The notes beneath the pieces were generated by a model. That model did no database searches. It saw only the letters and a program-made list of their open reading frames with translations, and was not told where the DNA came from. A DNA stretch of 64,000 nucleotides, from sequence record OP764672.1. One strand, written 5' to 3'. Source of the stretch: Klebsiella phage VB_KpP_HS106. Positions 1-64,000 of this stretch are shown here, in pieces. Made by a program: the position numbers and the translations under genes. The stretch's first letter is position 1. Every line of letters starts with the position of its first letter.

Positions 1-13
1 ATTTGATGCTGCC

Positions 14-409
14 TTGCATCTGTCACCTACTAAACGCCACTTGTTCCATAACCCTGCAATGATGGCTTCTCGTGCCTATATGTACCCTCAAGTACCTCCT
101 ATGGACTATGGCAAGCTGGAAGAACGTATCCATGCTCTTATGGCTTCTGGTGAAAATGTCTGGGGTAACCCAGAAGTTAAATCAGCAAAGCCTAAACTGA
201 CTCCTACAGAGTATCTGAAAGTAGCTCAGGATACTGCTGCCATTCTGGCTGCTAAAAAATCACTGGAAAAGACTAAAGAAGTAGTCGATTCCATCAACCC
301 ATTAACCTATGTCCAACACCTGGAAGATGAAGATCTGATGTATCTGCTTCAGGTGGGGATGACCGAACTGCAAAAACGCTATTATGGAAAAGATGAAGCC
401 AGTAGTTAA
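14..409 (+). CDS. hypothetical early protein
   Basis: 131-aa ORF in the track. It is codirectional with neighbouring genes. No recognisable motif. Confidence 0.4.
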   Translation: MHLSPTKRHLFHNPAMMASRAYMYPQVPPMDYGKLEERIHALMASGENVWGNPEVKSAKPKLTPTEYLKVAQDTAAILAAKKSLEKTKEVVDSINPLTYVQHLEDEDLMYLLQVGMTELQKRYYGKDEASS

Positions 410-543
410 TAGCCTCTATCCCACAGCCGACAGTCTGGACGATGCAATGAATCGTGCTAAAGCCAGTCTGTACGGCTGCTCCCCTAACGATGTACATGCT
501 GCTGTCATGTGCTACCACAACACCCTGATCAAAGAGATGCTCA

Positions 544-912
544 ATGCTCGACAAGATACTGGAGGAACTTCCCAACCGTAGGGAAGAAATACTCCAGCGT
601 GTATTTGAACGAGTAGATATCAAAGATCTAGGCTTTAAACTTGAAGGCTTACCAAGCCCTTGCTTCATATGGACTGGCCCTGATTCAGGAACTGGACGTG
701 GTGGAGGCTATGGGCGTATGAGTCTCAATAGCCAGACTGTAGCTACTCACCTCGTTGTATATACCCACTTCTACGGCTATATCCCATCCAAGAAGCAGAT
801 AGACCATAAGTGTCGTAATCGCTTGTGCTGTAACCCAGCACACCTGGAAATGGTAAGCCAGAAAGAAAACCAAAAAAGAAAGGTTGCACATATTAAAGGA
901 ACCAAGAAATGA
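544..912 (+). CDS. HNH homing endonuclease (HNH_3-like)
   Basis: Motif IWTGP...GYGRM...HKCRNRLCCNPAHLE is a typical free-standing HNH nuclease core. The protein is small and basic. Confidence 0.7.
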   Translation: MLDKILEELPNRREEILQRVFERVDIKDLGFKLEGLPSPCFIWTGPDSGTGRGGGYGRMSLNSQTVATHLVVYTHFYGYIPSKKQIDHKCRNRLCCNPAHLEMVSQKENQKRKVAHIKGTKK

Positions 913-1097
913 AAGAAGATTGCTTTTTTGCTTTCGTGGCTGGTGGTGTCCTTGGTGTGATAATCATGGGTTTACTTATGTCCTATGTTGGCCCCAACTC
1001 CAAAGACAAGGTTGATGCCCGTAAAGCTGAATGTGAGCTTAACATTCCCCGTAACCAAAGCTGCATAATGCAGTTTGTCCCAGAGAAATCAAAATGA
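909..1097 (+). CDS. small membrane protein
   Basis: 62 aa with one hydrophobic helix (FAFVAGGVLGVIIMGLLM). Its start overlaps the stop of the upstream gene. Confidence 0.35.
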   Translation: MKEDCFFAFVAGGVLGVIIMGLLMSYVGPNSKDKVDARKAECELNIPRNQSCIMQFVPEKSK

Positions 1098-1339
1098 AAA
1101 AGTTACTATTACTTTGTATTGCTGGTGTACTACTGGCTGGATGTACTGATGCTGAACAAGCTGCTCTGCTCTCTTATGGTAGTAAAACCAAAGTAGAATG
1201 CTGGTCAGGTGGTCAGAAAATCTTCGACGACGAATCGACTGGTAAAGTTACCATCGATCAGTCTGGTATTTACTACAAGTCAGTTAAAACAGGCAATCTG
1301 GTACACACCTACGCTGACTGTATTATCAGTCAAGAGTAA
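1094..1339 (+). CDS. putative lipoprotein
   Basis: N-terminus MKKLLLLCIAGVLLAGC is a signal peptide with a lipobox (LAGC). ATGA start/stop overlap with the upstream gene. Confidence 0.5.
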   Translation: MKKLLLLCIAGVLLAGCTDAEQAALLSYGSKTKVECWSGGQKIFDDESTGKVTIDQSGIYYKSVKTGNLVHTYADCIISQE

Positions 1340-1406
1340 CTTCCTAAACCTGGTTTCATGTAAGCCAGGTTTGTGAATGTCACTCATAACCCATTAAGGA
1401 ATTCCT

Positions 1407-1646
1407 ATGTTCGATGTTGCATTAGCAATTGGTGTCACTATTGACACTACCCCAGAAATTACTGTTCAAGTGATCCTTGATGGTGTGCCTATCATGGATC
1501 CCCAAGTCATTACTGCTCAGGTAATGTCTGCTGTATCAAACAAGATCCTTGCCCAAGGTGGTAAGGGTATCGGTTACATGATCAATCAAGACGGCAGCTT
1601 AGGCGACCGTATTAAATTCACCGCATCTAAAGTAGAGACTATCTAA
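1407..1646 (+). CDS. hypothetical protein
   Basis: 79-aa ORF immediately upstream of the AAA gene. No motif recognised. Confidence 0.4.
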   Translation: MFDVALAIGVTIDTTPEITVQVILDGVPIMDPQVITAQVMSAVSNKILAQGGKGIGYMINQDGSLGDRIKFTASKVETI

Positions 1647-1647
1647 C

Positions 1648-2700
1648 ATGGCAACGACTCTGACAACTCCGCTCGACATTTCCAAAGCTGCTACTACCGT
1701 AGCCCACATCATGAAGCAAGGTCTTGTACCAATGCTGTATGGTGCTCCTGGTTTCGGTAAATCCTCTATTGCACAGGAAGTAGCTGATACCTACAACCTG
1801 CTGCTGATCGATCTCCGTCTGGCTGGTATGGAACCAGTAGACATGAATGGCGTACTGGGCTTCAACGAAGACAAGTCCAAAGGTAAATATATCCCTCTGG
1901 ATGAAATCCCACTGGAAGGCGATCCTATCCCGGTCAACCCTAAAACTGGCAAACAGTATGCTGGTTTCCTGGTACTGCTGGACGAACTGACCTCTGCTGC
2001 TGACGATACCAAAGCTGCAAGCTACAAGTTCATTCTGGACAAGAAAGTAGGACAGAAACACGTACACAAACGTATGTGGATCATGGCTGCTGGTAACCGT
2101 GAAGACGACGGTGCAATTGCATCCTCTTTGGGTACTGCTCTGGGTTCTCGTGTGGTTAACCTGACCATCAAAGAAAACCTTAAGTACTGGTTGAAGCTGT
2201 TCACTGCAACTCTGGATCCTCGTATTGTGGCATTCCTCAACTACGAGCCAGATGCATTTAACAAATTCAACCCGGATGCTAACGAGTATACCCATGCGTG
2301 TGCTCGTACCTGGTCTATGCTGTCCAAACTCATCACCCCGCTGGAATCTATTGATGGCTGGGAACCGATGATCGACGGCACTGTAGGTGTGGCTACTGGA
2401 CGCAGCTTCCGTACCTTCGTTACCTACTTCTCCAAAGTAGTAACTATGGATCAGATTCTCAAAGATCCTGAAGGTGCTCGTATCCCAACTAACGAACCAT
2501 CCTGGATGTATGCCCTTACTGGTGTACTGGCTCGTGGTGTAGCTGAAGATAACATTGCTAAAGCAATGACCTTCATTGAGCGTATGCCAGCGTCCTACCA
2601 GGTGATCTCCATGCGTAGCATCATTGCACGTAACCCTAAACTCGGCAGTAATGTTGAGGTAAGCAACTGGTGCACTCGCCACGCTGACGAACTTTTCTAA
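1648..2700 (+). CDS. AAA+ ATPase (MoxR-like)
   Basis: Walker A LYGAPGFGKSS and Walker B LVLLDELT. About 350 aa and paired with a downstream VWA protein, as in N4-like phages. Confidence 0.75.
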   Translation: MATTLTTPLDISKAATTVAHIMKQGLVPMLYGAPGFGKSSIAQEVADTYNLLLIDLRLAGMEPVDMNGVLGFNEDKSKGKYIPLDEIPLEGDPIPVNPKTGKQYAGFLVLLDELTSAADDTKAASYKFILDKKVGQKHVHKRMWIMAAGNREDDGAIASSLGTALGSRVVNLTIKENLKYWLKLFTATLDPRIVAFLNYEPDAFNKFNPDANEYTHACARTWSMLSKLITPLESIDGWEPMIDGTVGVATGRSFRTFVTYFSKVVTMDQILKDPEGARIPTNEPSWMYALTGVLARGVAEDNIAKAMTFIERMPASYQVISMRSIIARNPKLGSNVEVSNWCTRHADELF

Positions 2701-2709
2701 GGAATTACA

Positions 2710-3891
2710 ATGTCACCACTTGAGAAGATCCTCGACAAAGCCTTTACTACTCTGGCTTTGGATGAGAAGTATGTGTTCTGGGCTTCAATGATCCTCAGAT
2801 TAAAACATAAGGAAGTGCCCGCTGGGCACCCTTGTGATTCTGCTTACACGGATTCTTTAACCGTGTATTACAACCAGAAATTCATGGAGATGCTCAAACC
2901 TGCTGAACACCCTTTTGTGGTGGCTCACGAAGTTGGGCATATTGTGCATGAACACTGCACTACTTTCCCTGGCGATCTGGATGAAGATCTGTGGAACCAG
3001 GCTGGTGACTATGTAATCAACCTGGAACTGAAAAAGTCTGGAATGCCAATGCCTACAACTATTAAGGTACTGGTAGACTCCCGCTTTGATGGCATGACCA
3101 CCATGCAGGTATACCGAATTCTTCAACAGGAAGAGGCTAAGAATCCAGGCACTCACAAGGGTAAGAACCCTATGCCTGATTTCAATAAACAGCCTCTGAC
3201 TCAAGAAGATCAGGAAAGCCAGAAACAGCAAATTGATAGCATCTTATTAGGTGCTAACATGGCAGCTGAAATGGCTGAGGCAAACCAGACTGGTAAACAG
3301 TTTGGGCGTGGTACTAAGGATATGGCTCGCCGTATTGAGGATCTCCTGAATCCCCCAATTCCATGGCAGCACTATCTGAAGATCTTCTGTGAGAAGGTCA
3401 CACGTAAGCCTGGTCGTACCTGGTCACGTCTTCGTCGTCGTATGCTGGTACACGATATCACTGCTCCAGAACGCCGTGGTAAGTCCCTGGGACGTATTTC
3501 ATGGGCTATTGACGTATCTGGTTCCATTGGAAAGAAAGAGTTCACCATCTTCTTAGGTGGTGTCTATCAGGTACTGAAACTGTTTAAACCCGACGAAATA
3601 AAGCTGTATCAGTTTGATACTGATATCAAGGATATCTCCCGGATCTGTACAGTGCGTGATCTGCTCAATGTTAAATTCAGTGGTGGTGGTGGTACTTGTA
3701 TCGACAGTACTATTGAAGACTTCGCCCGTGATAAAGCATCACTGGGGATGTTCATCCTGACTGATGGTTACCTCAGCCAGCACAATCTGGTAGATCCTAA
3801 ACGTCCTGTAATCTGGTTCGTTTATGATAACCCCAACTTTGTACCAAAATTTGGCAAAGTGGTTCACTTTACAATGGAAGGGCTTGTATAG
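2710..3891 (+). CDS. VWA-domain protein with N-terminal HExxH metallopeptidase-like domain
   Basis: HEVGHIVHEH zincin motif near the N-terminus. MIDAS-like DVSGSIG motif in the C-terminal half. Genetically coupled to the MoxR ATPase. Confidence 0.7.
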   Translation: MSPLEKILDKAFTTLALDEKYVFWASMILRLKHKEVPAGHPCDSAYTDSLTVYYNQKFMEMLKPAEHPFVVAHEVGHIVHEHCTTFPGDLDEDLWNQAGDYVINLELKKSGMPMPTTIKVLVDSRFDGMTTMQVYRILQQEEAKNPGTHKGKNPMPDFNKQPLTQEDQESQKQQIDSILLGANMAAEMAEANQTGKQFGRGTKDMARRIEDLLNPPIPWQHYLKIFCEKVTRKPGRTWSRLRRRMLVHDITAPERRGKSLGRISWAIDVSGSIGKKEFTIFLGGVYQVLKLFKPDEIKLYQFDTDIKDISRICTVRDLLNVKFSGGGGTCIDSTIEDFARDKASLGMFILTDGYLSQHNLVDPKRPVIWFVYDNPNFVPKFGKVVHFTMEGLV

Positions 3892-3915
3892 AAGCCCCCT
3901 TAACCAGGAGCATTT

Positions 3916-5313
3916 ATGCAGCTATCCCAAGGCCAACAGAAAGCCTGTGAGTTCATCACGGACTTTCTGCTTAACAAACATCAACCTCATGATATCTATG
4001 TCCCCCGCTTTAAGGGGGATGAAGATCCCATGATATTCAACAGTAATCAGGTAATGGTTTTATCTGGTGCTGCTGGTACAGGTAAAACCACCGTCATTAA
4101 GTATGTGCTTGAACATCTGGAAAAAGTACAGAAGACGATGGAAGCACTAGGGATTAAAGTGCAGCGTAACCCCCGTACTGAATTCACAGCTACCACCAAT
4201 AAGGCTGCTGAAGCTTTCGAACATGCTATGGGATGTACTGCAAAAACAATCCATAGCTTGCTTCGTCTGGGCATGGAAGAAGATCCTAAGACTTATAAGG
4301 ATGTTCTCGTATCCCATAAACCAGATGAGTTGCTGTGGAATACCTTCGTCTTTGTCGATGAAGCCAGCTACATCGATATGACCTTGTTAGAGCATATCTA
4401 TATGAAGCTGGGTAAAGGCACCAAAGTAATCTTCATGGGTGATAAAGCCCAATGTAAGACTGCTGAAGGTGACTTGCCTGTATTCGAAGAAGGGCGCTTC
4501 CCCATGGTCGAGTTAACTCAGATCATGAGACAGTCTGATGATAGCCCTGTACAGGCATTATCTAAGCGTCTGCGTCAATGGGTGCTTGAAGGTGGCCCTA
4601 CACCTCCATGTAATGTGGATGGTAAGAACATCATCTGGGTAGAACGTAGTAAGTTCGAAGCAGGGATGATCAGGGATATGTCCCGTGATGAATGGGAATA
4701 CTCCACCAGCAAATTCCTGGCCTTTACCAACAAGCGAGTGAACGAAGTAAACCATAAGATTTATTCTCAGGTTACTGGCTCTCAGACACTCAGAGAAGGT
4801 GACTATGCGATCTGTAACAGCTATGTAGGTGGCATCAAGAATGTCCTCCCTGCTATCGGCACAGACCGCCTAGTTTACCTTACTGGTTTGGAACCAGATA
4901 AAGAATTGGGTGAAGCAGGTCACTGGGTTTATACCGACCGTAACCGTAAAGGTTCCAAGGACTTTAAATCAGGGGAAATAGTCCAAGCTTATTTCATGCC
5001 CAATGACAAAAAGGCTAAAGATAAGCTATTACGTCGTTTCTCCAAAAAGCTTCAGGAAATGGTTTTTGCAGAAAATCCTGAAGAATTCACCAAGATCAAA
5101 AATGCTTTGGATAAGGTTAAGAATACCTGGATCGATCTGCGTCCAGTGTTTGGATGCACTATCCATAAAGCACAAGGTTCTACCTTCCGCCGTGTCTATG
5201 TGGACTTGGGTGATCTCAACCGTTGCCGGGATATCGATCAGTTAAGGCGACTGCTTTACGTAGCTATTTCTCGTGCTCGTTTGCAGGTAGTACTTACCGG
5301 AGACATACCATGA
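3916..5313 (+). CDS. SF1 DNA helicase (Dda/RecD-like)
   Basis: Walker A GAAGTGKTT, Walker B FVDEASYID, and the C-terminal GCTIHKAQGSTF motif characteristic of the RecD/Dda family. Confidence 0.8.
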   Translation: MQLSQGQQKACEFITDFLLNKHQPHDIYVPRFKGDEDPMIFNSNQVMVLSGAAGTGKTTVIKYVLEHLEKVQKTMEALGIKVQRNPRTEFTATTNKAAEAFEHAMGCTAKTIHSLLRLGMEEDPKTYKDVLVSHKPDELLWNTFVFVDEASYIDMTLLEHIYMKLGKGTKVIFMGDKAQCKTAEGDLPVFEEGRFPMVELTQIMRQSDDSPVQALSKRLRQWVLEGGPTPPCNVDGKNIIWVERSKFEAGMIRDMSRDEWEYSTSKFLAFTNKRVNEVNHKIYSQVTGSQTLREGDYAICNSYVGGIKNVLPAIGTDRLVYLTGLEPDKELGEAGHWVYTDRNRKGSKDFKSGEIVQAYFMPNDKKAKDKLLRRFSKKLQEMVFAENPEEFTKIKNALDKVKNTWIDLRPVFGCTIHKAQGSTFRRVYVDLGDLNRCRDIDQLRRLLYVAISRARLQVVLTGDIP

Positions 5314-5831
5314 TAATTAAGACCACTGAAATGGATCTTTTTTGTCGATGTTTCAAACAGGCTATGTTTGATAAAGCCAAAAAAGACTTTAAAGTTTGGG
5401 TGCTTGAGGAAATAGTACCTAAGCACAAAGCTTTAACAGGCTCTGTGTATTTCACGAGAAACGGGGAGCATTATCCAGCTTACATACTGGACGATGCACC
5501 TGTAATTCAACTACACCCTTCATTATGTGAAGCCTTTGACGAACGATATGATCAGTTACGTCAAATGGAAGAGCTTGAGGGTAATTACTACGAATATCTC
5601 CTGAGGGATCTCGTAGCTAATAGTGGCAGTCTATCTGACTTTTATGTCCTTCTGCCTGAAGCTATGCATGAAACCATCAGATCACTAGGATTAAAAACTC
5701 ATGATGAACCCACTTCGGTATCTTCAGAGCAAATCGTAGAATTCCGTAAAGAACATGCAAAAGCAATCTCAATGTTTAAACGTCGTAAAACGATGGAAAG
5801 CATTGGGGTTAACAAAGGATCAATCATATGA
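5310..5831 (+). CDS. hypothetical protein
   Basis: ATG at 5310 overlaps the helicase stop (ATGA). 173 aa with no motif. Confidence 0.45.
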   Translation: MIIKTTEMDLFCRCFKQAMFDKAKKDFKVWVLEEIVPKHKALTGSVYFTRNGEHYPAYILDDAPVIQLHPSLCEAFDERYDQLRQMEELEGNYYEYLLRDLVANSGSLSDFYVLLPEAMHETIRSLGLKTHDEPTSVSSEQIVEFRKEHAKAISMFKRRKTMESIGVNKGSII

Positions 5832-6184
5832 AAACTGAAATTAAAGTAGGTGAGTACACTGTTATTCACGAAAATGGTACTAATTTTCATGCTTTGCGCC
5901 ATGGTGAACAATGGCGAGATCTTACCGGGGATAATCTGGTATTAGCTTTGGTTAGCCGCATCGAACAGTTGGAAAAGCTATGGCTTGAGCCAACTGAACA
6001 GATGGTCAATGCTGGTTTAGCTGAAATTCAAATCTGGTTAGATAACCTGAGTGAACTTCGTATTAACCAAGAAGGTAGCAATGGTTATATTGACCCGGAA
6101 TTGGTAACTGACGAAGAAGCTTCTGATGCTGCTGTATTCACTCTGCAAGCTATGGCAAGCAAGCTGCCTAAAGAGCCTGAGTAA
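5828..6184 (+). CDS. hypothetical acidic protein
   Basis: 118-aa ORF with overlapping start/stop junctions on both sides. Confidence 0.4.
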   Translation: MKTEIKVGEYTVIHENGTNFHALRHGEQWRDLTGDNLVLALVSRIEQLEKLWLEPTEQMVNAGLAEIQIWLDNLSELRINQEGSNGYIDPELVTDEEASDAAVFTLQAMASKLPKEPE

Positions 6185-6552
6185 TGGCCTCATCAATTAG
6201 GAGGCCATGGGCTAAAGAAGAAAAAAGCTTCCTGATTGATAATTACCTACGTGGTATGCCCATTAAAAGACTTGCTGTCTGTTTGGGGAGATCTGTTAAC
6301 TCAATAGACTCTGCAATCCGGGTGCTTGGACTTTCTGAATTGCGTAAAGAGATCAGAGATGAAACCAGAATTAAAATCCTGGATTATCTCTTTGATCACA
6401 CGCTGGAACAGGCCGAAGCTCACTTTAATATCTCCCATCGTCTTGCCAGACGAATAGCTGATAGCTATCCGGGAGGACTCAAAAACCTACGTTTTGAAAG
6501 GAAAAGAAATGCCGCTCTCGAAGCAACAAGTCATCTTCCTCAAGATGGCTAA
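6184..6552 (+). CDS. putative HTH DNA-binding protein (sigma region-4/LuxR-like)
   Basis: Segment KRLAVCLGRSVNSIDSAIRVLGL resembles a sigma-70 region 4.2 helix-turn-helix. Confidence 0.35.
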   Translation: MASSIRRPWAKEEKSFLIDNYLRGMPIKRLAVCLGRSVNSIDSAIRVLGLSELRKEIRDETRIKILDYLFDHTLEQAEAHFNISHRLARRIADSYPGGLKNLRFERKRNAALEATSHLPQDG

Positions 6553-6688
6553 GTCTGGTACTGCCCCTCGTTCTAATAAAAACCGTACAGGAACTGCTTT
6601 AGCTAAAGCTGGCCTTATCAAGTTTAATCAGATGTATGGCTGGCACCTCACGCCACAAGGCATTGAAGCCTTAAATCAAGCTGCCTAA
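6509..6688 (+). CDS. small hypothetical protein
   Basis: ATG at 6509 preceded by an aaggaaaag RBS. Overlaps the upstream gene in another frame. Followed by a terminator. Confidence 0.3.
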   Translation: MPLSKQQVIFLKMAKSGTAPRSNKNRTGTALAKAGLIKFNQMYGWHLTPQGIEALNQAA

Positions 6689-6694
6689 CAAATA

Positions 6695-6722
6695 AGCCAG
6701 ATTTATTCTGGCTTTTTCTTAT
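6695..6722 (+). terminator. rho-independent terminator
   Basis: Stem gccaga/tctggc with loop tttat, followed by tttttctt. Confidence 0.6.
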
Positions 6723-6758
6723 TAAAAGTCTTAGTAAATCTTACTTGAGGATATTCAA

Positions 6759-9236
6759 ATGCAAGTTGCGGATATGCAAAACAAATCGACCTCTGCCTCT
6801 CTGGGTGCTGGGGAAACTCTCGCTGTATCCATGGTAGAGGATGCTGCATTTCTGATGATGCTGTCATCTAACCTGTATTCAAACCAGCTTCTGGCAGCTA
6901 TTCGTGAGCCGCTGTGCAACGCATGGGATGCTAACATCGAAGCTGGTACTACCGATCAACCCCTGAAGATCTCCATCACTAATGATGGTGAACTGATCAT
7001 TCAGGATAGTGGTCTGGGTATCCCCCCAGAGAAGATCGCCCAAATCTATGGCACTTATGGTGCTTCCACCAAGCGTAACGATAGCAAGACTACTGGTGGC
7101 TTTGGTCTGGGCAGTAAAGCTCCATGGGCACTTGTGGATGCCTTCCGTGTAACCTCTGAATACAACGGAACCAAGACAGTCTATAACATGGCTCGTTCAG
7201 TAGTGGAGAACCAAGGCAAACCAGGTATTACACCTATGGTTAGCGTTCCTACTACTCGTTCTGGTTTAACTGTCAGCTTCCGTTTAACCCTAGATCAAGC
7301 TCAGACAGCTCATACCTATCTGAAGTATCTGGTTATGCATGGTGAAATGAATGCAGAGCTCAGTTGGATGGGTGGCGAATTTGAGCCTCTGGATAAACTG
7401 GGGATGTCCCATGAACCGGGTTCTTGGAATATAGATGATGATGTTTGGTACAACAAGTACATGGGTAACCACAGAATCTTTGTGCGCTATGGTGCTGTTA
7501 TCTACCCAATGCTGTTTACAGAAGCTACCAGCAAAGCTACTGGGATGCTCTCAGAGTTTATGGAAATCGTTGGTATTCAACGTCTACTGGTTCAAGCAGC
7601 TCCTGATACTCTGGCGTTAACACCAGCTCGTGAAGCACTCTCCAGCCAGAAACTAACTGAAGATGGCTTGACTGATCTATGTGTTCAGCTAGTTGCAAAC
7701 ATGGAAAAGGATATCATTGCCAAGATTCCATCTTCTATTGCTGCTACTTGCAATCGTATGCGTGAAGGTAAATTTTCTAATGGGCAACCTGCTATTGGCA
7801 GTCCTGCCAATATTATGGAGGAAATCCAACCTACTGTAGTCAAACGTTATCTGGGTAGCAATCTGGGGTCTTCTATTCGTAGGAAGTACTGGAAAGAACT
7901 CAAAGAAGCCGAACATGTTGGCTTTAAAAAGTTATACCAGTTTACTAAACCAGACTGGGTACATGCTAATCAGGCTCTGTGGGACTTACGCAAAGCTACC
8001 ACATATGGCAATCTCAGAACCCGTGAAGCTATCTATGCATTCCTTCGCAAACATACCATCAAACGTATTATGCGAGGTATTGCTGGAGCTGATTTTATTT
8101 CGGTTAAGAGCTTACGTTTCAGTACCCAGGAAAATACCTGGTGGGGCCGTAATGTCTATAGCGATGGCTTTATGCGTCGTATCCCATTCTCTGGAACTCA
8201 GATCGTAACTTACCTTGAAAACCAGGTGGTGTTTCTCACTTCCCGTTTGAAAGGTATTGCTGCGAGTAAGTCTGCCTACGACGGATACGTGCAAGGGACT
8301 TCCAACGCTGCATGGGCACTGAAAGTGGATCCACGAGCTAAAGCTGCTGATATTGCTGTTGTCACTGCAAAGCTGGAAAAGCTTGGGTTTACTGTAGTGG
8401 ATCTAACCCCAGGAGTAGAGTGGGATCCAGCCTATCGGGAAATTCTCGAAGCAAAGGAAAAGCGTGAGAAGAAAGCCAAGATTAAAGCTGAAAAACCAGG
8501 CAATAATCTGGGAACTGTCTCTGCTTATCTGAAGAATGGTAACTGGAAACTTAAAGGTGAAATTACTGCCTGTAAAGATCCAAGTCAGGTAAACCAGAAT
8601 CCTAAGTATTTTATCTCTATTGATGATATTCATAGGGGTATGCTGGGAAGCTTTATTCATCTGAAGGATGCTACTCCAGAAGACTTGTTTGATGGGGTAG
8701 TTGTTCGCAATGGTATTGAACGTCGTATGGCTGAAAATCGTGGTGCTATTGACGTGGATGCTTACTTTATACCGCGTGTTAAGCAAGTGGTACTAAGCAA
8801 AGCATTTGCAAAGTATGTCACCAAAGAACGCCAGAAAGCCTTGGCTACTCAGCATCGTATCTCATCTCAGGATATCAAGCTGTGTACTAAACTCGGCATT
8901 AAACTGCCTGGTTTGGAGAAGCTACGGTACGATCCTTACTTTGAGCGTATTCTCAGCCTTACTCCATCTACAGTAGCTGTTTATGCTTATACTCCAGAAG
9001 AGTATGAGAAGTTCAATGCAGATGAAAATTGGGATCCTATCCAAACCATCATGCGGGGTAGGCTGGAAGAGTTACCCTTTATCAAGAAATTGAAAGTGCT
9101 GCGTAGAGACGCTATGTTACGTGCCCTTGGGCATGGTGATGGTAGTGTCCTTCAGTGGCTCATTCAATACCCAGAGCGGGCTTCTGCTCTGAAAACCATC
9201 GTTTTAAGTGCACTCAAAAACGGAACTAAATCATGA
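6759..9236 (+). CDS. rIIA: rIIA-like protein with N-terminal GHKL (histidine-kinase-like) ATPase domain
   Basis: Bergerat-fold motifs: N-box REPLCNAWDAN, G1 IQDSGLGI and G2 TGGFGLGSKA. 825 aa. Sits upstream of an rIIB-sized partner and the DNA polymerase, matching N4-like synteny. Confidence 0.65.
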   Translation: MQVADMQNKSTSASLGAGETLAVSMVEDAAFLMMLSSNLYSNQLLAAIREPLCNAWDANIEAGTTDQPLKISITNDGELIIQDSGLGIPPEKIAQIYGTYGASTKRNDSKTTGGFGLGSKAPWALVDAFRVTSEYNGTKTVYNMARSVVENQGKPGITPMVSVPTTRSGLTVSFRLTLDQAQTAHTYLKYLVMHGEMNAELSWMGGEFEPLDKLGMSHEPGSWNIDDDVWYNKYMGNHRIFVRYGAVIYPMLFTEATSKATGMLSEFMEIVGIQRLLVQAAPDTLALTPAREALSSQKLTEDGLTDLCVQLVANMEKDIIAKIPSSIAATCNRMREGKFSNGQPAIGSPANIMEEIQPTVVKRYLGSNLGSSIRRKYWKELKEAEHVGFKKLYQFTKPDWVHANQALWDLRKATTYGNLRTREAIYAFLRKHTIKRIMRGIAGADFISVKSLRFSTQENTWWGRNVYSDGFMRRIPFSGTQIVTYLENQVVFLTSRLKGIAASKSAYDGYVQGTSNAAWALKVDPRAKAADIAVVTAKLEKLGFTVVDLTPGVEWDPAYREILEAKEKREKKAKIKAEKPGNNLGTVSAYLKNGNWKLKGEITACKDPSQVNQNPKYFISIDDIHRGMLGSFIHLKDATPEDLFDGVVVRNGIERRMAENRGAIDVDAYFIPRVKQVVLSKAFAKYVTKERQKALATQHRISSQDIKLCTKLGIKLPGLEKLRYDPYFERILSLTPSTVAVYAYTPEEYEKFNADENWDPIQTIMRGRLEELPFIKKLKVLRRDAMLRALGHGDGSVLQWLIQYPERASALKTIVLSALKNGTKS

Positions 9237-11083
9237 AAAAATTAGTGACCATCGTAGGAATCTCTGTCGATGCTCAGAATGCTGTCCTCTATTTAGAGGA
9301 TGGCAGTACTGTGACCATTGCACAGGGTGATCCTCGTTTGCCGATCATCGTCGAAACAGCTAAAAAGTACATCCCTGTGGATGGCTCTGCGGTTGTAGAC
9401 ATTGCAGAACCTGTCAAGGTACGCAATGAATTTAAAGAAACTGAAGAAGGCACTGGGGGGCTTATCAAGTTCTTCCGTGTTGCCAAAAGTTTCGTCAAAA
9501 AGTTCATAGACACTGAATCCCCTGAAAAGGTGGATGAAGCTGTTGCTCATATCTCGCCACTGGAACTGGGTATTAAACCAGGCCAGACTATTCTGGATAT
9601 GGAAGAAGCAGATGACACCACTTATGCTCTGGAAGCTCAACCTGCGGCTGTAGAAGCAGCAGAGGAAGCCCCTGTAGCTGAAGAGGTGAAACCTGTTGAG
9701 ATGACCAACGATCAGAAAATCGAACTGGCTACAGCCCGTATGCGTGAGCTTGCAGGCAAAGGCAGTACTGTTGATGATCCTGATTTCCACAAACCAATCA
9801 CGGATGAGGATCCTGACACTATTGTGGCAGTCAATACTCAGACGGGTAGTGTGATTCCTCATGCTCATAAGCTATCATCTCAGATGAAAGCAGCAAGTAA
9901 GCTGAAGGATTTCCGTGGTTTCGTAAACTTCCTGAACCGTCTGGAACCTGTCCTGAAAGATCGTGGGCACTCTGCTGAAGACCTGATGAAGTTCATCGAA
10001 CATGGTGACCTTCCTATTGCAGATGACGGCTGTATCGTTATCTACAAACGTCTCAAAGAGAAGCATGGTACTTTCGTGGATGTTCACTCTGGGAACATCA
10101 AACAGAACGTGGGTTCCTATGTCTTCATGCGTCCGGGTCTGGTAGATCCTAACCGTCGTCAGGATTGCTCCAATGGCCTACACGTAGCTTCCCTGGGTTA
10201 TCTCAGCAGCTTCTCTGGCAACGTTACTGTGATGGCTAAAGTACGTCCTGAAGACGTATTTGCTGTACCAGAATACAGCCACACTAAAATGCGGGTATGT
10301 GGTTATCACATTCTTGCTGTGCTGCCTGAAAGTCTGCGTGGGCATGTTAACAGTGGTGGTTCTATCTCTTCTATTCCAGAAGGTAAAGAGCTGCTGAATA
10401 AAGTTCTGCGTGGTGCTCATGTAGGCATCACTGAACTGGTTGAAGTAGGCGGTCACAATGGTAGTAATGTGACTTACACCAAGGTCGAAAATACTGAAGC
10501 AGTGAAAGCTGAAGAAGTACAAGTAGATCTGGTTAAAGAAACATTGGAACAGTCTGATCTGACAGAAGCAGCCCCTGTTGAAAAAGCAGCACCAGTGCTG
10601 GCTACTGATCTGAAGGAGTCTGCTCCATTTGTTGCCCCTGAGATCAAGAAGACTAAAATTGACCTCCTTTGGGAGCAATTTGAAGCTGCTTATCTGGCTG
10701 AAGATCTGGCTACTGCCCAGAAGTTTGCAGAGGAATTAATCTCTGCCAAACAGAAAGCTAAGAAAGGCTGGGCTAAACTGGGCATCTCTGCTGGAGATGC
10801 AGAGCTGATCCTATCCATTCGTGAAGCCAGTGATATCAAAGTCACTACTCCTGAAACAAAAGCTGAATCCCCAGCTAAACCAGAAGGTAAGGCTATGACA
10901 GTCAAAGAGCAGGCACAAGAGCTGTACCGTGTCTTCAAAGAGACTAAAGCCAAAGGTAACCGTGCTGACACCAAAGATGCAGCAGGGGAACTTCAATTCT
11001 TCATGTCCTCTCGTAAGAAAGGGCCAAAAGCATTCGGACTTGATCCGAAAGTCAGTGAAGAATTGAAAACCTGGCTTAAGTAG
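9233..11083 (+). CDS. rIIB: rIIB-like protein
   Basis: 616 aa, translationally coupled (ATGA) to the rIIA-like gene. Acidic/A-rich linker regions. Call based on position and size, not on sequence identity. Confidence 0.45.
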   Translation: MKKLVTIVGISVDAQNAVLYLEDGSTVTIAQGDPRLPIIVETAKKYIPVDGSAVVDIAEPVKVRNEFKETEEGTGGLIKFFRVAKSFVKKFIDTESPEKVDEAVAHISPLELGIKPGQTILDMEEADDTTYALEAQPAAVEAAEEAPVAEEVKPVEMTNDQKIELATARMRELAGKGSTVDDPDFHKPITDEDPDTIVAVNTQTGSVIPHAHKLSSQMKAASKLKDFRGFVNFLNRLEPVLKDRGHSAEDLMKFIEHGDLPIADDGCIVIYKRLKEKHGTFVDVHSGNIKQNVGSYVFMRPGLVDPNRRQDCSNGLHVASLGYLSSFSGNVTVMAKVRPEDVFAVPEYSHTKMRVCGYHILAVLPESLRGHVNSGGSISSIPEGKELLNKVLRGAHVGITELVEVGGHNGSNVTYTKVENTEAVKAEEVQVDLVKETLEQSDLTEAAPVEKAAPVLATDLKESAPFVAPEIKKTKIDLLWEQFEAAYLAEDLATAQKFAEELISAKQKAKKGWAKLGISAGDAELILSIREASDIKVTTPETKAESPAKPEGKAMTVKEQAQELYRVFKETKAKGNRADTKDAAGELQFFMSSRKKGPKAFGLDPKVSEELKTWLK

Positions 11084-11087
11084 TACC

Positions 11088-11113
11088 GAGGGGCTGCGGC
11101 CCCTCTTCTTTCG
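11088..11113 (+). terminator. rho-independent terminator
   Basis: Hairpin gaggggc-tgcg-gcccctc followed by ttctttcg. Confidence 0.55.
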
Positions 11114-11135
11114 TATGCCACTAGAGAGGTAGGCT

Positions 11136-13760
11136 ATGCGTCATATAATGTTCGCTCATAAACCTGAATTCGAGACAGCAATACTCATCAAAGAGTCTGC
11201 TTTCTATCAGGATCAGATTGAGCGTCACTACGTTAACCCTTTAGTCGAAGCTGGCTATGCCAAAGAGAATATTCTGGCGTTTTCGCTGGAGTATGAATCC
11301 AATGGCAAAGCACCAGCTAAGTTCTGTAAAGATTATCTGGCTAAAATTCTCCCACAGCTAAAGAAGATGGGTGTTAAGTACATTTACTGTGCTGACTCCA
11401 CTTACTTTAAATGTCTGGTTAAGAATGCCAAGATCGATGCAATGATCGGTTATGGCACTCCCTGTTCAATACCGGGGTATGAGGATATCGAGATACTGGT
11501 AGGTATTAACTATCAGGCTCTACTCTATAACCCAAACCAGGCAGATAAGCTGGAAATGTCTGTGCAAGCCTTAGCAGGTAAGGTAACCAATAGCTACAAA
11601 GCTTTGGGTGCTGATATACTGAAATGGGCCTTGTATCCCCAAACTGAAAAGGAAATTGACGAGGCATTTGCCAAGTTAATGACCTACCCTAAGCTGACCT
11701 GTGATATCGAAACTTTTAGTCTTGATATCTTTACTGCTGGTATCGGTACTATTGCTTTCAGCCCTGATAACACAGGCGGTATAGCATTTACCTGTGATCT
11801 TGCAGTAAGTGAAGGGGAAAACTACCGTTGGTTTAACGAAGGCTTTCGTATTAAGCTGCGTAAGTTCTTTGAGGAATATAAGGGTAACCTGAAATTCCAC
11901 AGGGCTAACTTTGATACCAAAGTACTGATCTATAACCTCTGGATGAAAGATCCCCTGGATAATGAAGGTTTACTGCGTGGCCTGGATTGTCTCTATCGAG
12001 ATTGTGATGATACTCGCATCATTGCTTATCTCGCACTGAACAATACTGCAAAGAATGAACTGAGCTTGAAACAGCTTGCTCATGAATTTGCAGGTAACTG
12101 GGCTATGTCTGACATTACCAATATCCTGGTGATCCCCCTGCCTGAACTGCTTCGCTATAACATCATCGATACCATGTCTACCTGGTATGTCTATAACAAG
12201 TATTACCCTGTTATGGTTCGTGATATGCAGCTTGAGCTGTATAAATACCTGATGATGCCAAGCCAGAAGACAATCACTCAGATTGAACTTACTGGTATGC
12301 CTATGATCCCTGCTATGGTGAACAAGGCAGAGAAGCAATTACAGGAACTGCATGATCGAAGCCTTGAAACTTTGTATGCACACCCCCTGGTTCAAAAAGC
12401 AGAAATGCTTATTCAAACCAGAGCAATGGAAGCTAAGAATGCCACTTTGAAGACTAAACAGTATCCTCTCAGTGCTTTCAGTCACCTTAAGTTCAACCCC
12501 AATAGTGGCAACCATCTGATCACTTTATTGTATGAAGTGATGAAACTTCCTGTGCTGGACAGGACCAAAACCAAGCAACCATCTACGGCTGGTGCAACAC
12601 TTAAGAAGCTGGAAAACCATGCTACTGAAAGTGGAAAGATAGTACTCAAAACTCTTCGTGAGTTTGGGGATGGTGAGAAGATCCTCACCAGTTTTATACC
12701 CACCTTTAAAAATGCCTTTAACAAAGGCAATGGAAGATCTTACCTGCATGGTAACTTCAACCTGGGTGGTACAGTATCAGGGCGATTAAGCTCATCGGAT
12801 CCAAACCTACAGCAGCTACCTTCTGGGAGTACCTTCGGTAAACTCATCAAGAAATGCTTTGCTGCACCTGATGGTTGGGTATTCGGTGGAGCAGACTTTA
12901 ATGCCCTGGAAGACCGTATCAACGCACTGTTAACGCAAGATCCTAACAAGGTCAAAGTGTTTACGGATGGCTTTGACGGCCACTCATTACGTGCTGTGGG
13001 CTATTGGGGAGCCAAGTTAATGCCGGATATCGACATTAATGATCCAGCTTCTGTAAACCAGATAGCTGAGAAGGATCACCCATACTACCCGTTACGTAAT
13101 AAGTCAAAAGCACCAAGCTTTGCACTCCAGTATCAGGGCACCTGGATTACTCTGGTTAAGAACTGTGGTTTCTCTGAAGAAGAAGCCAAAGAAACTGAAG
13201 CCAGTTTCCATGCTCTATATGCTGTATCTGGTGAATGGGTTAAAGAACGTATCAGACAAGCCTGTAACGATGGCTATGCCACTGCTGCCTTTGGGCTGCG
13301 TATTCGTACCCCGCTCCTTGCACGTTCGATCCTGGATACTACCAAGACGCTACGTGAAGCTGAAGCTGAGGGACGTACATTGGGCAATGCTATCTCAGGT
13401 CAGTCCTATGGGCTGTTAACCAACCGTGCTGCTAATGAGTTCATGGAACGAGTATGGGCGTCAGAGTTTCGTTATGACATTCTGCCTGTGGCTCTAATTC
13501 ATGATGCCATCTATGTACTGATGCGTAACAACGTAAGGGTAATCAAGTTTGTTAATGACAATCTGATTGAGTGTATGGCATGGAAAGGTTTACCTGAAAT
13601 TGCCGATCCACGAATCCCTTTGCCGGCTGAACTGGACTTGTACTACCCCAACTGGGCCAATGCTATCACTCTGCCTAATAACCTGGCAGAAGATGATATA
13701 AAGCCCTTTGTGGCTAAAGCACTGGATAAGCTAAAACAAAAAGAGGCATCACATGCATAG
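11136..13760 (+). CDS. DNA polymerase, family A (N4 gp39-like)
   Basis: Exo I motif DIETFSLD, motif B RNKSKAPSFALQYQG, motif C LIHDAIYV. 874 aa, comparable to the N4 DNA polymerase. Confidence 0.9.
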   Translation: MRHIMFAHKPEFETAILIKESAFYQDQIERHYVNPLVEAGYAKENILAFSLEYESNGKAPAKFCKDYLAKILPQLKKMGVKYIYCADSTYFKCLVKNAKIDAMIGYGTPCSIPGYEDIEILVGINYQALLYNPNQADKLEMSVQALAGKVTNSYKALGADILKWALYPQTEKEIDEAFAKLMTYPKLTCDIETFSLDIFTAGIGTIAFSPDNTGGIAFTCDLAVSEGENYRWFNEGFRIKLRKFFEEYKGNLKFHRANFDTKVLIYNLWMKDPLDNEGLLRGLDCLYRDCDDTRIIAYLALNNTAKNELSLKQLAHEFAGNWAMSDITNILVIPLPELLRYNIIDTMSTWYVYNKYYPVMVRDMQLELYKYLMMPSQKTITQIELTGMPMIPAMVNKAEKQLQELHDRSLETLYAHPLVQKAEMLIQTRAMEAKNATLKTKQYPLSAFSHLKFNPNSGNHLITLLYEVMKLPVLDRTKTKQPSTAGATLKKLENHATESGKIVLKTLREFGDGEKILTSFIPTFKNAFNKGNGRSYLHGNFNLGGTVSGRLSSSDPNLQQLPSGSTFGKLIKKCFAAPDGWVFGGADFNALEDRINALLTQDPNKVKVFTDGFDGHSLRAVGYWGAKLMPDIDINDPASVNQIAEKDHPYYPLRNKSKAPSFALQYQGTWITLVKNCGFSEEEAKETEASFHALYAVSGEWVKERIRQACNDGYATAAFGLRIRTPLLARSILDTTKTLREAEAEGRTLGNAISGQSYGLLTNRAANEFMERVWASEFRYDILPVALIHDAIYVLMRNNVRVIKFVNDNLIECMAWKGLPEIADPRIPLPAELDLYYPNWANAITLPNNLAEDDIKPFVAKALDKLKQKEASHA

Positions 13761-14253
13761 ACTGATCTTCTGTGATCTGGATGGTGTGCTGAACGGTAAC
13801 AGTGAGTTCCGAAAGCAGTACATCCCCAAAGATCCCTCAAACCAGCATGATTGGATTGAGTGGCATAAGGCTTGGGTATTCGAGCCACTGAATCTTCAAG
13901 GTATTGATATGGTGAAGTCTCTGCTTACTCAGGATGCTTTCCTGATTAGCTTGTCTAACCGTAGCAAACTTCTGGATAAAGAAACGAATACTCGTTTCAA
14001 AGAAGAGGGTAATCTCACCTTCGATCTGATCCATAACCGGAGTGAAAACCTGGGGGGCAGTGCACCTGACTTTAAACTTGAAGCTATGCTGTCCTTAATT
14101 CCAATGTTCTGTATGGGTGCCTCGACTACGATGGACAAAGTGGAAATTTTCCTGATTGATGATGACAAATCTGTCATCAATAAAATCAGAAAAAATCTGC
14201 CCAATGTCACAGCTATCCTGGTTCCCAAGTTTAGTGTAGAAGAACCATGGTAA
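13753..14253 (+). CDS. HAD-superfamily phosphatase (putative 5'-deoxynucleotidase)
   Basis: HAD motif I IFCDLDGVL and motif IV FLIDDD. Confidence 0.6.
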   Translation: MHRLIFCDLDGVLNGNSEFRKQYIPKDPSNQHDWIEWHKAWVFEPLNLQGIDMVKSLLTQDAFLISLSNRSKLLDKETNTRFKEEGNLTFDLIHNRSENLGGSAPDFKLEAMLSLIPMFCMGASTTMDKVEIFLIDDDKSVINKIRKNLPNVTAILVPKFSVEEPW

Positions 14254-14621
14254 AACTTTCCATTGAACTCAAGTACCTTAAACCAGAATTAGGGTTATAC
14301 CTTGAATGCCCTGAGAACATCACATCACTGGCAAGCCAGTTGATTATGGGTGCTCCAGTGGCTGAAAGTGTGTATCAATGCACTGGTTTCTGGACGTTGC
14401 TTAATGGTCAGCTGTACTTTCTAAACCAGAAAGTCACATTGGTACAAGAAGAACCTGATAAGGCTATCTTTGTTGAGAATCTTAAAGGTATTACTAAAGG
14501 TCTTCATGAGATTAACTTTAGTCGTCTACGTCTTCGTAACCATAACCAGAAAGGGTTCATGAAAGCGATCAACGCCAAATTTGCTAGTTTATGGTCAGAT
14601 AATTCTGAGCATTCAAAGTAA
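14247..14621 (+). CDS. hypothetical protein
   Basis: 124-aa ORF overlapping the HAD gene stop. Confidence 0.4.
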   Translation: MVKLSIELKYLKPELGLYLECPENITSLASQLIMGAPVAESVYQCTGFWTLLNGQLYFLNQKVTLVQEEPDKAIFVENLKGITKGLHEINFSRLRLRNHNQKGFMKAINAKFASLWSDNSEHSK

Positions 14622-14665
14622 ATTACGTTACAATCCATTTCATGTAAGTGAATTGGAGTAGTGTC

Positions 14666-14989
14666 ATGACCCCAGACCAGCAACAGAACTTTTATGTTCA
14701 GCTACTGGGTGCTCTCCTGATTAGTACTGTCAGTGGTGCAATCTCCGTTGGGAGACGAATCCTACGCTATGGTCAGGTAACCTTCGTTGCAGCAGCTACA
14801 GAAATGTCAGCAGCTCTACTCGCAGGCTATTTGGCATGGGATGCCTACCCTGTAGTGGCAAGTCAGTTGCCTACTGGGATTACGCAACCCATATTCACTT
14901 CAGCATCTGCCTATCTGGGAATTAAGATCTTCCAGTATGTGGAGAGGCTGTTTGAAGGCAAGACGTCCTACACAGGTTCACCTAAGTAA
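14666..14989 (+). CDS. membrane protein
   Basis: Two to three hydrophobic helices. ggag RBS before the ATG at 14666. Confidence 0.4.
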   Translation: MTPDQQQNFYVQLLGALLISTVSGAISVGRRILRYGQVTFVAAATEMSAALLAGYLAWDAYPVVASQLPTGITQPIFTSASAYLGIKIFQYVERLFEGKTSYTGSPK

Positions 14990-14994
14990 CCTCA

Positions 14995-15017
14995 AGCCCT
15001 CTTCGGAGGGCTTTTTA
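14995..15017 (+). terminator. rho-independent terminator
   Basis: agccctc-ttcg-gagggct followed by ttttt. Confidence 0.65.
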
Positions 15018-15030
15018 ATTGGAGGGAATC

Positions 15031-15369
15031 ATGCAAATTACTGCAATGGATCTAACTACTATTGCAGGTATTATCATCCTGCTAAATAACAGAGAAGTAG
15101 GGGTAGAGGTAGACAATACTTTTACAACGTTCAATGATCAGTTCATTGAAGAAAACAAAAAAGTAGTCACATTCCAAACACCAAGGGATAGTTGGTTTTG
15201 TCCTTTTGATCAGGTAATTGAACTAAACGAGCAGGGTGAGGGAATTGTGTCACTTACTGAAGGGGATGCCTGGGACACTTATGGTGACGTTGAGTTATCT
15301 ATTAAAGTTGAAGTATTAGTCCCTTTAACTGCTGAAATTTTACTCAAAAAGAGGATAGGAATTTTATGA
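15031..15369 (+). CDS. hypothetical protein
   Basis: ggaggg RBS then ATG at 15031. 112 aa. Confidence 0.4.
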   Translation: MQITAMDLTTIAGIIILLNNREVGVEVDNTFTTFNDQFIEENKKVVTFQTPRDSWFCPFDQVIELNEQGEGIVSLTEGDAWDTYGDVELSIKVEVLVPLTAEILLKKRIGIL

Positions 15370-15482
15370 GCTTTCGCGGAAAAGTCTGGAGTATCATAGC
15401 AATCTTGCTGATTGCTTTCTGGTGGTTGGCTTATCAAGCCTACGATCTTGTTCTGACTCTGTTAACACTGGTGCTGAAATGA
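15366..15482 (+). CDS. small single-pass membrane peptide (38 aa)
   Basis: ORF not in the track. aggatagg RBS. Hydrophobic core IIAILLIAFWWLA. Its TGA overlaps the Dam ATG (ATGA). Confidence 0.3.
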   Translation: MSFRGKVWSIIAILLIAFWWLAYQAYDLVLTLLTLVLK

Positions 15483-16285
15483 AACCATGGCTTAAGTGGG
15501 CAGGTGGTAAGTATCGCCAGCTTCCCCAAATCCAACCATTCTTAGTTGGTAATCGTCTCATTGAACCTTTTGTGGGTGCAGGATCAGTATTTATGAATGC
15601 TGGTTTCGATAAGGTGGCTATCAATGATGTAAATCCTGATTTATGCCAGCTCTACTTAGCCCTCATCCATAATGGTGATTATGTGTTGAACCAGGCAAAG
15701 AAACTGCATGAATGGTGTAACTCAGAAGCTCGCTACAATCAGCTCAGAGCTAACTTTAACAGTGGCAAGTTCAATTCCCTGTCTAAAGCTGTGTTCTTCC
15801 TGGTGCTCAATCGTACTGGCTTTAATGGCCTATGTCGTTACAACAAGAAAAAGGAATTCAATGTTCCTTGGGGCCAGAAAGAACAACCTTACTTCCCTGA
15901 ACAGGAACTCAGAGATTTCATCAATTCTGGTTTGAAACCAACAGTAGCAAACACAGACTTCATGTTATTTATGAACACTGCTCAAGAAGGTAATGTTGTA
16001 TTTTGTGATCCACCTTATGAGCCAATGCCTAAACATCAGGGGTTCACAAGCTATAGTGGCACCAGCTTCAAGTGGGGAGATCAGAAACGTCTGGTAGGTA
16101 AAGCTCTTGAGCTTAAAGCCAGAGGTGTAAGAGTGGTCATTACGAATAGCAGTGCTCCACGCTTAGTTGATCTCTACACCAAAGCTGGTTTTGACATTCA
16201 CCCATTAACTGCAACTCGTAGTATCTCAGCTAAGGCTGAATCACGAGAAGTGGTAAAAGATATCATTGCTGTTCTGAAACCATGA
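15479..16285 (+). CDS. dam: DNA adenine methyltransferase (Dam-like, N6-A MTase)
   Basis: Motif I WLKWAGGK and motif IV DPPY, both typical of the Dam/T4 Dam family. Confidence 0.8.
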   Translation: MKPWLKWAGGKYRQLPQIQPFLVGNRLIEPFVGAGSVFMNAGFDKVAINDVNPDLCQLYLALIHNGDYVLNQAKKLHEWCNSEARYNQLRANFNSGKFNSLSKAVFFLVLNRTGFNGLCRYNKKKEFNVPWGQKEQPYFPEQELRDFINSGLKPTVANTDFMLFMNTAQEGNVVFCDPPYEPMPKHQGFTSYSGTSFKWGDQKRLVGKALELKARGVRVVITNSSAPRLVDLYTKAGFDIHPLTATRSISAKAESREVVKDIIAVLKP

Positions 16286-16512
16286 TTATCAGTTCAACCT
16301 TTAACATCTGTCCAATATGTGGGATCGAACGTAGTAAACGTGTGCATTCTAAATGCTCTAAGATCCTCCAGAAACGTGCTCAGAACCCTGCTGTACAGGC
16401 TGAGTACGCAACCATTCGTAGAAATGCCCGAGGCTATGACAGAAATGAGGTAGTGCATACTAACCGCATTAGTCGTATCAGGGCTGCAACTCACAGGATT
16501 GCCTCTCTATGA
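16282..16512 (+). CDS. small Cys-containing (zinc-ribbon-like) protein
   Basis: CPICG...HSKCSK pattern. 76 aa. Confidence 0.35.
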   Translation: MIISSTFNICPICGIERSKRVHSKCSKILQKRAQNPAVQAEYATIRRNARGYDRNEVVHTNRISRIRAATHRIASL

Positions 16513-16700
16513 AACCAGAAACCATTAAGGCTGTAGTAACATTTGTCTTTCGTGACAAATCTTCAATGAGGATAGGGACTGACTCTATTAAGGAAAGTGC
16601 TCATGCTTACCATATTGGTAATCTGGTCTTCCCTTTTAAGTTTATCTACGATGCAACATTGCAGGATCCTGATAATGTCTTAGGGCTTACAGGGCAATAA
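16509..16700 (+). CDS. hypothetical protein
   Basis: 63-aa ORF at the end of the plus-strand block, followed by a bidirectional terminator. Confidence 0.35.
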   Translation: MKPETIKAVVTFVFRDKSSMRIGTDSIKESAHAYHIGNLVFPFKFIYDATLQDPDNVLGLTGQ

Positions 16701-16725
16701 AAAAGCCCCCAACTGGGGGCTTATT
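16698..16725. terminator. bidirectional terminator between convergent blocks
   Basis: aaaa-agccccc-aact-gggggct-tatt. Sits between the plus-strand gene end (16700) and the minus-strand gene end (16740). Confidence 0.6.
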
Positions 16726-16739
16726 CATGCTGGTAGCTA

Positions 16740-17183
16740 TTAACCACCAGCTTCAGTGACAGTCACTACACAGGTAGTGGACTGAATCTCTTTACCAGCT
16801 GCGTCATAGACTTCAGCATGGTAAGAACCAGCCATATCCAGGGTAGCTGCACCGAGGTTAAGGGTAGAACTACCCAGGGTCTGGATAGCAGAGCCACCTT
16901 TAAACCAGGTAACACTGTACGGTGCAACACCACCAGCAGGAACTACTTTCAGTTCCAGTGCAGCGCCTTCAGTAACAGTTTTGGTAGCAGTCAGATCAGT
17001 AGTCAGACTCAGAGCTGCTGGCTTAGTGTAAGCAGCACCAGTGATATCTTTAGATTGAGCAGCGGCTACATCAGCAGGCACTTTAGCCATACCACCCATT
17101 TTCAGGGGGATAAAATCATAGCCTTGTGCCAGCACATCATCGGTAGTGACAACACCAGCACCGATAGAGGGGACTTTAGACAT
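16740..17183 (-). CDS. Ig-like (Big_2-type) domain protein
   Basis: C-terminal ~90 aa, ending TCVVTVTEAGG, has the alternating beta-strand pattern of bacterial Ig-like domains. gaagagga RBS. Confidence 0.45.
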   Translation of the reverse strand: MSKVPSIGAGVVTTDDVLAQGYDFIPLKMGGMAKVPADVAAAQSKDITGAAYTKPAALSLTTDLTATKTVTEGAALELKVVPAGGVAPYSVTWFKGGSAIQTLGSSTLNLGAATLDMAGSYHAEVYDAAGKEIQSTTCVVTVTEAGG

Positions 17184-17234
17184 AGGTGTTTCCTCTTCAT
17201 GAAAAGTCTAGTTAATGTACATCATTCTACTGGT

Positions 17235-17510
17235 TTATACGAAATAAACCAACTTAGTATTACTTGCCTGATTGGATGGAGTCGTAGGCTTTTTCACAGG
17301 TGAATCCAGCACTACTGGCTTGGTCGGCGTATTCAGCCAACTGTCTGTTTCGTTCGAGAGATTTTTCGAGCACGTTGGCAAGCAGATCGAGGGCTTCTCT
17401 GGCTGTCTTGCCTCTTTGGGTAGTGCCGGAATCTTCGGAGCTGGTGTCGGCAAGTAAACGGTTGATCCGTTGCTGCAACCTACCAATAGAAGCATTGGCA
17501 CTATCAGCAT
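17235..17510 (-). CDS. Rz1: o-spanin (Rz1-like lipoprotein), overlapping Rz out of frame
   Basis: MLIVPMLLLVGC lipobox signal, then a Pro-rich short mature peptide. Starts inside Rz in another frame and extends 25 nt past the Rz stop. Confidence 0.6.
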   Translation of the reverse strand: MLIVPMLLLVGCSNGSTVYLPTPAPKIPALPKEARQPEKPSICLPTCSKNLSNETDSWLNTPTKPVVLDSPVKKPTTPSNQASNTKLVYFV

Positions 17511-17769
17511 CAGAGCGAGCTTGTGCGAGGTCTTTAGCCCCTTGCTGTGCGATTGCATCAACATTGTTTTGGTACTCCCATTCTTTGACTCTGGCCTCCT
17601 GAGTAGCTTTGGCAGAAGCATCACTATACTCCTGCTTCAAACCAGAATACTTAGCAGACCAGTGGTTATCAGTTACAACATAGGTTAAGTAACAAGCCCC
17701 GGCAAGTAAAGCCAGGGCCAGAACAGAACCTAACAAAACAGCATACTGTTTAATTAGATCCTTTATCAT
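17260..17769 (-). CDS. Rz: i-spanin (Rz-like)
   Basis: N-terminal TM helix LLGSVLALALLAGACYL followed by a coiled-coil periplasmic domain. aggagaag RBS. Follows the holin. Confidence 0.65.
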   Translation of the reverse strand: MIKDLIKQYAVLLGSVLALALLAGACYLTYVVTDNHWSAKYSGLKQEYSDASAKATQEARVKEWEYQNNVDAIAQQGAKDLAQARSDADSANASIGRLQQRINRLLADTSSEDSGTTQRGKTAREALDLLANVLEKSLERNRQLAEYADQASSAGFTCEKAYDSIQSGK

Positions 17770-17971
17770 TAGGCTTCTCCTGAGAAACCAGACGAGCAAC
17801 TATAGCTGAGATCCCCAGGAAAGTTGTCAGTCCAGCAAGAGCATGTGGAGGCAGTGAATCTTTGAACTCCTGTGGGAAGTATCCCCAGATTTCAGGAAGT
17901 GCAACGATCACTACCATAATATGAATAGAATACCACTTCCATGCTGACTTCCAGTTTTCTACAAGTTTCAT
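17750..17971 (-). CDS. holin (class II-like, two TM)
   Basis: 73 aa with two hydrophobic helices and a charged C-terminus. ATGA overlap with the endolysin stop. Confidence 0.5.
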   Translation of the reverse strand: MKLVENWKSAWKWYSIHIMVVIVALPEIWGYFPQEFKDSLPPHALAGLTTFLGISAIVARLVSQEKPNDKGSN

Positions 17972-18456
17972 GCTACTTTGCCTCCGAATTTTTTAAAGAC
18001 TGAAACCAGAGTAGACATCTTGTGTTCAAACTGTCCATACCCAGCTCCTGGTAAGGATGCCCAACGAGATCGACACTTGTTAATAGCAACTTCGATACGA
18101 CCAGCTTCGATATCTTCAAGTGCTTTACACTCTTTGATTAGCTGGATAGCAATTTTGTCCTGATCTTCAGGCCAGAAGCCTTTAAGCCCCAGAATCTTTT
18201 TATAAGCCACGGCATACTTATAAAGGATCTGATAACGCCCGGCAGCAGTGGACTTCAAACCTTTGTTATTTACAGTGACTAGCACATTAGGATGCTTACT
18301 GTAATCGGTAAAGATTTTAGGTTCACCCCCAATACCATTAACAATTACATCATAACCATTGTTCTTGGTGTACTTACTCGTACTGGTTCCTTCAGATACT
18401 GAAAGCATCCCTAAGAATGCTGATACTTGCTTACTAATCATATAAGTATTCCTCAT
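17968..18456 (-). CDS. R: endolysin, lambda R-type lytic transglycosylase
   Basis: Near-colinear match to phage lambda R: LSVSEGT, NGYDVIV, FTDYSKHP, KSTAAGRYQIL, LGLKGFWP and WASLPGAGYGQFEHK. Confidence 0.9.
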   Translation of the reverse strand: MRNTYMISKQVSAFLGMLSVSEGTSTSKYTKNNGYDVIVNGIGGEPKIFTDYSKHPNVLVTVNNKGLKSTAAGRYQILYKYAVAYKKILGLKGFWPEDQDKIAIQLIKECKALEDIEAGRIEVAINKCRSRWASLPGAGYGQFEHKMSTLVSVFKKFGGKVA

Positions 18457-18478
18457 TAAAAAGCCCCCGAAGGGGCTT
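18457..18478 (-). terminator. hairpin terminator immediately upstream of the endolysin start
   Basis: On the minus strand: agcccc-ttcg-ggggct then ttttt, then aATG of the endolysin. Confidence 0.5.
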
Positions 18479-18483
18479 ATAAG

Positions 18484-18636
18484 TTAAGTAGAAGGTTCAA
18501 TTAGAGTTTCTTCAGAAGCCTTCCAACCTAGGGCATAAAGAGCATACTGTTGATCCTCATCAACTTCTACATATTCTGCTTCGCTACCGTCTTCATTGGT
18601 AGCAACCCCTTGCATATATAATTTAATCTTAGCCAT
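18484..18636 (-). CDS. small acidic protein (50 aa)
   Basis: ORF under 60 aa, so not in the track. aagg RBS. MAKIKLYMQGVATNEDGSEAEYVEVDEDQQ. Lies between the tailspike and the endolysin. Confidence 0.3.
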   Translation of the reverse strand: MAKIKLYMQGVATNEDGSEAEYVEVDEDQQYALYALGWKASEETLIEPST

Positions 18637-18644
18637 GATATACC

Positions 18645-20552
18645 TTATGCAGCATCTGCAATGATAGTAGTGGTTTTAGCAGGGAAAGTTACAGAAGCAT
18701 TTATAGCTTGAGTTTTCTTAGCCCAGGCAGCCCCAGTATACCCATCCATGTACAAGTTACCATTTAAAGTAGGTGCATAGGCTGCTCCAGGCCCATCTAT
18801 AGAGACATTTCCCCAGTAGAGGTTAGTGGCCCCTGTCCCAATAATAGAGATAGGAGCTGCGGTTCCTTGTTTATTTTTCAAGGAAACTTTACCTAGTCGA
18901 GGGGCAATATCCGACTGAACCAGAATAGCAGTACCAAATACCCTTTCAATGCTTATCTCATCTACTTGAGCTGCTGCACTGAATCTAACAATGGTATTAG
19001 TTACCGCAGAAGTTGTAGCTATTAAAGATAGCTTACGAACTTTACATGCTCTTGCAAACTCAACAGATACCCCACCTTGCTGGTTATTCATCTGGGCAAT
19101 GTATATCTCACCAATGGTAATTCCAGCGGTGTTTAGATAAACATCGTTATTGAGGGTACTTGCCCCATGCAAGTAGATACCCTCAATATCCACACGCTCA
19201 ATAGCACTATTCGAAGAATCTGTAGCACTAATAAGCCCAGCACCAGCAACAGCCATTTTACTTCTGGCACTAAATTTACCCATTTGAATATCAGAACACC
19301 CTGCATTTAAACCAATGCCGGAGTAAATATCTTTAGCTTTAATATTCCCTATCTGGCCATTGGTGACATTTAACCATAGCATTCCACCAGATAAATTTGC
19401 ATTAAAGTTATCGGTCCAATGGCTACCTAGACTAATAACGCCTCCAATTGACACATTAGAAGCATTTATACTAAGACCACCTGCGCCAACATAGTTACCA
19501 ACAACATTAAGTATAGTAACATTACTGGCCGGGACTCCATCAGCACCTGCTGAAATAGCAACACCACGGGGTTCCCCAGGTTTACCTTCTGCTTTCTTAC
19601 TAATCTCATCCGCATTGGTTGCTTGAATACAACCTACGTAATTGTAAGTTAAACCATCAATATAAACATTAGACCCTTTGCTTATAATCGCATCACCAGA
19701 ACACCAATCCACAGACGTATTCAACATAGTATTATAACCAGTCAAACCATCCTTGGGGTCAGAATAACAAGAAATAACAGAATCTCGTATTTGACTACCT
19801 CCTGTAGTTCCATAGGCTAAAGCTCTGCCATACATACGCATTACTTTACCCAAATTTTCACCCTTAATATTGAATGCAAAACCATATGCATAGCTAAGAG
19901 CCATTGCAGATACTACCTGATTCCATACAGAATCTCTGTTAGCAAAACCGATTACAGTGAAGTCGTAAAAATTATATCCATATTTGATGATTTGAGTAGT
20001 GGTAACATTTAGGCCGGTGTACTGAACAAAAGGTTCATAAGCGCCATTGGTAATAAAGGTACAGCCATTACCCTTGATTTTTCTACGTTCACCATTAACG
20101 TAACCAGAAACATAAGGCAATTTTACCTGTGAACTATTAATTACATATTTACCAGAGGATTCAAATACTAAGTCTAATCCCAGGTACTTAGTAGCATCAG
20201 CTGCTCGTTGAATAGCAGCAGTGTCATCAGTAACACCATCACCCACAGCACCATAGTTTTTTACATAAATAGCCTCAGTAGTTTTTACAGGATATAAAGT
20301 GAAGCTTCCTGCTGTAGTGGTCAGAATTAGGGAATCATTCTGAATCTCCCAAGTTACAGGAGTCCCTGTGGCATTCTGAGTTAACCAACTGGTTTGAGTT
20401 AAAGGTTCATAGAGAACCACAGAATCAGTCACAGGTGTAGAAGTACTTAAGTAGCTAACTTGTGATTTTTTAATTCCGTAAAGTCGAGCTATAGCATCTT
20501 TATTGGTTTGTTTAGCCACTGGTCCAGTGGGTTGTGTAAACATCTTATTCAT
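18645..20552 (-). CDS. tailspike with pectate-lyase-like beta-helix (putative polysaccharide depolymerase)
   Basis: N-terminal motif NYGAVGDGVTDDTAAIQRAADA is the hallmark of the Pectate_lyase_3 right-handed beta-helix. 635 aa. gagga RBS. Confidence 0.75.
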   Translation of the reverse strand: MNKMFTQPTGPVAKQTNKDAIARLYGIKKSQVSYLSTSTPVTDSVVLYEPLTQTSWLTQNATGTPVTWEIQNDSLILTTTAGSFTLYPVKTTEAIYVKNYGAVGDGVTDDTAAIQRAADATKYLGLDLVFESSGKYVINSSQVKLPYVSGYVNGERRKIKGNGCTFITNGAYEPFVQYTGLNVTTTQIIKYGYNFYDFTVIGFANRDSVWNQVVSAMALSYAYGFAFNIKGENLGKVMRMYGRALAYGTTGGSQIRDSVISCYSDPKDGLTGYNTMLNTSVDWCSGDAIISKGSNVYIDGLTYNYVGCIQATNADEISKKAEGKPGEPRGVAISAGADGVPASNVTILNVVGNYVGAGGLSINASNVSIGGVISLGSHWTDNFNANLSGGMLWLNVTNGQIGNIKAKDIYSGIGLNAGCSDIQMGKFSARSKMAVAGAGLISATDSSNSAIERVDIEGIYLHGASTLNNDVYLNTAGITIGEIYIAQMNNQQGGVSVEFARACKVRKLSLIATTSAVTNTIVRFSAAAQVDEISIERVFGTAILVQSDIAPRLGKVSLKNKQGTAAPISIIGTGATNLYWGNVSIDGPGAAYAPTLNGNLYMDGYTGAAWAKKTQAINASVTFPAKTTTIIADAA

Positions 20553-20582
20553 GGGTTAATCCTCATGTTGTAGTTTTAAAAC

Positions 20583-20602
20583 TCCCCACCGAAGTGGGGA
20601 GG
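20583..20602 (-). terminator. hairpin attenuator between tail-fibre genes
   Basis: 8-bp stem ctccccac/gtggggag with cgaa loop, flanked by ttttaaaa. Confidence 0.45.
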
Positions 20603-20628
20603 TAAAAGCTGGTTCAGTAATACGCATA

Positions 20629-23301
20629 TCAAATGCACATACTGAGAGACATAATTAATCCCCCAACTCTAAGCTGTGATGGTGAGACGTTCCATGCAGT
20701 TCCGTTTGCAATATCAACAAATTTGAAGGTTATCAACCCGTTAGTCACTGATGAGATTGATAGTCCTGACAGATTGCGCGGAACGCTTACTGTACCTACC
20801 TGAGAAGCCCCATTCATAACATTTAAGGTATCTACTGCCGCCGGGGGTCGGGACACCCCGCCCCATGTTGTTATGTTGTGAACCGGCATTGTCGAACTCT
20901 GAGTAAGAACATGCGTTGGAATATTTACGAATTTCATATTAAAGCTGGTGGCTGAAGTATCAACTGCGGAAAACACAACATTAAGATACACATCCAGAGA
21001 TTGACCTCGCCTTACATATTTTACAGTTCCACTGTGGGATGTCACACCATTGAAAACAACATGTGTTGCTGCATCTGTAGACCACGTATCAATGTACTGG
21101 TGCAGGTATGCCCCGGAGAGGTTGTCTATATAGTTCTGAAAGAAATCCTGTTTTTTGTTAGCATAAGTTATTGCATTTGTATCATCAAAAATCGCTCCGT
21201 CATGACAGGTCAGATATCCTATCTTATGCTGGTTTCTTCCATCCTTATAGTGTGCAATTCTGCATTTTTTAACTTTTTGGGCGTCTTTATAGAGTAGAAA
21301 CATGTAGTTAGAGATCATGCTTTCATATCCGACAAAGATGGTGCCATATCCCATATAAATATCATTTGTGTCATCAAACACTGCTGCTACATCATACCCC
21401 GTTGTTTCAGGAGTATCACAGTAATAGTATCCAACATAAGATGATGTGCCCATAAACAGCCCAGCCAGCATAGTCCCCCAGCGGTAGCCATCAGCATTAG
21501 GGTCTGTAGAAATTAGAGCCGGTAATCCCCAGCAGTGGATTGTTCCAAAGTAACTAAAGTCACCAGTCCAGGCACCTCTCGCGTATTTTATGCATTTTAA
21601 CTTGTCAATTTTTGTATCTGCACCAGCATTGTAAAAACCATATGCCTTAGAGTATTTGTCGTCATTACTTGGTCTAGCTCTCACGTAGCACTCGACCATA
21701 TCTCCACGCATTGCCCCTTTTTCTTTTGCAATGTATACCCCACCATACTGAAAACCAGCAGTGTATATATAGCCATGTGTAATATATTCCATTACACACA
21801 AGCCTTTACCATCAAATGGTGAAGTGCGAGGAGCACCGCGCATCAAATCATCAAGGCTTGTAGACAACTTTAAATTTTTTATATTGGTGTAAGCATCCGT
21901 AGTAGTACCTCGATATGCCCCCTGCACCCAAGCGTACCCACCATAAGTTGTCTCAAGATTTGTTGCATCTGTCATGACAACATAACCAGAAAAATCAATA
22001 ATTATTCCGGTTGGAGCTATAACTGACTGCCCAACAAGGGTAACTCCTGATTGTGTCAGTAGCACACGGTGAGTAGCAGAGTAATTTAAGGCATTCATTA
22101 ACTGTTCATGACACTCTGTGGAACCAGTAGGGTCACAACCAAACATTGTTACGTCAACTCTATTATCTGGTAAGACTCTTCGCCAAAACCAGTTGCTATT
22201 TACTATGCAGTTAATACCGCCATCTTCAACCGCTGATCCTTTAACCGCCTCGTAGAAACCGAAACCAAAATTAGCACCAGAATTGAAACTTGACAGTGTG
22301 ATTATTTCACCAGCAAATTTTGGAGTGACTGTCTTTAAGTTAGCGTAAGAGTCGACAATTCTCGTTGTCGAAGTTAACTTCCAAGCAAACTCAGAAATTC
22401 CACCAGTTGAATCTGGTGTAGATCCCTCTGGTATAACTTTCGGTAGCTCTCCCCCCCACAAATAGCATTGTCCACCAGCAACATGCCAAACCACATCTTT
22501 ACTTGTGTTAACGGTAGCCCCTTCCTCGAAGCTACCATCAACCAGATTAAGCCCAGCGTCTGCGATATGGCGTTTCCACTGCTCACGGGTATTGACAGTA
22601 TTATTAGATAAAGCCTCTTCCACAGTGATGCCCGCCAGGGTGCCTACATTATTAGCCCCAGCATTAGAAGCTAGAATTAAAGGAAATGATGTGGGATCAT
22701 CACTACTATAAACATCACAGATAGCAGTAACAAGAATAAACCCTTCTTCAGCCTCGGCAATAGCATCAGCGGTGATCCCCTCAGCCAGTGTAATGGTTCT
22801 AGTGACTTTATCAAAAGTAAAACCATACCCTACATCCTGCCGTGCAGAAGCAACGTAGATAGATCGCACATTAAACACAGTCTCAGTCTCAGTCAAAACC
22901 AGAGTATTAGTAGGAGTACTAACCTCAAAATAAACTGGTTTAGTCTGTAATGCTGAGATTTGTTCCTCAAGAAGATCCTGAGCCTGTTCAAGCCGTTCTG
23001 CTGTTTCTTCAAGTACAACCGCAGTATTTGTTACAGAGGATGCAGCTTGAGTTGCTGTACCCGCAGCCGTCTCAGCATTCGTCTGGCTCTGTGCTGCCGC
23101 ACTCGCAGACTCTACTGCTTTGGCTGCTTCCTTAGCAGCATCAGCAGCACTCTGAGCAGCATTATTTTCATATTGCTCCAGATTCTCTTTTTCGAAAGCA
23201 AGTGCATCATTTACTGCTTGCTGGATCTCGTTATGAGATGTGCAGGAATTGCAGCTATTGTGCTTATGCCCACCACATCCACATCCATTATAATGACTCA
23301 T
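20629..23301 (-). CDS. tail fibre or appendage protein (large)
   Basis: 890 aa. Cys/His-rich N-terminal motif, then a long Ala/Gln-rich coiled coil, then a beta-rich C-terminal region. Located in the tail-fibre block. Confidence 0.55.
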   Translation of the reverse strand: MSHYNGCGCGGHKHNSCNSCTSHNEIQQAVNDALAFEKENLEQYENNAAQSAADAAKEAAKAVESASAAAQSQTNAETAAGTATQAASSVTNTAVVLEETAERLEQAQDLLEEQISALQTKPVYFEVSTPTNTLVLTETETVFNVRSIYVASARQDVGYGFTFDKVTRTITLAEGITADAIAEAEEGFILVTAICDVYSSDDPTSFPLILASNAGANNVGTLAGITVEEALSNNTVNTREQWKRHIADAGLNLVDGSFEEGATVNTSKDVVWHVAGGQCYLWGGELPKVIPEGSTPDSTGGISEFAWKLTSTTRIVDSYANLKTVTPKFAGEIITLSSFNSGANFGFGFYEAVKGSAVEDGGINCIVNSNWFWRRVLPDNRVDVTMFGCDPTGSTECHEQLMNALNYSATHRVLLTQSGVTLVGQSVIAPTGIIIDFSGYVVMTDATNLETTYGGYAWVQGAYRGTTTDAYTNIKNLKLSTSLDDLMRGAPRTSPFDGKGLCVMEYITHGYIYTAGFQYGGVYIAKEKGAMRGDMVECYVRARPSNDDKYSKAYGFYNAGADTKIDKLKCIKYARGAWTGDFSYFGTIHCWGLPALISTDPNADGYRWGTMLAGLFMGTSSYVGYYYCDTPETTGYDVAAVFDDTNDIYMGYGTIFVGYESMISNYMFLLYKDAQKVKKCRIAHYKDGRNQHKIGYLTCHDGAIFDDTNAITYANKKQDFFQNYIDNLSGAYLHQYIDTWSTDAATHVVFNGVTSHSGTVKYVRRGQSLDVYLNVVFSAVDTSATSFNMKFVNIPTHVLTQSSTMPVHNITTWGGVSRPPAAVDTLNVMNGASQVGTVSVPRNLSGLSISSVTNGLITFKFVDIANGTAWNVSPSQLRVGGLIMSLSMCI

Positions 23302-23310
23302 ATAATCACC

Positions 23311-24009
23311 TTAAGCTGTTTGAGTGCCAACAACCACACCAGCAGTATCACTTGTAGGGTTGCCTTCAAAAATACGAAGTTTACCATTGGCATCTACCCA
23401 AAGGGTATATCCACCTAATTTCAACTTATTCTGTAAGTTGATAGCCTGAATTTTGACGATAGCCTCTTGAAGGCTAGTCCAAAGAGTAGTCATATCAGAC
23501 AGCATCTGATTAACCTGAGTTCGGTCAACCTGGGTAGCCTGAGCATTAGTGGTGGAGGTTGCTTCACTAGCAGCAGCAGCTGTTGCAGATCCAGCAGCTT
23601 CAGTAGCACTGGTTTCAGCTTCACTTGCAGCTTCCACAGCAGCTACTTTTGCAGCAATGATTTGCTGAAGGATAGTATCCGCATACTTATCATTTGAATC
23701 AGCTTTAGTGACGATCAAGTCTTCAAAAGCAACAGGATAGTCTACAGCAGGGACATAGAATAAAAACTGCCCTGGCATTGACTCATCATCATCTGAATAC
23801 GTTAAATAGTATGGATAGGGTAAAGGCCACAGAGCCATGGCAATATAGCCTTGGTTATCTGTTTTAAATACCATTTCCGTATCTTCAACAATACCTGCAA
23901 AACCAGACCAGAACCCTGCACGTAAAGGCTTGACTGTCACACAGGTGTTAGTCATTGGGGTTCCGTTAGGATTTTTCAGGTAAAGGTTAACTTGTGTAGT
24001 GTTACTCAT
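23311..24009 (-). CDS. tail fibre or adaptor protein
   Basis: 232 aa. Ala/Thr/Ser-rich coiled segment. First gene of the minus-strand tail-fibre operon. Confidence 0.4.
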   Translation of the reverse strand: MSNTTQVNLYLKNPNGTPMTNTCVTVKPLRAGFWSGFAGIVEDTEMVFKTDNQGYIAMALWPLPYPYYLTYSDDDESMPGQFLFYVPAVDYPVAFEDLIVTKADSNDKYADTILQQIIAAKVAAVEAASEAETSATEAAGSATAAAASEATSTTNAQATQVDRTQVNQMLSDMTTLWTSLQEAIVKIQAINLQNKLKLGGYTLWVDANGKLRIFEGNPTSDTAGVVVGTQTA

Positions 24010-24098
24010 ATGTAACCCCCTATAGAAAGATTCCCTAGATAGTAAACTATTTTAGGATCAATGGGCAGATAGTGCCCTTAATTAACTGAGGACTCAAA

Positions 24099-24857
24099 AT
24101 GACTCAACAAGTCGCTGAATACATCGATCACATGGGAGATGATCAACGTGTAGTAGATGTAGCTCGTATCTCATTTGGCCCCCTGAAGAAGGTAACTACC
24201 CCTAAACAGGATGCCAGTCTTATCCGTTTTCTGGCTAATGGTGTAACCAGTAAGGATAAAGAAACAATCCTTAATCTCATTGCTACTGGTTTTGACCGTG
24301 AAGACTATAATGGTATCGGTGATGCTGAGGAGCTGTATAATCAGATCCGTCATCAGGCTGTACACTGGACACCATTCGCCCATACTGCAATCACGTTGCG
24401 TATGAAGGCTCCAATTCCTATTCGTACCCAGTGCTTCAAGCATAAACAGGGTCTGGTTGAGAATGAGGAATCTCGTCGTTACATCAGTGTTACTCCTGAG
24501 ATCTTTATCCCTGAATTCCGACAGAAACCAGAAGGCTCAATCAAGCAGGGCAGTGCTGGTATCCATAAAGCAAATGACTTCTGGAAAGGTGTATACAAAG
24601 AAGCTACAAACAGAGCTGTGGGTACTTATATGAACATGCTTGAAGATGGCATTGCTCCTGAGCAAGCACGTTTCGTACTGCCTCAAGGTGCCATGGTTAA
24701 CTGGATTTGGACAGGTAACCTGTTAGCCTTTGCTAACTTCTTCAACAAGCGATCTGATTCCCATGCACAGCAGGAAATTCAGGATCTGGCCCATGCTGTA
24801 GCAGCTATTGTGGAACCTCTGTTCCCGGTTAGCTGGGCAGCACTCACCAAGTCATAA
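24099..24857 (+). CDS. thyX: FAD-dependent thymidylate synthase ThyX
   Basis: C-terminal ANFFNKRSDSHAQQEIQDLAHAV resembles the ThyX FxxxRxxxxAQxEIR signature. An ESRRY motif is also present. About 250 aa. Confidence 0.65.
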   Translation: MTQQVAEYIDHMGDDQRVVDVARISFGPLKKVTTPKQDASLIRFLANGVTSKDKETILNLIATGFDREDYNGIGDAEELYNQIRHQAVHWTPFAHTAITLRMKAPIPIRTQCFKHKQGLVENEESRRYISVTPEIFIPEFRQKPEGSIKQGSAGIHKANDFWKGVYKEATNRAVGTYMNMLEDGIAPEQARFVLPQGAMVNWIWTGNLLAFANFFNKRSDSHAQQEIQDLAHAVAAIVEPLFPVSWAALTKS

Positions 24858-24943
24858 TGGTTAAATAACCAGATTACAGAATCCGGGGAAGTGAGTTATG
24901 CTCACTACCCTTTTCAACCAACTCAATATTCTTTGGGTAAATT

Positions 24944-26008
24944 ATGACTAAACCTCTCTCACGTATAGAGACTCCAACAGAGTCTTACGTCATCGACTAC
25001 CCCCAAGCTATCGAAGCAGCCACCAGCCAGATGGCTATATTCTGGCCTGCTGAAGAACTGGGTGTAGAGGAAGACGTTGGTGATTTCCATAACAAGCTAA
25101 CTGAAGGTGAACGTGAAGGTATCCTCACTCTCCAAACTGTTCTGACTCAGTATGAGTTAATGATCGGTGGTGAAGAGATGTGGGGTGGACGTATTCAACG
25201 TCTATTCCCTCGCCCTCACATTCAACGTGCCTGTGCTGTATTCGCTATGGTTGAACTGAACTCTCATGCCCCATTCTATGATCTGATTAATCAGTCATTG
25301 GATCTGGCTACAGATGAGTTCTATACCACCTGGAAGCGTGATGAAGATCTATCCAAGCATATTGCATGGATAGATGAACAAGCGTCTTCTGGTGATGCTC
25401 TGGAAGCTACAGCAGCATTAGCATTCCTTGAAGGTGTGATGTTGTTCTCAGCATTTGCATTCTTTAAATCATTCAGCCGTCCTGGCTTTAAGTTGATCCC
25501 CCACTTTGTGGCAGGTATCGACGGTTCAGCCAAAGATGAGAACTATCACAGCATGTTCTCTGCCTGGCTTCATAACACCTGTAAAAAGGAACGTATTGAA
25601 GCTGGCAATATGGATGAAGCCAAACAAGAAGCATTAGCTGATGCTATCTGGAAGATGGCTAAAGATGTTCATGATCATGAGTTCGCTATGATCGAACGTA
25701 TCTTTGCCAAGGCTCCTGAAACCATCCGTGTAGTAACCAAAGAAGAAATGCAGCACTTCATTCGTGATCGGGTGAACGTGGTGCTTAATCGTCTGGGTAT
25801 GCCGAACATGTTCGAGCAAGAGTCAGGCGTTATTTCCAGCTGGTTCTATACCTCCTTGTCTTCCTATAAGTTTGCAGATTTCTTTGCTGGTACTCAGTTG
25901 CAGTACACCCGTAACTGGGCCAAGCATAAACTGGGCTTTAACCAGAACTTAGCTAATGAGCTAATTGGTGCCCGTGATCTGTCAGCCTTATTGAAACCAG
26001 GAGAGTAA
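24944..26008 (+). CDS. nrdB: ribonucleotide reductase small (beta, ferritin-like) subunit
   Basis: FLEGVMLFSAFAFF and DENYHSMF segments resemble R2 diiron helices. Sits directly upstream of the RNR large subunit. Confidence 0.45.
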   Translation: MTKPLSRIETPTESYVIDYPQAIEAATSQMAIFWPAEELGVEEDVGDFHNKLTEGEREGILTLQTVLTQYELMIGGEEMWGGRIQRLFPRPHIQRACAVFAMVELNSHAPFYDLINQSLDLATDEFYTTWKRDEDLSKHIAWIDEQASSGDALEATAALAFLEGVMLFSAFAFFKSFSRPGFKLIPHFVAGIDGSAKDENYHSMFSAWLHNTCKKERIEAGNMDEAKQEALADAIWKMAKDVHDHEFAMIERIFAKAPETIRVVTKEEMQHFIRDRVNVVLNRLGMPNMFEQESGVISSWFYTSLSSYKFADFFAGTQLQYTRNWAKHKLGFNQNLANELIGARDLSALLKPGE

Positions 26009-26010
26009 GC

Positions 26011-27741
26011 ATGTCGTTTAAACCTACAGGAGTAGAGACTTCAGTCGCTACTGAGTTCGAAGCACTTAGTGCCGAGCGTAAGAAGTTACAAGCACAGGGT
26101 TTACTCCCTGATTGGTATACAACTCAAGCATGGCAAATGTTCAAGAGTAAGTACATCGTCGAAAGTGAAGGCTCATTAAGAGCACGTCACCAGAAGATTG
26201 CACACACTCTGGCACGTCATGTACCACAGCTTTATCGTGGTGAGCTTGAGAAAGCATTCTTTGATCTTATGTGGAATGGCATCTTGTCACCTGCTACACC
26301 AGCACTGGCTAATACAGGAACTGATCGTGGTATGCCTGTGTCCTGCTCTGGGCAGGTAGTGGCAGATAGCATTGATGGTTTCTACTCAGCCTTAAGAGAG
26401 ACTGCAATCCTGTCCAAATATGGATTTGGTACTTCAGCAGACTTCTCGGATATTCGTCCTCGTGGTGCCAAGATCAGCACTGGTGGCGTTGCCAATGGTG
26501 CTAAAGAAGTTATTGATGACTTCTTCACTTGTACCAGTAAGGTAAGCCAGGGTGGTAACAGACGTGGTTCTGTTGGTGCTTACCTCGATATCGAGCATGG
26601 GGATTTCTATGAGTGCCTTAACTCATTAAAGACCGATCCCAATGGCAAGAACTATGGCTGGATCATTAAAGATTGTTTCACTGAGAAACTGAAAGCTGGG
26701 GATGCAGAAGCAAACCAGCGATTCGAAGATGCTGTGCATGTCAAAATGCTGACAGGTAAAGGTTATCTGTACTTCATCGACAAGGCTAACCGCCATCGTC
26801 CTGCAATGTACAAAGACCGTGACCTGATGCTTAAGGCAAGCAACCTGTGTACCGAAATAATGCTGCATTCATCCAAGGATCTGACCTATAGCTGTATCCT
26901 GTCCTCACTGAACCTGGTTCACTGGGATAAGATTAAAACCAGTAAGGCAGTATTCTATTCCACTATCTTCCTGGACTGCTTGTGCTCAGAGTTCATCGAA
27001 GTTAGTGATGGTATTGAAGGCTTAGAGAAAGTACGAGACTTCACCATCAAAGGCCGAGCAATTGGCTTAGGTGTAATGGGACTCAGTACTTATTTCCAGT
27101 CGAAACGTATCCCTTACGAGTCACTGGAAGCTCAGTTTATCGATCAGGAGATCTTCAAGCATATCCATGATGAAAGCCTCAAAGCTTCTCAGTGGATGGC
27201 TGAAGTCATGGGTGAACCAGAGTGGTGTAAAGGCCATGGTGTACGTAACACTCACCGTACAGCCATTGCACCTACTAAGAGTACAGCCCTGTTAATGGGT
27301 GGTGTATCTGAATCCTGGTTCCCGGATCCTGGAATGGTATTCGAAGCCAGCTCTGCTGCTGGGCAACTCAGTCGCATCGTGCCTGAGATCTACAAACTCA
27401 TGCAGGAGCGTGGAGTTTACTCAGCAGAAACCATAGACGATATCATTAACCATGTAGGCTCAGTACAACACGTTGACTGGCTTAATGACCATGAGAAGCA
27501 GGTATTTAAGACTGCCTTTGAAATGGATCAACGAGTCCTGTTACGTCGTGCCAGCCTACGTCAGAAACATATCTGCCAAGGTCAGTCACTGAACTTCTTC
27601 GTACCTGAAGATGGCTCAGAAGATCTGATCTCAGAGTTAATGACCCGTTGTGTACTGGATGAAGAAATCCTGTCTGTTTACTACGTCTACTCACGAAGTG
27701 GTGTGGTTGTTAAGGATGAATGCTTAAGCTGCCAAGCTTAA
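26011..27741 (+). CDS. nrdA: ribonucleotide reductase large (alpha) subunit, short form lacking an ATP cone
   Basis: Active-site finger KASNLCTEIMLHSS, GLGVMGLSTYF, and a C-terminal redox pair ECLSCQA. Confidence 0.8.
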   Translation: MSFKPTGVETSVATEFEALSAERKKLQAQGLLPDWYTTQAWQMFKSKYIVESEGSLRARHQKIAHTLARHVPQLYRGELEKAFFDLMWNGILSPATPALANTGTDRGMPVSCSGQVVADSIDGFYSALRETAILSKYGFGTSADFSDIRPRGAKISTGGVANGAKEVIDDFFTCTSKVSQGGNRRGSVGAYLDIEHGDFYECLNSLKTDPNGKNYGWIIKDCFTEKLKAGDAEANQRFEDAVHVKMLTGKGYLYFIDKANRHRPAMYKDRDLMLKASNLCTEIMLHSSKDLTYSCILSSLNLVHWDKIKTSKAVFYSTIFLDCLCSEFIEVSDGIEGLEKVRDFTIKGRAIGLGVMGLSTYFQSKRIPYESLEAQFIDQEIFKHIHDESLKASQWMAEVMGEPEWCKGHGVRNTHRTAIAPTKSTALLMGGVSESWFPDPGMVFEASSAAGQLSRIVPEIYKLMQERGVYSAETIDDIINHVGSVQHVDWLNDHEKQVFKTAFEMDQRVLLRRASLRQKHICQGQSLNFFVPEDGSEDLISELMTRCVLDEEILSVYYVYSRSGVVVKDECLSCQA

Positions 27742-27798
27742 GTGTTTTGTGGGGTGCCCTTCCGGGCACTCTATGAATTCTTTGCAAAGGAAATCCAA

Positions 27799-28278
27799 AT
27801 GAACAAAAAGCATTTAAAACGGGATCTGAAGTATGCCCAAGCAGCACTTCATGATGCTAAAAACTGTTTGAAAATGTCTGTTGCTGAAAGGAAAAAAGCA
27901 TTCTGGAGATCTCAGGTTAAAAATTATGAGATCCAAGTAGTTGAACTTACTGCACAGCTTGGAGCCCTTAAACCTAAACCAGCAGGTAAAACAGTCAGTG
28001 CCCCTAAGGTACTGCTGGCAGCTGCTGGCCATTTAGAGGATCGTGCAGTCACCTATGACAATGCTCAAGGTGAACGTTCCATTCCGTTGGTCATTGAGCT
28101 GTTCAATAAGATTCGCGGTAAGGATCTTACCCCGGCTGATGGGTGGCTCATTCAAGTCCTACTGAAAATCGTCCGGGCAAACCAGGGTGATTTTAAGCTG
28201 GATAACTTTGAAGATCTGGCAGCATATGCAGCCTTGTGGGGTGAGGAATCAGCTAATGATTTACACAAACAACACTAA
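27799..28278 (+). CDS. hypothetical protein
   Basis: aaggaaa RBS then ATG at 27799. 159 aa. Confidence 0.4.
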   Translation: MNKKHLKRDLKYAQAALHDAKNCLKMSVAERKKAFWRSQVKNYEIQVVELTAQLGALKPKPAGKTVSAPKVLLAAAGHLEDRAVTYDNAQGERSIPLVIELFNKIRGKDLTPADGWLIQVLLKIVRANQGDFKLDNFEDLAAYAALWGEESANDLHKQH

Positions 28279-29230
28279 GATCCCGTTATCTATGGCAGTG
28301 TTCCTGGCTACTGATCACTATGATTATATCCCTGGAACCTTCTCAGCAACCAAACTACTGAAGCCAATTCGTCAGTTGATCCTAACTCCCCGTGTTCCTC
28401 CAGAGCTGCAAACAGCTGACCTGGAAGACCTCGTAGCTTCTCGTATGGGTACAGCCATTCACTCAGGTATCGAACTGGCTTGGTCACCTGAAAACTTCCC
28501 TAAAGCTATGGAGAAGTTAGGCTACTCACCTGACCTGATTGCCAAGGTTAAGGTGAACCCTAAGCCATGGGAACTGAAGGCCGGGGATATTCCAGTGTAC
28601 ATGGAAATCCGATCTGAGAAAGAAGTCATGGGTTACCGTGTTACTGGTAAGTTTGACTTCGTAGGTAATGGTGCCTTAGAGGACTTTAAGTCCACTTCAA
28701 CCTTCAGCTATATGAAGGGTAGTAAGGATCTGGACTATGCCCTGCAAGGTAGTATCTATCGCTGGCTTAATCCAGATATCATTACTAAAGATGTAATGTC
28801 TATCCAGTTTATCTTTACTGACTGGCAGCGTGCTCAAGCCAGAGCTAACCCTAACTACCCACAGCGTAAGACTGAAACCAAACGTTATCAGTTGCTCTCT
28901 CTGGAAGAAACTCAGAAGTATGTTGAAGGTCGTATTGCCCTGTATGAGAAGTATAAACAGGCTAAAGACGAAGACATTCCTGAGTGTACTGACGAGGAGT
29001 TGTGGCGTGATGCTCCGGTCTGGAAGTACTACAAGAACCCAGCCAACATGACCCGATCAACCAAAAACTTTGACACTGAGGCTGAAGCTTACAAGCGTCT
29101 GGCTGATGATGGCAACGTGGGTATGATCGTGCATAACCCTGGTCAAGTTAAAGCTTGTGCATACTGCCCAGCCTTTCCAATCTGTAAACAAAAAGATGAG
29201 CTAATTCGTTCTGGTCATCTCGAAGTATAA
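28256..29230 (+). CDS. PD-(D/E)XK nuclease with C-terminal Fe-S cysteine cluster (Cas4/RecB-like exonuclease)
   Basis: D...EDFK nuclease core (KFDFVGNGALEDFKST). C-terminal CAYCPAFPIC motif. gagga RBS before the ATG at 28256. Confidence 0.55.
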   Translation: MIYTNNTKIPLSMAVFLATDHYDYIPGTFSATKLLKPIRQLILTPRVPPELQTADLEDLVASRMGTAIHSGIELAWSPENFPKAMEKLGYSPDLIAKVKVNPKPWELKAGDIPVYMEIRSEKEVMGYRVTGKFDFVGNGALEDFKSTSTFSYMKGSKDLDYALQGSIYRWLNPDIITKDVMSIQFIFTDWQRAQARANPNYPQRKTETKRYQLLSLEETQKYVEGRIALYEKYKQAKDEDIPECTDEELWRDAPVWKYYKNPANMTRSTKNFDTEAEAYKRLADDGNVGMIVHNPGQVKACAYCPAFPICKQKDELIRSGHLEV

Positions 29231-29238
29231 GGACAAGT

Positions 29239-31398
29239 ATGATCTCCATCAAACCAGTGAGTGAGATGAAATATCATCCCACCAGTGAGAAGATCGTTGA
29301 TTTTCTCAATGCTAAAACCCTTAACGAAGAACGACTCTTTTTCAGGGTAGTTCTGGCTTACTACTGGGGTGTAATGGCCTCGTCTATGCGAGCAGTCATT
29401 AAAGGGTATGATCGTAACGATCTGCCTATCAATATCTACGCTCTGAACCTGTCTCCATCAGGTACTGGTAAAGGCTATTCCACCAGCCTGATCGAACGTG
29501 AATTGCTTGCAGGATTCCGTGAACGATTCCTGGAAGTAACTTTCCCTACAGTAGCTGAACAGAACATGTTTGAGCTTGCTCAGAAACGTGCTCAACGTAA
29601 ATCCACAGCATCTAATCTGGTTGATCCAGAGGATGAGCTGGAAAAGGTACGTAAAGAGTTTGAAAGCTTAGGCAGCTTGCTGTTTAGCTTTGACTCTGCA
29701 ACTACCCCAGCTGTTAAGCAAATGCGTCATAAGCTTCTTATGGGCAATGCTGGTGGTGTGAATTTACAGATCGATGAAATCGGTGCAAACCTAGTAGGTC
29801 AGACTGAGGTACTGGATACATTCCTGGAACTCTATGACCTTGGTTTAGTAAAAGATAAGTTGATCAAGTCATCTGCTGAAAACGTTCGCCACGAGAAACT
29901 TGTGGGTGGTACACCAACTAACATGTTGTTGTTTGGTACACCAACCAAGTTGTTTGATGGAGATGTAACTGAAAAGCGTTTGTATGACATGCTGGAAATG
30001 GGGTATGCACGTCGTTGTCACTTTGGATTCCTGCTTAAAGCTAAGAAACCAGAAGGGATAACTGCTGACGATATCCTGAAACAAATGTTTGATGCCAATG
30101 CTGATACCTTCATCACTGATCTGGGTAAAAAACTGGAGAAGCTTGCAGACATTTCCAACCTGCGAAAAGCTATCACCATCCCTCGTGATGTGCTGAAAAA
30201 TATCATCCAGTATCGTCTGGACTGTGAAGCCAAAAGCAAACAGTACAACGAGTATCAAACCATTCAGAAAAGTGAAATGGAGAACCGGTTCTTCAAATGC
30301 ATGAAATTGGCTGCTGCCTATGCCTTTGTCGATGGTTCACCTGTGCTCTCTCAGGATCACCTGGAGAATGCCATTAAGCTTACTGAAGAATGTGGTGAAG
30401 CCTTTGCCAAGCTGCTTACGCCTGAACGTAACTATGCCAAGTTGGCTAAGTATTTAGCTGATGTGGGCACAGACGTTACCCTGGCTGACATGGATGAGGA
30501 TCTGCCTTACTTCCGTGGTGGTAAAAACCAGAAGGATGAGATGATTAACCTGGCTATTGCCTATGGTTATAAAAACAACATCATTGTGAAGCGAAGCTAC
30601 ACTGATGGCATCTTATTCCTGAGTGGTGAATCTCTGAAACCAACTAACCTTGATGAGATGATCTTGTCATACAGCAAGGATTTAACCACTGGTTTCGTAC
30701 CTAAAGACGTACCATTCGATCAACTGCACAGACTGGTAAATCAGCCTGATCTTCACTGGCTGACCCATAAAGTGATGAACGGTTATCGTAATGAAGAGAA
30801 TGCCATTCCTGGCTTTAACCTTCTGGTTATTGATGTGGATGGAACCTGTCAGCTGTCGACAGCTAAGTTACTGCTGAAAGACTATAAGGCTCTGTATTAC
30901 ACCACTAAACGACATACCGAAGAAACTAACCGTTTCCGTATCATTCTGCCTATCAACTATGAGCTGAAGCTGGATGCCAAAGACTACAAGGAGTTTTATA
31001 ACAACGTCCTTGAAGGCTTGCCATTTGAAGCTGATGACTCTTGTGCTCACCGTTCTAAGAAATGGTTAACGCACAAAGGGCATTATGAGTATACGGATGG
31101 CCAGCTATTCGATGTACTCCCCTTCATTCCTAAAACCAGTAAGAACGAGGATCGTAAGCAAATGCTTACTGATCAACATCAACTGGATAATTTGGAACGT
31201 TGGGTACTTAACAACACTGGTGATGGTAACCGGAATAAGCAGTTGTTCAACTATGCCATGGTACTGGTAGATGCAGGATTCTCTCTGGATCGTATCAGAA
31301 GCCAGGTGAAGGATCTGAACAACAAGCTTCCCGGTAAGCTGGACGAAAGTGAGATTGATGGCAGCATCATGCTCACCATTGCCAAGAAAGTTAAGTAA
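29239..31398 (+). CDS. putative primase/helicase-like replication protein (N-terminal P-loop NTPase, C-terminal AEP-primase-like motifs)
   Basis: Walker A SPSGTGKGYS and Walker B LQIDEIG in the N-terminal half. C-terminal LLVIDVDG, SCAHRS and YTDGQLFD resemble AEP primase motifs I to III. 719 aa, similar in size to the N4 primase. Confidence 0.45.
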   Translation: MISIKPVSEMKYHPTSEKIVDFLNAKTLNEERLFFRVVLAYYWGVMASSMRAVIKGYDRNDLPINIYALNLSPSGTGKGYSTSLIERELLAGFRERFLEVTFPTVAEQNMFELAQKRAQRKSTASNLVDPEDELEKVRKEFESLGSLLFSFDSATTPAVKQMRHKLLMGNAGGVNLQIDEIGANLVGQTEVLDTFLELYDLGLVKDKLIKSSAENVRHEKLVGGTPTNMLLFGTPTKLFDGDVTEKRLYDMLEMGYARRCHFGFLLKAKKPEGITADDILKQMFDANADTFITDLGKKLEKLADISNLRKAITIPRDVLKNIIQYRLDCEAKSKQYNEYQTIQKSEMENRFFKCMKLAAAYAFVDGSPVLSQDHLENAIKLTEECGEAFAKLLTPERNYAKLAKYLADVGTDVTLADMDEDLPYFRGGKNQKDEMINLAIAYGYKNNIIVKRSYTDGILFLSGESLKPTNLDEMILSYSKDLTTGFVPKDVPFDQLHRLVNQPDLHWLTHKVMNGYRNEENAIPGFNLLVIDVDGTCQLSTAKLLLKDYKALYYTTKRHTEETNRFRIILPINYELKLDAKDYKEFYNNVLEGLPFEADDSCAHRSKKWLTHKGHYEYTDGQLFDVLPFIPKTSKNEDRKQMLTDQHQLDNLERWVLNNTGDGNRNKQLFNYAMVLVDAGFSLDRIRSQVKDLNNKLPGKLDESEIDGSIMLTIAKKVK

Positions 31399-31467
31399 TT
31401 GTGTGTTGGGGAACTTCCGTTCCCTTTGTGGGTTTGCCCCTTCGGGGGCATTTCAAAAGAGGTAATT

Positions 31468-32199
31468 ATGTCCGAACAAATCAGCGTTAATGACAACCTG
31501 GTGCTGCTTGTAGGTAAATCAGCAAGTGGTAAATCGCGTTCACTGAAGAACCTGAAGAACCCGGAAGGTGTGCTGTACCTTAACTGTGAATCAGGTAAAA
31601 AGCTGCCTTTCAAATCAGGCTTCATAGAACGTACCATTGCACATTGGAGTGTACTCCCTAAAGCTTTTCAGTGGGCTGAAACCCAACCGAATATTCACAC
31701 CATTGTAGTCGATTCACTGACGTACTACATGGATATGGTAGAGAGCCAGCTCGTACTTACTAGCTCAAATACCCAAGCTGCATGGGGCCAATTTGCCCAG
31801 CAGTTCAAACACCTGATGCAGGTGCTGGTAGCCACGTCTACCAAGAATGTGATCTTCTTAGCTCACACGAAGGATGAAGTTAACGATGACATGGTTCGTG
31901 AAACCTGTGTACCTGTTAAAGGGGCACTGAAGAACCAGGGTATTGAGTCATACTTCAGTCTGGTTATTGCCTGTAAGAAAGTGAAGCTTACGGATCTGGA
32001 AGATTACCAGAACGGATTACTTCACATTAACGAGCGTGAGGAGATGCTCGGGTACAAGCATGTTTACCAGACCCAGGTTACTAAGAACACCATTAACGAG
32101 CGTTTACGTGGCCCAGAGGACTTATTTGATATCAAGGAAACCTTCATCGATAATGACATGCAGTTGGTCTTAGACCGTTTGCATGAGTATTACGCATGA
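31468..32199 (+). CDS. P-loop ATPase (AAA_24/Sak4-like, RecA-fold)
   Basis: Walker A LLVGKSASGKS and Walker B-like IVVDSLTYY. About 240 aa. Sits in the replication/recombination module. Confidence 0.5.
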   Translation: MSEQISVNDNLVLLVGKSASGKSRSLKNLKNPEGVLYLNCESGKKLPFKSGFIERTIAHWSVLPKAFQWAETQPNIHTIVVDSLTYYMDMVESQLVLTSSNTQAAWGQFAQQFKHLMQVLVATSTKNVIFLAHTKDEVNDDMVRETCVPVKGALKNQGIESYFSLVIACKKVKLTDLEDYQNGLLHINEREEMLGYKHVYQTQVTKNTINERLRGPEDLFDIKETFIDNDMQLVLDRLHEYYA

Positions 32200-32726
32200 A
32201 AATTCCTAAAGAAGATCTCACCCTTGAAATGCTTGAGAAGGTACTAAAATATGATGCTCTTACTGGACATCTTACTTGGATTAGCAAGTCTTGTAATAAG
32301 AGAATTGTTATCGGTAGTCGCGCTGGGAGTCTCCACAAGGCTAGCGGCTACCGCCATATAACAATCTTCGGCACTACCTATGGAGAGCATATCATCTGTT
32401 ACTACATGTATAACAGGCAGTGGCCTAAAGGGCATGTAGACCACGATAACCATATTCGTGATGACAACAGAGCAGTAAATCTGAAAGACACTACGATGCT
32501 TCAGAATATGCGAAACAGGGGTGCTATCAGCAATACCATTACTGGTCACCAAGGTATTTGGTATTGCAAACGTCGTGATCGCTATGTGGCAGAAATCACG
32601 ATGAACCGTAAGAAGGTATGGCAACGTACCTTCAAGACAGCTAACGAAGCAGCTATCTGCCGGGCTGAAAAATTAATTGAATTAGGTTTCCATGAAAACC
32701 ATGGCCTAGAAACAAAAGGTAACTAA
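32196..32726 (+). CDS. HNH homing endonuclease with C-terminal AP2 DNA-binding domain
   Basis: HVDHDNHIRDDNRAVNL HNH core, plus C-terminal WYCKRRDRYVAEI...FKTANEAA resembling an AP2 domain. ATGA overlap with the upstream gene. Confidence 0.75.
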   Translation: MKIPKEDLTLEMLEKVLKYDALTGHLTWISKSCNKRIVIGSRAGSLHKASGYRHITIFGTTYGEHIICYYMYNRQWPKGHVDHDNHIRDDNRAVNLKDTTMLQNMRNRGAISNTITGHQGIWYCKRRDRYVAEITMNRKKVWQRTFKTANEAAICRAEKLIELGFHENHGLETKGN

Positions 32727-32727
32727 C

Positions 32728-33468
32728 ATGTCTTATTTTGATTTTAACTATGATGCAGAAAAAGCAGTAGAAAAAGATACCCTGGGCACTGGTATGCGCA
32801 TTCGTGACACTGACGTCTATCCGGGCATCATCAAACTGGCTTACATCACCAAGTCGGAAAAGTCCAAAGCTCAAGCCATGAACATCGAATTCGAAGATGA
32901 TCACGGCATCTACAAAGAGCAGATCTGGTTCATGAACGGTCAGGGTAAAGTCGTCAATGACAAAGGCGAATACACCAAAAACTTCCTGAAAGCTAACTCG
33001 ATCTGTCTGCTGGCCTGCGGTAAGCCTCTGGTTAAACTGGAACCAGAAACCAAGACCATCAACCTGTATAACTTCGAGAAGAAAGCCGAAGTTCCGACTG
33101 ATGTTCCTATGCTGGTAGATCTGTGCGGTAAGCCAATCACCTTCGCTATCCAGCGTATTAAAGAGAACAAGCAGAAGAAAAATGACAGTGGCCAGTACGA
33201 GCCGATCAACGAAGCTCGTGAAATCAATGCCATTGCAAAAGTCTTCCGTAGCAAAGACGATAAGACTGAGCAGGAAATTCGTGGTAAGCAGGAAGTGGCT
33301 ACTTTCAAAGATAAGTGGCTCGAAGCTAACAAAGGCCAGGTATGGGATCGCTTCAAAGAAGTGACTGGTCAGGGTAACGCTGGTGCTCCGGGTGGTAACT
33401 TTGCAGGTGCTGGCTTCAACCCAGGATCTGACAATGCCACCACTGGTGATGATCCGTTTACCATGTAA
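32728..33468 (+). CDS. ssb: single-stranded DNA-binding protein
   Basis: Gly/Asn-rich flexible region then an acidic C-terminal tail GDDPFTM. 246 aa. Sits in the replication module. Confidence 0.6.
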   Translation: MSYFDFNYDAEKAVEKDTLGTGMRIRDTDVYPGIIKLAYITKSEKSKAQAMNIEFEDDHGIYKEQIWFMNGQGKVVNDKGEYTKNFLKANSICLLACGKPLVKLEPETKTINLYNFEKKAEVPTDVPMLVDLCGKPITFAIQRIKENKQKKNDSGQYEPINEAREINAIAKVFRSKDDKTEQEIRGKQEVATFKDKWLEANKGQVWDRFKEVTGQGNAGAPGGNFAGAGFNPGSDNATTGDDPFTM

Positions 33469-33474
33469 TAACTT

Positions 33475-33497
33475 AGCCCCCTAAACCAGGGGGCTTA
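33475..33497 (+). terminator. terminator-like hairpin after ssb
   Basis: agccccc-taaacca-gggggct. Confidence 0.45.
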
Positions 33498-33510
33498 CTC
33501 TGAGGTTACC

Positions 33511-33834
33511 ATGACCCAAGATTCAACCGTAGTACAGGATCAACCTGAAAACATTCTGCCAGTAGAGAACCATCTTCAGTTAGGTTTCCTGGTAGCAGAT
33601 TGGCATCGTAACATCGGCCATCACCTGCTGGCTGTAATCCAAGCCCCGGACGATATCGATCTTAACGTCCAATTCGATGGTGCTGATCAACCCGAGTTGA
33701 TTACTGATCCTCGTGAACGTGCTTTATTTAAACTGGGTGTAGAGTATGCTCTGAACCAGTTCTTAAATCTGCCTTTCACTATGGAAGAGGATCCTAATGA
33801 AGCTCAAACTACTGGGGATGGATCCGAGCTTTAG
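33511..33834 (+). CDS. hypothetical acidic protein
   Basis: gagg RBS. 107 aa. Confidence 0.4.
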   Translation: MTQDSTVVQDQPENILPVENHLQLGFLVADWHRNIGHHLLAVIQAPDDIDLNVQFDGADQPELITDPRERALFKLGVEYALNQFLNLPFTMEEDPNEAQTTGDGSEL

Positions 33835-34360
33835 CAACTGGGGACTGGCTGCAATGTTGTATGACACTGAAGCCAGATCTCTTAGTGTTGCCAAGCTGGA
33901 TGTTATCCAACCACCTAAAGATAATTCCAAGCAAGTACGTAAATCTTCTCAGGATTTAGCCAGGGCTGAATACCTGTTTGAGAAGGTAATGGGCTATATG
34001 CCTTACGTAGATGCCATCTGTATTGAAGTTCCTCATGGCAGTCAGAATGCGAGAGCTTCATTGGGTGCAGGTGCCTGTATTGGATTAATAGCAGCCATAA
34101 GAAACAGTCATGGGGCTAAACCTGTGATCTGTGTAAACGCTACTGAAACCAGGATGGAAATCACTGGTAAATCCTCTGCAACAAAGCAGCAAGGTATTGA
34201 TTGGGCATCTAGTTTATATCCTGATGCTAACTGGCCCAAACTTAAAGGCCAGATCATTGCCAGCAAAGCAGAGCACATGGCAGACGCTGTAGCAGCCGTA
34301 CATGCTGGAATTAAAACTGAAACTTTCAAAATGCTAACCATGTTAGCTACTAAGGATTAA
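33797..34360 (+). CDS. RuvC-like Holliday junction resolvase
   Basis: LGMDPSFSNWGLAA resembles the first catalytic Asp of RuvC (GIDPG). ICIEVPHGSQNARASLGAGACIGLIAA and HMADAVAAVHAGI resemble the RuvC core and its C-terminal DA...A motif. Confidence 0.5.
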   Translation: MKLKLLGMDPSFSNWGLAAMLYDTEARSLSVAKLDVIQPPKDNSKQVRKSSQDLARAEYLFEKVMGYMPYVDAICIEVPHGSQNARASLGAGACIGLIAAIRNSHGAKPVICVNATETRMEITGKSSATKQQGIDWASSLYPDANWPKLKGQIIASKAEHMADAVAAVHAGIKTETFKMLTMLATKD

Positions 34361-34362
34361 CT

Positions 34363-35034
34363 ATGCGTATTTTGCTTTCTACTGAAGATCTGATCGAACT
34401 GGTAACCAAACATGCGTTTACCAGTCTAGTACCTACAGCCAAAGCAGCTGATGTTGAAGTGGGTATTCTGGATGGTCAGATCGTGGCAGCAGTAGCTGTA
34501 GGCGAAGATAACTTTCGCCTGAAGTCTGTTGCCGATCTTCAAGCTCCTCTGGTTTCTGGTGGCACACCTGTTGCTGAACAGGAAGAAGAGGAAGATCACG
34601 ATGATGATACTCAGGAAGAGCAGGAAACTGACAAACCTGTTAAGCGTCGTAAACGCCGTACCAAGGCTGAAATCGAAGCTGATAAAGCTGCTGAAGAAGC
34701 CGCAGCACAGGCTGAAGTAGAAGCCGAAGCAGAAGTTCAAACTGAAAGTGAAGAAGATCTCTTTGCTGAAACCAGTGATGCCGATAATGATGCTCCGTTC
34801 GACATTGACGAAGGTGCAAACCTGCGTGCTGAAAACGAGCTACTGCCAGAAGCTAAAGAAGCTGCCGTGGCTGAAGAAGTTGATCCGTTCGCAGATGCTG
34901 GCCTAGCTTCATCTGAAGGTGACGAGTTGTTTGCTCAGGCAGATACCCCGGTGACCAAGGTGGTTGAAACCAGTGAAGCAGGCTTTGCTAAACCAGCAGA
35001 CACTGAAGACGATCCGTTTGCTAACTTCGACTAA
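34363..35034 (+). CDS. highly acidic protein with three DPF motifs
   Basis: Folded N-terminal ~60 aa. Then a disordered E/D/A-rich region containing KRRKRR, DAPFDID, VDPFADAG and a terminal DDPFANFD. Confidence 0.5.
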   Translation: MRILLSTEDLIELVTKHAFTSLVPTAKAADVEVGILDGQIVAAVAVGEDNFRLKSVADLQAPLVSGGTPVAEQEEEEDHDDDTQEEQETDKPVKRRKRRTKAEIEADKAAEEAAAQAEVEAEAEVQTESEEDLFAETSDADNDAPFDIDEGANLRAENELLPEAKEAAVAEEVDPFADAGLASSEGDELFAQADTPVTKVVETSEAGFAKPADTEDDPFANFD

Positions 35035-35044
35035 CAGGTGATCT

Positions 35045-35218
35045 ATGAGACACGTTATTAATGGCTTTATTGGCCTGTTCTGTGTGATTGCAGCCATTGC
35101 TGTACTGGCTTTAATGAAGGTAGCTTTCTGGTTACTTAGCTTCTTCTGGTTCTTTGTGGCTGTAATTTTTATTGCTTGCCTCATTGGAGCATTCATTCAG
35201 GAAAAGCGTGACTCATAA
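35045..35218 (+). CDS. small two-helix membrane protein (57 aa)
   Basis: ORF below the track cutoff. Two hydrophobic helices. Followed by a bidirectional terminator. Confidence 0.3.
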   Translation: MRHVINGFIGLFCVIAAIAVLALMKVAFWLLSFFWFFVAVIFIACLIGAFIQEKRDS

Positions 35219-35222
35219 AGCC

Positions 35223-35255
35223 AAAAAGAAGCCCCTCAATGAGGGGCTTTTTATT
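35223..35255. terminator. bidirectional terminator
   Basis: aaaaagaa-gcccctc-aat-gaggggc-ttttta. Sits between the plus-strand block and the 3' end of the vRNAP gene. Confidence 0.65.
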
Positions 35256-38200
35256 AGTTTGCCATTCTGAACAAGTTCCAAGGCATTGGGATAGTCAAGA
35301 TGCTGCTACCCTGCAATACAGAAGTTGAGAATGGGTTACCCAAGTTACGTGCAAACAAGGGTTCCATAGCATCAGGTGCTGCTGAGAACTGCCCTGTGAT
35401 AGCCATGTGTGCCATAACAGAGGCCGGGCGTTTGTCCATCAGGTAGAACATTGCACGTTGGATACGAATACGATACTTCGTAAACATTGTGATCCCCATA
35501 TCATCCAGATACTGGCGAGTAGCTGTAGCTGGAATGTCATAGTTAACAAAAGCATCAGAGGCACGTTGTAAAGCTTCAGTATGACTCAGACGATCTCTGG
35601 CATGTTCTGTCAGGTGTTTATACAGAGCATACTTAGCAGCAAAGTCACTGAACTGTGCAGCATCACTCAAGAATTTGTGAGGTGCAGTACCCTTGTCAAT
35701 TACAGCCCAGCGAGCAGCTGTTACAGCAGAAGCTGGAAGGTGAGCAGATACCTCATTAAATTTCTTACGGATCTTAGAACCATAAGTGTAACCATCAGCA
35801 TCAGGCTGAACGTCTTCTACGATGGTAGGCATCATGCCTGCCTGAATAAACTTAGCCAGTGGGTTAGCATTCAAGCGATCCTGAGTCTCATTGATCAGGG
35901 ATTCCATCTGAGCAAAGTTACCAATACCAGCACGTTGCTGTTGCTGATACTTAAGTAGCAGTGAATACTGTTTACGGTAATCAATACCAGCAACGAGAGC
36001 AGTACGGATATCTTTAACCATGCGTACAGGGTTAACACCATAAGCAGCCAGCAAAGCAGTGTTGGACATAATGTTACTGAACTGGGTTTTCAGATTACGA
36101 ATAACGATCACGTCCTTATAGGTCTGCATAAATTCCTGAATACCACGCTCACCTTTAATTACGTAGGCTTTAGCCTTATCACCAAAAGCAGCTTCAAGTA
36201 AACCAGCAGCGACACCCTGAGCAATATTACGTTGCTCTGGATCTGCATCCAGGATATTAGCCAGAGAGTACTTACGGAAGCCAAAGGTCAGGTTAACCAG
36301 ATCATTACGAATGTACATACGATCACTACCCCACAGAGAGGCAGCTTTAATACGTGCTTCGTAGGGCATCATTGCCCAGATCTCACGACCACGTTCAGAA
36401 GGTGCATCAGGCCCAATCTCAAAGTAAGCATTAGGATTCTTCAGGATATTAGCTGTAGAGTCTTCATGCAGAGCTTCCAGGATCTTAGCATTCTGGCTTG
36501 GAGCATCACCTTTATCGATATTCTGACCAGCTAAACGACCTACAAGATCAGCAAAGTCATTATTACGATCAAGGAAAGTATCACGAGTATTATGGGTAGC
36601 CATATAACGGAAGTCCATGATATGACCATCAGTGCTTAACACAGGCACTACATAGTTATCCTGAACTTGAGAAGGATCGAAGGCAGTGTGGGACAGTGCT
36701 TCACGTCCTCGCACGTCTGCGTAGGACGCTTGCCTTAACTGTTCTAACTCGTCAGCTCGAACACGATCAGCAACAGCACGATCCCCACTTAGGGAAGAAC
36801 CTTTACGCTGGCTTCCAGTTAAGCTGAAAGTACCAGAGACGGTTCGTTGATACCCATTCTCTTTGGTCACATACAGCACACGTCCAGAGTGTTTTGACAA
36901 AGAGTCCTGGGACAGTGGGGATACTTTTTGATATCCCATGTTCACCAGTGCTGCTTCATCTGCACTCCCCGACTCAACCGCACGTAAGTCATGGTGAGGA
37001 TTGGTATCTTCAGGCAGATAGCCTTTAATGCGAGACAACTGGTTACCAGCAAACAGCGTATTAGCAGAATCCTCGATCAGGTTCGCATAAGTAGCCATCA
37101 GCATTTTAATGCCATTGTCTTTACCTCGTGCAAGCTCACGTTCCATTACAGCAGCAGTGCGAACACGGTTTTCAGTCTTGGTGTAGCTTAGAGCGTACAT
37201 CGAAGCCAGAGCATCAATGGCGTTCACTTCATCAAGAGTCGGTTCGATACCTACTGTGGAATAGTGAGTAGCAGCTCCGGTAGCAATAGCTTTTGCATTC
37301 AGAACTAAATCACGTCCCAGGGTATTTCTGCCAGTAGCCATCCAGAATCCCAGAGCCTTGGCACGAATGATCTTATCATTACCGTTAGCATACTGGCTAA
37401 TGGTTTTCTCAAGCTTATTGATCTGTTGCTTACGGTAACCAGTATTAGAAACCAGTTTATGTAAGTTATTCAGGTTCATACCTTCAATGTGCAGCACAGA
37501 CTGAAGATCAGTACGAAGCAGTGAATAAGTCATTGCTGTACGATCTTCTTTATTCAGGTCTTGCCCATTGTTATCAAACATCTCATTTAAGTTCTTAGCA
37601 GTAACAGCAGCTAAGGTTGCACGATCCTGTTCAATACGTTTAGTAGAACGTAACAGGGATTCATGCAGAGCACGAACATCATCAGCATTTGTTGCTTCAG
37701 TCAGAATGGAAGCCAGAGAACCTTCTGGAGTATTAGGGGCATTAAAGTCCCGGAACTCTTTGATAGTTTCTTTCAGGTTACCTAACTGATCACGAGCAGC
37801 CAAACCTGCAACTTTGCCCATAGCATTAAGAGCATTGTTGGAGGACTGATCAATACCAGTAGCTTTAACGATTTTACCCAGGAACTGTTTAGACTTAGCA
37901 GCAGCCGTATCTAAGGCATTCTCTACTTTGTCGATCCCACCAGTAAGAATATTCATGGTGGTATCACGGTTCTTAAGTTCAATCTGGATCAGCTTTTCAG
38001 CTAGTGCTTGGGCACGAGCATTTGCAGCTTGCCCTTGATGGGTATTGGTCAACATACCAGAGACTGTATTAACAGCCTGGTTAAAGTAAGCAGTAGCTTG
38101 TTCAAAGGCAGTATTGCCAGAGTCCTTACCATCTTCCATCTGGAAGCCAAGTAAGTTACTGGTGTCTTCATGCCCAATAGCCATAGCAACAAAACGAGAC

Positions 38201-41200
38201 AGATGCTGGGACTCACCAGAGTCATTCGTTACATCAAACAGATAATTCCATTTCTGTTGAGCAGCTCGTTTTTCTGCTTGAGTTGCCTGATTCCAGTTTC
38301 CATTGTGGAAGTCTTCTGGTTTCAGGGATTGTTTGGCAGCTTGCCAGGTACGACGAATCTCACGGTTAACTGGTGAAGTGAAACCAGAAGCCAGAGATTC
38401 AGATACAGCAGTCTCAATGGCCTCCACAGCAAAGGCTTCCTGATTAGTCAGTACAAACCCATTGCTCAGTGCTTCGGTGCTGACAGGGGCTTTCCCAGTG
38501 GCTACAGCCTCATTCCATACTTGACCAGGAGTGTAATTCTCATTGGCATTCTGGGTGACTCTTGAGCCTAAAGCACCGTAAAGCTGATCCGCTACAGTGG
38601 ATATTACATTACGGAGGTTACCTGTGAATTGTGCTGAGTTAGTCTTGCCACCTGTTGAAGCCAGGTTATCAAAGATATCCACATGGCTGAACTTAGCTAC
38701 CTGATCAGCAGCACTGTTAGTGTTACTCATAGGATGGCTAATGGAAGACACAGGACTTTGAATAGCAGCAGGGTTAATTGCTTGAACCAGATGTGCAGTA
38801 TCGAAGGTCAGTGCTTCCAGTGCAGTAGTAACCCGAGCATTAACAGCTCGACCAGTTACAGCAGCAAAGATGCCTGACATTTGATCCACAAACTGTTTAA
38901 AAGCAGTACCTAACCACCCACGGTTACGACCTGAAATTTCAGGTACACCAGTGATGGTATCAAGGTAACGTTGGAATTCCGGGTTAGTCATACCCCAGGA
39001 AATAAACTCATCCACGTTAGCCAAAGCAGGGGCAAACTGCTGAGTCAATTGAGGATCAGCTGAAACCAGCTTAGTCACTCTACCCATTAGCTTCTCTGTA
39101 CGAGCCAGTACAGCTTTTACTTTTGGATTTGAATCAGCAGTAGCAATTGCACGTCCCAGAGCAATGTGAGTCATCTCATGCAGCAAGACTTCAGGTGAAG
39201 CCTCTTTGCTGAGTGACAGGTTAACCTGTGCAGTGTTCTTATCTTGATAAGACCATGCAATGGCATCACGGTTCTGGGGCAGTGACTGCCCCTTAACATT
39301 CTTAGGCATAGTCTGCCCATCCAGTACGTTCACCACAGCATCAGCTGGAATCAAACCAGAAATGAGGTTGTGGAGTTCGTTATACACTGGGTTAGCAAAC
39401 TTACCTTTGGTACGAGCCATCACCTCAGAAGCTGACACAGAGCCTGTAGAGGCCGAAGCCTCATACAGGTATTGTCTCATCTTGTCAGGATACTGGCTGG
39501 CTTCAGCCTTTGGGGCATTGCCCTTAGAGAACATGTCAGAGATACGTTGTAAGCCAGTAGCACGGCTACGTTTCAGACGTGCAATCTCGTCACCAATCTT
39601 CTTACGATCAGCATCAGTGATCAGATACTCGCCACCCTCAGTGCCATACTGGTTAACAGCATAGACTTCAGAGAGAGTTTCCAGTTTCTTAATATCACGA
39701 TCATAAGCCTGGTTAAGGATTGTGTTCAGAGCAGCTTTCATGTTGCCCTTGAACTCTTTACCCAGAATCTTAGTCTTCATGGCATCCAGAGCTTTCTTAG
39801 CTGCAACCTTGTCATTGGTAGACAGGTTAGCATCAGCCAGACTACGAACTTCAGTCAGCAGTGCAGCAGCAGCCAGATGTTGAGGATGGTAAGAAACCAC
39901 AGCATCAAACATAGCTTTGTTCTGGATACGAGCACCTTTCAACACATTGTCAGGAGACAGGATGTTAGCATCATGCACATTCTGGCTTTCGATCTTGCTG
40001 ATCACATCAGAGCTAATTGCAGCATCAGTACCCTGAGTAACGTTAGCACCCATAGCAACACCAGGATTGGTCAGCTTAGTCTCAGTCACAGTAGACTGGG
40101 TAGATTTATACCCACCTACCAGACCTTGACTCAGCAGCATCCCATTAGCATCCATTGCTGGTTTAGGGTTAGCAGCTTCTTTGAAGTAGATATCAATGCT
40201 GGTGGCAGGGGATTTAGCAGTAAAGGCTTTCTCCACCTTAGCCATTGGGTAACCAGAAGCTTTGGTATTCTCGGACAAGACACCAGTTGCAGATGGCATA
40301 TTAGGAATCATGTTAGACAGTGTATCCAGATCTACCTGAGTGAGTCCTTCTAGTGGGGCACCCTTAGCATCCACAGGGATTTTACCCTCAGCAATACGTT
40401 TCTTCAGCAGTGCAGCTTTAGCAGCATTGTAACGAAGGTTAGCCAGAGTAAAGGTAGTGTTAACCAGACTGGTATTAGCATCACGAGATGCAATGAAGTC
40501 AGCAGCAACCTCATTAACAGCAGTCTCTGTAGCAGATCCGCGAGTCTGAGAATCCACATCAATGATGCGTTTAGTTTGAGCTGGATTAAGGCTGAACTTA
40601 ACCAGACCATCAGCAGTACGTGGTAGGTTCACTTTCTGGCCCAAAAGTACAGAAAGGTTTTTACTTACCTCAGCATAAGCCTTGGCAAAGTCTGCTTTGT
40701 TATTGCTTTTAGCCAGTGGGATCAGGGAACCGATCTTAGAGTAAACATCCTCTACAGTAGCTCGACCCATAGCAGCTTTCAGTGCTGGAATACCAGCAGA
40801 GTAGTTGAATGGGGTAGCCAGAGTCTTGGCCTTAGAACGAGCACCATAACCAGTAGAGAAGTATTCTAGCGCCTGGATCTGACCTTGCTGACTGGCAGGT
40901 GCATTGGTTTTGTAATCAGCCCAATGCTGTCGCATAGCATCACCCAGCAGCTCGTAGTAATCCTGACCACCCAACTCACGATAAGTAGGCATGTTGGTAA
41001 TGTTGTCACCTTCACGGTAAATACCACCACGCTTCAGCAGATCGAAGTCAGCAGAGCCATTTAGGATATTGGTAAGGATAGGGCCGTTAGTAACACCATC
41101 TGACTCCATTTGAGCCAGTAGCTTAACGGAGGACTTACCAGACTCCAGAGCAGTAGCATACTGAGCCAGGTTATGCAGGGCAGCAAAAGACTGACCATTC

Positions 41201-44200
41201 ATACCATACTCAGCCACAGCATTCTTAATGACGTTGGTATCAGCAGTAGTAGCTGAACCAGCGATCACTTTCTGCATGGCACGTACAGCCTTAATGTTCT
41301 CTGGTTTACGCAGGTAATTCTGGAAAGCAGGTAAGAAGGTAGCATAGGTCTGCTTATCAACAGACTTCAGTTTCTTACCATCAGCACCAATTACAGGGGC
41401 TTCTTCCATACCCTGAGCCAGAGATACGAGGAACAGGCCATATTGGGTAGGCTTACCCTCTGCATCCAGTACAGCAGCATTAGGTTCGACTTTGATATCA
41501 ACCTGGTGAGCACTTAAGCCACCCATAGCACGGTGAACTTTGGATCCTTGTGGGTTGAATTCCGAAGCCAGATCACCAATACGCTGGTTAGTCCAGACTT
41601 CCATAGGCATCCAGAAAGGCTTGTTACCAGTACGTGCAGCAAAGTCCATACCCATTTCGATAGAACGTTGGATATCAGCATTCTTGGCTTCACGACCTTT
41701 CTTGAAGATCTCCATTTCATTAGGTACATCAGCATCAGTACGTACACCAAAGATATGTTGCAGGGCAGCATTATCTACAGTGGACATGGTTTGCATAGCA
41801 CTTACCACACCCTGATCAATGGTGTAGTCATACTGCATAGCTTTACTGATACGAGCAGCCAAAACAGAAGGAACTTCACGGTTCATTTTACCGAAGACTT
41901 TCTGTTTGAAACCAGCAGGCTTAGTGGTCAGAACCTCACGTACAGCAGGATCATAACCAAACAGCTTAGACATAAGGGAACGGGTATCTTTCATTCCATT
42001 CTTAATGTCAGAGATAGCTTCAATAGCTACTGGTTTACCCTCTGCATCAAAGTTACGTGCAGGACGGCTAAACACAATCTTGTGCTTGGCATCATTAGGG
42101 GAAACACCAAAGTCATTCTGGAAAGCCTGTGCAGCTTCTTTAGCCGACTGTTCATCCAGACCCATGATTTGCAGATCAAAGTACTCTTTAGCAGTCATTA
42201 AAGACTGTTCCATATAGCCATTGGAATACATGGCATGGAGAGCATAAGCACCCAAAGCATTCTGCAATTTGCTGGCACGGTTAGGATCAACATCAGCACG
42301 TTTAGCGAAGCCCATAGCCTGATAGATACGTTGACCCAGTTGGGACATGATCAAGTCTTGGCGATAGCCAATATCAGCCATACGAGACATAGCTTGTGGA
42401 GTTAACTGATCTTCTTTAATACGCAGAGTTTTAGCTACTTCACCCTGGTTCAGGAACATCTTATCCCCATTCTCACCAAGCCAGGAGAAGATACCTGCTG
42501 CAATACCAGTTTTAGTATTGGAGTCAAAGTTACCATTCTCATCCAGGATAAACTGAGCAAAGTCCTGATAACGATACTCAGGGGCTTTAGTACGGATGAT
42601 GTTATCCAGGTTAGATGTGATGTGATCGTGGAATTCCACAAACTGTTTCAGCAGAGCTTTCTGTTTAGCACCTTCAGCTTTCGACTCACTGATATGCTGT
42701 TTCAGGAAACGGTTAACTTCAGTGAAGCTACCAGTATCCACAGCAGTTTTAAGAGTATTGATGAAGTCTTTCACTGCTACCAGTGGGCTACCAAAACCTG
42801 GACGAACTCGCTGATTGAAACCAGTAAGCACAAGGTTCTGTAAGCCTTTAGGTTCAGCCAAAGCTTTCTCACGCAGAGCTTTCAGAGACTCACCAACTTT
42901 ACCAAAGATACTCAAAGCACCATTAGCTACATTGTCTTGCTGAGTCTCAGTCAGGGTATCAGTGTTGGTAACAACATCATCTACGTTAACTGGGGCAGTC
43001 TGTTGAGACTCTGAACCAGTAGACTCATTATCAATATCAGCCTGAGCATTCTCAGTTTGAGTAGCAGTCTCAGCCTGTGAACGTTGGATCTCATTCTCTT
43101 GAGCTTTAGGCTTAAAGGAGTCATCCAGTTTACGGTGAGGAGCATCAACCCCACGATTCTGGTTAGTAGCCAAATCAGCACGACGAGTCCACTCACGATC
43201 CAGAGCATCCAGGTTACGAGCCAGTACAGGATTAGTGTCAGAAGACATAGCTTGTTGAGTAGTAGCCATAACCTTTTCCAGCGTTGCCTGATCCATTGCA
43301 CGAATATCTCGTGTGGTCAGTGGGCTGATTGTGGGTTGTGCTTGTTGTTCTTGTGCTCCTGCCTCTCCTGCTACAGTAGCTGCACCCTCTGGCTGCGCCT
43401 CCGGGTTTGCTACTTGCTCAGTCGAGCCAGTCACATTTTGGTTAGTAGATGGGTTAGCAATACCTTCCATATACTGACGAGTGGCAGTGATAGCTTTGGC
43501 TTCATTAACGATATTGTTAACCAGACCAGTAGAGCCTTTGTGGATAGTAAAGCCACCATTCTTAGCCTGTGCTTTAGCATCCAGACGTTTGCCAGTATTC
43601 AACTCCCAACCATTAGAAGTTTTCAGGATCTGGTAAGACTTACCATTCTGTTTAGCTTCGTTCAGATACTGTTGAGCAATATCTGCTTTAGCAGTATGGG
43701 AAGTTTCAAAGTTATTGATACCAGTCATCAGGGACTGGATACGGTTAGTATCACCAGCCTGTACAGCAGTGTTAATACCCTGTTGGTAATCACCCAGTGA
43801 CAGGTTATTAGAAGTGGATTTGAAGATCTCACTATTAACCTTAGAACCAGTCTTAACAGCATTCTCTGCAACTTTGGCATCAGCTAATGCACGAAGCGTA
43901 CCCAGTTCAGCAGGGGTAGCATTAATAGGAGCATTACGCACAAACTCTTGCAGGTCTTCATTGGTATAAGACATTGGGTGACTGATAATGTCAGAAGCTG
44001 TCGGGTTCTCTGGTTTAGCTGTATTGGTATTCATACCAGTAGCTGATGAGAACTTGCCAAACTCAGACTTAGCCTGATCCAGTACTTCAGCAGAACGAGT
44101 AGCAGACTGTGCCAGTTCCTCCTGAGAAGGCAGGGCATCCAGTTGTTGCTGTGCAGCATCACGAGCTTCAGTCTGTTGAGCCAGGATAGTCTGTAACTGG

Positions 44201-45939
44201 TTAACAGCATCAGGATCTGCATTAGGATCGGTGCTGAGTTGATCCAGTCTTTCCTGAATAGCAGGAATAAACTTACCAGCATCAGCAAGAGTACGTTCAG
44301 CAGTGGCCCTCTGGTTAATCATATCCAGTTTATTCTGGTGATCATTCTGAGCAGCATCCATAGCTGATTGAGCCTGAGATTGAATCTCAGCCTTCTGTTC
44401 ATCAGTGGTAGCATCAGTGTTACGAGTCCACTCCATACCAGCACGACGAATTGCAGCAGCCGGGTTATAACCTTCTGACTGAGGATTCATTAAGTCTTCT
44501 GGAGCGGTATTACGGGCAGCTTGACCTACAGGATCCTGGGTTTCAGTACGTTTCTGCATAGCCTGAGCAGCAGTATTGGCTACTTCACCAGCAGTACCAA
44601 GTGCAGCACGAGGAGCACCAAAACCAGTAGCAGCAGCAATCCCCTGGAAGAAAGCAACATCATTACCTTTGGTATCCCATTCGTTTTTACCTTTGGCATA
44701 GTTCTCCTCAATCTGGTTTTGAGCACCAGATACCAGACCTTCAGTTAAGGCGTTCTTAGCAAGGTCAACGGTAGGAGCAGCTACACGCGCAAGAGCAGCA
44801 GCAGCCGTAGAGCTGCGTGGTGCGATGCGCTGTGCTGCGTTCACCAGACGATCAGCAACTCCAGTAGGTAATACTTTAGATCCTGGAAGCATAGCAGTAC
44901 GGTTAATGACACTTTCTGCAAAGTTCAGAGCACCATCAACAACACCCAAACCAGTACCGATAGCTACATCTTTAGCTGTTGGAAGCTGACCATCAGAGGC
45001 TTTACGTTGGGTATCCAAGTACTGAGACAATACTGAACCACCCTGCATAGCAGAGGAAGCAATCATACCTGGAATACCACCAACCATATAAGGGGCAGAC
45101 TCAACCATAGTCTGACCAGCAGCACCAGGGTTACGGGCAATAGCAGCTAAACCAGCAGCAAATTTATCAAGCCCTGATTTACCCTCAATTGATTTCTCAA
45201 TATCAGCAGCAGCTTGCTGCATCTGAGTAGGGTTAGCCAGTTTCTCAAGATTGTCATAGCTACTCTGGTTTTGAGTCTTCTGACGTTCATTGATAGCATC
45301 CAGACGCTGACGAAGAGTCTGATTACCCATCTCTGGTACACCATATTGATTTACTTCAATAGGCTGTGTCCACCAGGCACCCTGACGATCTAACAGAGCA
45401 TTATCAGCTTCAGTACCTTTACCTTCCTGAACACGACGATAAGCATCCAGTGCATCGTTAGGAATAGAAGCTTGATCCAGTACATTGCCTAGTGTTTTAA
45501 AAGTTTTATCTGTTTTACCTGCAAGACCGTTAACAGCATCAGTAAGAGCTTTGCCATAGTTAACAAAGGTAGAAGCTGCCCGATCAGTTATAGAAGATGT
45601 TTCAGGATCTAAGAAGTTGGTAGAAGACCAACCATAGTCTGAATCTTTTGCGGCTACCTGTTTAGCTAATGCTGACTGTTCATTATTGATTCGTTTGAGT
45701 CGAGCAATTTCGCCTTCTTCCGTAGGATACATACCCTGTCCTGTGAGGTTATTCAGGATACGAGTAGAAGCATCATTCACACGTTGGGCGATAGTTGGTT
45801 GGGTAGGTGCAGGAAGTGCTTGAGCAGCTTCCTGACCTGTTACCTGTTGTGGGACAAGAAACTTGTCCAGAGGGGATGAGTTTTCACCAGCCATCTGAGA
45901 ATTCCTTAATAGTATGGAGTCCTCAGATTGTAACCTCAT
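35254..45939 (-). CDS. virion-encapsidated RNA polymerase (N4 gp50-like vRNAP), 3561 aa
   Basis: Size about 3500 aa as in N4 gp50. T7-like motif B (KAKTLATPFNYSAGIPALK) and motif C (NVHDANIL) fall near residue 1990, consistent with a central mini-vRNAP domain. Located upstream of the virion genes. Confidence 0.85.
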   Translation of the reverse strand: MRLQSEDSILLRNSQMAGENSSPLDKFLVPQQVTGQEAAQALPAPTQPTIAQRVNDASTRILNNLTGQGMYPTEEGEIARLKRINNEQSALAKQVAAKDSDYGWSSTNFLDPETSSITDRAASTFVNYGKALTDAVNGLAGKTDKTFKTLGNVLDQASIPNDALDAYRRVQEGKGTEADNALLDRQGAWWTQPIEVNQYGVPEMGNQTLRQRLDAINERQKTQNQSSYDNLEKLANPTQMQQAAADIEKSIEGKSGLDKFAAGLAAIARNPGAAGQTMVESAPYMVGGIPGMIASSAMQGGSVLSQYLDTQRKASDGQLPTAKDVAIGTGLGVVDGALNFAESVINRTAMLPGSKVLPTGVADRLVNAAQRIAPRSSTAAAALARVAAPTVDLAKNALTEGLVSGAQNQIEENYAKGKNEWDTKGNDVAFFQGIAAATGFGAPRAALGTAGEVANTAAQAMQKRTETQDPVGQAARNTAPEDLMNPQSEGYNPAAAIRRAGMEWTRNTDATTDEQKAEIQSQAQSAMDAAQNDHQNKLDMINQRATAERTLADAGKFIPAIQERLDQLSTDPNADPDAVNQLQTILAQQTEARDAAQQQLDALPSQEELAQSATRSAEVLDQAKSEFGKFSSATGMNTNTAKPENPTASDIISHPMSYTNEDLQEFVRNAPINATPAELGTLRALADAKVAENAVKTGSKVNSEIFKSTSNNLSLGDYQQGINTAVQAGDTNRIQSLMTGINNFETSHTAKADIAQQYLNEAKQNGKSYQILKTSNGWELNTGKRLDAKAQAKNGGFTIHKGSTGLVNNIVNEAKAITATRQYMEGIANPSTNQNVTGSTEQVANPEAQPEGAATVAGEAGAQEQQAQPTISPLTTRDIRAMDQATLEKVMATTQQAMSSDTNPVLARNLDALDREWTRRADLATNQNRGVDAPHRKLDDSFKPKAQENEIQRSQAETATQTENAQADIDNESTGSESQQTAPVNVDDVVTNTDTLTETQQDNVANGALSIFGKVGESLKALREKALAEPKGLQNLVLTGFNQRVRPGFGSPLVAVKDFINTLKTAVDTGSFTEVNRFLKQHISESKAEGAKQKALLKQFVEFHDHITSNLDNIIRTKAPEYRYQDFAQFILDENGNFDSNTKTGIAAGIFSWLGENGDKMFLNQGEVAKTLRIKEDQLTPQAMSRMADIGYRQDLIMSQLGQRIYQAMGFAKRADVDPNRASKLQNALGAYALHAMYSNGYMEQSLMTAKEYFDLQIMGLDEQSAKEAAQAFQNDFGVSPNDAKHKIVFSRPARNFDAEGKPVAIEAISDIKNGMKDTRSLMSKLFGYDPAVREVLTTKPAGFKQKVFGKMNREVPSVLAARISKAMQYDYTIDQGVVSAMQTMSTVDNAALQHIFGVRTDADVPNEMEIFKKGREAKNADIQRSIEMGMDFAARTGNKPFWMPMEVWTNQRIGDLASEFNPQGSKVHRAMGGLSAHQVDIKVEPNAAVLDAEGKPTQYGLFLVSLAQGMEEAPVIGADGKKLKSVDKQTYATFLPAFQNYLRKPENIKAVRAMQKVIAGSATTADTNVIKNAVAEYGMNGQSFAALHNLAQYATALESGKSSVKLLAQMESDGVTNGPILTNILNGSADFDLLKRGGIYREGDNITNMPTYRELGGQDYYELLGDAMRQHWADYKTNAPASQQGQIQALEYFSTGYGARSKAKTLATPFNYSAGIPALKAAMGRATVEDVYSKIGSLIPLAKSNNKADFAKAYAEVSKNLSVLLGQKVNLPRTADGLVKFSLNPAQTKRIIDVDSQTRGSATETAVNEVAADFIASRDANTSLVNTTFTLANLRYNAAKAALLKKRIAEGKIPVDAKGAPLEGLTQVDLDTLSNMIPNMPSATGVLSENTKASGYPMAKVEKAFTAKSPATSIDIYFKEAANPKPAMDANGMLLSQGLVGGYKSTQSTVTETKLTNPGVAMGANVTQGTDAAISSDVISKIESQNVHDANILSPDNVLKGARIQNKAMFDAVVSYHPQHLAAAALLTEVRSLADANLSTNDKVAAKKALDAMKTKILGKEFKGNMKAALNTILNQAYDRDIKKLETLSEVYAVNQYGTEGGEYLITDADRKKIGDEIARLKRSRATGLQRISDMFSKGNAPKAEASQYPDKMRQYLYEASASTGSVSASEVMARTKGKFANPVYNELHNLISGLIPADAVVNVLDGQTMPKNVKGQSLPQNRDAIAWSYQDKNTAQVNLSLSKEASPEVLLHEMTHIALGRAIATADSNPKVKAVLARTEKLMGRVTKLVSADPQLTQQFAPALANVDEFISWGMTNPEFQRYLDTITGVPEISGRNRGWLGTAFKQFVDQMSGIFAAVTGRAVNARVTTALEALTFDTAHLVQAINPAAIQSPVSSISHPMSNTNSAADQVAKFSHVDIFDNLASTGGKTNSAQFTGNLRNVISTVADQLYGALGSRVTQNANENYTPGQVWNEAVATGKAPVSTEALSNGFVLTNQEAFAVEAIETAVSESLASGFTSPVNREIRRTWQAAKQSLKPEDFHNGNWNQATQAEKRAAQQKWNYLFDVTNDSGESQHLSRFVAMAIGHEDTSNLLGFQMEDGKDSGNTAFEQATAYFNQAVNTVSGMLTNTHQGQAANARAQALAEKLIQIELKNRDTTMNILTGGIDKVENALDTAAAKSKQFLGKIVKATGIDQSSNNALNAMGKVAGLAARDQLGNLKETIKEFRDFNAPNTPEGSLASILTEATNADDVRALHESLLRSTKRIEQDRATLAAVTAKNLNEMFDNNGQDLNKEDRTAMTYSLLRTDLQSVLHIEGMNLNNLHKLVSNTGYRKQQINKLEKTISQYANGNDKIIRAKALGFWMATGRNTLGRDLVLNAKAIATGAATHYSTVGIEPTLDEVNAIDALASMYALSYTKTENRVRTAAVMERELARGKDNGIKMLMATYANLIEDSANTLFAGNQLSRIKGYLPEDTNPHHDLRAVESGSADEAALVNMGYQKVSPLSQDSLSKHSGRVLYVTKENGYQRTVSGTFSLTGSQRKGSSLSGDRAVADRVRADELEQLRQASYADVRGREALSHTAFDPSQVQDNYVVPVLSTDGHIMDFRYMATHNTRDTFLDRNNDFADLVGRLAGQNIDKGDAPSQNAKILEALHEDSTANILKNPNAYFEIGPDAPSERGREIWAMMPYEARIKAASLWGSDRMYIRNDLVNLTFGFRKYSLANILDADPEQRNIAQGVAAGLLEAAFGDKAKAYVIKGERGIQEFMQTYKDVIVIRNLKTQFSNIMSNTALLAAYGVNPVRMVKDIRTALVAGIDYRKQYSLLLKYQQQQRAGIGNFAQMESLINETQDRLNANPLAKFIQAGMMPTIVEDVQPDADGYTYGSKIRKKFNEVSAHLPASAVTAARWAVIDKGTAPHKFLSDAAQFSDFAAKYALYKHLTEHARDRLSHTEALQRASDAFVNYDIPATATRQYLDDMGITMFTKYRIRIQRAMFYLMDKRPASVMAHMAITGQFSAAPDAMEPLFARNLGNPFSTSVLQGSSILTIPMPWNLFRMAN

Positions 45940-47015
45940 TACTGCTGTAAAAGTAAGGGCAGAAGCAGCTTATTTAAACGATCCCTTTGCTCTTGCATAA
46001 CAGATTGCTGATCTTTTGCATCCTCTGCTTGCCGTGAAGTAATCTTCAGGGTATTTAAACGCTTCGTTGCATCAGTCAGATACTTTGTAGCAGCATTTAC
46101 AGTAGAAGTATCTCCCTTATCATCACGAGATCTTTCATTAGCAAGAGCACCATCAAGGATATTCATCTGTTGTTGTGGGTTGAGTGCTTTAAAAGCTGGC
46201 TGATCCTTTAAAGCATTAAAGATTCTATTAGAATCCCCATCTCTGCCCCAACTGCTAAACCAGGCATCATTATTAGCATCAGCCCACCCAGAAACATTAA
46301 GCTTAGGGTTGTTTAAAGGATCCATAGCAACACGTTGTTGAGCATCCTGAGCATTAGCCTGTAAATCCCTGGCTTCAGACTTCCCCTGAATAACATTGCC
46401 CGTGTTAAGTAAACCAGGCAAAGCTTTCAGTAATGAATTACTTTGAGCTGCCCTTGCCTTAGCTGCTGCCTGAGTTGCAGCAAACTGAGCTTGACGCTGT
46501 GCCAGTTCAGACCGTTGAAGATTCAACTGCTGGTTTTTGATATCCCAATCAGAGGCAAACTTCAAAGCATCTGAAGCATCACCCTGGAATTGTGACAAAA
46601 TACCTTTAGCTGCATTCTGATCACCAGACATAACAGCTTGCATATAAGCACCCATTAATGGTGCATCATGCTGTGCAGTTTGAAGCTGGTTGAGCTTCAT
46701 CTGGTTAGTTTGACGGCCTAACAAAGTATCTGGCATGGTTGCTGCCACTTCAGATACACGAGTGGGATCAATGTCCCCTTGCCATACCAACTGTGCTACT
46801 TGCTGTTGACGTTGGGCCAGATCATTAGCATCTGTAGCCCCGGTGAGTAGTCCTACAGCCTGAGCTGTATTACGACGTACTACCTCATCACGATACTGCC
46901 CCAGAGTGCCTTGCAGCCCCTGGAGAGCATTACCAATCTGCTGGTTTGCTGCCAGCAGTAATTGGTTAGAACCAGCAAAGTTAGGTGCAGCAATTTGTTG
47001 CAGTCTAATAGCCAT
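45939..47015 (-). CDS. virion protein (N4 gp51-like position)
   Basis: 358 aa, Gln/Ala-rich. Translationally coupled to the vRNAP gene (TAATG). Confidence 0.4.
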   Translation of the reverse strand: MAIRLQQIAAPNFAGSNQLLLAANQQIGNALQGLQGTLGQYRDEVVRRNTAQAVGLLTGATDANDLAQRQQQVAQLVWQGDIDPTRVSEVAATMPDTLLGRQTNQMKLNQLQTAQHDAPLMGAYMQAVMSGDQNAAKGILSQFQGDASDALKFASDWDIKNQQLNLQRSELAQRQAQFAATQAAAKARAAQSNSLLKALPGLLNTGNVIQGKSEARDLQANAQDAQQRVAMDPLNNPKLNVSGWADANNDAWFSSWGRDGDSNRIFNALKDQPAFKALNPQQQMNILDGALANERSRDDKGDTSTVNAATKYLTDATKRLNTLKITSRQAEDAKDQQSVMQEQRDRLNKLLLPLLLQQ

Positions 47016-47018
47016 GGT

Positions 47019-47444
47019 TTAGATCCCATATTTTTTCATATAGTCATCAACAGACTGATATGCATTAGGGTTACTGGCAACACGAGCAGCCTGACGATCT
47101 GCCAGAGAAGCATTGGTTAGCTTCTTATTGGCATCCCATTGTTTGTTAAACTGATCAAGCTGAGACTGGTATTGCTTCTTGGCAAGACTCAGATTCTGGA
47201 AACCAAGGTAACCATTAAGCAAACTGGTTACACCACCCAGACCAAGCTGGCCCATCTGCAAACCAGACATATCGCCAGTACCACCCAGGATGCTATCCAG
47301 GAAGCTACCTGAACCACCTGAGCCAGTAAGGGAGGTATTGTTAAAAGTATTTGCTGAGTTGGTAAAACCAGTGCTCAGGGAATCCAGGGATGAGGACATA
47401 GACCCCTGATCCCACAGACTTGGATACATCGATAATCCAGCCAT
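47019..47444 (-). CDS. virion protein, Gly/Ser-rich
   Basis: 141 aa, low-complexity G/S-rich. Sits between two virion genes. Confidence 0.4.
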   Translation of the reverse strand: MAGLSMYPSLWDQGSMSSSLDSLSTGFTNSANTFNNTSLTGSGGSGSFLDSILGGTGDMSGLQMGQLGLGGVTSLLNGYLGFQNLSLAKKQYQSQLDQFNKQWDANKKLTNASLADRQAARVASNPNAYQSVDDYMKKYGI

Positions 47445-47452
47445 TAGTCACC

Positions 47453-50167
47453 TCACATAAGTGGATTAAGTTCATCATCTGGAACAGTATACAGTTTTTG
47501 CTGCATAAACTGCATGATCTCTACAGAGGATGGTAAAGACAATGCCTGACTCAAGTACATATCAGGTAACTGCAAAGCCAGTGCTCCAATGTTTGTATTC
47601 AAAGTACGGGCTATCATCTGATCAGCTGTTTCACCTAAGTTAACATAACCATTTGTAGCCTGGAGGAATATCCAGTCAGATATAGTATTAGAACCCTGGT
47701 TTAACTCATCTTGAGCTTGCTGGAGTACTTCCTGTTTTTCTTCCAACTCTTTCTGAAGAGATCCCATTTTCTGTTGCATAGCTATCTGCTGACCTTTCAT
47801 GGAAGCATCAGAGGCTTTAAATGCAATGTTAGAAATCTGCATTAGGTTTTTAGCAGTTAAGCTGAATGGCCCTGTAGTGCCAGAAAAATAAACATAACCA
47901 CCATATACAGCAGCCACCACAGCCACCACAGTAGCCAGTATAGAAGCCCAGCTACCAAGCTTACTAAAGACGTACTTACTCAGTAATGAGAAGGCTATCA
48001 TCGTACCTGCGGCTGTGGCTACAGCAGTTAATGCACCAATTAAAGATAATGATGCACCCCCTGTCCACCAGGATACAGCCACAGCTATTACAACAGTCAC
48101 TGCCTGAAATAGACCAGTCTGATACCATTTGGTTTTAACTGTGTACTCAGTACAGATTAATACTTGCAGAGCACGCGCATATAAAGTTTCACGGTCATGG
48201 GCAGAGAACAGTTTTCTAAATGCATGATCCAAAGGAACCATTAGCTGATCATGTTCATGACCTCGGGTTATCTTGCTACCGCCCACACGAACGCTATGAG
48301 TTAACTCATATACCCTTACCTCTTCGTACTCGGTATCTGAGGTCTGGAGTTTGTAGAAATGGTAGGTCATGGACTTAGTGCCATAAGTACCATCAGAATT
48401 TTTAGTGGGGATCACACCATCTTCTGCATAACCAGAAGTAACACTACCTTTGGGGCCAATAGAACCTGTGATCTTGGCATAGCCAAGTAAGTCCATATTG
48501 TTGTAAGTAGCAATCTCAGTATCTTCAGATTTAACCATAGCACCAAGATGCATCTCATAGGTGTCTAAGTCTGAAGTGGGCACATCCTCAGATCCCCCAG
48601 TATTTCCTGAGTTGTCCCACATAGCCTCTGTATACTCAGGACGGATATTGCAAAGGGTATAGAAGTAATTAAATAGGTACTCCTGCTCTATAGCATTTTC
48701 AGTATTAGCAGGCACTTGCAAGATTAAAAGTACATCCCTGACTTTACTCAGTGAACTGAGACTTTCATAAATCTGATCACCAACTTCAAGCCAGTTAAGC
48801 CCTAACTTTTTGCAGATTTTAACAGAAGTTTTATAGGCTTCCGTATCCTGGTAATCATCAGAGATTAAACGCTTACCACCAAGTCTGTAGTAGATACGGG
48901 GGAAATGTTGACCAAAATCAGCTACTGTCGTACCTGTGATACCGTCCAGATCAGGATAAGAACCTGAACCATACTGATAAGTGAAATACCCAATATGGGT
49001 AGTAGAACCATCAATCCACTGATAACAAACCATAAAATAGTCAGGACTATCATCGGTATCCTCCCCACTAGGATCTAACACAGCATTAGGGTCATAGTCC
49101 CCTGAGTCACTATCATCAAGTACAGTATCTGTATCAATGTCTTCATCTGCTGGGTTGTAGTCATAGATACCAAAACCAGCATTGAAAAAAGCAATGACAT
49201 TAACATTCACTGTTTTAGTTGTGATATGCCGAGATACTTCAGTCTCTACTATCGTGATTACACCCGTATCAGGATCGGTAGTTTCAGTGGTTTGAGTAGG
49301 GTCAGTCTGATCAGTCTCATTGGTAGAAGTTCCCACATCTACTGAGCTAATCACATCAGAAGGTAAGGTAAAACCGTTCCAGTCTGTAGTGTTGTTGGTG
49401 GTGTCTGAGGACTCTTCAGTAACTACATCATCGTATCCACCGGAGCCATTCGGGGTACGTACAGTGGTAGTTACCTTAGTGGTTTCTACGGTGGTAATTC
49501 GCTTAACCCCAGCAAAGCTAAAAGCATACTCAACACGGATATAATTGGAACCAGTAGAGCTAACCTCATCTGGTGTATCTACTCTGGTTAAGTCCTGCAC
49601 CCTTGTAGGAGTGTAACCACTCTGGGGTGAGTATCCCCAATGCTGAAACATTACATCTTCAGCTCTTTCACTGGTTTCAGGGGTGATAAAGTTAATAGCA
49701 TTATGGAGATAGCAAGGAGTACCCAAAGCTGAGGATCGATCAGATAACTCATTAGACGTTGGGTTATAACCTTGAGTAGAAATTAGCTGTTGCCACATAG
49801 CATGTCTGAAATTACCAGGCACAAACTGGCTATAAACATAGGTCAGATTTGATTGTCCTGTGAGAGTAACCAGAACATCATTTAAGGACTCTGCCCCAGT
49901 AAAATCAGTAACAGCTACTGTAGATATGGTGGGTAAACCATAAGTGTACTTGCCTTTTGCTGCCCAACGATAAGCAGCATCCCACTTAACATTGTTAGCA
50001 GACCACCCATACTCCAGCATCAGATCAGTTAATGATTTGGTGTTATCTTCGTCCAATACATAGGTAGTAATAGCCTGCCCAATCACATCAGGTAAGTAGT
50101 CATCATTTATTAAACGGGAGTATGAAAAATCCCTGTATGTCTTTTTCTTGCCGCTAAAAAGTCCCAT
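47453..50167 (-). CDS. large virion protein with transmembrane helices (putative ejection or channel protein)
   Basis: 904 aa. Three to four hydrophobic helices around residues 650 to 730 (VTVVIAVAVSWW..., ILATVVAVVAAVYGG). C-terminal coiled coil. Confidence 0.45.
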   Translation of the reverse strand: MGLFSGKKKTYRDFSYSRLINDDYLPDVIGQAITTYVLDEDNTKSLTDLMLEYGWSANNVKWDAAYRWAAKGKYTYGLPTISTVAVTDFTGAESLNDVLVTLTGQSNLTYVYSQFVPGNFRHAMWQQLISTQGYNPTSNELSDRSSALGTPCYLHNAINFITPETSERAEDVMFQHWGYSPQSGYTPTRVQDLTRVDTPDEVSSTGSNYIRVEYAFSFAGVKRITTVETTKVTTTVRTPNGSGGYDDVVTEESSDTTNNTTDWNGFTLPSDVISSVDVGTSTNETDQTDPTQTTETTDPDTGVITIVETEVSRHITTKTVNVNVIAFFNAGFGIYDYNPADEDIDTDTVLDDSDSGDYDPNAVLDPSGEDTDDSPDYFMVCYQWIDGSTTHIGYFTYQYGSGSYPDLDGITGTTVADFGQHFPRIYYRLGGKRLISDDYQDTEAYKTSVKICKKLGLNWLEVGDQIYESLSSLSKVRDVLLILQVPANTENAIEQEYLFNYFYTLCNIRPEYTEAMWDNSGNTGGSEDVPTSDLDTYEMHLGAMVKSEDTEIATYNNMDLLGYAKITGSIGPKGSVTSGYAEDGVIPTKNSDGTYGTKSMTYHFYKLQTSDTEYEEVRVYELTHSVRVGGSKITRGHEHDQLMVPLDHAFRKLFSAHDRETLYARALQVLICTEYTVKTKWYQTGLFQAVTVVIAVAVSWWTGGASLSLIGALTAVATAAGTMIAFSLLSKYVFSKLGSWASILATVVAVVAAVYGGYVYFSGTTGPFSLTAKNLMQISNIAFKASDASMKGQQIAMQQKMGSLQKELEEKQEVLQQAQDELNQGSNTISDWIFLQATNGYVNLGETADQMIARTLNTNIGALALQLPDMYLSQALSLPSSVEIMQFMQQKLYTVPDDELNPLM

Positions 50168-50175
50168 GGTGACCT

Positions 50176-50206
50176 CATAAAAAAGAAGGGAGCACTAGGC
50201 TCCCTT
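50176..50206 (-). terminator. rho-independent terminator (minus strand)
   Basis: gggagc-ctagt-gctccc followed by a U-run on the minus strand. Confidence 0.55.
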
Positions 50207-50223
50207 TATGATATATCAGACTC

Positions 50224-51042
50224 TTAGGAAGGGGTAACAGTTACATCAATACCTGCTAAGAGTTTCTGGATAGCTTTACCTACAGTAGCATCATCCAGCA
50301 GGTTAGTACTGTTGGCCGAGGTATCCTCGTCAGTCTGTCTACGCACGTTCCAGGTGTTTGACATAATCTGAGCAGCTTGCTGTTCAGCATTACGCTTATA
50401 CCCATCTTTCTGTGCATTCATCAGTTCGACTTGAACATCGATAACAGAACCAGAACCAATGACAGTTGAGTCAGTCTGAGCTTTTTCAGTAATAGTTTTC
50501 TGAGCATAGTATTCAGTCTGTGCCTTCGCTTGTTCCACCTGCTCACGTAAGAGAGCAAGCTGTTCCCTCTGAACATCAATCTGGGCTTCCAATAGCTCAA
50601 TTTGTTTATTGGCTTGCTCCAGTTGAGCTGGGTACAGGGAATTCAGTTGATAGTCTTTAAGCTCAGTATCTTTAGTGATGTTAGCCGTCTGAGCCTGGAT
50701 CTGCTCAATCTCATACGGCGTTTTCTGCATCTGGTCATGGATCTGATCAATCTGAGCTTGGGTAAGATCACTCTGCAATTCAAGCTGCTTAAACTCCAAA
50801 GCCTGGCGTTCTTTAGCCAAGAGAAATGAGATAGCAGCTTGCAGAGTAGAATCATAAGTTGCTGCATAGGTCTGCCCATAGGTAGGGCCAGTAATGCGGT
50901 TCTTCTCAAACTGTTCATTAAGTTGAACACGCATTGTTTGCAGCAGCTTATCCCAGACACCAGTACCTTTAAGATCAATAGTAGTAAGATCTGTGATATC
51001 CAGATCAGGAGCTACTACTGTATCAATGGTAATGTTAGTCAT
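50224..51042 (-). CDS. structural coiled-coil protein (N4 gp54-like position)
   Basis: 272 aa, Gln/Glu-rich heptad repeats. Lies in the structural block. Confidence 0.4.
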   Translation of the reverse strand: MTNITIDTVVAPDLDITDLTTIDLKGTGVWDKLLQTMRVQLNEQFEKNRITGPTYGQTYAATYDSTLQAAISFLLAKERQALEFKQLELQSDLTQAQIDQIHDQMQKTPYEIEQIQAQTANITKDTELKDYQLNSLYPAQLEQANKQIELLEAQIDVQREQLALLREQVEQAKAQTEYYAQKTITEKAQTDSTVIGSGSVIDVQVELMNAQKDGYKRNAEQQAAQIMSNTWNVRRQTDEDTSANSTNLLDDATVGKAIQKLLAGIDVTVTPS

Positions 51043-51051
51043 GGTTTATCC

Positions 51052-51594
51052 TTAGTCGTCCAGAGCACCACGTTGCAGCTGACTAAGCGCCAGTTCATCC
51101 AGCTCTGCTTGGGTCAGTGGAGGCAGCTCAGTAATGGTATAGGCTGGAATAGATTTAGACACTCGAATAGTAGTGCCATATTTACCAGGTTTAGAAGCGA
51201 AGATCTGAACCTGTTTTTCACGCAGCATGTTTACCATGATACGAGGTAAATGGAATGGTTTATCAGGTTGGTTATATGGAACCAGTTTACGAATCTGGAC
51301 ACCAGCACCGTTGGATACACCCAACCATTCACCAGGCCACTCACGTTTATTTGGGTCATTACAGACGATCAGACAACGAACCAGAGCCATAGCTTCTTTA
51401 TGCTTACGCTGGCGACGTTGTTCTTTGGTTTCCCCTTTAACAGGGCGTTCTTTTTCTTGAGGTTCCTGCCCTTCCATAACTTCTGCAATACGTGCAGCCA
51501 GTTTTTCAGAGCTGATATTAGGGTGGAAATCCACACCTAGTTGGTTAGCTTGAGCTTCCAGTAATTCACGATCTTGTTCAGTGTACTGTGACAT
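51052..51594 (-). CDS. hypothetical structural-module protein
   Basis: 180-aa ORF between the capsid gene and the coiled-coil protein. Confidence 0.4.
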   Translation of the reverse strand: MSQYTEQDRELLEAQANQLGVDFHPNISSEKLAARIAEVMEGQEPQEKERPVKGETKEQRRQRKHKEAMALVRCLIVCNDPNKREWPGEWLGVSNGAGVQIRKLVPYNQPDKPFHLPRIMVNMLREKQVQIFASKPGKYGTTIRVSKSIPAYTITELPPLTQAELDELALSQLQRGALDD

Positions 51595-51611
51595 TTCTTA
51601 CCTACCTTTAT

Positions 51612-51641
51612 TTAATAAAAAACCGGGGAGGATTCCCCGGC
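51612..51641 (-). terminator. rho-independent terminator after the major capsid gene (minus strand)
   Basis: ccgggg-aatcct-ccccgg followed by tttttt on the minus strand. Confidence 0.65.
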
Positions 51642-51677
51642 TTTAAGCTTAATGCAAACTGATTTAATAAACCAGTA

Positions 51678-52850
51678 TTACATCTTAGCAGTGGTCATGA
51701 TCAGGCCAATACGCTCTGGACGTTGGGCCATGAAGCCATAGAACCAGCGCATAGAGATGAAGCCAGTTTCACCATATGGGTCAGTACGGTCGATGTTATC
51801 ACCTGGTTTGCGGCTATTGATCTCAAACTTCACACGGTTGCCAGAGGTCTGGAATGTGATGGTAGAGAAAGAGTCATCACCAACACACAGCAGAGGGAAT
51901 ACATCGTATTTCTCGCCATCGTTGTAATACACAGACTCATCGCCACCAGTCAGAGTAGCACCACCACCAGACCACTTCATCATCTTCTGGTTTTCGATCA
52001 GACGGAACTGACCTACTGAACCTACTTCACCATTAGCCAGGGAAGTACCCGCAGCATAATGCTCAGCAGAGATGAATGCTGGCTGATCATGCAGGTTCTT
52101 CATTGCTTCCAGGGTAGGACGCAACTCAGGGCCACAGAACAGGTAGCGGGCAGCCGGGATCACACGAGTATCAATATTACGAGTACCCGACAGGATGGTG
52201 GTTTTCTTCGGCGTATCAGCCTTATCCAGAGCCATAGCCAGCTTCATGAAGTTACTGTAAGACAGGACGTCGCCCTGGCCCAGTTCAGCACGAGAGTTGG
52301 CATCGCCTGCATAGACGATAGTACCAGCGTTGTTGATCAGGTCGATTTGCAGGGCATCTTCGTTCATGTCAGATGCAGCAATCATGATCTCACGGTTGAT
52401 ATGCTGGAGCAGTTCAGCATCGGTATCGAAGTTCAGAGAGTCACGGGTGTACTCAATGAAGAAACCGAACTTCTCGAAAGAACCTTCCAGTTCAATACGA
52501 GTAGTACCAACACGGTTAACACGACCACCGTTTTCACCCAGTACAGGGAATTTGTCCGGGATAGTACCGATATCACGGCTGGAACCATACAGGTTACCGT
52601 TAGCGATTTTAGCACCAGTTGCATCGATACCCTGATCGTTGATGTTACGATCATCAAGCAGCGGCAGGTAATGGAACATCTTCAGCTTTTTGCCGAAGTT
52701 AGACGGAATGGCTTTGGCAGAAGCCAGCTGAGTAAAGTACTGCTCTTTCTGAGCATCTTCCATCGCCTTACGCTGGTAATACGCAGTATTAATCTGCGGG
52801 CCAATGCTGGACGGTTTACCTTGGGCAGGAGCCTTATATTGCATAACCAT
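51678..52850 (-). CDS. major capsid protein (N4 gp56-like)
   Basis: 390 aa versus about 400 for the N4 MCP. Followed by a strong terminator. Lies between the scaffold-like and portal-side genes. Confidence 0.75.
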   Translation of the reverse strand: MVMQYKAPAQGKPSSIGPQINTAYYQRKAMEDAQKEQYFTQLASAKAIPSNFGKKLKMFHYLPLLDDRNINDQGIDATGAKIANGNLYGSSRDIGTIPDKFPVLGENGGRVNRVGTTRIELEGSFEKFGFFIEYTRDSLNFDTDAELLQHINREIMIAASDMNEDALQIDLINNAGTIVYAGDANSRAELGQGDVLSYSNFMKLAMALDKADTPKKTTILSGTRNIDTRVIPAARYLFCGPELRPTLEAMKNLHDQPAFISAEHYAAGTSLANGEVGSVGQFRLIENQKMMKWSGGGATLTGGDESVYYNDGEKYDVFPLLCVGDDSFSTITFQTSGNRVKFEINSRKPGDNIDRTDPYGETGFISMRWFYGFMAQRPERIGLIMTTAKM

Positions 52851-52864
52851 AGGTCAGTAACCTC

Positions 52865-54025
52865 TTAATTAAATTTGCTTGGGTCAATCTTAGCAAATTC
52901 TTCTGGAGAAAGGGAAAAGATATCTTCAGGAGTTAATTTACGTTGACTGGTTTGTGGAGCTTGACGAGGTGCAGCTGCTGCACGACGTGCTTGAGCAGTT
53001 TGAGAGGCAGTGCCCTGTTTAAGCTGAGTAGTGGTAGCAACAGCTGGAGCTTGAGCTTGCTGTACCTGCTGAATTTGTTCAGGAGTAGCAGTAGCTTTTA
53101 ACAGACCAGCTTCACGTAAACGTACTTCAGTATCACGGAATAACTGAAGCATTGGTTGTGCTGCCAGTTCTGGTTGGAACAACCGACGACGACTAACTTC
53201 ATCCATGATCTGCTGATATTCACCACGGGTATTCATTTCCTGAAGCACACCCAGAATACCTGGGTTTTCAGTAATGAACTTCTGACTTACATCATCCCAG
53301 CTTTGAGCAATACCAGTGAACATTTCCTGGAAACCAGGTTGAGTAGCTAATGTTTCAATGGTGTCATTAAGCTGCATCTGGATATCAGTTGGAGCTTGAT
53401 AACTGGTTTGATAGTTATCTGCCTGAGCTACATCGAACTCATACAGATCAATACCGCTGTCCTTGACAAGCTTTGCAATTGCCTCTGGTTTCTTATTATG
53501 AAGATCCAGAAGGAAAGCCACAGTGGATTCATCCATTGCATTGGCTTGCTGAAGCATCTGAGCAACACGGCGAACTGGTTTCAGAGCAGCCATCTTCTCA
53601 TGGTAGTTGGCACCCATCTGCATGAGCTTAACAGCTTCATCGGCAGATTTAATGGTGAGGTCACGACCGTTAGCCTTGAAAGGCTTACCAACAATTTGCT
53701 CGTATAACGCTTTGTAGTCCGGTGCGTTTTCGTTGCTGGAGTCAGGATCAGTCTTCTGAGGCTGTGCTTTAGGATCTGTGTCTTCTGGATTATCAGAAGT
53801 TTCTTCCGACTGCTCAGGATCAGTTTCAGGGGTGGTTTCTTCCTCTGGCTGTTCTGTTTCTTCTTCAGTCTCAGGGATTTCTTCCTGGTGTTCTTCAGAA
53901 GATTCTTCAGCTGTAGCCAGGGCATCAGCTTCCGCTGCTGCTTTTTCAGGATCAAATTTGCTTAATTCATCCTCAGACATGGAGAAGATGTCATTTGGAT
54001 CTAGTTGCTCATTTGAATTACTCAT
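52865..54025 (-). CDS. scaffolding-like protein
   Basis: Very acidic Glu/Thr/Pro-rich N-terminus, helical Q/A-rich C-terminus. Immediately upstream of the MCP. Confidence 0.5.
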   Translation of the reverse strand: MSNSNEQLDPNDIFSMSEDELSKFDPEKAAAEADALATAEESSEEHQEEIPETEEETEQPEEETTPETDPEQSEETSDNPEDTDPKAQPQKTDPDSSNENAPDYKALYEQIVGKPFKANGRDLTIKSADEAVKLMQMGANYHEKMAALKPVRRVAQMLQQANAMDESTVAFLLDLHNKKPEAIAKLVKDSGIDLYEFDVAQADNYQTSYQAPTDIQMQLNDTIETLATQPGFQEMFTGIAQSWDDVSQKFITENPGILGVLQEMNTRGEYQQIMDEVSRRRLFQPELAAQPMLQLFRDTEVRLREAGLLKATATPEQIQQVQQAQAPAVATTTQLKQGTASQTAQARRAAAAPRQAPQTSQRKLTPEDIFSLSPEEFAKIDPSKFN

Positions 54026-54028
54026 GGG

Positions 54029-54343
54029 TTAGTCCTCGTCGTAAAATTCTTCTCGGGTCTGCTCTGCTTCTCTGAGAGATTTAGTAGCCGTTGCCCGGTT
54101 ATCTTTTACTTCATCCAGATATTGCTTGAAGGTAGCTACAGCATCAATCTTCCGAGCGATTTCATTATCTGGAGTCATATCACGAGTACGTGAATAAACC
54201 AGATCCAAAGCATAAGTACCAAGATAGTTGAGTTCGATAAGCATACGAAAATCTGGATTAACCTCCAGACGTTCTAAAGCCTCACCCAGTGCTACCTGTT
54301 GCTTATACTTTTTTATATCGTTGTCGAGATTATTGATGTTCAT
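54029..54343 (-). CDS. hypothetical protein
   Basis: The track ORF starts at a TTG. An internal ATG at 54343 has a gagg RBS. 104 aa. Confidence 0.4.
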   Translation of the reverse strand: MNINNLDNDIKKYKQQVALGEALERLEVNPDFRMLIELNYLGTYALDLVYSRTRDMTPDNEIARKIDAVATFKQYLDEVKDNRATATKSLREAEQTREEFYDED

Positions 54344-54412
54344 AGAAACCTCATGAAAGAAGCAGGGGGACAATACAACAAATTGCCCCTCCTGCCTATA
54401 GTTTTAAATAAA

Positions 54413-56674
54413 TTACGAGTTATTACCAGTGCTTTGAGACGGAGGATTTAAATCCCTCTGTGCTCTTAACAACTGAAGCTGGCTATTATGATTTAGTCTG
54501 GTATTAGCAAGTTGCTGGAGTAAACCAGACTGGTGCTGTGCCTGAATCTGATCCAGAGTGCCCTGCTGTTTAAGAGCCTGAGCAGCAAGTAAGGTATCAC
54601 CCTTAGCTTGTTCCATCTCCAGAGCTTGCTGGTGTTTAACCCCATTCTGAGTCTGCAAGAAGTCTAGACTATTCTTGTCAGTCTGAGATTGGATCTGACC
54701 AGCTTTAGCAATTTCAGTACCCTGCTTAACTTGGTTAAGCTGACCTTTACTACCCTCAGCCATAGCTTGAGCACGAGTAAGATCAATCTGAGCCTGAAGC
54801 AGTTCAAGCTGTTTCTGCTGCATCATCTGCTGCATTGGATCAGGTTGAGGCTGATATTGCTCAATCTTACGAACCATATCAGGCATCTTGTTCAGCCGTG
54901 CAATTTCAGCAAGGAACAACTTACTGAAGTCAGGGCCAAGAGTCTGAGCGCTGGTTTGCAGCATGAAAGCAAGTTGTTGAGCTTTAGCCTGATCATCTTC
55001 AGCTGTAGAGATAGTAAGACGAAGATCATAGTTACCCGGTAAGTCATCACGACGAATAGGCACAAACTCATCTTCAGTAATACGAACCACAGTTTCCTCA
55101 TCCAGGAACTCAGCATTCATTGCAATGATCTTACGACCAATCTTAATGAGGCCATTGGATAAACGACGAAGGATACCAAGTTCACGTTTAGAAGCAGCAT
55201 CCAATGCACCACGCACACCAGCAGCTGTTTGACCTAAACCAGAACCAGAAATACCTTCTGCCCCAGAGAATGACTTAACCCCAGTCAGTGACTCAGCATC
55301 AGTATTCATAAGCTGAAGCATAAACTGAGCAGACTGTGGGATCTCAGGGAAGGTATGAGTATGGATACCTAGACGAGGATCTGTACCAGGGTTGAACTCG
55401 TAATCATCACCACGTTGGAATTTACGCTTGTTGGTTTCATCCAGCATATTCTTAGCAAAACCAGTCTGAGAGTTAGCTGACTTACCAAGCAAGTCAATCA
55501 TACCCCTGGTTACTGCACCGATGATATCCTGGTTATCCTTCAACAGTTCTGCATCTGGTTCACCATAGATAGAGTTCTTAACAGGCAGGTAAGGAACAGA
55601 AACGAACGGAATCTTCTTGTCCGGGAAAGGGTTCTCTTCCAGACGGATCAATATACCGTTAACCCAGGTTGCTACAATAGGGCGTAACAAACCAGAATTA
55701 TCAGTATCCCAATATCCCCAATACTCATAAGCAACAATTCTTTTTCGAGGTTTACCTTCCGGCTGGAAGTTGGGGTCATTAGGTGCTTCATAGTTTTGCT
55801 CAGTGAGAGGTGAACTGTTCGAGACATTGATGTTCTCCAGGTTCTTGTAGCGCCCATCTGCTTTAAGTTCTGCAAGGGACGTCTCAAAAGAATAGATAAC
55901 AAACTTAGCGTTATCCAGGTCACCCTTACAAGAAGGGTCTACATACAGGTTATTTAAATCACAGACTTCTACCGTAGGACAGTTCTTAATTGTCTTCATC
56001 TCGGTAGTGTTAGCTACACCAATAGGAGTCAGTGCATAGGGGATCCCTGTACTTTTAAGAATCTCATAACCATCCTGTAATTGCTGAGGATAGTTTAAGA
56101 GGTATACAGGATTTTCCTGCTCAACCTGGGCCATCTTTTGATAGATATCCATCATGTCAGCAGCAACTGAGAAAGAGTATACAGGCTCCTGTTTAGGGAC
56201 TTCTCTTTCTTCAAAATCCCAACCAACACGAACAATAATTGTACCGTCATCTACTGCACTACGGACGTAGGCATCAATAAAAGCAACACGATCAATCTGT
56301 GTCTGGAATTGGTTATTAAGAATTAAACTGTTTTGTCTGGCACCAGGAACATCTTCCCAAGTTACTGGGTTAATGTTGTATAAGTCTGGGGTAGATAAGA
56401 ATGGCTCAGACAAAGCAGCATAACGCCACTCAGCCTGCTTACGAATAAGCTTAGGCTGAATTTTGGATTGCCCCTCACCTTTAGGGGTAGTCGTCTTACC
56501 TTTACGGTAGCGTTCCCACTCCGCTATCTTAGCGGTCTGGGTATCATGAATAGGCGTAGCATTGGTCAGATCCTGTTTAAGAATCGATAGAGTAGGTGGA
56601 TTTTTCCATCCTGTCTCGATGCCTACAGGTTGATCATGGTAAGCTACACTTACGCTCTGATCTTCATCGTTCAT
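54413..56674 (-). CDS. portal protein (N4 gp59-like)
   Basis: 753 aa versus about 760 for the N4 portal. First large gene of the head module, ahead of the scaffold and MCP. Confidence 0.75.
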   Translation of the reverse strand: MNDEDQSVSVAYHDQPVGIETGWKNPPTLSILKQDLTNATPIHDTQTAKIAEWERYRKGKTTTPKGEGQSKIQPKLIRKQAEWRYAALSEPFLSTPDLYNINPVTWEDVPGARQNSLILNNQFQTQIDRVAFIDAYVRSAVDDGTIIVRVGWDFEEREVPKQEPVYSFSVAADMMDIYQKMAQVEQENPVYLLNYPQQLQDGYEILKSTGIPYALTPIGVANTTEMKTIKNCPTVEVCDLNNLYVDPSCKGDLDNAKFVIYSFETSLAELKADGRYKNLENINVSNSSPLTEQNYEAPNDPNFQPEGKPRKRIVAYEYWGYWDTDNSGLLRPIVATWVNGILIRLEENPFPDKKIPFVSVPYLPVKNSIYGEPDAELLKDNQDIIGAVTRGMIDLLGKSANSQTGFAKNMLDETNKRKFQRGDDYEFNPGTDPRLGIHTHTFPEIPQSAQFMLQLMNTDAESLTGVKSFSGAEGISGSGLGQTAAGVRGALDAASKRELGILRRLSNGLIKIGRKIIAMNAEFLDEETVVRITEDEFVPIRRDDLPGNYDLRLTISTAEDDQAKAQQLAFMLQTSAQTLGPDFSKLFLAEIARLNKMPDMVRKIEQYQPQPDPMQQMMQQKQLELLQAQIDLTRAQAMAEGSKGQLNQVKQGTEIAKAGQIQSQTDKNSLDFLQTQNGVKHQQALEMEQAKGDTLLAAQALKQQGTLDQIQAQHQSGLLQQLANTRLNHNSQLQLLRAQRDLNPPSQSTGNNS

Positions 56675-56730
56675 AGTGTTCTAACCTTAGTAAATAATTT
56701 GTTGTATTAAACCAGAAAGAGGCCATACAA

Positions 56731-57351
56731 ATGAAGTCCAATGCCGAAAAAGTAGCTGAACTTAATATTGCTTTTGGTAACCCTAAAGGCGATCTCTCCA
56801 ATCCTAATGTCAATGCTATCAGAAAACAGGCAAAGCTGTGTCTTGAAGAGTCAGTGGAAGCCATTGAAGCCAGTAATCCTGACATGATGGTACAGGTACA
56901 TTTGCAGAAACGCCTAACGAATGCTGATGTTGGCCCGGTAAATATGATCCAACTGGCTGATGCTATTGGTGACATTCTTACCGTAGCCTATGGTCTGGCT
57001 CATGTTGCTGGCTTCGATGCTGATAAGATCTATGACCTGGTTCACGAATCTAATATGACCAAATTCATTCGTCATGAAGATGAAGTGGAAGATGCCCTGT
57101 CTTACTACTGGGCTATGGGCTTTGGTGATGATGAACTCACCATTGAAGGTGAATACCCTCGTGCTTACATCAAGGTGGCTAAAACCACTGTCATTGAGGG
57201 TAAAGAGTACCCAGAAGGTAAGTTCCTCAAGAACATGATCACCTTCAAGGAACCTGACTTTTCATCACTGTTTCCTGACTATGATCCTGAGCAAGCGGCT
57301 AAATACCAGTCTGTTGCTAAAATCATTAATCAAATGCACTTGTCTAACTAA
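56731..57351 (+). CDS. MazG-like nucleoside triphosphate pyrophosphohydrolase (all-alpha NTP-PPase)
   Basis: EESVEAIEA (EExxE) and LADAIGDILTVAYGLA motifs are characteristic of the MazG/HisE-like fold. Has its own terminator. Confidence 0.5.
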   Translation: MKSNAEKVAELNIAFGNPKGDLSNPNVNAIRKQAKLCLEESVEAIEASNPDMMVQVHLQKRLTNADVGPVNMIQLADAIGDILTVAYGLAHVAGFDADKIYDLVHESNMTKFIRHEDEVEDALSYYWAMGFGDDELTIEGEYPRAYIKVAKTTVIEGKEYPEGKFLKNMITFKEPDFSSLFPDYDPEQAAKYQSVAKIINQMHLSN

Positions 57352-57405
57352 GTTAGCTATGGCATAACTAAATCCAGCGAATGATTCGGATTGGATTCCT
57401 GCTTT

Positions 57406-57434
57406 AGCCCTGGTTCGCTGGGGCTTCTTTTTTA
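57406..57434 (+). terminator. rho-independent terminator
   Basis: gccctgg-ttcg-ctggggc followed by ttctttttt. Confidence 0.7.
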
Positions 57435-57656
57435 AATACACTTACGAGTGTATTTAGAACAGAAGAAGCGTGTTGCGATGTTGATTCTGTTGCCATACCC
57501 CAACAAGGTATTTTAAAACACAGGCAGTGTCCTGTTATGTACAAAGGTCTAAAAGCTGGAGTACCCTGGAACCAGAACCAGGTTATCGAACTCGGAGTAG
57601 CCCCTACTTTACAGGGGCTTATTTATAAAGATATTCAAGAGTGTTTTTATAAATAA

Positions 57657-57731
57657 GATGGGATAGCTAAACGGTGAAGCGGTAGACTGTTAATCTATGA
57701 CAGCTGGGTTCGAGTCCCAGTCCCATCGCCA
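57657..57731 (+). tRNA. tRNA-Asn (anticodon GTT)
   Basis: Acceptor gatggga/tcccatc. T-arm ctggg-ttcgagt-cccag. Anticodon loop ctGTTaa. Encoded CCA. Confidence 0.7.
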
Positions 57732-57797
57732 AATAACCCCTCTGTGTTGGTTCGATTCCAACTGGATTACTGGATGGCGACAGTAGAGGGCTAATTA

Positions 57798-57874
57798 CAC
57801 TGCATAGCTCAGTCTGGTAGAGCACCTGCTTTGGGAGCAGGGTGTCTTAGGTTCGAATCCTAATGTGGTGACCA
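57798..57874 (+). tRNA. tRNA-Pro (anticodon TGG)
   Basis: Acceptor cactgca/tgtggtg. D-arm gctc-agtctggta-gagc. Anticodon loop ttTGGga. T-arm ttagg-ttcgaat-cctaa. CCA. Confidence 0.8.
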
Positions 57875-57879
57875 AATTC

Positions 57880-57966
57880 GGGGGAATAGACCGTAGAGGT
57901 AGCGGGACAGACTGTAAATCTGTTGCCTAAGAAGCTCGGGTGGTTCAACTCCATCTTCCCCCACCA
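57880..57966 (+). tRNA. tRNA-Tyr (anticodon GTA), type II with long variable arm
   Basis: Acceptor gggggaa/ttccccc. Anticodon arm acaga-ctGTAaa-tctgt. T-arm ggtgg-ttcaact-ccatc. CCA. 87 nt. Confidence 0.75.
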
Positions 57967-57969
57967 AAT

Positions 57970-58115
57970 TACAGATATAGCTTATGAGACTCAGTAATGC
58001 AGAGTCTAAGGTAAAGCAGTCGCCCGTGGTCGAATGACCATATGCCCATTGGATGCATTCCTTTGGTGATGGCTAGGGAGTCCGTGCGTAGGTTCGAACC
58101 CTACATCTGTAACCA
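57970..58115 (+). tRNA. tRNA-like gene with about 70-nt internal insertion (interrupted or intron-containing; anticodon unresolved)
   Basis: Perfect 7-bp acceptor pairing tacagat (57970-76) with atctgta (58105-11). Canonical T-arm gtagg-ttcgaac-cctac. A-CCA end. Spacing matches its neighbours, but the total is 146 nt and the middle does not fold as a standard D/anticodon arm. Confidence 0.35.
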
Positions 58116-58121
58116 AATTTA

Positions 58122-58211
58122 GGAAGGTTGTCAGAGAGGCCGATTGTACCTGACTTGAAATCAGGAGGTGCAGAGATGCGCCCGAAGGTTCGAATCCTTC
58201 ACCTTCCGCCA
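58122..58211 (+). tRNA. tRNA-Ser (anticodon TGA), type II
   Basis: Acceptor ggaaggt/accttcc. Anticodon arm cctga-ctTGAaa-tcagg. Long variable arm. T-arm gaagg-ttcgaat-ccttc. G-CCA. Confidence 0.75.
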
Positions 58212-58214
58212 AAT

Positions 58215-58291
58215 TGGAGCATAGCCAAGTAGGTTAAGGCATCGGTCTTTGATACCGACATTCTCTGGTTCGAATCCAGATGCTCCGGCCA
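58215..58291 (+). tRNA. tRNA-Gln (anticodon TTG)
   Basis: U1-G72 acceptor tggagca/tgctccg. Anticodon arm tcggt-ctTTGat-accga. T-arm tctgg-ttcgaat-ccaga. G-CCA. Confidence 0.75.
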
Positions 58292-58302
58292 AATTGCTGA
58301 TA

Positions 58303-58374
58303 GATGAATAACGCTGAGGCATAAGCGACTCGCCCGGAAGGCAGGTATCCCAGGTTCGAATCCTGGATTCATCA
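58303..58374 (+). tRNA. tRNA, anticodon uncertain (possibly GGA; imperfect anticodon stem), no encoded CCA
   Basis: Acceptor gatgaat/attcatc. D-arm cgct/agcg. T-arm ccagg-ttcgaat-cctgg. Anticodon stem has one C-A mismatch, so the isotype is unclear. Confidence 0.5.
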
Positions 58375-58534
58375 TGTTAGACGTAACATATCAGCAACTA
58401 ACTTCCGACTCGCTACCGGAAGACCGTTAGGTAACACTAATCTCTGGGCTATCAACCCATGGGTGCCACCCTCAAATCAGTAGAGATAGTAAGTTACCGC
58501 CTGCCTCGTCTAGCAGACGTAAAATGCTTAGGAT

Positions 58535-58561
58535 GCCCCTCTTCGGAGGGGCTTTTCTTTA
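58535..58561 (+). terminator. rho-independent terminator after the tRNA cluster
   Basis: gcccctc-ttcg-gaggggc followed by ttttcttt. Confidence 0.7.
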
Positions 58562-58575
58562 TCTGAGGAATCCGT

Positions 58576-58887
58576 ATGACTACCGTAAGTAAATCCAGTA
58601 TCGAAGCCAAGATCCGTGGTGTGTACTTCATCAATGCTGGTGAAGCTATTAAAACCAGTAATGGTGGGTACACTGAGCGTGATCTTACAGAACTCAAGCT
58701 GGTAACCATCTGCATTATCATCATGGAGAATGGTTTCAAGGTTGAAGGCACTTCTGCCTGTGTGGATCCTTCCCGTTACAATGAAGCTATTGGGCGGAAG
58801 GAAGCCTATGATAATGCCTTCGAAAAGATCTGGGAGAAAGAAGGTTATCTCCTGAAGCAGAAAATGTTTGAGGAAAACCAGAAATGA
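58576..58887 (+). CDS. hypothetical protein
   Basis: gagga RBS. 103 aa. Follows the tRNA terminator. Confidence 0.45.
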   Translation: MTTVSKSSIEAKIRGVYFINAGEAIKTSNGGYTERDLTELKLVTICIIIMENGFKVEGTSACVDPSRYNEAIGRKEAYDNAFEKIWEKEGYLLKQKMFEENQK

Positions 58888-59303
58888 AAATTACAGAAAT
58901 GAATGATGGGCCTGTTCGTGAGCGGATCCTCAATGCTGCTCAAGCAGTAATGGCCCGTACTTCTAGTGTGTCCCATTTGTTAGAAGAAGCTGATAAGTTT
59001 TTGGCTCATGAGTTTGAAGATCCCTTTACCAAACGTAACCCCAGCGCTTTTGTTATTGAAACACTTAAGAAAGGCAATGGGTGCATCGTCGTCTCACTTT
59101 ATGTAGAGGCTAATGGTGTAATTAGTGGGCACAAGGTTGAACACGAGTTCCCTCGTGAAAAGGAAACACCCAACTACATTAAAGTGTCCGAGGTAGAAAG
59201 TCAGGCTTTTCAGGAAGCTTTGGCTAGTATGAAGGGCAAGACGTACACTAAACGAACTATTGTCACACGGTTCCTGGAATACATCCCTGAGATGGTGTAC
59301 TAA
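58884..59303 (+). CDS. hypothetical protein
   Basis: ATGA-coupled to the previous ORF. 139 aa. Confidence 0.45.
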   Translation: MKITEMNDGPVRERILNAAQAVMARTSSVSHLLEEADKFLAHEFEDPFTKRNPSAFVIETLKKGNGCIVVSLYVEANGVISGHKVEHEFPREKETPNYIKVSEVESQAFQEALASMKGKTYTKRTIVTRFLEYIPEMVY

Positions 59304-59336
59304 AGAAAAGCCCCGGTTAAGGGGCTTTATTTTTAT
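59302..59336. terminator. bidirectional terminator
   Basis: aaagaaaa-gcccc-ggttaa-ggggc-tttatttttat. Confidence 0.6.
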
Positions 59337-60214
59337 CTGAAGTCTGACTTAGCAAACCTGCTGTAACCAGATCCCTGAGTAGAAACATCCACCCCTTGAT
59401 CAGTAAGTATTGCACAAGCAGCCAGATACTTATTGTAGTACTGGGTTGTCTCATTAATCCCTGTCTGTAGTCCACCATTGGTAGGTGCTGTCAGGCGAGA
59501 TGAGATGTAGTAAACCAGTGCATCCAGATAAGTAAAGGGTAAGTCCAGATCGATACGATCATAGGTAGTCACCCCATTATCTTCCAGCTTAGGAATGCGA
59601 GCAGGTGCAGCTTTATAGAATACCTTCATGAAACCAGAAGGCATATTCTCCGGTAGTCTGATCACATTAACAGCAGGAGTATACAACACAGGCAAGCCAG
59701 GCCCACAACTACCATAGCTACCGTAGGGGGTTCTGGTGGTGATGGTTGCCGGGTAGTCCAATGTGCTGTCATATCGTGCCCATGAGTTTGGTGGTGTACA
59801 GTTGCATCCATGTCCACGCCCACACCCACAGCCTCTCGGCTGGGTGTGGTCTGTGTCCATGTTCAGCGGGTATGGTTGTCCGTCCTGGTTATAGATAGAG
59901 AGGATCTCTACCACATCATCCTTAAAGGGATCGTCACAGTCCTGGATGAAAGCATTACCGCGAAGCTTGTGGGCACTCACTGCATTCTTTCTATCCAGTA
60001 CCAGCTTAGTATCCCCACAGCAATGCTTGAGCCATACCTCTTTCTGTTTCACAAAGAAACGCATATGGATATCAGTTAAACCAGCATTGATAATGGGCAA
60101 CAGTCGTTTATTAAAAGTTTCAAATGGGATATCCGCCCCATTCTCAAACAAGGAGAGGTGAGATAACTCACCTGCTGCCAAGTTCTCTAACACATCTGAT
60201 AATTTCAGTTTCAT
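59333..60214 (-). CDS. hypothetical virion/packaging-module protein with Cys/Gly/His-rich motif
   Basis: 293 aa. Central QPRGCGCGRGHGCNCTPP motif. Downstream (3') of terminase large on the minus strand. Confidence 0.4.
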   Translation of the reverse strand: MKLKLSDVLENLAAGELSHLSLFENGADIPFETFNKRLLPIINAGLTDIHMRFFVKQKEVWLKHCCGDTKLVLDRKNAVSAHKLRGNAFIQDCDDPFKDDVVEILSIYNQDGQPYPLNMDTDHTQPRGCGCGRGHGCNCTPPNSWARYDSTLDYPATITTRTPYGSYGSCGPGLPVLYTPAVNVIRLPENMPSGFMKVFYKAAPARIPKLEDNGVTTYDRIDLDLPFTYLDALVYYISSRLTAPTNGGLQTGINETTQYYNKYLAACAILTDQGVDVSTQGSGYSRFAKSDFR

Positions 60215-60223
60215 ACAGGATCC

Positions 60224-61828
60224 TTAAACCAGATAGCTACTGAGTCGAGTATCTACTTCAACGTCTGGCTCAAACCACACGTCTTTCTCTTCGTTGTAGT
60301 ATACAGGCGCAGCTGTTCCTGGCTTAAAGGTTTTCAGTAGTGCCAGCTGAGAAATGGTATCGATAGCGTCATCATGTTTGGATTTGAAGCCGCCCAAGGA
60401 TGCAAGGCGAAGTTCTTCCATCATCTCAATCATTGCCTTGCTGGTTCTCAGCTCTGAAGGGAAATACATCTTCCCAGCTTTAAACCAGGGCACCACTACG
60501 TTAAAACGCTGAAGCTTATCAGTGGTAGGACGAATACCCGGCTGGCTTGAATTATTACTGGAAGCCAGATTAAAGAAGATGTTCTTCTCGATCTGCTGTT
60601 CCATAATCCAGGGGATGAAACCAGATTGCTGACCAGTAACCTCGATCCCTACATCTTGAGGATTATACTGAGAAACCAGACGGAATAAGTCCCGGATGTT
60701 CTGTCCCATATGCTGGCGTTCACAGATACCATCCACATAGAACCAGTCACCGTTATTGTTCAGTGCCCACACAGAGATAACAGAGAAGTCAGCAGACTGT
60801 TTGTCACTGGTAGCAAAGTCAGTGGTGATGTAGAAGTTGTAGTTGCTCTTGTTCTTCAACAGAGCAGCACGGGAGTAATAACGAATGTCCCCATCAGCGA
60901 TCAGGCGATCTTCATCAGACATGATCTTAAGCATCAGTTCCTGGTTGAACATGGCAATCTTGCCACCCAGTAATGCTTTCTCATACTGCTGTTTGACATA
61001 ACGATAATCAAAACGATCAGGCCAACTACCCCTGAACTCTGATTCCTCACAGGGGAACATCTCACATACAGGGTAGACGTTGACAGTCCATGCTCCTGAC
61101 TCTACTGCTTTGTACAGTGGGTCACCTGCATTAAAGGGAGTACCAGACCAGATCATCATGTTGTTGGATGGGTGTAATGCATACTCTACTGCCTTGTATA
61201 CCGTATCCTCGATAGCAGCAATGATGGTAGGGGAACGCGCATCCTCATCCGATACCAGGTCATCAAGGATCGCCAGCTTAGGACGTTTACCCATCTCTTT
61301 CGTACCACGGACACCCGTCTTAGCACCATAGCCTTTGATTACTGTGGTTTGCCCTTCCAGGTTGGTAAACTCCCAACGAATATCCGTAAACTTGGCTTTA
61401 GGGATCATTCGCTTCAGGAACTCTGAGTTTTCCCAACGGAATTCTAAGTTCTTACGCATGTTCTTCACACCGTTATCTACGGAGTCAGAAACATACAGGG
61501 CCAGCTCAATACGTCCGAACTCAGGCAGGCTACCAAACACCCCCAAGTATAAGAACAGGTACTCAGCCATCACAGTAGTTTTAGCAGCACCACGGTGTAC
61601 CATATTAGCAATACGCCGATCACCCGACACAACAGTGTCCAGCATTTTGTAGTGAAGCACTGGAGTCTTATGCTCCTCGCCCTGACCACCATTAACCAGC
61701 TTGATAAAGTTAACGAACTGCAAAGCAAACAGACTTGGCTTATACGTAGGATCCTCTGCATAAGACACCCCGTTTAGCCAATCTATTACCGTTTTCTTTG
61801 GCTGTTCAACATCAAAAATATTACTCAT
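60224..61828 (-). CDS. terL: terminase large subunit (N4 gp68-like)
   Basis: Walker A HRGAAKTT, Walker B LAILDD, RNase-H-like nuclease motifs ITTDFATSD and KHDDAIDT. 534 aa. Confidence 0.85.
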   Translation of the reverse strand: MSNIFDVEQPKKTVIDWLNGVSYAEDPTYKPSLFALQFVNFIKLVNGGQGEEHKTPVLHYKMLDTVVSGDRRIANMVHRGAAKTTVMAEYLFLYLGVFGSLPEFGRIELALYVSDSVDNGVKNMRKNLEFRWENSEFLKRMIPKAKFTDIRWEFTNLEGQTTVIKGYGAKTGVRGTKEMGKRPKLAILDDLVSDEDARSPTIIAAIEDTVYKAVEYALHPSNNMMIWSGTPFNAGDPLYKAVESGAWTVNVYPVCEMFPCEESEFRGSWPDRFDYRYVKQQYEKALLGGKIAMFNQELMLKIMSDEDRLIADGDIRYYSRAALLKNKSNYNFYITTDFATSDKQSADFSVISVWALNNNGDWFYVDGICERQHMGQNIRDLFRLVSQYNPQDVGIEVTGQQSGFIPWIMEQQIEKNIFFNLASSNNSSQPGIRPTTDKLQRFNVVVPWFKAGKMYFPSELRTSKAMIEMMEELRLASLGGFKSKHDDAIDTISQLALLKTFKPGTAAPVYYNEEKDVWFEPDVEVDTRLSSYLV

Positions 61829-61929
61829 ATCCTTTCTCCTCTCCCAGTGCTGGACGCTTCTTACGTGGCAATATAATCACTGCTATCCAGCACATGAGGT
61901 ATGTTAGAAATAACCAGGCATACCATTGG

Positions 61930-62631
61930 TCAATCATCATCGCTGATTACCTCACCTTCGATAATACGGCCCTCAGCAATCTCCTTGGCTGTTCTCATAC
62001 CACTGGCAATGACTTGTTGCTGTTCACGACTCAAACCTTCCATAACCTGTCTCAGCTCGGTTAGGGTGGTATCCTGTTTCACAGAAACATCCAGTTCCAC
62101 CTTCTTAGCTTCAGGAGGCCGCAGATAGTTCATCAGTGCAGTGGCTGCATCACTCTGTACCTTCTCGCTGGTGGCAGTCTTCATGAGCAATGCCTGATGC
62201 ATCACAGCATCATGGAATACATGCCTGTACATAATATGAACAGGAATATACGCCACTTCTTTCAGGCTGGATACAAGTTTAGAGCTTGAGTACATGCTGA
62301 CATAGGCACTTATCTCTTTAGAGGTAAGACCTTTGCCTAAGTAATATTTATAACGATCAGGGAAAGTCTTAATCCAGGCATCCTGGTTAGACATACCCAT
62401 AGACAGGTAACTTACAAACTGCACAGCTTCTACATAGTTACTGAGTTTGTACTTACCGTTAGACAGTACGTTGGTGTACTGAAAGAGGTTGTGTGCATAC
62501 TGCTCTGCAAAACCAGGGTCATTATTCAGGATATCGTTAATCTTATCCACCAGCTTAACACTGGCATTCTTACCCAGGTTACTCGGCAATGCATTCTTAA
62601 ACTCTTCTAGCGTAATCTTTGACATAAACAC
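61930..62631 (-). CDS. putative terminase small subunit or packaging protein (positional call)
   Basis: 233 aa, immediately upstream of terL in transcription order. No diagnostic motif. Confidence 0.3.
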   Translation of the reverse strand: MFMSKITLEEFKNALPSNLGKNASVKLVDKINDILNNDPGFAEQYAHNLFQYTNVLSNGKYKLSNYVEAVQFVSYLSMGMSNQDAWIKTFPDRYKYYLGKGLTSKEISAYVSMYSSSKLVSSLKEVAYIPVHIMYRHVFHDAVMHQALLMKTATSEKVQSDAATALMNYLRPPEAKKVELDVSVKQDTTLTELRQVMEGLSREQQQVIASGMRTAKEIAEGRIIEGEVISDDD

Positions 62632-62681
62632 CTCCAGTTAATGTCTGGAGTTTAATCTATAGGTTAACTTAGGTAAACATC

Positions 62682-62879
62682 ATGACCAGAGAAGAAGCAC
62701 TCTTATACATGCGCATAGGTGGAACAGTTAAACACCCCAAGTTACCTGGTAAAACCCTAGGCATCATTAATGGGAGAGTTCGTGTAAGACAGAACGGACT
62801 GGGCTTTGAGTACTCATTCAGAACAGAAGAAATCTTTAAAGATGGATGGAAAGTTGTGAGTGTGGATTATCACCTATAG
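62682..62879 (+). CDS. small hypothetical protein
   Basis: 65-aa ORF at the start of the AT-rich region. Confidence 0.3.
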   Translation: MTREEALLYMRIGGTVKHPKLPGKTLGIINGRVRVRQNGLGFEYSFRTEEIFKDGWKVVSVDYHL

Positions 62880-62884
62880 TGAAA

Positions 62885-63040
62885 TTTATATATTTTATAT
62901 ATGAGAGTTAAAACATAAGCAAGATATAGGTGATACATTTTCATATTTTTTATATGGGAATTTTTTATAATTTGGGTACGGATGTAGAGGTAAAGTTATA
63001 GGTACTACCTTTTCATCTTACAGGTTGTGGTAATTTTTTA
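62885..63040. promoter_or_regulatory. AT-rich non-coding region with repeated ATATTTT(T)TATATG(A/G)GA motifs (candidate promoter or origin)
   Basis: Over 75% AT. Two similar 18-nt motifs at about 62892 and 62943. No convincing ORF. Confidence 0.3.
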
Positions 63041-63317
63041 TTTTTAAGTATCGGTGTAGTACTTACTACCTGGTTTGTACACATACCGGAACCTACCCCC
63101 GGAGCTGAACGATAAAAAAGAATTCTTACTCATGTCCATTACCATTTCTCTTACACATCTATGAGCACGCTCAATCAATGGATGAATCCAAGTCGTCGTG
63201 TGACTATAAACCAGCGCCAATCGTAGTTGCAGTAACACTCGTTCATGTCTGTGGTGCATGAACCCTTTACGAGTGCAAGCCACATCACCAACTAACTTAG
63301 CTAAGAGGAATTAAACC

Positions 63318-63545
63318 ATGGGTATTCGCGCAGTGTACGACTCAGCAACCAAGACTATCACTGATACCATTGATACTGCTGGTTTGCTTGCATCAGCTGG
63401 TAAACGTCTGGCTGAAGTAGCAGATAACAAAGCCAAGCGCTTCAGTGAGATGGTAGAGCTGAAGGATAAAGCTGAATACATCAGCACCAAGAAGCAGCTG
63501 GAGAATCAGCTGGCTGCACTCGGTGTATCGCTGAACGACGAGTAG
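63318..63545 (+). CDS. hypothetical protein
   Basis: Strong aagagga RBS. 75 aa. Followed by a terminator. Confidence 0.45.
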   Translation: MGIRAVYDSATKTITDTIDTAGLLASAGKRLAEVADNKAKRFSEMVELKDKAEYISTKKQLENQLAALGVSLNDE

Positions 63546-63553
63546 TAAAACTA

Positions 63554-63581
63554 AGCTCACCTTCGGGTGAGCTATTTAATT
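63554..63581 (+). terminator. rho-independent terminator
   Basis: agctcacc-ttcg-ggtgagct followed by atttaatt. Confidence 0.55.
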
Positions 63582-63612
63582 CATACACAATACACATCAT
63601 ACACAATACACA
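63581..63612. repeat. tandem direct repeat 2 x 16 nt (tcatacacaatacaca)
   Basis: Exact tandem duplication read directly from the sequence, at the start of a 400-nt non-coding stretch. Confidence 0.6.
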
Positions 63613-64000
63613 CTGTGCTACATGACAGTACAGGTGCGCTCCTCCGTTTCAAAACTTGTGGCAAACTTACTCTCTGGCGTATGTCAGCCTAACTCTGTAC
63701 TACTTCCTGTATACAGTAAGTTACTGATAAGCCAGTCCAGATTAATCTATATATCAATTCTGAATATGCTTATAACAAAATGATATAAGACAAACCACTT
63801 GACACAGTGTTACTATCTCACTCAATCCCTTAACACAATCCCTCACTTAACCCACTCCAGTCATCACATAGCTATAGATCTATTCTATGTAGAATCACCA
63901 GTTATCTCCGTACATCCTACCGGTGTACTCCGATAACATTCACTCAGTACCGTGACCAGTTAACTTATATAGGGAATGGAGAGAATTGAGTGTCAAATTA

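Follow-up and report, generated by a model that had tools for sequence, protein, structure and literature searches.

An interval of 146 nt in the genome of Klebsiella phage VB_KpP_HS106 (positions 57970-58115, plus strand, of the 64,000-nt stretch of record OP764672.1 that was analyzed as a whole and is called the window here) is a genuine gene, a member of a phage family that has until now gone unannotated and that comprises two subtypes, A and B. It is not an interrupted tRNA, not an intron-bearing tRNA and not a pseudogene. Its best explanation, in which our confidence is about even, is that it encodes a non-decoding, tRNA-like small RNA that mimics tRNA; among the possibilities raised by the initial annotation, a composite tRNA-like RNA is the one that the evidence supports.

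The reality of the gene is documented by its distant relatives: R1, a covariance model made from seven type B sequences and zero type A sequences, matches the interval along its full length, with every one of the 135 model positions covered, at 59.4 bits (E 5e-16), a signal far above chance. Under R1, members of the family score at least 53.8 bits, and ordinary tRNAs of the same loci at most 42. The other features by which membership is judged (a hairpin, H1, in the D loop; a stem, S7, in the place of the anticodon stem; and a GUGAU-P3-UA junction) are likewise present in the window element. Standard tools pass it over: ARAGORN in its default, -i and -ps modes calls nothing on the intact element; the ARAGORN tmRNA search of the window is negative; Rfam 15, at the gathering threshold and at E<=10, assigns no family to segments of 166, 301 and 1201 nt, and none of its intron families matches the element. 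The top Rfam score is that of tRNA-Sec, at 13.8 bits, which is judged meaningless. The general tRNA model, RF00005, does not match the window element even at E<=10, and scores type B at 19.9 bits against a threshold of 29. RF02553 (YrlA) finds no match in the element, the termini of which form an acceptor stem; its sole weak match (23 bits against 69) lies in other sequence, at 57745-57823. Coding potential at the element is confined to short ORFs that overlap tRNAs.

The element lies in a probable transcription unit made up of a promoter-like site (57608-35), six called tRNAs together with the element, and an intrinsic terminator (58535-52). Its CCA-AAT(T) ending matches that of every other tRNA of the cluster, with which it is probably co-transcribed. 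The features of the element are collected in Table 1.

Table 1. Features of the type A element of phage VB_KpP_HS106 and of its locus (positions in the window)
Feature	Position	Strand	Remarks
Probable transcription unit	57608-58552	+	consensus scans and ARAGORN
Whole tRNA-like RNA gene, type A, 146 nt	57970-58115	+	first acceptor base to encoded CCA; full-length R1 match
Acceptor stem, 5' strand, tacagat	57970-57976	+	pairs with 58105-11
Linker AUA, 3 nt	57977-57979	+	read from sequence; every member has AUA or UUA
D stem, 5' strand, gctt, followed by A 57984 (A14 equivalent)	57980-57983	+	pairs with 58014-17
H1, hairpin in D loop	57987-58007	+	5-6 bp stem, 9-11 nt loop containing AUGCA
GGUA (G18 G19 .. 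A21 equivalents) and D stem, 3' strand, aagc	58010-58017	+	stem covariation
Position-26 equivalent, A	58018	+	partner C 58083 (position-44 equivalent)
S7, 5' strand, gtcgccc; 7-bp stem in anticodon-stem place	58019-58025	+	pairs with 58076-82
H2, hairpin gtggtc-gaat-gaccat, 6 bp, type A only	58026-58041	+	100% paired in type A
P3, 5' strand, gcc	58044-58046	+	pairs with ggc 58071-73; type B equivalent gag/ctc (manual alignment)
H3, terminal hairpin of the arm, ca-tt-gga / tgcat / tcc-tt-tg	58047-58065	+	
GUGAU bulge (58066-70), P3 3' strand ggc (58071-73), UA bulge (58074-75)	58066-58075	+	
S7, 3' strand, gggagtc; C44 equivalent (58083); 4-nt remainder of variable loop, gtgc	58076-58087	+	
T arm, gtagg-ttcgaac-cctac	58088-58104	+	canonical 5 bp and 7-nt UUCRANY loop
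Acceptor stem, 3' strand, atctgta; discriminator A; encoded CCA (A-CCA 58112-15)	58105-58115	+	

The frame is that of a tRNA. Its 7-bp acceptor helix, T arm and A-CCA end are present just as the initial annotation had them. Double changes occur in six of the seven acceptor pairs across the family, with 100% of cells paired, and an A-U to G-C change occurs within type A. The D arm had been sought in the sequence atgc...gcat; the real D stem lies elsewhere (gctt with aagc) and covaries, compensatory changes being found in two of its four pairs (GC to AU and UA to CG in relatives), also with 100% pairing. It comes with its proper tertiary bases: an A14 equivalent, followed by G18G19-U-A21, in which the GG (58010-11) is invariant in all family members and the A21 equivalent is A 58013. 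The 26:44 pair is A.C in type A and in some of type B, with an isosteric switch to G.U in the rest of type B; the variable loop is 5 nt long; all cells of the T arm are paired (100%), and the family shows one compensatory pair there. The linker between acceptor and D stems is one base longer than the U8-N9 of canonical tRNA (3 nt instead of 2). In short, the element shares with canonical tRNA (RF00005) a 7-bp acceptor stem, a discriminator and a CCA-compatible 3' end, the T arm, the 26:44 pair, and a D arm with A14, G18G19 and A21, in spite of the hairpin added to its D loop; what it lacks is a 5-bp anticodon stem with a 7-nt loop containing U33 and an anticodon. With no anticodon loop in its sequence, it cannot be expected to read codons. 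Types A and B do not share their acceptor-stem sequence or their discriminator base (position 3:70 is C-G in the former and U-A in the latter), and no conserved recognition code is visible in the sequences there.

What distinguishes the element is the enlargement of its body, which had been ascribed to one insertion of about 70 nt and consists instead of two additions: about 25 nt in the D loop and about 50 nt at 58026-58075. Both of these structured additions, H1 and the branched arm on S7, are shown to be under selection. H1 (strands agactc and gagtct, as first proposed), a hairpin of 21 nt, lies within the D loop, in its variable part; three of five stem pairs are compensatory in the family, an A-U to G-C change occurs inside type A, and one loop position is occupied by all four bases. 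An alternative pairing of gactc, in the 5' strand of H1, with gagtc at 58078-82 is disfavored by the compensatory changes, which speak for the local hairpin and for S7. In type A, S7 has two non-canonical pairs, U.U and G.A; in type B its pairing is complete, and C-G is replaced there by U-A and by G.U/G-C. Atop S7, the anticodon loop is replaced by the branched arm (H2, P3 and H3), and neither subtype has a 7-nt anticodon loop: terminal loops of 5 nt (type A) and 8 nt (type B) are separated from the D stem by about 15 bp instead of 5. The hairpin noted initially as ggtc-gaat-gacc is there, and is longer by two pairs, at 6 bp (H2); it varies in type A by a U-A to U.G change and by G to A in the tetraloop, and type B has six unpaired nucleotides at its site. 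H3 shows a compensatory A-U to G-C change in phage XT32. The sequence GGTGAT...TAGG is the same in types A and B although the distal arm differs.

The H3 loop (UGCAU, 58054-58058) and the AUGCA of the H1 loop (57997-58001) are complementary: -4.7 kcal/mol in type A, a value reached by 0.4-0.7% of shuffles. The corresponding value for type B is -3.1 kcal/mol, with p about 0.12 taken alone, so that significance attaches to type A only; non-cognate combinations come to about 0 kcal/mol. Inspection by eye of the junction for K-turn, sarcin-ricin and bulge-helix-bulge motifs turned up nothing convincing. The likeness of H2 (UGGUC/GACCA) to a Ro-binding site was rejected as a feature of the family because H2 is missing in type B.

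Might the tRNA frame be a mere scaffold for stability and processing, with the arm or the H1 loop as its active part, either regulating by base pairing or serving as an aptamer that binds a protein or ligand outside tRNA biology? In engineered tRNA scaffolds a cargo is put in place of the anticodon arm for the sake of stability; these constructs are man-made and unrelated in sequence to the element, and it is in exactly their cargo position that the element carries its payload, on a basal junction (GUGAU, UA) that is identical in types A and B and beneath distal hairpins that are subtype-specific, as cargo might be. Unpaired stretches, on the other hand, are short (5-12 nt); GUGAU and UA are the only ones common to both subtypes, and the H1 and H3 loops seem committed to one another. 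We regard a scaffold as unlikely.

A second question is whether the RNA might be aminoacylated and play a special part in translation, for instance in suppression, in frameshifting or in a tmRNA-like rescue. The CCA is encoded, the acceptor/T minihelix is intact, the end loop of type B, UUGGAAAC, is similar to an anticodon loop of 8 nt, and CUA adjoins the 3' strand of S7 in both subtypes; ARAGORN -i forces a "Pyl(cta)" on type B. Such a role is nevertheless very unlikely: the arm is about three times as long as an anticodon arm; the end loop of type A has 5 nt and its closing pair covaries; G3:U70 is absent and no tag reading frame is conserved among variants; the ARAGORN tmRNA and Rfam searches are negative; acceptor sequence and discriminator base are unconserved between subtypes; and the annotation of these phages points to the standard code. 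A short tmRNA-like frame, GCA...UGA, readable from the H1 loop was also considered and set aside: variants alter second codon positions, and G3:U70 is missing. Several anticodon-like triplets (GUG/GUU after S7, GCA in the H3 loop, GGA in the type B loop, CUA before the S7 3' strand) are taken to be coincidences because none of them is conserved between subtypes or placed in a 7-nt loop.

The fold was evaluated on 19 distinct sequences of types A and B: 94.9% of cells are paired, and changes on both sides are found in 19 of 37 pairs; the covariation score is reached by 0 of 500 shuffles, and slid controls are 25-46% paired. The type A model by itself is 95% paired and has three compensatory pairs, one of them within H3. 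Energy is less informative: the comparative structure comes to -43.9 kcal/mol against -45.2 for the MFE fold, which mispairs the S7 region, and single-sequence folding yields unremarkable z-scores (-1.9 for A, -0.9 for B). The proposed structure is thus supported by sequence comparison rather than by energy. The family is small and shallow, being made up essentially of two sequence types and one chimera, and for that reason many of the compensatory cells come from the single A/B split.

These findings bear on the idea that the locus is a tRNA gene from which one or more intervening sequences are removed, yielding a normal tRNA of about 76 nt; the initial annotation had proposed a short unconventional intron. 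When H1 is deleted and the arm is replaced by a 7-nt loop in silico, ARAGORN, outside its intron mode silent on both intact sequences, does call the trimmed cores of types A and B ordinary tRNAs, and bulges on opposite strands flank P3 in a manner loosely reminiscent of bulge-helix-bulge. Yet two separate additions would have to be excised; at 25 and about 50 nt they are far below the sizes of group I and II introns, and neither has group I or bulge-helix-bulge features; the bulges, of 5-6 nt about a 3-bp helix, are not the 3-4-3 arrangement of a bulge-helix-bulge; and the Klebsiella and E. coli hosts of these phages are not known to have a splicing endonuclease. Moreover, the loops left after excision would be non-canonical and unlike in A and B, with no conserved anticodon loop; the helices within the additions are under selection; and ARAGORN in its intron mode, suggested initially as a check, is silent on type A, while its call in a type B relative is incompatible with this structure. 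An intron is exceedingly unlikely.

Type A (146 nt) is found in the Klebsiella N4-like phage of the window, in GADU21 and, among about 100 E. coli/Shigella Kuraviruses, in 11, ShigP1 and PGN6866 being examples; about 64 Klebsiella T5-like Sugarlandviruses, such as Sugarland, have type B (134-135 nt), which is nearly universal in Sugarlandvirus. Besides the window phage and GADU21, one IMG/VR contig carries the gene; a search of E. coli chromosomes and plasmids found no copy. Close relatives show how cleanly it comes and goes: Tribble, which lacks it, passes directly from tRNA-Tyr to tRNA-Ser, and the Kuravirus copies are clean insertions of about 200 nt with unrelated flanks and no other tRNA. 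The element is an accessory gene, cleanly inserted or deleted relative to close relatives without it. Judging from the sequences, it has spread between three unrelated phage groups (T5-like, N4-like and phiEco32-like). The initial annotation had held that standard tools finding two ordinary tRNAs, or none, or homologous phages carrying an unrelated gene with no tRNA-like ends, would count against it; the outcome is mixed, in that these tools find no tRNA and most close relatives lack the gene, while tRNA-like ends are kept wherever it is present.

Is it, then, a decaying and functionless tRNA pseudogene, as the suggestion of an interrupted pseudo-tRNA implied? tRNA finders miss it, and about 80 GenBank records leave the gene blank or overlay it with a spurious small ORF. 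This is nevertheless the reading to which we give the least credence: compensatory change is found in 19 pairs, including pairs of the inserted helices; type A copies (in GADU21, the 11 Kuraviruses and metagenome contigs) are 91-98% identical, in phage families between which the flanks are unrelated; and the bases of the tertiary core are retained. Genuine decay looks different, as the copy in Proteus phage PM135 shows: its acceptor pairing is gone, and its 3' end has been exchanged for that of tRNA-Pro. The PM135 copy adjoins an HNH homing-endonuclease gene.

It has been known since the 1970s that, in addition to tRNAs, the tRNA clusters of phages encode stable RNAs of tRNA-like form; to our knowledge, none of these has been given a function. 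The element has the marks of such an RNA: it is placed in a tRNA cluster and on the tRNA strand, falls between 120 and 145 nt or thereabouts, has an acceptor-like stem and a T arm, and is non-decoding. The nearest known RNAs are RNA1 and RNA2 of T5 and RNAC of T4, which appear to be analogous, with no homology detected: neither they nor T4 RNAD are picked up as homologues by R1, and blastn gave no T4 or T5 match. The T5 record (NC_005859; T5s03, T5s06) annotates RNA1 and RNA2, in the tRNA cluster, as "tRNA-like stable RNA with unknown functions". Like the element, they lie within the tRNA cluster of a lytic coliphage, measure 125-144 nt and, as judged from MFE folds only, have an acceptor-like stem, a canonical T arm and a long, irregular arm in the place of the anticodon arm. 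Unlike it, they have no encoded CCA (RNA1 ends in AAU and RNA2 in ACA), and a D-loop hairpin, a GUGAU junction and loop-loop complementarity were not seen in them; with filters off, R1 scores them at 9.7-16.6 bits, as it does ordinary tRNAs, where family members reach 53.8 or more. RNAC (species 1 RNA) and RNAD (species 2 RNA) of T4 are small stable RNAs from the tRNA region, and their roles are still without explanation (PMC3014915; PMC9697503). RNAC shares the T arm and an acceptor-like stem with the element, and its 22.2 bits under R1 (filters off) reflect generic tRNA likeness; it differs in having U.U mismatches in the acceptor stem, no encoded CCA and another interior. Bacillus cereus provides a tRNA-shaped RNA that does not translate and that has a cellular effect, the pseudo-tRNA "tRNA-Other" (PMC3399842); it is chromosomal, of normal cloverleaf size, and unrelated in sequence to the element. 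The bacterial Y RNA-like YrlA and the tRNA-like domain of tmRNA are non-decoding and interact with tRNA enzymes through a reused, tRNA-like T arm/D arm/acceptor module; the ends of YrlA sit in its Ro-binding stem, whereas those of the element sit in the acceptor stem, and tmRNA requires G3:U70, a tag reading frame and pseudoknots, by which standard the element is no tmRNA.

How might a tRNA-like RNA of this kind act? We would suppose that it is transcribed together with the tRNA cluster, that RNase P cleaves its 5' end, that its 3' CCA end is trimmed as in the neighboring tRNAs, and that a stable species of about 146 nt accumulates. The long arm would bend back on itself and bring the UGCAU of its end loop into pairing with the AUGCA of the H1 loop, generating a closed, compact, L-shaped particle. 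Such a mimic may occupy or divert a protein that recognizes the acceptor, T arm or elbow of tRNA; the putative target would be a host antiphage tRNA nuclease or a tRNA-end-modifying toxin, for which the RNA would be a decoy. That the mode of action is tRNA mimicry, most plausibly as a decoy, is a tentative proposal to which we would give distinctly less than even weight. Phage tRNAs are known to counter tRNA-cleaving immunity (10.1101/2023.03.15.532788), and a decoy role would explain why a small accessory gene travels between lytic Klebsiella and E. coli phages that are not related. Against it stands the need to compete with the entire cellular tRNA pool. In its most far-reaching form, the proposal would be of mobile counter-defense genes consisting of RNA only, as a new class: a self-locking tRNA decoy, its arm kissing the D-loop hairpin, that would trap or blunt an immune nuclease or toxin with which the host targets tRNA, and would hop among T5-like, N4-like and phiEco32-like phages, probably with the help of the homing endonucleases of tRNA clusters. 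This full version is unlikely.

If true, the decoy reading hints at the purpose of the orphan RNAs of T4 and T5, now fifty years old. The family provides a comparative handle on that old problem, with two subtypes and a structure supported by covariation, and offers natural pairs of phages with and without the gene in three easily grown groups (Kuravirus, Klebsiella N4-like and Sugarlandvirus); since the insertion of about 200 nt holds the payload only, any phenotype should be assignable to the RNA itself. If the RNA is a decoy against tRNA-targeting immunity, it is also relevant to the choice and engineering of therapeutic Klebsiella and E. coli phages. Such genes are silently overlooked by tRNA finders and phage annotation pipelines. 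A literature search found no paper on the family. An exact 16-mer search was of little use, 30 of its 31 matches being due to chance; patterns of the junction and T arm found three true members in IMG/VR, six in JGI metagenomes and zero in GTDB genomes; and a D-arm pattern search yielded the first type B member, together with two unrelated tRNA-like genes that have hairpins in their D loops.

The element, 146 nt on the + strand, is a genuine RNA gene that is conserved and has been overlooked; both its identity and its secondary structure have good support. Its acceptor helix, T arm, A-CCA end and two interior hairpins lie where the initial annotation had placed them. That annotation could draw no standard cloverleaf. 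ARAGORN makes zero tRNA calls here in default, intron and pseudogene modes (a tRNA bearing an intron is one rival explanation), and Rfam 15 gives none either, whether at its gathering threshold or, for short stretches, at E<=10. The D arm had been misassigned to atgc/gcat: the true D stem joins gctt to aagc and is flanked by equivalents of A14, G18G19 and A21. The extra sequence, described as a single insertion of ~70 nt, consists of two separate additions, one within the D loop and the other in place of the anticodon loop. Comparison with relatives lends no support to the pairing between gactc and gagtc (58078-82) that had been offered as an alternative.

Features of the element and its surroundings, with compensatory changes in the 19-sequence alignment
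Feature	Position	Description	Pairs with compensatory change
Promoter-like site	57608-35	directly 5' of the tRNA cluster	
Element	57970-58115	tRNA-like RNA gene	
Acceptor helix			6/7
D stem	57980-83 with 58014-17		2/4
H1	57987-58007	~25-nt hairpin addition within the D loop	3/5
S7	58019-25 with 58076-82	7-bp stem replacing the anticodon stem	2/8; a third (U-A to C-G) counted with mismatch pairs
Second addition	58026-58075	~50 nt in place of the anticodon loop, atop S7	
T stem			1/5
Strong intrinsic terminator	58535-52	directly 3' of the tRNA cluster	

The family has two subtypes: type A (that of the window) and the shorter type B of the Sugarlandviruses. A covariance model, R1, made from seven sequences of type B together with a structure drawn by hand, matches the window element across all 135 model positions (59.4 bits, E 5e-16) and gives all type A copies 53.8-63.5 bits; ordinary tRNAs of the same loci score <=42 bits. 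In a model-based alignment of 19 distinct sequences, standard pairs occupy 94.9% of cells, as against 25-46% after the partners have been shifted by 1-3 columns, and the observed covariation score is reached by 0 of 500 shuffles; both sides change in 19 of the 37 pairs, a count to be read in the light of a shallow family in which one A/B split accounts for many compensatory cells. The equivalents of 26:44 alternate between the isosteric pairs A.C and G.U. Type A taken alone is 95% paired under the full model; the acceptor stem, H1 and H3 each contribute one of its three compensatory pairs. The model's energy, -43.9 kcal/mol, is near that of the minimum free energy fold (-45.2). It is against this conserved, covarying structure that the rival reading of the element as a pseudogene has to be weighed. 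The base of the long arm (helix P3, a GUGAU bulge and a UA bulge) is the same in both subtypes; its distal part is subtype-specific: type A has an additional hairpin, H2, and a terminal helix, H3, that is interrupted by a UU/UU internal loop and ends in a loop of 5 nt, while type B has 6 unpaired nt where H2 would be and an 8-nt end loop.

The element is tRNA-shaped and unable to decode. When H1 is deleted and the arm swapped for a 7-nt loop in silico, ARAGORN calls both type A and type B cores as normal tRNAs; the intact sequences give zero calls. A 7-nt loop containing U33, at the proper distance from the D stem, is absent from both subtypes. (Anticodon-like triplets can be read in places; they were rejected, since none is conserved between subtypes.) As for aminoacylation, acceptor sequence differs between subtypes, the discriminator base is A in type A and U or A in type B, and G3:U70 is not present in the family; thus no conserved charging identity is visible, a result that bears on the rival proposal of a charged special-purpose tRNA.

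The arm may fold back along the D/anticodon axis and dock on the D-loop hairpin. In type A, AUGCA of the H1 loop and UGCAU of the H3 end loop could form five Watson-Crick pairs (-4.7 kcal/mol, matched by 0.4-0.7% of shuffled loops); the cognate type B loops offer UCC/GGA (-3.1 kcal/mol, p about 0.12), and non-cognate partners swapped across subtypes yield ~0 kcal/mol.

The window comes from an N4-like phage of Klebsiella (genus Efbeekayvirus, Schitoviridae). Its tRNA-Tyr and tRNA-Ser are separated by a gap of 155 nt, which the element occupies; in Tribble, a close Klebsiella relative, tRNA-Ser comes straight after tRNA-Tyr. ARAGORN finds six + strand tRNAs at 57657-58374: Asn, Pro, Tyr, Ser-UGA, Gln and an odd 72-nt "Ser-GGA". 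The last (58303-58374) lacks the long variable arm and encoded CCA, has a mismatched anticodon stem, scores weakly in Rfam (34.5 bits) and may be another non-standard tRNA-like gene. Where GADU21 (the nearest GenBank relative across the region) and Tribble have tRNA-Asp, the window has an unrelated 66-nt piece (57732-57797), called as a tRNA by no tool, with a T-arm-like hairpin (gttgg-ttcgatt-ccaac) inside ccctct/agaggg.

By blastn, no more than 12 phage records contain a copy, at 91-98% identity: GADU21 and 11 Kuraviruses of E. coli/Shigella, which are phiEco32-like podoviruses without kinship to N4. The Kuraviruses carrying it have no other tRNA-like gene, and their flanks share nothing with those of the window; between SU10 and ShigP1 the difference is a clean insertion/deletion of ~200 nt containing the element. 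(Upstream of it in ShigP1, L002:1144-1500, lies a ~350-nt non-coding stretch with GC-rich hairpins, e.g. gggaggattcgtcccctccc, kept in Kuraviruses whether or not they carry the element.) A pattern search for a long-looped D arm found a divergent 135-nt homologue adjoining tRNA-Phe in a T5-like Klebsiella phage contig. This form is type B, found in ~64 Sugarlandvirus genomes at 86-100% identity, with an RNA annotation in none. Pattern scans of metagenomes added six members; those of IMG/VR gave three contigs and otherwise nothing new; that of 185,579 bacterial and archaeal genomes gave zero, and the E. coli chromosomes and plasmids searched lack the element. It is an accessory gene that has moved horizontally among three lytic phage groups.

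A chimeric copy lies beside an HNH homing-endonuclease gene in Proteus phage PM135, its acceptor pairing gone and its 3' end exchanged for that of tRNA-Pro. It looks like an intermediate form, since it agrees with type A in the S7 stem and with type B in the loops. At this locus (L158:1902-2640) the endonuclease gene replaces the 5' part of tRNA-Pro, and the second of two tRNA-Pro 3' ends is joined to the 5'-terminal 110 nt of a type B-like element: a trace of endonuclease-linked shuffling in tRNA clusters.

What might this conserved, covarying, tRNA-cored RNA, which has no anticodon, do? From established tRNA biology we infer that it would be transcribed with the tRNA cluster, cut at its 5' end by RNase P, trimmed at its 3' end to CCA and kept stable by its tRNA shape. 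The determinants common to the family are the tRNA core and junction, and a single-stranded "seed" is not among them; tRNA mimicry, presumably acting on a tRNA-recognising protein, is therefore favoured over the rival of a scaffolded regulator or aptamer. The single likeliest idea, and still a tentative one, is a counter-defence decoy: the element behaves as morons do (small accessory genes that phage genomes have gained), and immunity based on tRNA cleavage is known to be countered by phage tRNAs (10.1101/2023.03.15.532788).

The T5 reference record lists RNA1 (144 nt) and RNA2 (125 nt), within the tRNA cluster, as "tRNA-like stable RNA with unknown functions", and RNAC and RNAD are made from the T4 tRNA region, their roles unknown (PMC3014915; PMC9697503). 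The predicted folds of these RNAs, like that of the element, have a stem resembling an acceptor, a T arm and long arms in the interior; their R1 scores (9.7-22.2 bits) are no better than those of ordinary tRNAs, and blastn finds no link to the element, which is therefore of the same kind and yet a separate family with its own architecture. A literature search found no paper describing this family: the kind of RNA is known and still unexplained, and what is new is this variant of it.

In two further phage contigs, of which one is a 350-kb jumbo phage, there are tRNA-like genes (L066:3305-3393 and L041:3038-3127; no ARAGORN call) with a D-loop hairpin in the form TAGCTTA-hairpin-GGTAAAGCA; such hairpins may be more widespread among the tRNA-like genes of phages. 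The tRNA genes of the window cluster encode their terminal CCA and are followed by AAT(T), Ser(gga) being described as without the CCA. The same CCA-AAT(T) junction is common to genes in the unrelated clusters of the window (57657-58374), T4 and a Sugarlandvirus, and could be a processing signal and also microhomology for the swapping of gene cassettes.
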